Source of the DNA: a virus
Taxonomy: Duplodnaviria > Heunggongvirae > Uroviricota > Caudoviricetes
DNA length: 29,144 nucleotides
Virus record (IMG/VR): IMGVR_UViG_2737471841_000001
Coordinates: 1-29,144 of that record
Direction: 5' to 3' (one strand)
Made by a program: the position numbers and the translations under genes. Below are positions 1-29,144 of the stretch, piece after piece; the first letter of the stretch is position 1, and each line of letters starts with the position of its first letter. The notes under the pieces were generated by a model that was not told the DNA's origin, searched no databases, and was given only the letters and a program-made list of their open reading frames with translations.

Positions 1-441
1 GGTGGGGCAGGAGCTGCCCCCAGAACCTATCACTCTTTTGAACCAGTCAATGAACCTAAAAACATTATGTTCGAACATGTCCGAACAGAGTGTGAAAAAA
101 CTCCTGACCGTCACGAAGAAACCGACAAGGCATTCGAGGAAATATTCTGGTGTGCAGGCATGCGGAAAGCCGGGAAGAAAAACGCAGCTTCAGCATTCAG
201 AACACAGTTCAGGGAATGGCGTAAAACTACCAGGGGGACGGCAAGCGAGTTTGCCACGATGCTGGCAGAAGACATTGCGTGCAGGCTCGGTAAGCAGTTC
301 GGGTTCGACAGGTTGTTACCATCGAGCTACCTGAATGGTCAACGCTGGAACGACGAAAAGCCAGAAACCATTCAACCACAATCCAAACCATCATCCGCAA
401 TCACCGTATCGAAAACTGGCTACGTGTTTTTCGACAGGTGA
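1..441 (+). CDS. Replication-associated protein, probably 5'-truncated by the window edge
   Basis: Frame is open from base 1; the first ATG (67) has no Shine-Dalgarno; lies directly upstream of the primase-helicase. Family not recognised with confidence. Confidence 0.4.
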   Translation, partial: GGAGAAPRTYHSFEPVNEPKNIMFEHVRTECEKTPDRHEETDKAFEEIFWCAGMRKAGKKNAASAFRTQFREWRKTTRGTASEFATMLAEDIACRLGKQFGFDRLLPSSYLNGQRWNDEKPETIQPQSKPSSAITVSKTGYVFFDR

Positions 442-551
442 ACCATGAAATCCAGAATCAAATCGTTACTTATCGCTGGCTATAACCATGGCTGGCTTAG
501 TTCTGCATTCGTTGAGTTCTGGTTTAACCGTCTCGATCTGAGGTCGGCGTA

Positions 552-2432
552 ATGACTCCAAGTGAACTGAGCGACCTGCTTTGGGCGCAGGTTGACAGGG
601 TGGCTCCGCACCTGTTGCCAAATGGCAAGAAAGAGGGGCATGAGTGGGTTGCCGGTAACGTCAACGGTGACAAGGGAAACAGCCTTAAGGTCAACCTTAG
701 CGGCAAGAAAAAATGGGCTGATTTCGCTGAGGGAGACGGCGGTGACATGCTTGATTTGTGGATGGCATGTCGTGGAATTAACCTGCATCAGGCTATGCAG
801 GAAGCGAAAGCATTTCTCGGTATCAAGGATGACGATCACCATTTCGATGCCAAACGTGAGAAGAAATTCTCCAGACCTGATCGCAAGAAAATCGCCCGCT
901 ACGTTACCAGAACAGAATCCCATCTTGAGTACCTGCAATCGCGTGGCATATCGCCAGAAGTCGTAAAGCGCTACGAGGTTGTCAGCGGCAAGGTGTGGAA
1001 TGGAGAACGAGAACTTGATGCACTGGTGCTTCCGTACAAACGCGATGGTGAGTTGTTGCAGGTCAAGCGAATCAGCACTGAGCGACCGGACGGGAAGAAA
1101 GTCATTATGGCAGAAGGTGATTGCGAACCTTGTCTGTTTGGATGGCAGGCTCTGGACGCTGGCGTGAGGGCGGTTGTACTTTGCGAAGGCGAAATTGATT
1201 GTATGAGCTATGCGCAATACGGCATCTCGGCGTTATCCGTGCCGTTTGGTGGCGGGAAAGGCGCTAAGCAACAGTGGATTGAGTTTGAGTATCACAACCT
1301 CGACAGGTTTGAGGAAATATTCATCTCGATGGACGTTGATGATGTTGGTAGTGAAGCCGCAAGGGAAATCGCAAGCCGACTCGGTGAACATCGTTGCCGT
1401 CTTGTTACTCTGCCGTACAAAGACATCAACGAATGCCTGATGAACGGTGTTACCGAGGATGAAATCTGGCAGTACATCGGCACGGCATCCTACTTCGATC
1501 CTGAAGAACTCTACAGCGCGCGAGAGTTTTACCAGGACACTATCAACGCTTTCTACGGCAAGCAGCAGTATCTGTTTAATCCACCGTGGGAATCTCTGGC
1601 AGATAAATTCCAGTTCCGTGAGGCCGAGTTGACGCTGGTCAATGGTGTGAACGGTCACGGAAAAACGGAGGTTGTCGGGCATATGGCACTTGAGGCAATG
1701 CGTCAGGGTGTGAAGACGTGCATCGCGTCACTTGAGCTGAAGCCTGGTATTCTCCTTAAGCGCCTTACCCGTCAGGCGACGTGCTGCAAGATGCCGCCAG
1801 TGCTGGAAATTGACTCTGCATTTAAATTTTATGACGAAAGACTTTGGGTGTTTGGCCTGACCGGAACGGCGAAAGCCGACAGGCTGATCGAAATATTCGA
1901 CTACGCTCGCCGCCGATACGGGATCCAGTTATTCATCATCGACAGCCTGATGAAATGTGGCATAGGCGACGATGACTATAACGGGCAGAAGGCGTTTGTT
2001 GACTCGATTTGCGACTTCAAAAACAAAACAAACTCCCACGTCATTCTCGTTACTCACTCGCGAAAAGGAGACAGCGAAGAAAAACCAACCGGGAAAATGG
2101 ACGTAAAAGGCTCTGGAGCGATAACAGACCTGACAGACAACCTTTTCATCATCTGGCGTAACAAGGCTCGCGAGAGAGCGTTACAGAGAGTTCAGAGTGG
2201 TGAAAAGATGTCAGAGAAGGACGAACAGCTACTGGCATCTCCGGCATCTGTTTTGATGCTTGAAAAACAACGTAACGGCGAAGGTTGGGAAGGTGGTGTC
2301 CCGTTGTTCCTTGACGAGCAATCGCACCAGTTCCTGCAACTTGAATCAGGATCGCCATATAGCTACATCGCCAATATGCCGAAATCGGAATATGACGAGG
2401 CGTGGCGACAGGAAAACGTGACGGAGTATTAA
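552..2432 (+). CDS. Bifunctional DNA primase/helicase (TOPRIM domain plus DnaB-like P-loop helicase)
   Basis: 626 aa. TOPRIM-like motifs (CEGEID, DVDDVG); Walker A (GVNGHGKTE) and Walker B-like (LFIIDSLMK) in the C-terminal half. Confidence 0.85.
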   Translation: MTPSELSDLLWAQVDRVAPHLLPNGKKEGHEWVAGNVNGDKGNSLKVNLSGKKKWADFAEGDGGDMLDLWMACRGINLHQAMQEAKAFLGIKDDDHHFDAKREKKFSRPDRKKIARYVTRTESHLEYLQSRGISPEVVKRYEVVSGKVWNGERELDALVLPYKRDGELLQVKRISTERPDGKKVIMAEGDCEPCLFGWQALDAGVRAVVLCEGEIDCMSYAQYGISALSVPFGGGKGAKQQWIEFEYHNLDRFEEIFISMDVDDVGSEAAREIASRLGEHRCRLVTLPYKDINECLMNGVTEDEIWQYIGTASYFDPEELYSAREFYQDTINAFYGKQQYLFNPPWESLADKFQFREAELTLVNGVNGHGKTEVVGHMALEAMRQGVKTCIASLELKPGILLKRLTRQATCCKMPPVLEIDSAFKFYDERLWVFGLTGTAKADRLIEIFDYARRRYGIQLFIIDSLMKCGIGDDDYNGQKAFVDSICDFKNKTNSHVILVTHSRKGDSEEKPTGKMDVKGSGAITDLTDNLFIIWRNKARERALQRVQSGEKMSEKDEQLLASPASVLMLEKQRNGEGWEGGVPLFLDEQSHQFLQLESGSPYSYIANMPKSEYDEAWRQENVTEY

Positions 2433-2461
2433 ATGACCATCTACATCACTGAGCTTGTAAC

Positions 2462-2493
2462 AGGCCTGCTGGTAATCGCAGGCCTTTTTATTT
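2462..2493 (+). terminator. Intrinsic terminator between replication and nin regions (tR2-like position)
   Basis: Perfect 8-bp stem AGGCCTGC / GCAGGCCT with 8-nt loop, followed by TTTTTATTT. Confidence 0.6.
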
Positions 2494-2508
2494 GGGGGAG
2501 AGTAAATC

Positions 2509-2715
2509 GTGGTTGAGTTGATTTTCTCTGCATTGAGGCTTCTCGGTGCTCTGTGGATGGTGGCGACGTTCATTGTGGTTGTTGGCTGTTTTGTCCGGTT
2601 GGTAGGCGAAGGTAAAGACCTGGTGGGTGTGCTTTTCGGTAGCATTTTCCTGTGGGTGATTATCGGTGTTATGCCTGTCGCTGTAGCAAAAATGGCGTGG
2701 CGTTTTGTGAGTTGA
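2509..2715 (+). CDS. Small hydrophobic membrane protein (two predicted TM segments), function unknown
   Basis: 68 aa, GTG start; hydrophobic stretches LLGALWMVATFIVVVGCFV and VLFGSIFLWVIIGVMPVAVA. Confidence 0.45.
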   Translation: MVELIFSALRLLGALWMVATFIVVVGCFVRLVGEGKDLVGVLFGSIFLWVIIGVMPVAVAKMAWRFVS

Positions 2716-2732
2716 ACTGAGGGTAAGTATCG

Positions 2733-3047
2733 ATGGACGAATCAAGAAAGCAGTTTGAGGAATACGTTGCCAAAAAATTGAGATTACCATTCGAGATGAT
2801 AACCGAGGCAAGAAATGGTGATAGGTACTTCGCATTTTCAAGCATGGATATTCGTCACTCCTTAAATGAGTGGTGGACTTTATGGCAGGCATCGCGAGCA
2901 GATATTGAAATAACCGCGCCAAAGTTTATCGACAGCAGAGAAGCATTAGCCAAAGGGTTTACCGTTGATTATTCCAATGGCTTCGGTGATGCAATGGATG
3001 CTTATGAGGAAAACATCCGCTCTGCTGGAGTCAAAGTGAAGGAGTAA
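2733..3047 (+). CDS. Hypothetical nin-region protein
   Basis: 104-aa ORF, stop 3 nt before the NinB start; no family recognised. Confidence 0.55.
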   Translation: MDESRKQFEEYVAKKLRLPFEMITEARNGDRYFAFSSMDIRHSLNEWWTLWQASRADIEITAPKFIDSREALAKGFTVDYSNGFGDAMDAYEENIRSAGVKVKE

Positions 3048-3049
3048 CG

Positions 3050-3460
3050 ATGAAGCAAACAATCTTCCTCCGAAGTAAGCAACAACAGCAAGCCGCAATC
3101 AACGCCATCCTCGAAACTCCTCTCGATAAAGACAAGCCAGTCACCATCCGCATTACTGACTACAAGCGCAATCTTGACCAGAACGCAAAATTTCACGCGA
3201 TGCTGGCGGATATCGCTCGTCAGGTTCAATGGTGCGGCAAATGGTTAAAACCGGAACAGTGGAAGGTTTTGTTGATTAGCGGTCATGCAGTGGCAACAAA
3301 ACAGGAAGCTGATGTTTTGCGCGGCCTTGAAGGCGAATTCGTCAACATTCGCGAAAGCAGCGCGCAGATGAGCGTGAAGCGTATGGCAAGTCTGATCGAG
3401 TACACAACAGCCTGGGCTATTGGTCAGGGTGTCAGATTTACCGACAGGAGGTACGAATGA
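3050..3460 (+). CDS. ninB: NinB (Orf-family recombination mediator)
   Basis: 136 aa, resembles lambda NinB as I recall it (e.g. [27 protein letters not shown]); nin-region context. Confidence 0.9.
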
Positions 3461-3639
3461 GACGACAGCGACGAAGTTTCACCGACATCATCTGCGAAAA
3501 CTGCAAATACCTTCCAACGAAACGCTCCAGAAATAAACGCAAGCCAATCCCAAAAGAATCTGACGTAAAAACCTTCAACTACACGGCTCACCTGTGGGAT
3601 ATCCGGTGGCTAAGACATCGTGCGAGGAATACAAGGTGA
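3457..3639 (+). CDS. ninE: NinE
   Basis: 60 aa ([60 protein letters not shown]), matches NinE from memory; ATGA overlap with ninB. Confidence 0.85.
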
Positions 3640-3806
3640 TTGACCCAAATCGAAGTTACGAACAAGAAAGCGTCGAGCGAGCTTTAACGTGCGCTAACTG
3701 CGGTCAGAAGCTGCATGTGCTGGAAGTTCACGTATGTGAGCACTGCTGCGCAGAACTGATGAGCGATCCGAATAGCTCAATGTACGAGGAAGAAGACGAT
3801 GAATGA
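3636..3806 (+). CDS. ninF: NinF (CxxC zinc-ribbon-like)
   Basis: [28 protein letters not shown] motif. Start placed at GTG 3636 (GTGA overlap with ninE stop); the alternative upstream start at 3594 (also GTG) gives 70 aa. Confidence 0.75.
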
Positions 3807-4521
3807 GTTAATAAATGGCAATGCCATCAAAATGACAAGCATTGAAATCGCTGAGTTGGTGGGTAAGCGTCATGACAATGTGAAACGTACCATCGAAACG
3901 CTGGCTAAAAATGGTGTTATCCGGCTTCCTCAAATTGAGGTTTCCGAAAGAATCAATAACTTAGGGTTCAATGTTCAGTACGAGCATTACGTCTTCGAGG
4001 GCGAACAAGGTAAGCGAGACAGTATTGTCGTTGTTGCCCAGTTGTCGCCAGAGTTCACCGCTCGCCTTGTTGACCGTTGGCGAGAGCTTGAAGAAGCTGC
4101 GGTTAATATCCCCAAAACGCTACCGGAAGCGTTGCGCCTTGCTGCTGACCTTGCTGAGCAGAAAATGCAACTGGAAAACCAGCTCGCAATTGCCGCACCT
4201 AAAGTTGAGTTTGCCGATCGCGTTGGCGAGGCCAGCGGAATTTTGATTGGAAACTTTGCAAAGGTTGTTGGAATTGGTCCAAACAAACTGTTTGCGTGGA
4301 TGCGCGATCACAAAATCCTTATTGCTTCAGGTTCCCGGCGCAATGTGCCAATGCAGGAATATATGGATCGCGGCTATTTCGCAGTGAAAGAAACAGCGGT
4401 CAACACAAATCACGGAATACAGATATCGTTCACCACAAAAATCACCGGGCGTGGTCAACAGTGGCTGACCAGAAAGCTGCTCGATAACGGAATGCTGAAA
4501 GTAACCGGGGAGGCTGCTTAA
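3799..4521 (+). CDS. Rha-family phage regulatory protein with KilA-C/antirepressor-like C-terminal domain
   Basis: N-terminal Rha-like signature IEIAELVGKRHDNVKRTIETL; C-terminal region resembles antirepressor KilAC domains. 240 aa. Confidence 0.75.
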   Translation: MNELINGNAIKMTSIEIAELVGKRHDNVKRTIETLAKNGVIRLPQIEVSERINNLGFNVQYEHYVFEGEQGKRDSIVVVAQLSPEFTARLVDRWRELEEAAVNIPKTLPEALRLAADLAEQKMQLENQLAIAAPKVEFADRVGEASGILIGNFAKVVGIGPNKLFAWMRDHKILIASGSRRNVPMQEYMDRGYFAVKETAVNTNHGIQISFTTKITGRGQQWLTRKLLDNGMLKVTGEAA

Positions 4522-4811
4522 TGGCTAACCTACGCAAAGAAGCGCGCAACAGAGAATGCCAGGTACGTATTTACGGCGTATGCAATGGTAATCCTGAAAC
4601 TACAGTTCTGGCACATTACCGGATGGCTGGAATTTGCGGAACGGGAATGAAGCCTGACGACCTGATCGGTGCATGGGCTTGTAGTGACTGCCACGCGGAG
4701 ATCGACCGACGCACCCATAATCTCGACAACAAAGACGCCAGACTTTACCACCTCGAAGGCGTGATCAGGACGCAGGCGATACTGCTGAAGGAGGGGAAGA
4801 TTAAGTCATGA
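4521..4811 (+). CDS. YbcO-like DUF1364 protein (Cys-rich putative nuclease)
   Basis: 96 aa, RECQVRIYGVCNGNPETTVLAHYR...CSDCHAEIDRR resembles E. coli DLP12 YbcO from memory; TAATG overlap with upstream gene. Confidence 0.8.
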   Translation: MANLRKEARNRECQVRIYGVCNGNPETTVLAHYRMAGICGTGMKPDDLIGAWACSDCHAEIDRRTHNLDNKDARLYHLEGVIRTQAILLKEGKIKS

Positions 4812-5170
4812 GCGAATATCAGTTTGTGCTTCCATACCCGCCGTCGGTGAACACCTACTGGCGAAGACGGGGAAGCCAATACTACATCAGCGATAAAGGC
4901 CAGAAATACCGAAAAGACGTTCAGCAAATCATCCGCCAACTTAAGTTAGACATTTTCACCAAATCACGACTCCGCATCAAAGTCATCGCAGACGTTCCAG
5001 ACTCCCGCCGCCGCGACCTCGACAACATCCTGAAAGGTTTACTCGACTCCCTTATCCACGCCGGATTTGCGGAAGACGACGAGCAATTCGATGACATTCG
5101 CGTAATTCGTGGCGTGAAAGTACCAGGCGGAAGGCTTGGAATAAAAATCACCGAACTGGAGAACGCATGA
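4808..5170 (+). CDS. rusA: RusA Holliday-junction resolvase
   Basis: 120 aa, LPYPPSVNTYWRRRG ... DVPDSRRRDLDNILKGLLDSL ... GGRLGIKITE matches the RusA family. Confidence 0.9.
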   Translation: MSEYQFVLPYPPSVNTYWRRRGSQYYISDKGQKYRKDVQQIIRQLKLDIFTKSRLRIKVIADVPDSRRRDLDNILKGLLDSLIHAGFAEDDEQFDDIRVIRGVKVPGGRLGIKITELENA

Positions 5171-5355
5171 ACGCCACAATTCAAACGATACCAGAGCTTC
5201 TTATCCAGACACGAGGCAATCAGACTGAAGTGGCAAGGATGCTTTCCTGCGCAAGAGGAACAGTGCTCAAGTACAACCGAGACAGCAAAGGCGAGCGTCA
5301 TGTAATAGTTAACGGCGTCCTGATGGTCAAACAGGGCAAGAGGGGAAGACGATGA
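5167..5355 (+). CDS. ninH: NinH
   Basis: 62 aa, IPELLIQTRGNQTEVARMLSCARGTVLKY resembles lambda NinH; coupled start/stop. Confidence 0.8.
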   Translation: MNATIQTIPELLIQTRGNQTEVARMLSCARGTVLKYNRDSKGERHVIVNGVLMVKQGKRGRR

Positions 5356-5975
5356 GACTCGAAAGCGTAGCTAAATTTCATTCGCCAAAAAGCCCGATGA
5401 TGAGCGACTCACCACGGGCCACGGCTTCTGACTCTCTTTCCGGTACTGATGTGATGGCTGCTATGGGGATGGCGCAATCACAAGCCGGATTCGGAATGGC
5501 TGCATTCTGCGGTAAGCATGAACTCAGCCAGAACGACAAACAAAAGGCTATCAACTATCTGATGCAATTTGCACACAAGGTATCGGGGAAATACCGTGGT
5601 GTGGCAAAGCTCGAAGGAAATACTAAGGCAAAGGTACTGCAAGTGCTCGCAACATTCGCTTATGCGGATTATTGCCGTAGTGCCGCGACGCCGGGCGCAA
5701 GATGCAGAGATTGCCACGGTACAGGCCGTGCGGTTGATATAGCAAAAACAGAGCAGTGGGGGAGAGTTGTCGAGAAAGAGTGCGGAAGATGCAAAGGTGT
5801 CGGCTATTCAAGAATGCCAGCAAGCGCCGCATATCGCGCTGTGACGATGCTAATCCCAAACCTTACCCAACCAACCTGGTCACGCACTGTTAAGCCGCTG
5901 TATGACGCTCTGGTGGTGCAATGCCACAAGGAAGAGTCAATTGCAGACAATATTTTGAATGCAGTCACACGTTAG
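5352..5975 (+). CDS. Q: Late-gene antiterminator Q (lambda type)
   Basis: 207 aa; matches lambda Q as I recall it essentially throughout (MRLESVAKFHSPKSPMMSDSPRATASDS ... CRDCHGTGRAVD ... CGRCKGVGYSR). Confidence 0.95.
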   Translation: MRLESVAKFHSPKSPMMSDSPRATASDSLSGTDVMAAMGMAQSQAGFGMAAFCGKHELSQNDKQKAINYLMQFAHKVSGKYRGVAKLEGNTKAKVLQVLATFAYADYCRSAATPGARCRDCHGTGRAVDIAKTEQWGRVVEKECGRCKGVGYSRMPASAAYRAVTMLIPNLTQPTWSRTVKPLYDALVVQCHKEESIADNILNAVTR

Positions 5976-6017
5976 CAGCATGATTGCCACGGATGGCAAC
6001 ATATTAACGGCATGATA

Positions 6018-6053
6018 TTGACTTTTTGAATAAAGTTGGGTAAATTTGACTCA
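6018..6053 (+). promoter_or_regulatory. pR'-type late promoter with overlapping qut-like region
   Basis: TTGACT (6018-6023), 17-bp spacer, TAAATT (6041-6046), then TTGACTCAACGAT as in the lambda pR' initial transcribed region. Confidence 0.7.
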
Positions 6054-6410
6054 ACGATGGATAAATGCACTCGTTAAATAAAGCCCTGAGTTAATAGCTC
6101 GGGGCTTCTTGCGTTTTAAGCACGACCTTTCTGAAAGCGCATCAAACCAAATACCAGACAGACCAAAATAATCACCTTATCCGCTGTGGCTACGGTGCGG
6201 TGTGCTTTGCATAAAAGAAAACCAGCTCAATGGCTGGCTTCGTGAAAGCGGGTGGCAAGAGGTTGCGCTAACAACCTCATGCCGTTTTGCCCGTGCATAT
6301 CGGTCACGAACAAATCTGATTACTAAACACAGTAGCCTGGATTTGTTCTATCAGTAATCGACCTTATTCCTAATTAAATAGAGCAAATCCCCTCAATGAA
6401 GGGGTAGAGC

Positions 6411-6614
6411 ATGTACCGTATGGACAAAATCAGAGAATGGTTCAGTTACAGCTTCGGAGGACTGACTGCGATGGGTGGCATTCTCTCCCTGAATGACTGG
6501 GCTGTCATCATTGGTATTCTTTGTACTGTCGGCACATTTGGCATCAACTGGTACTACAAGCGCAAAGAGCGCGAGGACAGATTGAATGGCAATGTCACCG
6601 GCACTACGAAATAG
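6411..6614 (+). CDS. Class II holin, pinholin-like, with dual-start motif
   Basis: 67 aa; MYRMDK N-terminus (Met1 and Met4), two hydrophobic segments, charged C-terminus KRKEREDR; directly upstream of a SAR endolysin. Confidence 0.8.
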
Positions 6615-7089
6615 CGTAATAGCGGCGATAAGTGGCGGGGCTATTGCTATAGCATCTGTGTTAATCACTGGGCCAAGTGGTAACGATGGTCTGGAAGGTG
6701 TCAGCTACATACCATACAAAGATATTGTTGGTGTATGGACTGTATGTCACGGACATACCGGAAAAGACATCGTGCTCGGTAAAACGTATACCGAAGCAGA
6801 ATGCAAAGCCCTCCTGAATAAAGACCTTGCCACGGTCGCCAGACAAATTAACCCGTACATCAAAGTCGATATACCGGAAACAACGCGCGGCGCTCTTTAT
6901 TCGTTCGTCTATAACGTGGGCGCAGGCAATTTCAGAACATCGACGCTTCTTCGCAAAATCAACCAGGGCGATATCAATGGCGCATGTGACCAGCTACGTC
7001 GCTGGACATACGCTGGCGGTAAGCAATGGAAAGGGCTGATGACTCGCCGTGAGATTGAGCGTGAAGTCTGTTTGTGGGGGCAGCAATGA
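6586..7089 (+). CDS. SAR endolysin (T4-lysozyme-like muramidase with signal-arrest-release N-terminus)
   Basis: Gly/Ala-rich weakly hydrophobic N-terminus ([20 protein letters not shown]) followed by a lysozyme E-x8-D-x5-T triad ([16 protein letters not shown]). Confidence 0.9.
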
Positions 7090-7553
7090 GCAGAGTCACC
7101 GCGATTATCTCCGCTCTGGTTATCTGCATCATCGTTTGCCTGTCATGGGCTGTTAATCACTACCGTGATAACGCCATCGCCTACAAAGAACAGCGAGATA
7201 AAAAAGTCAGTGAGCTGAAGCAGGCGACCGCCACCATTACTGACATGCAGCAACGCCAGCGTGCTGCTGATGCACTCGATGCTAAATACACGAAGGAGTT
7301 AGCTGATGCGAAAGCTGAAAATGATGCTCTTCGGCGCAAGCTTGATAATGGTGGCAGGGTGCTCGTCAAAGGAAAATGCCCTGTGCCATCCTCAGCCAAA
7401 ACCTCCATCGCCTCCGGCATGGGCAATGATGCCACCGTCGAACTCTCTCCAGTTGCTGGACGAAACGTTCTCGATATCCGGGACGGAATTATCCGCGACC
7501 AAACAGCACTGAGAACGCTTCAGGAATACATCAGGACGCAATGCCTTCGATGA
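7086..7553 (+). CDS. Rz: Rz i-spanin
   Basis: [31 protein letters not shown] resembles lambda Rz; ATGA overlap with endolysin stop. An alternative GTG at 7074 exists. Confidence 0.85.
7306..7512 (+). CDS. Rz1: Rz1 o-spanin lipoprotein, embedded in Rz in the +1 frame
   Basis: Signal peptide with lipobox (LIMVAGC), proline-rich mature part ([11 protein letters not shown]); fully inside Rz. Confidence 0.8.
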
Positions 7554-7726
7554 TAGCGATAATTTTACTCATCATCCTTCACATCTGGCTCTGTAGACAG
7601 GGTGGTGCTCACTTCTGGAGTGAATCCAGATTAAACATCTCATTGCTGATGCTTGATATTGAGCATTTTGCGCGCGGTAAGGGGCTGCGTTGAGATAAGA
7701 GCCAGTCATTACAAATACCAGGATTT

Positions 7727-7752
7727 AGCCTCGCATTTGCGGGGCTTTTTTA
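7727..7752 (+). terminator. Intrinsic terminator downstream of the lysis cassette
   Basis: 8-bp stem AGCCTCGC / GCGGGGCT (one G-U pair), 4-nt loop, then TTTTTTAT. Confidence 0.6.
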
Positions 7753-7898
7753 TATCTGCAACAAACGCGCTTCACACGCGCGACTTCTGAACACAGAACC
7801 TTTCAGGATGACCCTTGAGGATGCCGGTTTGGTGATCGGTGCCTTTCTGTGGGCCGGAATCCTGTGTGACAAGGTTCATCACTAAAAGGTAATCACTG

Positions 7899-8429
7899 AT
7901 GAAGTACCCAACAGTTATTGTCAATGGTGTGTCCGTTCGTGTTGATGATGATGGACGCTACAACTTAAACGATCTCCATGCAGCAGCAGTTGCAAATGGA
8001 GAGGCTACAGAGCAACAGCGCCCAAGCCAGTTTTTGCGTAGCGCGCAGATAAAACGCTTCATAAAAGCACTGGAGGCCAAAGTGCAAAAAAGCACTTTGG
8101 AACAAATTCAACCACTTAAAATAATCAAAGGTGGTGCAGAACCAGGTGTGTGGGGTGTTGAACTTCTGGCAATCAGATATGCAGCATGGATTAAGCCGGA
8201 ATTTGAAATCGAAGTTTATGAAGTTTTCAAAACGGTCGTCCGTCTCGGCGTTGGCGCAATGTCCCGTCTGAATAGAATCGATCACATCATCAATACTGAA
8301 ACCAAAGCGATAAGCCAGTGCGCAAGCCAAATGGCTAAGTGGGGCGTTGGTGGGCGAAAAAGATTGCTTCATGTTGCACGTGAGAGAGCGGCAAATGAAG
8401 TGCAAATGTATTTGCCCGGAATGGTGTGA
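7899..8429 (+). CDS. KilA-N domain protein
   Basis: 176 aa; N-terminal VIVNGVSVRVDDDGRYNLNDLHAAA is typical of KilA-N/Bro-N DNA-binding domains. Confidence 0.75.
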   Translation: MKYPTVIVNGVSVRVDDDGRYNLNDLHAAAVANGEATEQQRPSQFLRSAQIKRFIKALEAKVQKSTLEQIQPLKIIKGGAEPGVWGVELLAIRYAAWIKPEFEIEVYEVFKTVVRLGVGAMSRLNRIDHIINTETKAISQCASQMAKWGVGGRKRLLHVARERAANEVQMYLPGMV

Positions 8430-8685
8430 TTTCGCAGGTTAATCCAGTTTTTGCATTACGGCAGTACCACGAAGCAACCCAAGCCAGTAAGTGGGGAAAT
8501 AACACTGGCAGCCACTGAAAGATGAACCTCCTGCCTTATGGCAAAAAAGATTCTTTGTGGTGGCGGACTGATGGAAAGACATCGGTTATTGCAGAGACCA
8601 TTCAATGAGTGGTCTCGACAATAGCTTATACCCTACACGGGATAACTTAACTGATATCCCTTTTAACGGATAAACGGAGCCAACA

Positions 8686-8928
8686 ATGGCAGAGATTATT
8701 CCCATGACTGAAGAACAGAAATTCCAGTTAGAGATTTACAAACTGGTCATGAACCAGAACGCAGCCGCAGAAGAAGCATTTCAGTTCATCGGCACTGACG
8801 AACTGAAGCTTGAGCTATTCAAAATTCACTTCCAGTCAGGCGGCGCTAATTCGGATATCACGATCCGCACATTCGAAGCGGTGCGTAAATCGAAGGAAGC
8901 GTTAGACCTGTTCACCACCGGAGCATGA
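8686..8928 (+). CDS. Hypothetical 80-aa protein upstream of small terminase
   Basis: Clean ORF with a GGAG-containing leader (acggataaacGGAGccaacaATG); no family recognised. Confidence 0.55.
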   Translation: MAEIIPMTEEQKFQLEIYKLVMNQNAAAEEAFQFIGTDELKLELFKIHFQSGGANSDITIRTFEAVRKSKEALDLFTTGA

Positions 8929-8957
8929 TGCTCAACCTGAAATAACGATTAAGTGAG

Positions 8958-9452
8958 ATGAATATGGCAGCACCAAAGGGCAACCGATTCTGGGAGGCCC
9001 GCAGTAGTCATGGGCGAAACCCTAAATTCGAATCGCCTGAGGCGCTGTGGGCTGCTTGTTGTGAATACTTCGAGTGGGCTGATGATAACCCGCTATGGGA
9101 GGGTAAGGTATTTTCATATCAGGGAGAAATAATTAAGGCTAATGTCCCTAAGATGCGAGCCATGACTATTTCAGGATTGTGTACCTTCCTTGATATCACC
9201 AGGCAAACATGGGGAACCTTCCGGTCAATGGAAGGTTTTTCTGACGTCACATCACGAGCGGAAGACATCATCTACGACCAGAAATTCTCTGGCGCAGCCG
9301 CTGACCTTCTCAACGCTAACATCATCGCCCGTGATTTGGGCCTCAAAGAGCAGTCGCAAGTTGAAGACGTGACACCTGATAAGGGAGATCGCGATAAGCG
9401 ACGCTCTCGTATCAAGGAGCTATTCAACCGTGGAACTGGACGCGATTCTTGA
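8958..9452 (+). CDS. 3: Terminase small subunit (P22 gp3-like)
   Basis: ~162-164 aa, [23 protein letters not shown]-terminus; immediately upstream of and overlapping the large terminase. Confidence 0.85.
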
Positions 9453-10929
9453 TAACCTGAGCGACGAAGAGCAAATCGAGTTGCTCGAGCTACTCGAAGA
9501 AGAAGAGAACTACCGGAACACACACCTGCTATATGAATTTACGCCATACAGCAAACAGCGTGAGTTCATCGACGCCGGACATGACTACCCAGAGCGATGT
9601 TTTATGGCTGGTAACCAGCTTGGTAAGTCATTTACTGGTGCTGCTGAAGTCGCGTTTCACCTTACAGGGCGTTATCCGGGCACAAAAGGCTATCCTGCTG
9701 ATGGTAAATATGGCGGTGAGTGGAAAGGTAAGCGTTTCTATGAGCCTGTTGTCTTCTGGATTGGTGGCGAGACAAACGAGACTGTAACCAAAACGACTCA
9801 ACGCATCCTGTGCGGTCGTATCGAAGAGAATGATGAGCCTGGCTACGGTTCCATACCGAAAGAAGACATCATTAGCTGGAAGAAGTCTCCTTTCTTTCCG
9901 AACCTTGTTGATCATCTTCTGGTTAAGCATCACACGGCTGATGGCGTTGAAGATGGCATTTCAATCTGCTACTTCAAGCCATACTCGCAAGGCCGTGCTC
10001 GCTGGCAGGGTGACACAATCCACGGCGTGTGGTTTGACGAAGAGCCACCATACAGCATTTATGGCGAAGGTCTTACCCGTACCAACAAATACGGGCAATT
10101 CTCAATTCTGACGTTTACCCCGCTGATGGGGATGTCTGACGTTGTTACCAAGTTCCTGAAGAATCCAAGCAAGTCGCAGAAAGTGGTCAACATGACCATC
10201 TACGACGCTGAGCACTACACAGACGAACAGAAAGAGCAAATCATCGCATCTTATCCTGAGCATGAGAGAGAGGCGCGTGCTCGCGGTATTCCTACGATGG
10301 GTAGCGGTCGAATCTTCCAGATACCGGAAGAGACGATTAAGTGCCAGCCGTTCGAGTGTCCTGATCACTTCTACGTAATTGGCGGGATGGATTTCGGATG
10401 GGATCACCCACAGGCGCAGGTTCAGCTTTGGTGGGATAAGGACGCAGACACAATCTACGTTTCACGCGTGTGGAAGGCGAAAGAAAAAACAGCCGTTCAG
10501 GCGTGGGGAGCTGTTAAATCATGGGCGCATAAAGTGCCAACCGCATGGCCTCATGACGGAAACCAGCACGAGAAGGGCGGCGGTGAGCAGCTCAAAGGGC
10601 AGTATGCGGACGCTGGATTTATGATGTTGCAGGAGCATGCGACATGGCCTGATGGCGGTAATGCTGTTGAGCCTGGAATCACTGAATTGCGCGACATGAT
10701 GCTTGATGGTCGCTTCAAAGTATTCAACACCTGTGAGCCATTCTTTGAGGAGTTCCGCCTCTATCACCGTGATGAAAACGGGAAGATCGTCAAGCTTAAC
10801 GACGACGTTCTCTCAGCCGTTCGCTATGCATACATGATGCGCCGCTTCGCCAAAATGATGCGCGACATCAAAAAACCAAAAGAGAAAAAGATACCAGCCC
10901 CAATCAGGCCCATCGCACGGAGAACTTAA
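9430..10929 (+). CDS. 2: Terminase large subunit (P22 gp2-like)
   Basis: 499 aa, GTG start overlapping terS; Walker A-like GNQLGKS; acidic N-terminus (LELLEEEE); position before portal. Confidence 0.9.
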
Positions 10930-13095
10930 ATGGCCGACGAAAACAGACTCAATTCCATTCTGTGTAAGTTTGACGCGGACTGGATGGCGAGCGATGAAGC
11001 CAGAACCGAGGCGACAAATGACCTGTATTTTAGCCGAGTGTCGCAATGGGATGACTGGCTATCAAACTACACGACCCTGCAATATCGCGGACAATTCGAT
11101 GTTGTTCGCCCGGTGGTCAGAAAACTGGTCGCAGAGATGCGCCGGAACCCTATCGACGTTCTCTTCCGACCCAAAGACGGCGCTAATCCTGATGCAGCCG
11201 ATGTATTGATGGGGATGTATCGTACTGATATGCGCCATAACACGGCAAAGATTGCCGTTAACGTTGGCGTTCGTGAGCAGATAGAGTCAGGCGTTGGTGC
11301 ATGGCGTCTGGTCACGCAGTACGAAGACAACGATCCAACAAGCAACAATCAGGTAATCCGACGCCTGCCAATCCATGAAGCCTGCTCACACGTCATATGG
11401 GACGCCAACAGCAAGCAGATGGATAAGAGCGACGCTAAGCACTGCACGGTGATTAACGCTTTGTCACGCAATGGCTGGAAAGAGTTCGCAGAGGATTACG
11501 GTATTGATCCGGACACCTTGCCATCTTTCCAGAATCCGAACGATACATGGCTGTTTCCGTGGGTATCGAATGATGTCGTCTACGTCGCTGAGTATTACGA
11601 GGTCGAAGAGAAGAAAGAGAAAGTCTTCATCTACCGCGACCCGCTGACAGGTGAGCCGGTCAGCTATTACCAGCAGGATATCAAAGACGTCATCGACGAC
11701 CTGGCTAATCGTGGATTCATTAAGGTAGCAGAGCGCAAGGTGAAGCGTCGGCGTGTGTATAAGTCGATCATCACCTGCACGCAGATACTGAAAGACCGCG
11801 AGAAGATAGCCGGAGAGCATATTCCAATCGTTCCAGTGTATGGAGAATGGTCATTCGCTGGTGACAAGGAGTGCTACGAAGGAGTGGTAAGGCTGACGAA
11901 AGACGGTCAGCGCCTTCGTAACATGATCATGTCATTCAACGCCGATATTGTTGCTCGTTCACCGAAGAAGAAACCGACCTTCTTCCCTGAGCAAATCGAA
12001 GGCTACGAATACATGTACGGTGGAAATGATGACTATCCGTACTATCTGCAGAACAAGACCGATGAAAACGGTAACGACCTGCCTATTGGTCCAATCTCCT
12101 ACATGGAAAACCCTGAAGTGCCGCAAGCCAACGCTTACATGCTTGAGGCTGCCACCAACGCAGTGAAAGAGGTGGCTAGTCTTGGCGTGGATGCGCAGGC
12201 GGCAAATGGCCAGGTCGCTTTCGATACCGTCAATCAACTGAACATGCGGGCAGACCTTGAGACATACGTGTTTCAGGATAACCTGGCTACCGCAATGCGA
12301 CGTGATGGCGAGATTTATGCCTCAATGGTCAACGATATTTATGACGTTCCTCGCCATGTAACGCTGACACTTGAAGATGGAAGCGAGAAAGACGTTCAAC
12401 TCTATGCGCAAGTTGTAGATTACCAGTCTGGCAATGTGGTCACACTCAACGACATTCGCGGTCGCTATGAGTGCTATACAGACGTCGGACCATCCTTCCA
12501 GAGCATGAAGGAACAGAATCGCGCAGAGATTCAGGAGTTGCTAACCAAGGTTCCGCAAGGTACTCCAGAGTTCCAGATGCTGATGCTGCAATACTTCACG
12601 CTGCTTGACGGTAAAGGCGTCGAGATGATGCGAGAGTACGCGAACAAGCAACTGGTGATGATGGGGCTGAAGAAACCAGAAACACCTGAAGAGATGGAGA
12701 TGGTACAGCAGGCACAACAACAGCCGCAGCAGCCATCAGCAGAGCAAATTCAGGCGCAGGGTATCCTTCTGCAAGGTCAGGCTGAATTGCTCAAGGCAGA
12801 GAACCAACAGGCGCAGATTCAGGTTGAAGCCGCCAAGGTTGAAGCCCAAAACCAACTCAACGCCGCGAAGATTGCAGAAATCTTCAACAATATGGACCTC
12901 GACAAGCAGGCAGAACTGCGTGAGTACCTCAAGCTCGTAGGTCAATTCCAGCAACAGCGCAGCAAAGATGCTCGTGCTAACGCTGAGCTGCTTCTTAAAG
13001 ATGCAGACCAGACTCATTCACAACGCATGGATTTCGCGAATCTTATGCGTCAAGTTCAAATCCCCTCCGGCGGAGTAGCCGAGACACCTCAATAA
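10930..13095 (+). CDS. 1: Portal protein (P22 gp1-like)
   Basis: 721 aa; matches my recollection of P22 portal ([33 protein letters not shown]; Gln/Ala-rich C-terminal barrel). Confidence 0.95.
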
Positions 13096-13108
13096 GAGAG
13101 AGTTAATC

Positions 13109-14020
13109 ATGGACCAAACCACCGACATTCAGGCTTCTGAAGAATTAACCCTGCCCGGCAATCATGCAGCGGCATCTGCTGATGGCTTAGTTGTCGATAA
13201 TGCCAACGACAACGCAGGTCAGGAAGAAGGCTTCGAGATTGTCCTGAAAGACGATGAGAAACCAAAACAAGACCCGGCAACTAATGCTGAATTTGCCCGT
13301 CGCCGCATCGAACGCAAACGCCAGCGTGAGCTTGAGCAACAGATGGAAGCGGTTAAGCGGGGAGAGTTGCCGGAGCACCTGCGGGTGAACCCTGAGTTAC
13401 CAAAACAACCAGACCCTAACGATTATCTTTCCGAAGACGCACTGGCTAAGTACGACTATGACCAGAGCCGCGCACTGGCTGCCTTCCAGCAGGCAAACAG
13501 TGAATGGCAGATCAAGGCTATGGATGCACGAAGCCAGGCTGTCGCCGAGCAGGGTCGCAAAACTCAGGAGTTCACCCAGCAATCAGCGCAATACGTCGAG
13601 GCAGCCCGTAAGCACTACGACGCAGCGGAAAAGCTCAATATCCCTGACTATCAGGAGAAAGAGGATGCATTCATGCAACTGGTGCCGTCAGCAGTCGGTG
13701 CCGACATTATGCGCCTCTTCCCGGAGAAATCCGCTGCTCTCATGTATCACCTTGGTGCTAATCCTGAGAAAACACGCCAGTTGCTGGCGATGGACGGGCA
13801 ATCCGCGCTGATTGAACTCACTCGACTGTCAGAACGTTTAACTCTCAAGCCTCGAGCCAAACCTGTTTCAGAAGCCCCGCTACCTGATGAACCCATTCAG
13901 GGACACGCTGTTGCTGCAAATATATCTGCGATTGAAAAGCAGATGGAAGCGGCAGCAAACAAAGGGGATGTAGAGACGTACCGCAAGCTTAAGGCGCAAC
14001 TGAATAAAGGAATTCGATAA
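13109..14020 (+). CDS. 8: Scaffolding protein (P22 gp8-like)
   Basis: 303 aa, charged/helical, C-terminal [13 protein letters not shown] coat-binding-like region; between portal and coat. Confidence 0.9.
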
Positions 14021-15315
14021 TGGCATTAAATGAAGGTCAACTGGTCACGTATGCTCTGGATGAAATCATCGAAACCGTCCAGAACCTGACGCCAATGGCG
14101 TCCAAAGTGACAAAATACACCCCTCCGGCAGAATCCATGCAGCGTTCAAGCAACACCGTGTGGATGCCTGTTGAGCAGGAAGCGCCAACCCAGACTGGCT
14201 GGGATTTAACTGGCAACGCAACCGGGATTCTGGAACTCTCCGTGAAGTGCAACATGGGCGATCCGGATAACGATTTCTTCGAGCTTCGTGCAGATGACCT
14301 GCGTGATGAGCGTTCTTACCGTCGCCGCATCCAGGCATCCGCCAAAAAACTGGCGAATAACATTGAGTCAGCGATTGCCAAACAGGCAACTGAAATGGGC
14401 TCGCTTGTTGTTCACGATACCCGCGCAATTGGTCCATCTACTGGCCTGTCTGGCTGGGATTTTGTGTCTGATGCAGAGCGCCTGATGTTCTCCCGTGAGC
14501 TAAACCGCGATATGGGCATCAGTTACTTCCTGAACCCTGACGATTACCGCAAAGCAGGCCGCAACCTGGTAGATGGTGACATCTTCGGTCGCGTTCCTGA
14601 AGAAGCGTATCGCAACGGTACTATTCAGCGTCAGATTGCTGGCTTTGATGAAATTCTTCGCTCACCGAAACTTCCGGCAGTTACCAAGTCAACCGCTACT
14701 GGTGTAACTGTTTCTGGTGCGCAGAAGTTTAAGCCGCAGGCATACACTCTTGATACCGATGGTAACAAAGAGAACGTCGACAACCGTGTTGCAACGGTGA
14801 CCGTATCCTCCACCACCGGATTTAAGCGCGGCGACAAAATCAGTTTCACTGGTGTGAAATTCCTGTCTCAGATGGCGAAGAACGTGCTGACTGATGACGC
14901 GACTTTCTCAATCACCCGTGTGATCGATGGTACTCACATCGAAATCACGCCGAAACCGATTGCACTGGATGACGCGTCACTGACAAAAGAAGAGAAGGCT
15001 TACGCTAACGTAAACACCTCTCTTGCTGATACCACTCCGGTAAACGTTCTGAACGTGGCAACAACCACCGCTAACGTGTTCTGGGCTGATGACTCAATCC
15101 GTCTGCTGTCTCAGCCGATCCCGGTAACCCATGAACTGTTTGCTGGCATGAAAACGTCTTCCTTCAGCATTCCAGGCATTGGTGTTAACGGCATCTTCGC
15201 AACGCAGGGTGATATCAACACTCTGTCTGGTAAGTGCCGTATTGCTGTGTGGTATTCAGCATGTGCTGTACGACCAGAGGCAATTGGTGTTGGTCTGCCT
15301 AACCAGACTGCGTGA
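14020..15315 (+). CDS. 5: Major coat protein (P22 gp5-like)
   Basis: 431 aa, [21 protein letters not shown] ... [11 protein letters not shown]; size and order match P22 coat (about 430 aa from memory). Confidence 0.95.
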
Positions 15316-15322
15316 TAACCAG

Positions 15323-15347
15323 AGGGAGCTTCGGCTCCCTTTTTTAT
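15323..15347 (+). terminator. Intrinsic terminator after coat gene
   Basis: AGGGAGC-TTCG-GCTCCCT stem-loop followed by TTTTTTAT, 8 nt after the coat stop. Confidence 0.7.
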
Positions 15348-15359
15348 CTGGAGACAAGC

Positions 15360-15596
15360 ATGACACACATGATCTTTCGTCATGGCGACATGAAGAAATG
15401 GAAAGGCGTTGGCTACGACTTTGAAATCGTGAAAGCCGAAGAGCTTCAGGAATATCTGGATGCTGGCTGGTTTTCACATCCTGATGACCTTTTGAAGGAT
15501 GTTGCAGAGCCAGAGCCAGAGCCAGAAGAAAAACAGCGTAAAAAGCCTGGTCGAAAACCTAAGGCGGCAGCAGATGAACCTGACAACGAAGGGTGA
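15360..15596 (+). CDS. Hypothetical small acidic protein (overlaps gp4 start)
   Basis: 78 aa from ATG 15360 just after the terminator; C-terminus [28 protein letters not shown]; overlaps the gp4 start by 23 nt in another frame. Confidence 0.4.
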
Positions 15597-16074
15597 TTTA
15601 GTCCTTGCGGCATTACGTAAGCTCGGTGTGGCATCAAATGCCACGTTAACAGATGTCGAACCGCAGTCTATGGAAGACGGCGTCAACGACCTTGAAATGA
15701 TGATGGCTGAATGGCTTGGCGGTGATGCGTCACCTGGTATCAACGTTGGCTACATTTTTGCTGATGCAGATGTCGCTCCGGATCCGGGCGATGAGCACGG
15801 TTTATCAAATAACGCTATCAATGCCGTCATTTTTAACCTTGCCTGCCGCATTGCTCCAGATTATGCGCTGGAAGCGTCAGCAAAACTTATAACCACTGCC
15901 AGATACGGGAAAGAGCGACTCGTCAAACTGTCTGCAATGGACAGAGCAAAAGCCGCTAAATGTAAGTCCGGTTATCCAAACCGTATGCCTGTTGGTAGCG
16001 GTAACCAGTTGGCGAAGTGGAATGGTTGGAATTACTTCCACCGAAAGGAACCTTGCGATAACGGGAGCGAATAA
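15574..16074 (+). CDS. 4: Head completion / tail accessory factor (P22 gp4-like)
   Basis: 166 aa from ATG 15574 ([33 protein letters not shown]). The ORF track start at 15499 is probably run-in. Confidence 0.85.
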
Positions 16075-16179
16075 ATGCCTATTCAGCAACTTCCGCTTAT
16101 GAAAGGTGTCGGCAAAGACTTCCGAAACGCCGACTATATCGACTATCTGCCAGTGAATATGCTGGCAATTTTGATATAA
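16075..16179 (+). pseudogene. Orphan 5' fragment of gp10 (34 codons), displaced by the HNH gene insertion
   Basis: Starts 1 nt after gp4 stop; MPIQQLPLMKGVGKDFRNADYIDYLPVNMLA then ILI-stop; same N-terminus reappears in diverged form at 16748. Confidence 0.65.
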
Positions 16180-16215
16180 TAAGTACATGAAAAATCGAAA
16201 CTTTAAGGAGTAGAT

Positions 16216-16800
16216 ATGCTTTCTGAGAATGCTAAAGATATACCTGGATTTGAAGGTGTTTATGCCGTAACAGAAGATGGCAGGGTGTATTCTCACTCAC
16301 GTGTTGTTAAGGCTGCGCATGGCAGCACGCAACTCAGAAAGGGGCGCTGGTTAAAGCCTAAAATAAATCAGGGAAGGGTGCTTTATAATATCGGAGCAAA
16401 ATGGACTTTTGCCCATCGAATCGTTGCAATGACATTCCTGCCAAATCCTGAAAACAAGCCTCAGGTAAATCATATTGATGGCAATCCACTCAATAATAAC
16501 GTCAATAATCTTGAGTGGTGCACTCAAAGCGAAAACATCAAACATGCATACGCCACCGGATTAAAGAAACCAATCAAGTTTTTCGGAACCAAGCACCCAA
16601 AACACAAGTTGAGTGATGACGATGTTCTTGCAATCAAGTCATCAAAAGAAAGCTTGTCAGTAATTGCGGCTAAGTACGGGATATCTAAGACCTGGGCAAG
16701 TAGGCTAAAGCGTGATGCTAACTGGGTTCATATAAAGGTTGATTCCAATGGCAATACAACAACTACCACTAATGAAGGGATTGGGGAAAAGTGCGGTTAA
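16216..16800 (+). CDS. Free-standing HNH homing endonuclease (NUMOD4-like N-terminus, HNH core, C-terminal HTH)
   Basis: 194 aa; GFEGVYAVTEDGRVYSH, HRIVAMTF ... VNHIDGNPLNNNVNNLEWCTQSEN (HNH), LSVIAAKYGISKTWASRLKR (HTH). 3' end overlaps the gp10 start. Confidence 0.85.
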   Translation: MLSENAKDIPGFEGVYAVTEDGRVYSHSRVVKAAHGSTQLRKGRWLKPKINQGRVLYNIGAKWTFAHRIVAMTFLPNPENKPQVNHIDGNPLNNNVNNLEWCTQSENIKHAYATGLKKPIKFFGTKHPKHKLSDDDVLAIKSSKESLSVIAAKYGISKTWASRLKRDANWVHIKVDSNGNTTTTTNEGIGEKCG

Positions 16801-18166
16801 TGCTGATTATATAGACCAACTTCCAGTCAATCTTTTAGCTACGTCTAAGGAGGTGTTGAATTCATCGGGATATCTTCGCTCATTCCCGGGCATTGCCAAA
16901 CGTTCTGATGTGAACGGTGTATCGCGCGGCGTCGAGTACAACATGGCGCAGAGTGCTGTTTATCGAGTGTGTGGTAGCAAGTTGTATAAGGGCGAAAGTG
17001 AGGTCGGTGATGTTGCCGGAAGTGGTCGCGTATCAATGGCGCATGGTCGGACATCACAGGCGGTAGGCGTTAATGGTCAACTGGTCGAGTATCGCTATGA
17101 TGGCACGGTTAAAACCGTCTCAAACTGGCCTGCAGACAGTGGATTTACTCAGTATGAGTTAGGTTCAGTCCGCGACATTACGCGCTTACGTGGGCGTTAT
17201 GCGTGGTCAAAAGACGGCACGGATTCATGGTTTATCACTGACCTTGAAGACGAATCGCATCCTGACCGTTACAGCGCACAATATCGCGCAGAATCGCAGC
17301 CGGACGGTATCCTCGGCATCGGAACATGGCGAGACTTCATCGTCTGCTTTGGTTCATCGACGATTGAATATTTTTCCCTGACTGGGGCAACTACCGTTGG
17401 TGCCGCTTTGTATGTCGCACAGCCATCACTGATGGTGCAGAAAGGCATTGCCGGAACTTACTGCAAAACGCCGTTTGCTGATTCCTATGCGTTTATCAGC
17501 AATCCGGCAACAGGTGCTCCGTCTGTATACATCATCGGCTCCGGTCAGGTATCACCAATCGCCAGCGCGAGCATTGAGAAAATCCTCCGCTCCTACACTG
17601 CTGATGAACTGGCTGATGGTGTGATGGAATCGTTGCGGTTTGATGCTCATGAGTTGCTGATTATCCATCTTTCGCGTCACGTCCTTGTGTACGACGCATC
17701 TTCAAGCGCCAATGGTCCGCAATGGTGTGTGCTGAAAACAGGCCTGTATGACGATGTGTACCGCGCTATCGACTTCATTTACGAAGGCAATCAGATAACG
17801 TGCGGCGATAAGCTGGAGTCCGTGACCGGGGAATTGCAGTTCGATATATCTTCACAATACGAAAAACAACAAGAGCATATTTTATATTCCCCTCTAATAA
17901 AGGCTGATAACGTTTTAATAAATGACCTTGAATTAGAAACATCTGGCGGCGTGTGTGATAGAATAGATAGAATATTTATATCAGCCACTACAGATGGAAT
18001 TAATTACGGTCGTGAGCAAATGGTTGTATTACAAAAACCATTTGTATATGACAATCGCGTTTTATGGCGAAAGGTTGGTCGAGTTAGACGCCTCATTGGA
18101 TTTAAATTCAGAGTTATTGCAAAAGGTCCTGTCACATTATCAGGCCTTTCTATTCGTGTAACATAA
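16748..18166 (+). CDS. 10: Tail hub / tail accessory protein (P22 gp10-like)
   Basis: 472 aa from ATG 16748 (MAIQQLPLMKGLGK...); the track start at 16739 is TTG. Position and length match P22 gp10. Confidence 0.9.
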   Translation: MAIQQLPLMKGLGKSAVNADYIDQLPVNLLATSKEVLNSSGYLRSFPGIAKRSDVNGVSRGVEYNMAQSAVYRVCGSKLYKGESEVGDVAGSGRVSMAHGRTSQAVGVNGQLVEYRYDGTVKTVSNWPADSGFTQYELGSVRDITRLRGRYAWSKDGTDSWFITDLEDESHPDRYSAQYRAESQPDGILGIGTWRDFIVCFGSSTIEYFSLTGATTVGAALYVAQPSLMVQKGIAGTYCKTPFADSYAFISNPATGAPSVYIIGSGQVSPIASASIEKILRSYTADELADGVMESLRFDAHELLIIHLSRHVLVYDASSSANGPQWCVLKTGLYDDVYRAIDFIYEGNQITCGDKLESVTGELQFDISSQYEKQQEHILYSPLIKADNVLINDLELETSGGVCDRIDRIFISATTDGINYGREQMVVLQKPFVYDNRVLWRKVGRVRRLIGFKFRVIAKGPVTLSGLSIRVT

Positions 18167-18187
18167 ATCGAAACTTAAGGAGTAGAT

Positions 18188-18721
18188 ATGTTAAGTGAAA
18201 ACGCAAAAGATATCGAAGGATATGAAGGACTGTACGCCATCACTAATGATGGTAGAGTTTACTCGCATTCAAGAGTAAATTTGAGGGGACGTCTTATTAA
18301 GGGGAGGTGGCTGAAGCATAATCATAACGTAAATGGATATAAGTATGTGTGTTTATATAAGGATGGCGTAAAAAAGAACATACTAATACATAAGCTTGTT
18401 GCATCTCACTTTGTTGGTGGATTTGCTGAAGGGTTACAGGTTAACCATATAGATGGTGATAAATATAATAATAACTATCTAAATCTTGAATGGGTTACTC
18501 CATCAGGAAATATCTCACACTCATATGGATTGGAATCGCGAGGTAATGTTAAAGGAGAAAGGAATGGTAATTCTAAAATATCTAATGATGATGTCATAAA
18601 GATAAAAGAAATGGTTGCCAATGGATTTCCTCAGTGTGAAGTTGCTAAATTATTTGGAATTCACAATTCAAAGGTTAGTAGAATTGTAAATGGCAAGGCA
18701 TGGAGGCATGTGAATGGCTGA
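18188..18721 (+). CDS. Free-standing HNH homing endonuclease (paralog of 16216..16800)
   Basis: 177 aa; N-terminus [30 protein letters not shown] nearly identical to the first HNH protein; HKLVASHF ... [20 protein letters not shown]; C-terminal HTH; AT-rich. Confidence 0.85.
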
Positions 18722-19562
18722 TTCGAATCTCAATGAGCCGGTAACAATTCAGGCTGCGCGCCTTGATGCTTCAATTTTGCCACGCAATATATTCAGCCAG
18801 TCTTACCTGCTGTATGTCATAAATCAGGGTGCTGATGTTGGCGCAATTGCCGGGAAGGCAAATCAGGCTGGTCAGGGCGCTTATGACGCACAAGTCAGGA
18901 ACGATGAGCAGGATGTGATTCTCGCTGACCATGAGCAGCGAATTTCTGCTGCGGAAGCAACGCTTGTTAATCATGAGGAGAGAATCAGCCAGGCAGAATC
19001 AACTCTTCAGGAACATGAAACGCGAATCGCTCAGAATGAAAGCGATATTGCGTCGCTTGATACCAGAGTTCAGTCGCTGGAGTCGCAGGTTTCAGACCAT
19101 GAATCGCGCATCGATGCTCTGGAGTATGCCACTACTCGCAAGAAGTCAGAGGTTGTTTACTCTGGCGTATCAGTAACCATCCCGACAGCGCCGACCAACC
19201 TTGTTAGCCTGCTGAAAACGCTCACGCCGTCATCCGGCTCGTTGGCACCATTCTTCGACACCGTTAACAACAAGATGGTTGTGTTCAACGAGAACAAAAC
19301 CTTGTTCTTCAAGCTGTCGATTGTCGGGACGTGGCCCAGCGGAACCGCCAACAGGTCAATGCAGCTAACATTTTCCGGTTCTGTTCCTGACACACTGGTA
19401 AGCAGTCGCAACTCGGCGACAACAACCGATAACATCTTGTTAGCTACGTTCTTCAGCGTGGATAAAGACGGCTTTCTTGCCACAAATGGCAGCACGTTAA
19501 CCATTCAGTCAAATGGTGCGGCGTTTACTGCCACAACCATCAAAATAATTGCGGAGCAGTGA
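18714..19562 (+). CDS. 26: Tail needle (P22 gp26 family) with coiled-coil repeats and a distinct C-terminal domain
   Basis: 282 aa; N-terminal ~60 aa resembles gp26 ([41 protein letters not shown]); tandem ~14-residue HE-RI repeats; C-terminal ~140 aa unrelated to P22 gp26. Confidence 0.85.
18931..19120 (+). repeat. Imperfect ~42-nt tandem repeats encoding the tail-needle coiled coil
   Basis: Repeated units beginning CATGAGCAGCGAATT / CATGAGGAGAGAATC / CATGAAACGCGAATC / CATGAATCGCGCATC, i.e. HEQRIS / HEERIS / HETRIA / HESRID. Confidence 0.6.
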
Positions 19563-20041
19563 TGGAAATAAAGCTCATCGATAATCCGGTGAAGCTTGCA
19601 GAATTCCTCAACAACCCGGCAAACACGGGAAATATCGTAGACAGTGGAGACAAATACTACATCAAGCCTGATGCGGTATACCTCGGCATCTACGAAGGAC
19701 TGATGCTGGTCGGAGTGCATGAAGTGCGTAACTTCTGGCATAGCGTTGTTGAATGCCATGCGGTGTACGACCCCGGATTCCGTGGCGAATATGCACTGCA
19801 AGGGCATCGATTATTCTGCAAATGGCTTCTCGAAAACTCACCATTCCTTAACAGCATCACTATGGTTCCTGACACCACGAAATACGGACGGTCAATTATC
19901 CGTTTGCTTGGCGCTACCCGTGTTGGTCACCTTGATGATGCTTATACCAGCAATGGAAAGCCTGTAGGCATCACGATTTATCAGTTACCGCGCTCAAAAT
20001 ACGAGGAGCTAACGAATGTTAATTTTCCAGATTGCCAATAA
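19562..20041 (+). CDS. 14: Tail/head assembly protein (P22 gp14-like)
   Basis: [40 protein letters not shown] resembles P22 gp14; ATG 19562 overlaps the needle stop. Confidence 0.8.
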   Translation: MEIKLIDNPVKLAEFLNNPANTGNIVDSGDKYYIKPDAVYLGIYEGLMLVGVHEVRNFWHSVVECHAVYDPGFRGEYALQGHRLFCKWLLENSPFLNSITMVPDTTKYGRSIIRLLGATRVGHLDDAYTSNGKPVGITIYQLPRSKYEELTNVNFPDCQ

Positions 20042-20690
20042 GCACCTCAGCAAAGCTGTTTACTGCAAAGGCGGCAGTGATGGCGGTTCAAAAGCCCAGG
20101 CACGCGCAACTGAAAAGGGTATCGAATTGCAGCGTGAAATGTGGCAAACGAACATGCAAAACCTCGCACCGTTCACACCACTCGCTCAACAGTACGTATC
20201 AGAGTTGCAGAATCTTTCCTCTCTTCAGGGGCAAGGTCAGGCGCTTAACCAGTATTACAACTCCCAGCAGTACAAAGACCTTGCTGGTCAGGCGCGTTAC
20301 CAGAGTCTGGCAGCAGCAGAGGCAACGGGTGGATTAGGCTCTACAGCAACAGGAAACCAGTTAGCATCAATCGCACCTACACTCGGTCAAAACTGGCTGT
20401 CAGGTCAGATGAACAACTACAACAATCTGGCAAACATTGGCCTTGGTGCTCTTACAGGTCAGGCAAACGCCGGGCAGAACTACGCTAACAACGTCAGCCA
20501 ATTGTATCAACAGCAGGCGGCAGCATCTGCGGCGAATGCTAACCGACCATCAGGATTGCAATCAGCTTTGGGCGGTGCCATGAGCGGTGCGGCATCAGGG
20601 GCGATGATTGGCTCTGTGGTGCCAGGAATAGGTACGGCTGTTGGCGCTATTGGTGGCGGCATTATCGGTGGTCTTGGATCATTGTTTTAA
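20016..20690 (+). CDS. 7: Ejection (internal virion) protein, gp7-like
   Basis: 224 aa, Gln/Asn/Gly-rich with Gly-rich hydrophobic C-terminus (GSVVPGIGTAVGAIGGGIIGGLGSLF); AGGAG SD; order after gp14. Confidence 0.8.
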   Translation: MLIFQIANKHLSKAVYCKGGSDGGSKAQARATEKGIELQREMWQTNMQNLAPFTPLAQQYVSELQNLSSLQGQGQALNQYYNSQQYKDLAGQARYQSLAAAEATGGLGSTATGNQLASIAPTLGQNWLSGQMNNYNNLANIGLGALTGQANAGQNYANNVSQLYQQQAAASAANANRPSGLQSALGGAMSGAASGAMIGSVVPGIGTAVGAIGGGIIGGLGSLF

Positions 20691-20699
20691 GGTGGGAAT

Positions 20700-22172
20700 A
20701 TGGCTACTTGGCAACAAGGAATCAACTCAGGCGGTTTTCTTGCTGGTATCGGTGGGCAAAACTCAAATGCGCCAAAGGCAAGTGATGTAAGTGAGGCGTT
20801 GGCCTATATTCGCCAGAACAACGAAATGGAGCGTTCAGGTCGCAATAACATCGGCCTTCAGGCGTTGCAGGGACTTGGTAGTGTCGCTCAAACATATAAA
20901 GCCGCAAAGCAACAGGAAGCGGATGCTGCATTCCAAAAAGAATATGCGGTAGCCATCCAGTCAGGTGATCGACAGCAGGTGCGAGATCTGATGACCAAAT
21001 ATCCTCGTCAATTAGAGAAGATTCAGTCTGGTATGAAGTGGGCAGACGAAGACCAACGCAATTCTATAGGCACCTTAGCGGCTGGCGCACGCCTTGCGGC
21101 CTCGTCTCCAGAAGCAATGCAATCATGGCTGCAAAACAACGCCAAGGAACTGACTCGCGTCGGTGTTGACCCTAACAGCGTTGCTCAGATGTATCAGCAG
21201 AACCCTTCAGGATTTGGTGAGTTTGTTGATCACCTTGGAATGGCTGCTCTTGGTCCAATTGATTACTTCAATGTTCAGGACAAGATGGCTGGTCGTGAGA
21301 TTGATCGCGGGAAACTTGCAGAGACAATCCGCAGCAATCAGGCTGGAGAAGCACTTCAGGCGAGAGGGCAGGATATTAGCCGAGCAAATGCGTTAACGTC
21401 AGCATATGCACCAACAGCCGCAATGCAGAATTACAATCAGTACGCGCAAATGTTAAAGGCGGATCCAGATGGTGCAGCGGCATTTGCGGCAGCGGCGGGA
21501 ATTAATCCCAATGCTAAGAAATTACTTAAGGTTGAAACCAATCCTGATGGCTCGGTAACTAAGTATTACACCGATGGCAGCGAGGAAGCCGGAAAACTAA
21601 ACCAACCTATATCTGGTGATGGCATTAAACCAATTAGCTTGCCACAAGCGCAAAGCATCATAGATAAGGCTAATGAGGGTTCCAAGAAGGCGGCAGGATT
21701 TGCTTTGCGATTAAAAGATTCAATGGACTCAATGAATCAGCTTAGTAAAAGCATTGACCCTAAGCGAGTTGCATTAATAAATCGCTCTCTTGGTGATGGG
21801 ACTATTGCAAATTTAAGCCTATCACCAGCGGAGCAGCAATATATGGTAAATGCGAGAGACGCATTGTATGCAATTTTGCGCCCAGAAACAGGTGCAGCAA
21901 TTACTCTGCCAGAGATGCAGGAGTATTCCAAAATGTACCTGCCTCAGCCCGGTGATTCCAAGGCTGCTACTGAAACAAAAATGCGAAAAATGCAGGGCCA
22001 ATATAACTCATTACGTGGTCAGTCTGGTCGCGTTTATGATGCTTTGGTGGTTTCAAGTGCTGCAAATAGTCAACAACAGAGCAATAGCCAACAACCGACA
22101 AATACCCAACAGCAGCAGAGTCAATCCGGATCATATACCTCAAAATCAGGCATTCAATTTACGGTGGAATGA
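20700..22172 (+). CDS. 20: Ejection protein, gp20-like
   Basis: 490 aa, position and composition consistent with P22 gp20. Confidence 0.8.
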
Positions 22173-24301
22173 TGAAAGTAACTGCAAACGGTAAGACATT
22201 TACCTTCCCTGATGGTACGAGCACGGAAGATATTGGCACCGCCATTGATGAGTATTTTGCTGGTCAGGCTGTTCAGCAACAAACAGTTAATCAGGCCAAT
22301 AATGAACCAGCACGTGAAGAACTATCATTGATGCAACAAGCTGGCGATTGGCTCACAGGTGGTCAAAGTGCAGGGCAAATTGCAGAGCAGGCTGGTCGCG
22401 GTCTGGTAAACATACCATTTGACGTATTGCAGGGTGGCGCAAGTCTGATTAATGCAATCAGCCAAGGGCTTGGTGGCCCCAAGGTTTTGGATGATGTTTA
22501 TCGCCCTGTCGATCGACCGACAGACCCTTACGCGCAAGCCGGTGAAACAATTGGTGGGTATCTCCTGCCAATTGGCACAGCGGCAAAAGCTGCTGGAGCG
22601 CCAGCAAAGCTCGCTGTAGATATCGGTTCCGCAGGAAACATGATTGCAGGTTCTCTTGCTGATGCTGCAAATCAGGAGGGCGACTTTGCACAAAATGCTG
22701 CCATTAACGGTGGTATCAATATTGGTGCTCAAGGCGTTCTTTCTGGTGTCGGGCGCGTTATTGCGCCAAGGGTCTCACAGGCTCTTGGTGGTGCAGCACT
22801 GAATTCTGCTAATGATGTTTCCAGGATGGCAAAGTCAGGTGCTGGGCGTCAGTCAATTGCCAGTCAGGCCGCTAATGTGTCCGAAGATGTAGCAAAAGCG
22901 GCTGAGTCTGCTGGAATTGATATAAACGCATTAACACCAGGAATGCGATCTGGAAGTCGTGGAATTGCACAAGCCGAAGGCGCATTGGCATCAACACCAG
23001 GAATTGTTCAGGACGCCCATCAGGCAGCATTTAACGAAATATCATCAAAGTTAAGTCGAAACCTTGATGAATTTGGGGCCGCATCTGGAACGGCATCAGA
23101 AAAAAGTGCGGCTATAAAACAAAGGATTCTTCAAAATCTTGATCAGATGAAGGATGCCGAGCGCGCGGCATGGGATGACGTGCGGTCAACAATGCCAAAT
23201 CAAAAAGCAAGAATGCTAAATGGTAATGCTGTTATTCAGGCAGAGCGATCTGCTGGCATACCGCTTACTCCTGAAATGAAACAGTTTGTTCAGGCAAACA
23301 ATCAAGGTGGAGTAACATTTGATGGCATGAAAGCATGGAGAGCGAAATTTGCTGATGCGGAGCAAAAATATAAGCGTAGCGGAGAGGCAAATGCGGCAAG
23401 GAGAGCAGGGGAAATACGCCGGGCAATTACTGATGATATGCGCACAATGGCGGAAAACGGCGGATTTCTTGATGGCTGGCAGAAAGCTAATGATCTGTCT
23501 AAAGCGAGGTTATCAGCACAAGAGGGTGCAGAGTCTGTTTTCGGGCGTGATTTGGCAACAGATGCACTGATTACGAATGGAGTAAAATCCCTTCAATCAT
23601 CTTCAGCTAAAGGTCTTAATGGTCCTGCTGGATTCCATTCTATGATCCGCGCTCTGCCAGTATCAGAGCGTGTTCCTGCTATATCATCAATGCTGCAAGA
23701 TGCTATCTCGCATGGTGTCCGTGGTGGCAAATCTGATGCTGCAGGAATTAACCATATCGCAGAGATACTCACGCCACAAAATGTAAAAGCCATTAGCCGA
23801 TATTCCTCAGAGCTTGGAAGAATTGCTGATGCATATGGCACTCTTGCAAGAGCAGCAGTGAAACCTCAGCAGTATATTGAAAGAACAGGGAGAACTGCCA
23901 ATGTACTACGCGATCTTGATGCTGGTTTATCCAACGTTACATCAACAGTGTTAAATGCAATTGCCAACTCAACATCAGGTGCCATTGTTGGTGGAGCAGG
24001 AGGTGGGGGCGTTGCTGGCGCTGCCGCTGGCGCTTTAGTTGGCGCTGGGTTAAAAGGCGCTGTATCTAAAATTGCTACCACGCGTAGCGGTCGATATGCG
24101 ATAGAGAAAGCAGTTCAGGAAGCCACGAAAGCAGTAAGAGCTGGCGGAAGTAAAGAAGCATTAGCGGCGGCGGAACGCAGATTTATGGCAAATAAAGCCG
24201 CCGTAAAAGCAATACGAGATGCTATTGGTAGCGATGAATTCAATCGCTTGTCGAGAGCTGGTATTGTCGCCTCGTTAAGCGGTATGAATGAATATGAATA
24301 G
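22169..24301 (+). CDS. 16: Ejection protein, gp16-like
   Basis: 710 aa, Ala/Gly-rich; ATGA overlap with gp20; last gene of the rightward virion operon. Confidence 0.8.
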
Positions 24302-24303
24302 AT

Positions 24304-24789
24304 TTATCTAATGTTGCTGCTACTGTTGCATGTTACCGTGTTTCCAAATCCTGAATTGCAGTTTGTATATGTGTCAACGCGTGTTGGGTAAGGTTGAGTT
24401 ATAACAGGCTGGCGCGCTTTTTGCTCGATCGCTTGCATTGTGTTTACAGCCTGATAATTCAATAAAGCCTGCTGGAATGCTTGGCTTTGTGCTATTTGTT
24501 GGGCTTGTTCTTGGCTTTGTAATTGAACATAAAGATTCTGAAGCTCAAGTCTTGCCTGTGCGTCACTTATCTTGCCTTCATCGACACCTTGCCCGAGCAT
24601 CTTTGCAGCAAGGACATACAGCTTAGGTGTTGGTGCTGATGCCATGCGTGAGTCGTTCTTCACACTGGCATCAAGGCAATTAGCCATATCGCTAAGCTTT
24701 TGATAGCGTTGTTCGCAACTTGCTTGATAGTCACTTACTTTTGCGCATCCAACCAGCAGAAGCGGGATAATTAACAGTGATTTTTTCAT
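24304..24789 (-). CDS. Secreted lipoprotein of unknown function (candidate lysogeny-expressed moron)
   Basis: 161 aa from ATG 24789 (AAGGAG 9 nt upstream); signal peptide with lipobox MKKSLLIIPLLLVGC; four further Cys; Gln-rich helical middle. Confidence 0.7.
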   Translation of the reverse strand: MKKSLLIIPLLLVGCAKVSDYQASCEQRYQKLSDMANCLDASVKNDSRMASAPTPKLYVLAAKMLGQGVDEGKISDAQARLELQNLYVQLQSQEQAQQIAQSQAFQQALLNYQAVNTMQAIEQKARQPVITQPYPTRVDTYTNCNSGFGNTVTCNSSSNIR

Positions 24790-24859
24790 ATGGTTAACTC
24801 TCCTTAGTTTTTCACAGGATATCATGAAAGCAATGCCATTTTAGCCGGAAACTAGATTT

Positions 24860-25159
24860 CTATGTTTCCTTTTTATTATTGCTATACATGGTCTTAAGCG
24901 TTTCAAAAACCATTTTCTTAACCATATCAGATTGTTGTTCTGCCATACGCTCTGCATCGTCAATGTAAACTGATGCAGAGCTTTGTTTAGCCAATGATTC
25001 TTCAATCGCTGCAATTATCTCTGAGTTCAGCGACCTGTTATTCATCTTCGCGCGCTGTTTAATTTTCGCGTGGAGTTCATGCGGAAGTCTCAAGTGAAAC
25101 TGCGCCTCGTCGTATTTGCTGTACATCCTTGATGCCTCACCAGTTGGGTGGAATGGCAT
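24860..25159 (-). CDS. mnt: Mnt-like ribbon-helix-helix (Arc/MetJ family) repressor
   Basis: RLPHELHAKIKQRAKMNNRSLNSEIIAAIEESL ... DDAERMAEQQSDMVKKMVFETLK resembles P22 Mnt; start may be the internal ATG at 25126. Confidence 0.8.
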   Translation of the reverse strand: MPFHPTGEASRMYSKYDEAQFHLRLPHELHAKIKQRAKMNNRSLNSEIIAAIEESLAKQSSASVYIDDAERMAEQQSDMVKKMVFETLKTMYSNNKKET

Positions 25160-25199
25160 CGTAACCTACTGGATAAATACTCAATAGTACCATTTCGGT

Positions 25200-25222
25200 A
25201 TGCAACCACATCATGGTTGCAT
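25200..25222. promoter_or_regulatory. 23-bp perfect palindrome, candidate operator between mnt and tailspike
   Basis: ATGCAACCA-CATCA-TGGTTGCAT (9-bp arms, 5-bp spacer) in the 88-bp divergent region, 26 bp upstream of the tailspike ATG. Confidence 0.4.
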
Positions 25223-25247
25223 CATATCATTCGTCTGGAGCAATGAA

Positions 25248-27305
25248 ATGTCAGATATCACCGCAAATGTTGTGGTAAGCATGCCTTCTCAACTCTTCAC
25301 TATGGCTCGTTCTTTTAAAGCGGTAGCCAATGGCGAAATTTATATCGGGAAAATTGACACTGACCCGGTAAATCCTGAAAACCGGATTCAGGTTTATGTA
25401 GAGAACGAAGACGGCTCTCACGTTCCTGTTTCGCAACCAATCATCATTAACGCTGCTGGTTACCCGGTATATAACGGACAGATTGCCAAGTTCGTAACTG
25501 TGCAAGGCCATTCTATGGCTGTTTATGATGCGTATGGTGCACAGCAATTCTATTTTCCTAATGTGCTGAAGTACGATCCTGATCAGTTAAGGCAGGAGCT
25601 GGCGGGGCCAAACGGCGTAGATCTGGTAAACGGAGCGGCAAAGCAGACTGATGTTAATAAGCTGAACATTCACACTAGTGGCTACGTCAATGTGCTTGAG
25701 TATATCCCTGAAAACCTGCATCAGTACCTTACAGACTTGGCTCAGTCACAAACGAACGCAGGGGACCTAATTTCCTATCTTAATGCAGCGTCAGCATACT
25801 GCGAAAAGAACCACAAAGACCTTGTATTTCCGTTCGGATATTACTTTGTATCAAACACCTTCATGTTACCTGCTGGGGTAAAGGTGATAGGTCTTGGCTA
25901 CCCGTACATCCTTGCTCTAACCCCATTTAACGCTTCAAATATTATTGTAAGTTGCGATAAAACAGGACAGCCAACTTATGATATGGATATGTTTCATATA
26001 AACGGTCCTGGCCCTAGCAACCTCGACATGGTGGGGTTGCGAGTCGGCGGATGTCGTAATAGCAAATTTTCAAGGATAATCGTTACCAGTTGCTTCTCTG
26101 CCGGGGTAGAGGTTTACCCAACAGTAGCAACATCAGGAGATGTTGAAAACCTACACCTTGACCATGTCTGGACCGTACTGTCTGGAGGGGTGCGCTTTAA
26201 AGCTAACGCCTCTATAGCTAGGGGCAATATCACGGATGCAACTGTATCAAACTGTCAATTAACGACTGGAGATGCAACCTTGTCCGGACCTCCAGCTATC
26301 ACTATTACAGGGGCGCCTGGCAGGCAGATATTCGGGATTGCTTTTAAACGGGTATTTACACAAACGACTGACCAGGACCATATAGTAGTAAATCCAAATG
26401 GTGGAAGCGTATTCCATAATACATTTAGTGATATAAGTGGTGAGTCATGGACTATTGCCGCAGGCGGTATTTCTGGCTCATTCGCTAAGAATGCGCTATA
26501 TGTACTCGATGGTGCATTTACCACCAATTCATTCCGCGACTTCTATAAACAGGGTTTGCCTGGCAACGGTATTACTTTAGGTGTTGGCTCATCTGGTAAT
26601 CTGTTTGACGGGCTTCGATTCATGGACAGAAATGTTGTTGGATATAACAACAAGTGGTTAATCATACCATCTGGAGCAAACTCAAACAGTTTTCACGCCT
26701 GCTACTTCGATGGTTGTTTTAATCGCGCCGATTCTGGATATGGTGGCGTAGCGGCTAATTATGTATTCAGAGCTTTTGACGGTAAGATTTCTGACTTGAG
26801 CGGTAGCACAAAATTTGACACACCGGAGATAAGAGACGTTTCTCCAGTTCTCATTAAGAGGTCAACGATATTCGCTATTAGTGGCAACCAATTAGTTAAC
26901 TATCCAGTAACGGGATGCGCCTTTGCAACGACTGCCGATGGCATTAGCGTTGCCGTCCCTGCTGGTAACACCCCCTACTTTCTTACCATACCTTTTACCC
27001 CCACTGCGGGATTCGCAGGTAAATTTATCGGACTTACTATCAAATATGTATGCGGGGCCATGAATGGTATGACCCTGTCGGCGGATATCTGCGGCGCAGG
27101 TTCCGGAGTAACAGATTTAACCACGGGTAAAGCAAATGTGTTTAGCATGTATGGCGCTTACAACTCAGATAACAAAACCGTCACATTAACATTTGGGGGG
27201 GACAGAACGGCGCAGGCTAACATGGCTTTACAAGATATTATAATCACCGAAGGTGCTAACATTCCTTACATACCAAACTTCCGAAAAATATACATTGAGA
27301 GTTAA
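25248..27305 (+). CDS. 9: Tailspike (P22 gp9-like head-binding N-terminus, divergent receptor-binding domain)
   Basis: ATG 25248 with GGAG 9 nt upstream; [11 protein letters not shown]...[21 protein letters not shown]...[13 protein letters not shown]...VLKYDPDQ matches the gp9 head-binding domain; remainder differs from P22 gp9. Confidence 0.9.
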
Positions 27306-27322
27306 CTATATAAACGTGATGT

Positions 27323-27345
27323 AGCCCACTCAGGTGGGCTTTTTG
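27323..27345 (+). terminator. Intrinsic terminator after tailspike
   Basis: AGCCCAC-TCAG-GTGGGCT stem-loop followed by TTTTTG, 18 nt after the tailspike stop. Confidence 0.65.
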
Positions 27346-27378
27346 CTGTACGCGCATTGATCTCCATCCGATATTGAT

Positions 27379-27398
27379 AATACTGTATGTGCATGCAG
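27379..27398 (+). promoter_or_regulatory. LexA (SOS) box
   Basis: TACTGTATGTGCATGCAGTA fits the TACTG-N10-CAGTA consensus; followed by GGAGG and start codons. Confidence 0.6.
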
Positions 27399-27420
27399 TA
27401 TCAATCGGAGGTGCATCATG

Positions 27421-27804
27421 GGATTCCCGAGTCCAGCATAAGACTACGTTGAACAACGCATATCGCTCGACAAGCGCATCATAACCAGGCCAGCGGCTAC
27501 GTACTTCATGCGAGCAGGTTCGACACACTACCGGGAAGGCATCATTAATGGAGCGCTACTCGTCGTTGATGCGTCACTTACGCCATGCGACGGCTCATTG
27601 CTGGTATGCAGAATGGAAAGTGAGCTGAGGATAAAGCGATATCGAACTCATCCAAAGCCCCACCTTGAGGATTTGCAAACAGGAAGGCGAGAAGAGATAC
27701 CTGCATACGATGACGGAACTAGCCCGGATGCGATATTTGGTGTTATCACTTACATCATCAACGATTCGCGTTCTGGTGAGTTTGGTGATTGTCCGGTGAC
27801 ATAG
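27421..27804 (+). pseudogene. UmuD'-like (S24 LexA-type) gene remnant, interrupted by an in-frame stop
   Basis: Frame 1 reads GFPSPA-stop-DYVEQRISLDKRIITRPAATYFMRAGSTHYREG...; GFPSPAADYVEQRI is the UmuD region just after its cleavage site. TAA at 27439-27441; the ASGDSM-equivalent reads AGSTHY. Confidence 0.55.
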
Positions 27805-27810
27805 GTGTCG

Positions 27811-28968
27811 TTATGCCACCATCCCATCAAGCCAGTCCGCCCACCATTGCATCATCTCCCTGCGCTTATCGAGATACTGAGCATGGTTGTAAATCCCACG
27901 CACAGATCCGCCGTTGGCATGTGCCAGTTGCACTTCAATAGCGTCAGCAGGCCATTCGTGCTCGTTCATAATTGTGCTGAATTCATGCCTGAATCCGTGA
28001 CCGCTTTCCAGACCCTCATAGCCGATTTGTTTGATCACAAGCAATACCGCGTTCTCGCAGATTGGCTTCTTCTTATCGTTGCGCCCGGCAAAAACAAACT
28101 CTGACACTGGTTTAGTGATTGAGCTTAGCGTAGTGAGAAGTTCAACTACCTGGTCTGACATAGGAACCACATGAATTTTGCGTCCCTTCATCACATTGGC
28201 GTCGATGGTGATAATCCTGTTTTCAAAATCGACGTTCTTCCATAGCATGGAACGAAGCTCTTTTGTTCTGAGGGCTGTGTAGCGTAAAACTTTGGTCGCA
28301 ATGAGCGATACGATACTTCCTGAAAATGTTGCCAGTGCTTTATTGAATGCCGGGATCTGGTCTGCAGGCAGAAACGGGAAGTTCTTCTTGCGGTATCCCT
28401 TCATGGCGTCAGCAAGGTCAGGTGCCGGGTTATATTTAGCCCTACCAGTGACAATAGCGTAACGGAAAACCTCGCCGCATCTTCTGCGGGCTTTATTTGC
28501 TCGCTCCATTGCACCGCGATCTTCAAATCTGCGGATTACTTCCAGCAGTTGCATCGGCTCAATATCCTGAATCTCAAGACCGCCGATGATGGGTAAAATG
28601 TCGTCATCAAACATTTTTGCAAGTTCATTTGCATAGCCTACTGACCAGACTTGCTTCTTGTGCTCGTACCATTCCTTGTAAATGGCGCTAAAGGAATTGT
28701 TGTTAGACGAAGCCTTTTTCGCCTTTACCGGATCGATGCCAACCGAGATCTCTTTCCTCGCAGTCCATGCTTTATCCCTTGCCTCTTGCAAAGTCATAAG
28801 CGGATATTTTCCGACGGTCAGGATTTTCTCCTTACCGTCAATCTTGTATCGAAGCTGCCATACCTTTTTCCCTGATACAGGGACATAAAGGTACAGGCCA
28901 TTACCATCGAGTAGGCGGTATGGTTTTTCTTTCGGCTTTGCTGCTTCAATCTGCTTAACGGTGAGCAT
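27811..28968 (-). CDS. int: Tyrosine integrase (IntS / P4-like family with N-terminal arm-binding domain)
   Basis: 385 aa from ATG 28968 (MLTVKQIEAAKPKEKPYRLLDGNGLYLYVPVSGKK...), closely resembling E. coli IntS as I recall it; an in-frame GTG at 29004 is an alternative start. Confidence 0.9.
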   Translation of the reverse strand: MLTVKQIEAAKPKEKPYRLLDGNGLYLYVPVSGKKVWQLRYKIDGKEKILTVGKYPLMTLQEARDKAWTARKEISVGIDPVKAKKASSNNNSFSAIYKEWYEHKKQVWSVGYANELAKMFDDDILPIIGGLEIQDIEPMQLLEVIRRFEDRGAMERANKARRRCGEVFRYAIVTGRAKYNPAPDLADAMKGYRKKNFPFLPADQIPAFNKALATFSGSIVSLIATKVLRYTALRTKELRSMLWKNVDFENRIITIDANVMKGRKIHVVPMSDQVVELLTTLSSITKPVSEFVFAGRNDKKKPICENAVLLVIKQIGYEGLESGHGFRHEFSTIMNEHEWPADAIEVQLAHANGGSVRGIYNHAQYLDKRREMMQWWADWLDGMVA

Positions 28969-29129
28969 GGGTAAAAATCCGGTGGGTAAAATTATTTTAT
29001 CCACTTTTTACCCGTCATGGAGTGCGGCTGTCAACGATCTGACGCGAACCATGACGAACCGTGAATATACGGAAGGCTTGATATTCAGGGGATTTTGCGG
29101 ACTGGTACGGATGGTAGCGAACTGATAAA

Positions 29130-29144
29130 TGGTGTCCCCTGCAG
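29130..29144 (-). tRNA. argW: 3' end of a tRNA-Arg gene (argW-type), truncated by the window edge; likely attachment-site core
   Basis: Reverse complement of the last 15 nt is CTGCAGGGGACACCA, the acceptor/T-arm 3' end with CCA as I recall argW; lies ~160 nt upstream of the integrase on the same strand. Confidence 0.55.

Follow-up and report, generated by a model that had tools for sequence, protein, structure and literature searches.

Towards its right-hand end, the 29,144-nucleotide stretch of viral DNA analysed here (the window) carries a UmuD'-like reading frame that is preceded by an SOS box and interrupted by a stop codon. This raises the question of which gene it is, or was, and what is left of its function. 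A sequence-only reading had taken the locus for either a decaying SOS mutagenesis gene or a damage-inducible remnant whose LexA box may still act. In our judgement it is very probably an accessory cassette of the HumD family, carried by a P22-like argW prophage and killed by a single C>T exchange in codon 8. The following features of the window are relevant.

25248–27305: tailspike gene with a P22-type head-binding domain
27323–27340, plus strand: stem-loop AGCCCACTCAGGTGGGCT of the intrinsic terminator of the tailspike gene, followed by a T-run to 27345
27357–27362, plus strand: conserved -35-like hexamer TTGATC, from an upstream alignment by eye
27381–27400: LexA (SOS) box TACTGTATGTGCATGCAGTA, from sequence match and conserved position
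27407–27411, plus strand: Shine-Dalgarno sequence GGAGG, 6 nt 5' of ATG 27418
27418–27441, plus strand: start of the putative humD pseudogene, ATG GGA TTC CCG AGT CCA GCA TAA
27442–27804, plus strand: rest of the HumD-family S24-fold domain and family-specific C-terminal tail, 120 codons, with TAG at 27802–27804
27508–27804, plus strand: 98-aa ORF from the first in-frame ATG past the stop
27811–28968, minus strand: IntS-type tyrosine integrase gene, convergent with humD
29130–29144, minus strand: 3' end of tRNA-Arg (argW), first 15 nt, an exact match to the tRNA-Arg start in two E. coli prophages (L001 and L002)

The structural genes of the window are about 97% identical to those of the E. coli phages APC_JM3.2, HZ41, Louie and IME10, and the window is the end of a P22-like (Lederbergvirus-type) prophage. 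Since it ends 15 nt into the 3' end of argW, the argW fragment marks either the end next to the integrase gene in an integrated prophage or the attP of a phage that carries a tRNA fragment. The placement of the frame between the tailspike terminator and the minus-strand integrase gene, as originally described, was borne out. This terminator isolates the humD cassette from late transcription, and its hairpin also precedes the cassette in L001, L002 and three further relatives (L103, L003, L094). At the other end the stop codons of the convergent humD and int genes are 6 bp apart, and no terminator was found between them.

Translated from ATG 27418, the frame gives MGFPSPA and meets an ochre stop at codon 8 (TAA, 27439–27441); DYVEQRI and the remainder of 120 sense codons follow up to TAG 27802–27804, exactly in the order first read. 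For family assignment codon 8 was read as Gln, which gives a protein of 128 aa. Over residues 1–127 of 128 this protein scores 213.3 bits with the NCBIfam equivalog model NF051876, "HumD family translesion DNA polymerase" (cut-off 120). The read-through product also matches Pfam Peptidase_S24, PHROG 811 ('UmuD-like', E 1e-47) and the UmuD' structures 1umu (E 6e-18) and 1i4v, at E values of about 1e-17. The proposed S24-type homology to UmuD' is thus real. Residue 2 aligns with residue 25 of full-length UmuD (8gmt_B) and with residue 1 of UmuD' (1umu); the frame does begin where UmuD is cleaved to UmuD', with Gly2 corresponding to Gly25 of UmuD. A passage in PMC7092418 describes the HumD encoded by P1 as a shorter, already activated UmuD. 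In tblastn searches 94 phage records contained a match, with 84.3% identity to N15 gp26, 69.5% to HumD of P1 and P7, and 60–75% to the copies in HK140, phiKO2, D6, HK639 and others. The P1 record notes that HumD functionally complements UmuD' and that one LexA site is common to lxr and humD; the phiKO2 record marks a lexA site before the UmuD-like gp23. These matches, unambiguous at sequence level, place the gene in the named HumD family, whose typical members are P1 HumD and N15 gp26. Since the TAA at codon 8 breaks the ORF of about 128 codons, it would be a HumD-family pseudogene and not a working member.

Membership among the canonical UmuD/MucA/RumA proteins was considered and rejected. 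Homology to UmuD' is clear in the alignment, but the canonical model NF007621 gives 83.3 bits, below its cut-off of 110, and there is neither an N-terminal arm with a Cys/Ala-Gly cleavage site, nor a Ser-Lys dyad, nor a umuC operon.

The closest known relatives compare with the window copy as follows. P1 HumD (AAQ14073.1; McLenigan et al. 1999, J Bacteriol 181:7005) has 128–129 aa like the window protein, to which it is 69.5% identical. It likewise starts with MGFPSPA at the UmuD' N-terminus, has no adjacent umuC, has a LexA site 20–39 nt 5' of its ATG and ends in the conserved C-terminal tail ...INDARSGEFDDCPV. In the column of UmuD Ser60, however, P1 HumD has Ser (AADSHH) and the window protein Thr (AGSTHY). 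The P1 copy is intact, lies in a plasmid prophage beside phd-doc and shares its LexA site with the divergent lxr, whereas the window copy has the TAA at codon 8 and lies in a P22-like prophage beside int. N15 gp26 (NP_046921.1, 'UmuD-like protein') is the closest named phage protein, with 84.3% identity over 127 residues. It has an AGATHY-type motif, Gln at codon 8 and a LexA-type box upstream, and its gene follows the tail fibre gene. Unlike the window copy it is intact and is followed by its own terminator and then by the par genes of a linear plasmid prophage, with no integrase gene there. With E. coli UmuD/UmuD' (PDB entries 1umu, 1i4v and 8gmt) the window protein has in common the S24 fold, the processed N-terminus GFPSPA.DYVEQRI, the equivalent of Lys97 and LexA control. 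It differs in lacking the 24-residue arm and the cleavage site, in the exchange of Ser60 for Thr, in an extra C-terminal tail of 13 residues and in the absence of a umuC operon.

Compared with UmuD, three of these features look like decay. In 46 aligned HumD-type sequences (45 relatives and the window), however, the start MGFPSPA is found in nearly all relatives, and the Ser60 column holds Thr in 38, Ser in seven, including P1, and Ala in one. AGSTHY is indeed the stretch that aligns with the GDSM serine motif of UmuD, and its Thr is the majority residue of the family. Lys97, whose equivalent is present in the window, is kept in 40 of the 46. No umuC-like sequence was detected in the window by tblastn with UmuC from canonical umuDC loci (best E 0.43, a chance-level value). 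The lack of a umuC-like gene after the frame, as first noticed, thus extends to the whole window, and an intact gene with a partner polymerase gene nearby was not encountered. A umuC gene is absent from the inspected HumD loci of P1, N15, phiKO2 and E. coli prophages as well. Pairs of intact family members have dN/dS values of 0.028–0.113, i.e. they are under strong purifying selection. Since the missing arm, the non-serine AGSTHY and the missing umuC all occur in such intact relatives, they are ancestral traits of the family and not signs of decay. The family also has a nearly invariant C-terminal tail of 13–14 residues, (I)NDARSGEFDDCPVM, which UmuD' lacks (window 27760–27801, residues 115–128). 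In the window and in L001 the tail GEFGDCPVT, at the intS junction, is two positions off the consensus.

What remains is the stop codon itself. The closest intact relatives (L099, L105, L085, L091 and L103; 91–94% protein identity) read GCA/GCG-CAA-GAC at codons 7–9, compared with GCA-TAA-GAC in the window. A single C>T transition at 27439, as judged from this alignment, would have turned Gln8 (CAA) into the ochre stop. Between the window and its relatives dN/dS is 0.055–0.116, and the window lineage gave no signal of relaxed selection. In a comparison with 45 distinct family proteins, the only unusual residues besides the stop are A117S, D123G and M128T, of which A117S is private to the window; D123G and M128T are common to L001 and part of the intS junction. 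One stop, at most one private unusual substitution and a dN/dS like that of intact copies mean that the inactivation is very recent or that the stop is a sequencing error. Of the original description, a UmuD'-like, LexA-boxed and stop-interrupted gene therefore stands, but decay comes down to one C>T exchange and, at the most, a single unusual substitution. With the stop codon masked, megablast gave no second copy of the stop allele in phages. It was not found in complete E. coli genomes, where the best match was 83.8% identical, nor was there an exact match in viral and metagenome contigs or in an index of protein positions.

The same slot is occupied in other prophages. The humD genes of E. 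coli argW prophages lie in a setting identical to that of the window (tailspike, terminator, LexA box, humD, convergent intS, tRNA-Arg) and share with it the flanks and the C-terminal ...GEFGDCPVT; one of these copies is a pseudogene. In E. coli 160-11H1 (L001) the arrangement of tailspike-like gene, HumD (WP_464290654.1), intS and tRNA-Arg is intact, and codon 8 is Ala (GCA), not Gln. In E. coli LCP17S3_I1 (L002) the frameshifted ACR3H1_RS06930 in this slot is annotated as a pseudogene. Over the searched region nucleotide identity to the window is 83.8% for L001 and 72.3% for L002, and by megablast 39 of 5,426 complete E. coli genomes match, most of them adjoining intS. Within 27308–27815 the upstream flank and the last 30 nt are closest to L001, while for the gene body L085 and L091, which belong to other phage backgrounds, come nearest, at 91% nucleotide identity. 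Consequently, the locus is mosaic, which points to recombination in or around the cassette.

Decayed copies were found in several of these settings. Remnants in Salmonella phage BTP1 and E. coli phage APC_JM3.2 resemble the window in their slot near int/attP, their CTG-N10-CAG box and their broken frame, and APC_JM3.2 even has the same unusual box core, CTGTATGTGCATGCAG. They carry several lesions, however, namely multiple stops, a frameshift, damage to the Shine-Dalgarno sequence or start region and numerous exchanges of conserved residues; the window carries one. In the APC_JM3.2 copy (L112, MG197996.1, 27550–27933) codons 99 and 121 are stops and replacements are numerous; its annotation calls it a 98-aa 'DNA polymerase V subunit' though it is a pseudogene. 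In BTP1 (L113, LT714109.2, about 18586–18990) a stop at codon 29 is combined with a frameshift and a damaged ribosome-binding site. This pseudogene, located between gtrA and int and equipped with a perfect LexA box, is unannotated, and the record places an antisense 'hypothetical protein', BTP1_017, across it. Among viral contigs that were selected by the non-coding part of the cassette alone, about three of 35 copies were disrupted (L093, L122, L134). Given these copies in L002, APC_JM3.2, BTP1 and viral contigs, sporadic pseudogenisation of accessory humD is ordinary. The cassette can also hold another gene: four viral contigs (L114, L126, L127, L133) have the same LexA box, ribosome-binding site and first 7–8 codons (MGFPSPA/MGFPSPS), followed by a different protein of 105 aa that ends in ...DDNPVM and matches PHROG 3469 ('UmuD-like') and no NCBIfam model. 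It looks like a divergent HumD sister swapped into the same cassette.

The control region shows the near-consensus LexA box and the GGAGG that had been read there. The box, TACTGTATGTGCATGCAGTA, lies 37 to 18 nt 5' of ATG 27418 and shares 16 of its 20 bases with TACTG(TA)5CAGTA, including all six of CTG/CAG. An exact TACTG-N10-CAGTA match occurs a single time in the 29 kb window; shuffled sequence contained a mean of 0.54 matches with up to one mismatch allowed. It is also the top site in the window, at 18.4 bits, for a LexA position matrix trained on 18 E. coli sites, which themselves score 15.3–28.9 bits. Among relatives from viral contigs, metagenomes and the genomes of E. coli and other enterobacteria, most have a CTG-N10-CAG box about 35 nt 5' of the ATG, 22 distinct boxes having been gathered, and the GenBank records of P1 and phiKO2 mark the equivalent sites as LexA binding sites. 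The unique exact match, the shuffles, the matrix score, the positional conservation and the P1 and phiKO2 annotation together indicate that the box exceeds chance expectation. It has a G at position 15 (ATGCAG vs ATACAG) that is absent from the 22 distinct family boxes and from the 18 E. coli sites of the matrix, so its affinity for LexA may be reduced. Nevertheless, the operator probably still binds LexA. Relatives also keep the Shine-Dalgarno region CGGAGGTG.

No sigma-70 promoter on the plus strand before humD passed a consensus scan, and hence TTGATC as the -35 hexamer, with the box overlapping the -10/+1 region, is a guess made by hand. The annotated PhumD of P1, about 480 nt upstream, is no help in placing the window promoter. 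On the minus strand a promoter-like TTGATA-16-TATTAT (27404 to 27377), with 10 of 12 positions matching, overlaps the LexA box. A divergent gene shares the LexA site in P1 and phiKO2 (lxr and the dinI-like gp22, respectively). In the window no gene was found on the minus strand past the box, where only the terminator and 3' end of the tailspike gene lie, and the promoter-like site may thus be the relic of a divergent pair.

Further variation was seen around the operator. Just 5' of the LexA box about 20 of 45 relatives have an inverted repeat, TTGATCG-N7-CGATCAA, with two Dam GATC sites; carriers are L099, L103, L090, L104, L088, L086, L011, L013, L019, L020, L102, L087, L094, L002 and BTP1 (L113, 3440–3462). 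The window (27357–27379) and L001 keep only the left TTGATC arm, the right arm being gone, and the repeat is missing in P1, N15 and phiKO2. A second operator is one conceivable role, a methylation-sensitive promoter element another. In three viral contigs (L117, L135, L142), each with an intact humD, the left half of the LexA box is swapped for unrelated sequence (…GGGGAAGACCCAT|GCATATACAGTAAC…) directly past the stop codon of another gene. A recombination junction inside the operator may have freed these copies from LexA control. A half-LexA-like sequence without the CAG arm, TACTGGATAAATACTCAATA, in the intergenic region at 25167–25186 of the window is probably unrelated to LexA.

By analogy, an intact version of the cassette would act as follows. 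As a 'moron' it would bring its own promoter region, a LexA box, a strong ribosome-binding site and a 128-codon ORF. In the lysogen LexA would repress humD; upon DNA damage activated RecA would induce self-cleavage of LexA and humD would be derepressed. HumD would be made in the active UmuD' form and would hence need no RecA-mediated processing. Together with host UmuC it would form a Pol V-like translesion polymerase. The HumD/UmuC partnership is established for P1 HumD, and a UmuC-linked function is on record for this protein only, which is 69.5% identical to the window protein. In the window the TAA in codon 8 would halt translation after the seven residues MGFPSPA, and functional HumD is not expected. 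Neither a tRNA nor an Rfam element was found in the window, and the region upstream of ATG 27508 lacks a Shine-Dalgarno sequence. With no suppressor tRNA there, the window holds nothing to rescue translation past the codon-8 stop. The cassette has probably been reduced to a damage-inducible promoter, with a non-coding transcript that reaches into the 3' end of the convergent int gene.

The alternatives differ in what they make of the stop codon and of the parts around it. If the TAA were a sequencing or assembly error or a minority variant, the source phage would have an intact, LexA-regulated humD. The two states differ in a single base, T instead of C at 27439; there is no damage to the ribosome-binding site, start codon or box, and apart from the stop the ORF is like that of intact relatives (dN/dS 0.06–0.12, one private unusual substitution). 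Moreover, no independent copy of the stop allele was found. Substitution errors are uncommon in consensus assemblies, however, and genuine disrupted copies are not rare in the family (L002, APC_JM3.2, BTP1, L093, L122, L134), so a real nonsense allele is unremarkable, and we regard an error as unlikely. Translation might also restart at ATG 27508, the first in-frame ATG past the stop, to yield a stable 98-aa fragment of the S24 core with a modified or dominant-negative function. The 98-aa ORF that had been pointed out is present (27508–27804) and open, and the fragment alone scores 149 bits on NF051876. PHROG 10470, a 'UmuD-like' family of 79 residues, matches residues 37–117, and its existence means that short ORFs of such kind do get annotated in phage genomes. 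The start codon, however, lies 66 nt past the TAA with no Shine-Dalgarno sequence within 25 nt upstream (AACCAGGCCAGCGGCTACGTACTTCATG). The first 30 residues, which correspond to 24–53 of UmuD, would be missing from the product, and with them the nearly invariant GFPSPA.DYVE..ISLD segment; no protein identical to this product is on record. A functional restart product is thus extremely improbable in our view.

Two further explanations concern the operator and not the protein. The gene may be dead and its LexA box and promoter kept for another role, for instance antisense or convergent transcription into the integrase gene upon DNA damage, or a minus-strand promoter. The 6 bp between the humD and int stops, free of a terminator, would suit the former, and the minus-strand TTGATA-16-TATTAT overlapping the box, together with the LexA sites shared with a divergent gene in P1 (lxr/humD) and phiKO2 (dinI-like/umuD-like), the latter. 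Persistence of CTG-N10-CAG in the decayed copies of BTP1, APC_JM3.2 and L002 points in the same direction, but four pseudogenes with a surviving 20-nt box are also expected from recent neutral decay. Moreover, the minus strand downstream of the box encodes nothing, and three relatives have an intact humD with half of the box lost, which makes box and gene separable either way. We consider such a kept role highly improbable. More generally, humD might be repeatedly inactivated in P22-like prophages (the window, L002, APC_JM3.2 and the BTP1 group) with survival of the LexA box, either because a constitutively 'pre-activated' UmuD' burdens some hosts and is counter-selected or because the SOS promoter is co-opted, e.g. 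for damage-induced convergent transcription into int that modulates excision. This idea, too, appears decidedly unlikely.

For annotation, the locus should be labelled a HumD-family pseudogene with a LexA box; if the stop proves to be an error, the label would be intact humD. The case is also a reminder that the lack of an arm, of a catalytic serine and of umuC is normal for phage HumD though it looks like decay in comparison with UmuD. With intact HumD genes, lysogens could undergo more SOS mutagenesis, the RecA-dependent checkpoint of UmuD processing being bypassed, and hence live and dead prophage copies could bear on the mutability of the host. The window copy as sequenced is dead. The HumD family, its LexA control, the pre-processed form, the absence of umuC, this slot and pseudogene versions are already present in public annotation, and the window allele is new as a sequence only.

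The neighbouring genes yielded some additional observations. For the tailspike (25248–27305) Pfam matches only the P22-type head-binding domain of 113 residues; the receptor-binding part of about 570 residues has no Pfam match. Its ORF is listed from 25200, which is 16 codons 5' of the likely true start MSDITANV. Directly 5' of the tailspike gene lies an Arc/Mnt-type repressor gene (24860–25159, minus strand) with no antirepressor gene (ant) between them, unlike L001, where an antirepressor gene is present before the tailspike gene. Between this mnt-like gene and the last injection-protein gene, a 173-aa ORF (24304–24825, minus strand) shows a lipoprotein-type signal (…LLLVGCAK…); it matches PHROG 6067 (E 2e-110; unknown function) and no Pfam family. 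Its slot is the sieA position in P22, and the ORF is a candidate superinfection-exclusion or conversion moron.

Follow-up and report, generated by a model that had tools for sequence, protein, structure and literature searches.

The right-hand end of the DNA analyzed here is best explained as the attL end of a P22-like (Lederbergvirus-type) prophage carrying the IntS/TorI module of KplE1, HK620, Sf6 and CUS-3, a reading to which we assign a probability of about 0.93. The window, i.e. the whole stretch of DNA under analysis, is 29,144 bp long and corresponds to the entire contig JUDJ01000035.1 of draft assembly GCA_000798295.1, as established by exact integrase protein look-up. The reading draws on sequence identities, colinearity with the attL of E. 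coli K-12, a complete set of cis motifs, and close relatives in which the entire tRNA and attR can be seen; no observation contradicts it. It is known that argW-integrating (pro)phages share attL, attR, the integrase IntS and the excisionase TorI, the latter being named HkaC in HK620 and gp18 in Sf6 (PMC3509656, PMC2951348). Judged from the sequence, every defining feature of this argW IntS-TorI module that can be checked within the window appears to be present. The relevant features are as follows.

29129..29144, minus strand: 16-nt att core CTGCAGGGGACACCAT, of which 29130..29144 is the 3' end of argW with CCA; also the end of the contig
28969..29128, minus strand: predicted attL P' arm including the int promoter PintS, from alignment to the K-12 KplE1 attL
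29122-18, 29102-098, 29059-55, 29049-45 and 29039-35, minus strand: five TorI-type pentamers, from motif matching
29034..29029, minus strand: putative PintS -35 box TTGACA, colinear with the K-12 attL
29010..29005, minus strand: putative PintS -10 box TAAAAA, colinear with the K-12 attL
29013-06, 29002-28995, 28991-84 and 28976-69, minus strand: four TAAA-containing arm-type motifs between the -10 box and the int ATG
27811..28968, minus strand: intS, a P4-type (Arm-DNA-bind_3) tyrosine integrase of 385 aa with an ATG start, from Pfam and sequence identity

Read on the minus strand, CTGCAGGGGACACCA at 29130..29144 is identical to nucleotides 61-75, including CCA, of the argW tRNA-Arg(CCU), the reference being the 75-nt tRNA-Arg(CCU) with anticodon CCT detected by ARAGORN in related loci. 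The original prediction, made from the letters of the window, that it ends in the last 15 nt of a tRNA-Arg including CCA is therefore exact. Both the 15-mer and the core have a single exact match in the 29,144-nt window, and no second copy was found there when up to 3 mismatches were allowed. The core can be aligned to the attP cores annotated for Sf6 and HK620 as well as to E. coli argW, and the last base of the window is the very base that is annotated in K-12 as the CPS-53 prophage boundary. The Sf6 and HK620 virion genomes contain the 16-nt core, and their homology to the window stops exactly at the window end, i.e. at the end of the core. The 15 nt are thus the phage-borne att core, which rebuilds argW, and the sequence supports assigning the window end to attL in the argW recombination module of KplE1, HK620, Sf6 and CUS-3. 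It should be noted that the same 15 nt are present in the free Sf6 and HK620 genomes and so do not by themselves prove integration. The same holds for the window as a whole, since all of its sequence is common to attL and attP.

A chance match to tRNA-Arg beside an integrase unrelated to any tRNA site would fit the failure of both ARAGORN and Rfam to detect any tRNA or other RNA gene in the window, a result that follows from the presence of just 15 nt of the tRNA. An exact 15-mer, however, is expected only about 5e-5 times in 2 x 29 kb by simple arithmetic. The match also falls at the exact position of the annotated Sf6, HK620 and K-12 CPS-53 cores and runs into a full tRNA in contigs with an identical junction. 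We rejected coincidence on the basis of the attP/attL core position and this continuation, and consider its probability negligible.

The gene next to the core encodes an integrase in which Arm-DNA-bind_3 (PF13356), Phage_int_M (PF22022) and Phage_integrase (PF00589) domains each score far above the Pfam cut-off. The protein is identical to E. coli K-12 IntS at 379 of 384 positions (99%) and to the phage Sf6 integrase (gp16) at 376 of 384 (98%); its central domain matches PDB 2kj8, described as 'prophage CPS-53 integrase', and it also matches PHROG 1, integrase. The tRNA fragment and int are both located on the minus strand and are separated by a 161-nt spacer (28969..29129), in agreement with the proposed arrangement of a tRNA end co-oriented with, and ~160 nt upstream of, an IntS-type integrase. 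A longer int open reading frame starting from a GTG at 29004 was rejected; the annotated start of every homologue corresponds to the ATG at 28968, and the GTG is further disfavored by its position inside the -10/arm-site region. Antisense open reading frames within int, for example 27805..28104 on the plus strand, were treated as spurious.

The attL region aligns with the K-12 KplE1 attL over 237 positions with 230 identities, 7 mismatches and no indel. Transcription of intS in KplE1 depends on a sigma-70 promoter (TTGACA / TAaAAa) inside attL, which is repressed by IntS as well as by TorI, with the TorI sites beside the -35 box and an IntS site overlapping the -10 box implicated in repression (Panis et al., PMC2951348). 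KplE1 excision was found to work only in a narrow range of IntS concentrations (Panis et al., PMC2951348). All corresponding motifs, namely PintS in the attL arm together with putative IntS arm-type and TorI sites, can be found in the window in the published layout. The five TorI-type pentamers read GTTCG, GTCCG, GTTCG, GTTCG and GATCG, the last abutting the -35 box, and show the published 2+3 block arrangement with 20-nt and 10-nt periodicities (PMC2951348). The transcription start of PintS is predicted, from colinearity, to be the T/A at 28999/28998. By analogy with the KplE1 experiments, the window attL would be expected to follow the same scheme in promoter use, autoregulation and recombination.

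Relatives of the window extend beyond its last base. Four other contigs found by exact protein look-up encode an identical integrase, and in these the 15 nt run upstream into a complete 75-nt tRNA-Arg with anticodon CCT, as detected by ARAGORN, followed by yfdC, mlaA, yfdF, fadL and fadIJ, which is the E. coli argW neighborhood. This synteny suggests Escherichia or Shigella as the origin of the source assembly. Two of the four contigs, L006 and L007, which come from other assemblies, match the last 245 nt of the window with 100% identity, after which they continue into full argW and yfdC; the 505 nt separating int from the tailspike gene are likewise 100% identical in both. When window positions 27300..29144, covering humD, int and argW, were used as a query, matches were obtained in 2160 of 5426 complete E. 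coli genomes, the first-ranked being the complete genome of E. coli 160-11H1 (L010). Its gene order is dsdC, core (attR), torI, early-left genes, repressor/cro/cII, replication, nin, Q, lysis, P22-type virion genes, tailspike, humD, intS, core in argW, and yfdC. Within this 49.5-kb stretch, CTGCAGGGGACACCAT occurs exactly twice and in direct orientation, once as attL in argW and once as attR beside torI and dsdC. K-12 has the same pair of cores, the attR copy being annotated as the pseudo-tRNA pawZ. The proposal that the tRNA-integrase junction marks a prophage boundary is thus upheld by the coinciding CPS-53 boundary base in K-12, by the continuation of L006 and L007 into argW, and by the duplicated core in L010.

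Between the replication genes and attL, the window and L010 are colinear, position 1 of the window aligning to L010 position 16829. As the window begins in replication genes, attR cannot be within it. By analogy with L010, about 11.3 kb of the prophage, including the excisionase gene, the immunity and early-left regions and attR, would be located on other contigs. Integration and completeness of the window's own element are likewise assigned only by this analogy. The absent ~11 kb, carrying torI and attR, is predicted to adjoin dsdC.

Taken together, these data suggest the following route to the observed arrangement. Within the phage attP, a 16-nt core would be identical to the 3' end of argW, the host gene for tRNA-Arg(CCU). 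Recombination between attP and the attB inside argW would be catalyzed by IntS, a tyrosine recombinase whose arm-binding domain is of the P4 type, and the phage-borne 15 nt would restore an intact tRNA gene after integration. In this type of module attP is located upstream of int, with the excisionase gene on its far side, and not downstream of int as in lambda. Because of this position between the two genes, int and the excisionase gene would come to lie at opposite prophage ends, and because attP is upstream of int, the integrase gene would be left at the late-gene end, beside the cargo slot and tailspike. TorI/HkaC, the cII-dependent integration promoter and the early-left operon would be carried to the other end, where attR is beside dsdC. 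In the lysogen, the sole promoter of int would be PintS, which is of the sigma-70 type and embedded in the P' arm of attL. With IntS arm-type sites overlapping the -10 box and TorI sites abutting the -35 box, int would be negatively autoregulated, and excision would be triggered by excisionase expressed from the far prophage end. The original prediction had placed the integration module at the late-gene end of the map; this holds for int, but the excisionase TorI/HkaC belongs to the opposite end, outside the contig.

The region between int and the late genes, together with the tailspike gene itself, contains the following features.

27418..27804, plus strand: humD (UmuD'-like) pseudogene between the tailspike gene and int, from the NCBIfam HumD model
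27381..27400, plus strand: LexA-box-like palindrome TACTGTATGTGCATGCAGTA (CTG-N10-CAG) upstream of humD
27323..27340, plus strand: terminator-like hairpin and T-run just past the tailspike stop codon, from a consensus scan
25248..27305, plus strand: P22-type tailspike of 685 aa, with the same start called in the source assembly

The humD sequence is recognized by the NCBIfam HumD equivalog with 149 bits over profile positions 31-128. It is interrupted by a premature TAA at codon 8 (27439..27441), where the intact 128-aa homologue of L010 has GCA, and an internal ATG at 27508 opens a 98-aa open reading frame. The nonsense allele is identical (100%) in L006 and L007, while the homologue at locus L001 is frameshifted. 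The palindrome TACTGTATGTGCATGCAGTA is unique in the window and conserved in homologues, and based on the known LexA consensus it represents a putative SOS box. The terminator-like hairpin is conserved in L006, L007, L010 and L001 and probably marks the end of the late operon. The tailspike gene had been described as the convergent neighbor of the integrase gene; the two are indeed convergent, but the humD pseudogene lies between them and they are not immediate neighbors. The argW site was also said to be a hotspot for serotype-converting phages, a view supported by its users Sf6 (oac), CPS-53 (yfdGHI, gtr-type), CUS-3 (neuO) and Kapi1. No oac, gtrABC or neuO-type gene was found in the slot between tailspike and int (27306..27810), which holds only the hairpin, the LexA-like site and the humD pseudogene. 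Judged by this slot beside int, which has no serotype-conversion gene, the element does not class as a serotype-converting phage.

The tailspike begins with a Pfam Head_binding domain (E = 4.9e-66), and PHROG tailspike families match only its N-terminal 130-200 residues. Among 50,697 phage records, matches are limited to the first ~350 nt of the gene, which encode the P22 head-binding domain; the best full-length matches among 5,426 complete E. coli genomes show 80-84% nucleotide identity. By sequence, the receptor-binding part is a rare allele. Other called genes match Pfam P22_gp7, Inj_translocase, Phage_P22_gp16, Phage_tail_NK and Phage_stabilise, and the P22-type virion module has 96-97% nucleotide matches to Lederbergvirus-like coliphages. 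The predicted combination of a Head_binding tailspike with gp7/gp20/gp16 ejection proteins places the element among the P22-like (Lederbergvirus-type) temperate podophages.

Two further open reading frames of the window deserve mention. An HNH endonuclease open reading frame (NUMOD4 and HNH_3; phrog_59) at 18188..18721 on the plus strand, located between the gp10-like and tail-needle genes of the late operon, has no counterpart at the same position in L010 and is probably a homing-endonuclease insertion. On the minus strand at 24304..24789, a 161-aa lipoprotein-like open reading frame (MKKSLLIIPLLLVGC...) matches phrog_6067, a family of unassigned function. It is found between the gp16 ejection-protein gene and a Mnt/Arc-type repressor gene (24860..25159, minus strand), the region in which sieA is found in P22, and may represent a superinfection-exclusion or other lysogen-expressed gene.

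The exact point at which the contig ends bears on the physical state of the element. Immediately before the core, argW has a C and attP-type sequence has a T, so that the contig stops at the last base that attL and attP share. A single prophage offers only the 16-bp attL/attR repeat, and an assembly should therefore not break there; with only attL and attR in the reads and k > 16, no branch would be expected at the core. If both junctions were present in the reads, a de Bruijn unitig would end precisely at the base where attP and attL diverge. The contig thus probably stops at the core because the reads held a second junction, namely attP from excised or tandem copies. One could go further and take the contig as wholly or partly free or replicating phage DNA in attP form, or as part of a tandem lysogen, with the 15 nt being the attP core. 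The core and int side are, after all, identical in virion genomes (Sf6, HK620) and in attL. Against this, the contig belongs to the draft assembly of a bacterium, two other assemblies have the identical junction integrated at argW, and other assembler artefacts could also end the contig at this base. We give this possibility slightly less than an even chance, and a purely free-phage origin of a contig from a bacterial assembly is unlikely. The presence of free or tandem DNA is, however, compatible with the preferred reading of an attL prophage end, as integrated and excised copies may occur together, and the two are not exclusive.

Conversely, the element might be a decayed cryptic remnant similar to CPS-53, in which int and attL survive and phage formation has been lost. 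K-12's own IntS element is such a remnant, humD is a pseudogene in the window, and the contig lacks ~11 kb, among which are the immunity region, the excisionase gene and attR. Yet 29 kb are colinear with a full P22-like prophage, and uninterrupted long open reading frames are found for the primase, Q, lysis, terminase, portal, scaffold and coat genes as well as for gp4/10/26, the ejection proteins and the tailspike. The cis elements of attL are intact as well, and a decayed remnant is accordingly improbable. A tentative extension of the prophage reading, which we regard as possible but would not favor, is that of a live, spontaneously induced Sf6/HK620-type phage with excised, replicating or tandem copies in the culture and possibly an uncharacterized O-antigen specificity. 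The latter idea derives from the rarity of the tailspike receptor-binding domain, as a result of which the specificity could be one not previously characterized.

This type of junction is already known and its module has been dissected biochemically and genetically; the original prediction is correct but ordinary. For the window, the outcome is a correct annotation, with the right-hand prophage boundary at base 29144 and argW as the integration site, and little beyond that. The locus is a textbook case of the arrangement found at most tRNA-associated integrase loci, characterized by an int promoter in attL, negative autoregulation, and an integrase gene uncoupled from the excisionase gene. More generally, a tRNA 3' fragment beside an integrase is carried by the phage and is not in itself proof of integration.

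The closest described system is KplE1 (CPS-53) of E. coli K-12, organized as argW-attL-PintS-intS ... torI-attR (Panis et al. 2007, 2010; PMC2951348, PMC3509656). It shares with the window the same core, -35 and -10 boxes, TorI pentamers, arm-type sites, boundary base and tRNA/int orientation. KplE1 is, however, a remnant of 10 kb that has gtr-type genes (yfdGHI) downstream in the map after intS, along with debris of tail-fibre genes, whereas the window element has a full P22-like late region, with the humD pseudogene and the tailspike gene following int. In the Lederbergviruses Sf6 and HK620, the annotated order is tailspike, cargo, convergent int, excision promoter, 16-nt attP core, hkaB/hkaC and integration promoter. 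Gene order and the 16-nt attP core agree with the window, and int is 96-97% identical at the nucleotide level. The cargo slot of Sf6 holds oac (O-antigen acetylase), in contrast to humD with a premature stop in the window element, and the receptor-binding parts of the Sf6 and HK620 tailspikes are unrelated to that of the window at the DNA level. Further, the records of Sf6 and HK620 represent virion genomes, which are in the attP form.

The CUS-3 prophage of E. coli K1 RS218, deposited from attL to attR, likewise has int first, then a cargo slot and a convergent tailspike gene, and its int is 96.6% identical in nucleotide sequence to that of the window. It differs in its cargo, neuO (encoding a phase-variable polysialic acid O-acetyltransferase), and in having an endosialidase as its tailspike. 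The 'attL core' annotated for CUS-3 (L004, CP000711) at 6327..6342 is TTGCAGGTTCGATTCC, the 16 nt immediately 5' of CTGCAGGGGACACCAT, and the public att-core annotations of CUS-3 and of Sf6/HK620 are thus inconsistent.

Similar to lambda and P22, the module combines a tyrosine integrase and a small excisionase acting on arm-type and core-type sites, and is placed between the tail genes and the early-left operon on the circular phage map. In lambda, int and xis remain at the same end of the prophage, and induction leads to their joint transcription from PL (PMC2951348). Unlike in lambda, an int gene of the window type has its own promoter inside attL and neighbors the tailspike gene.
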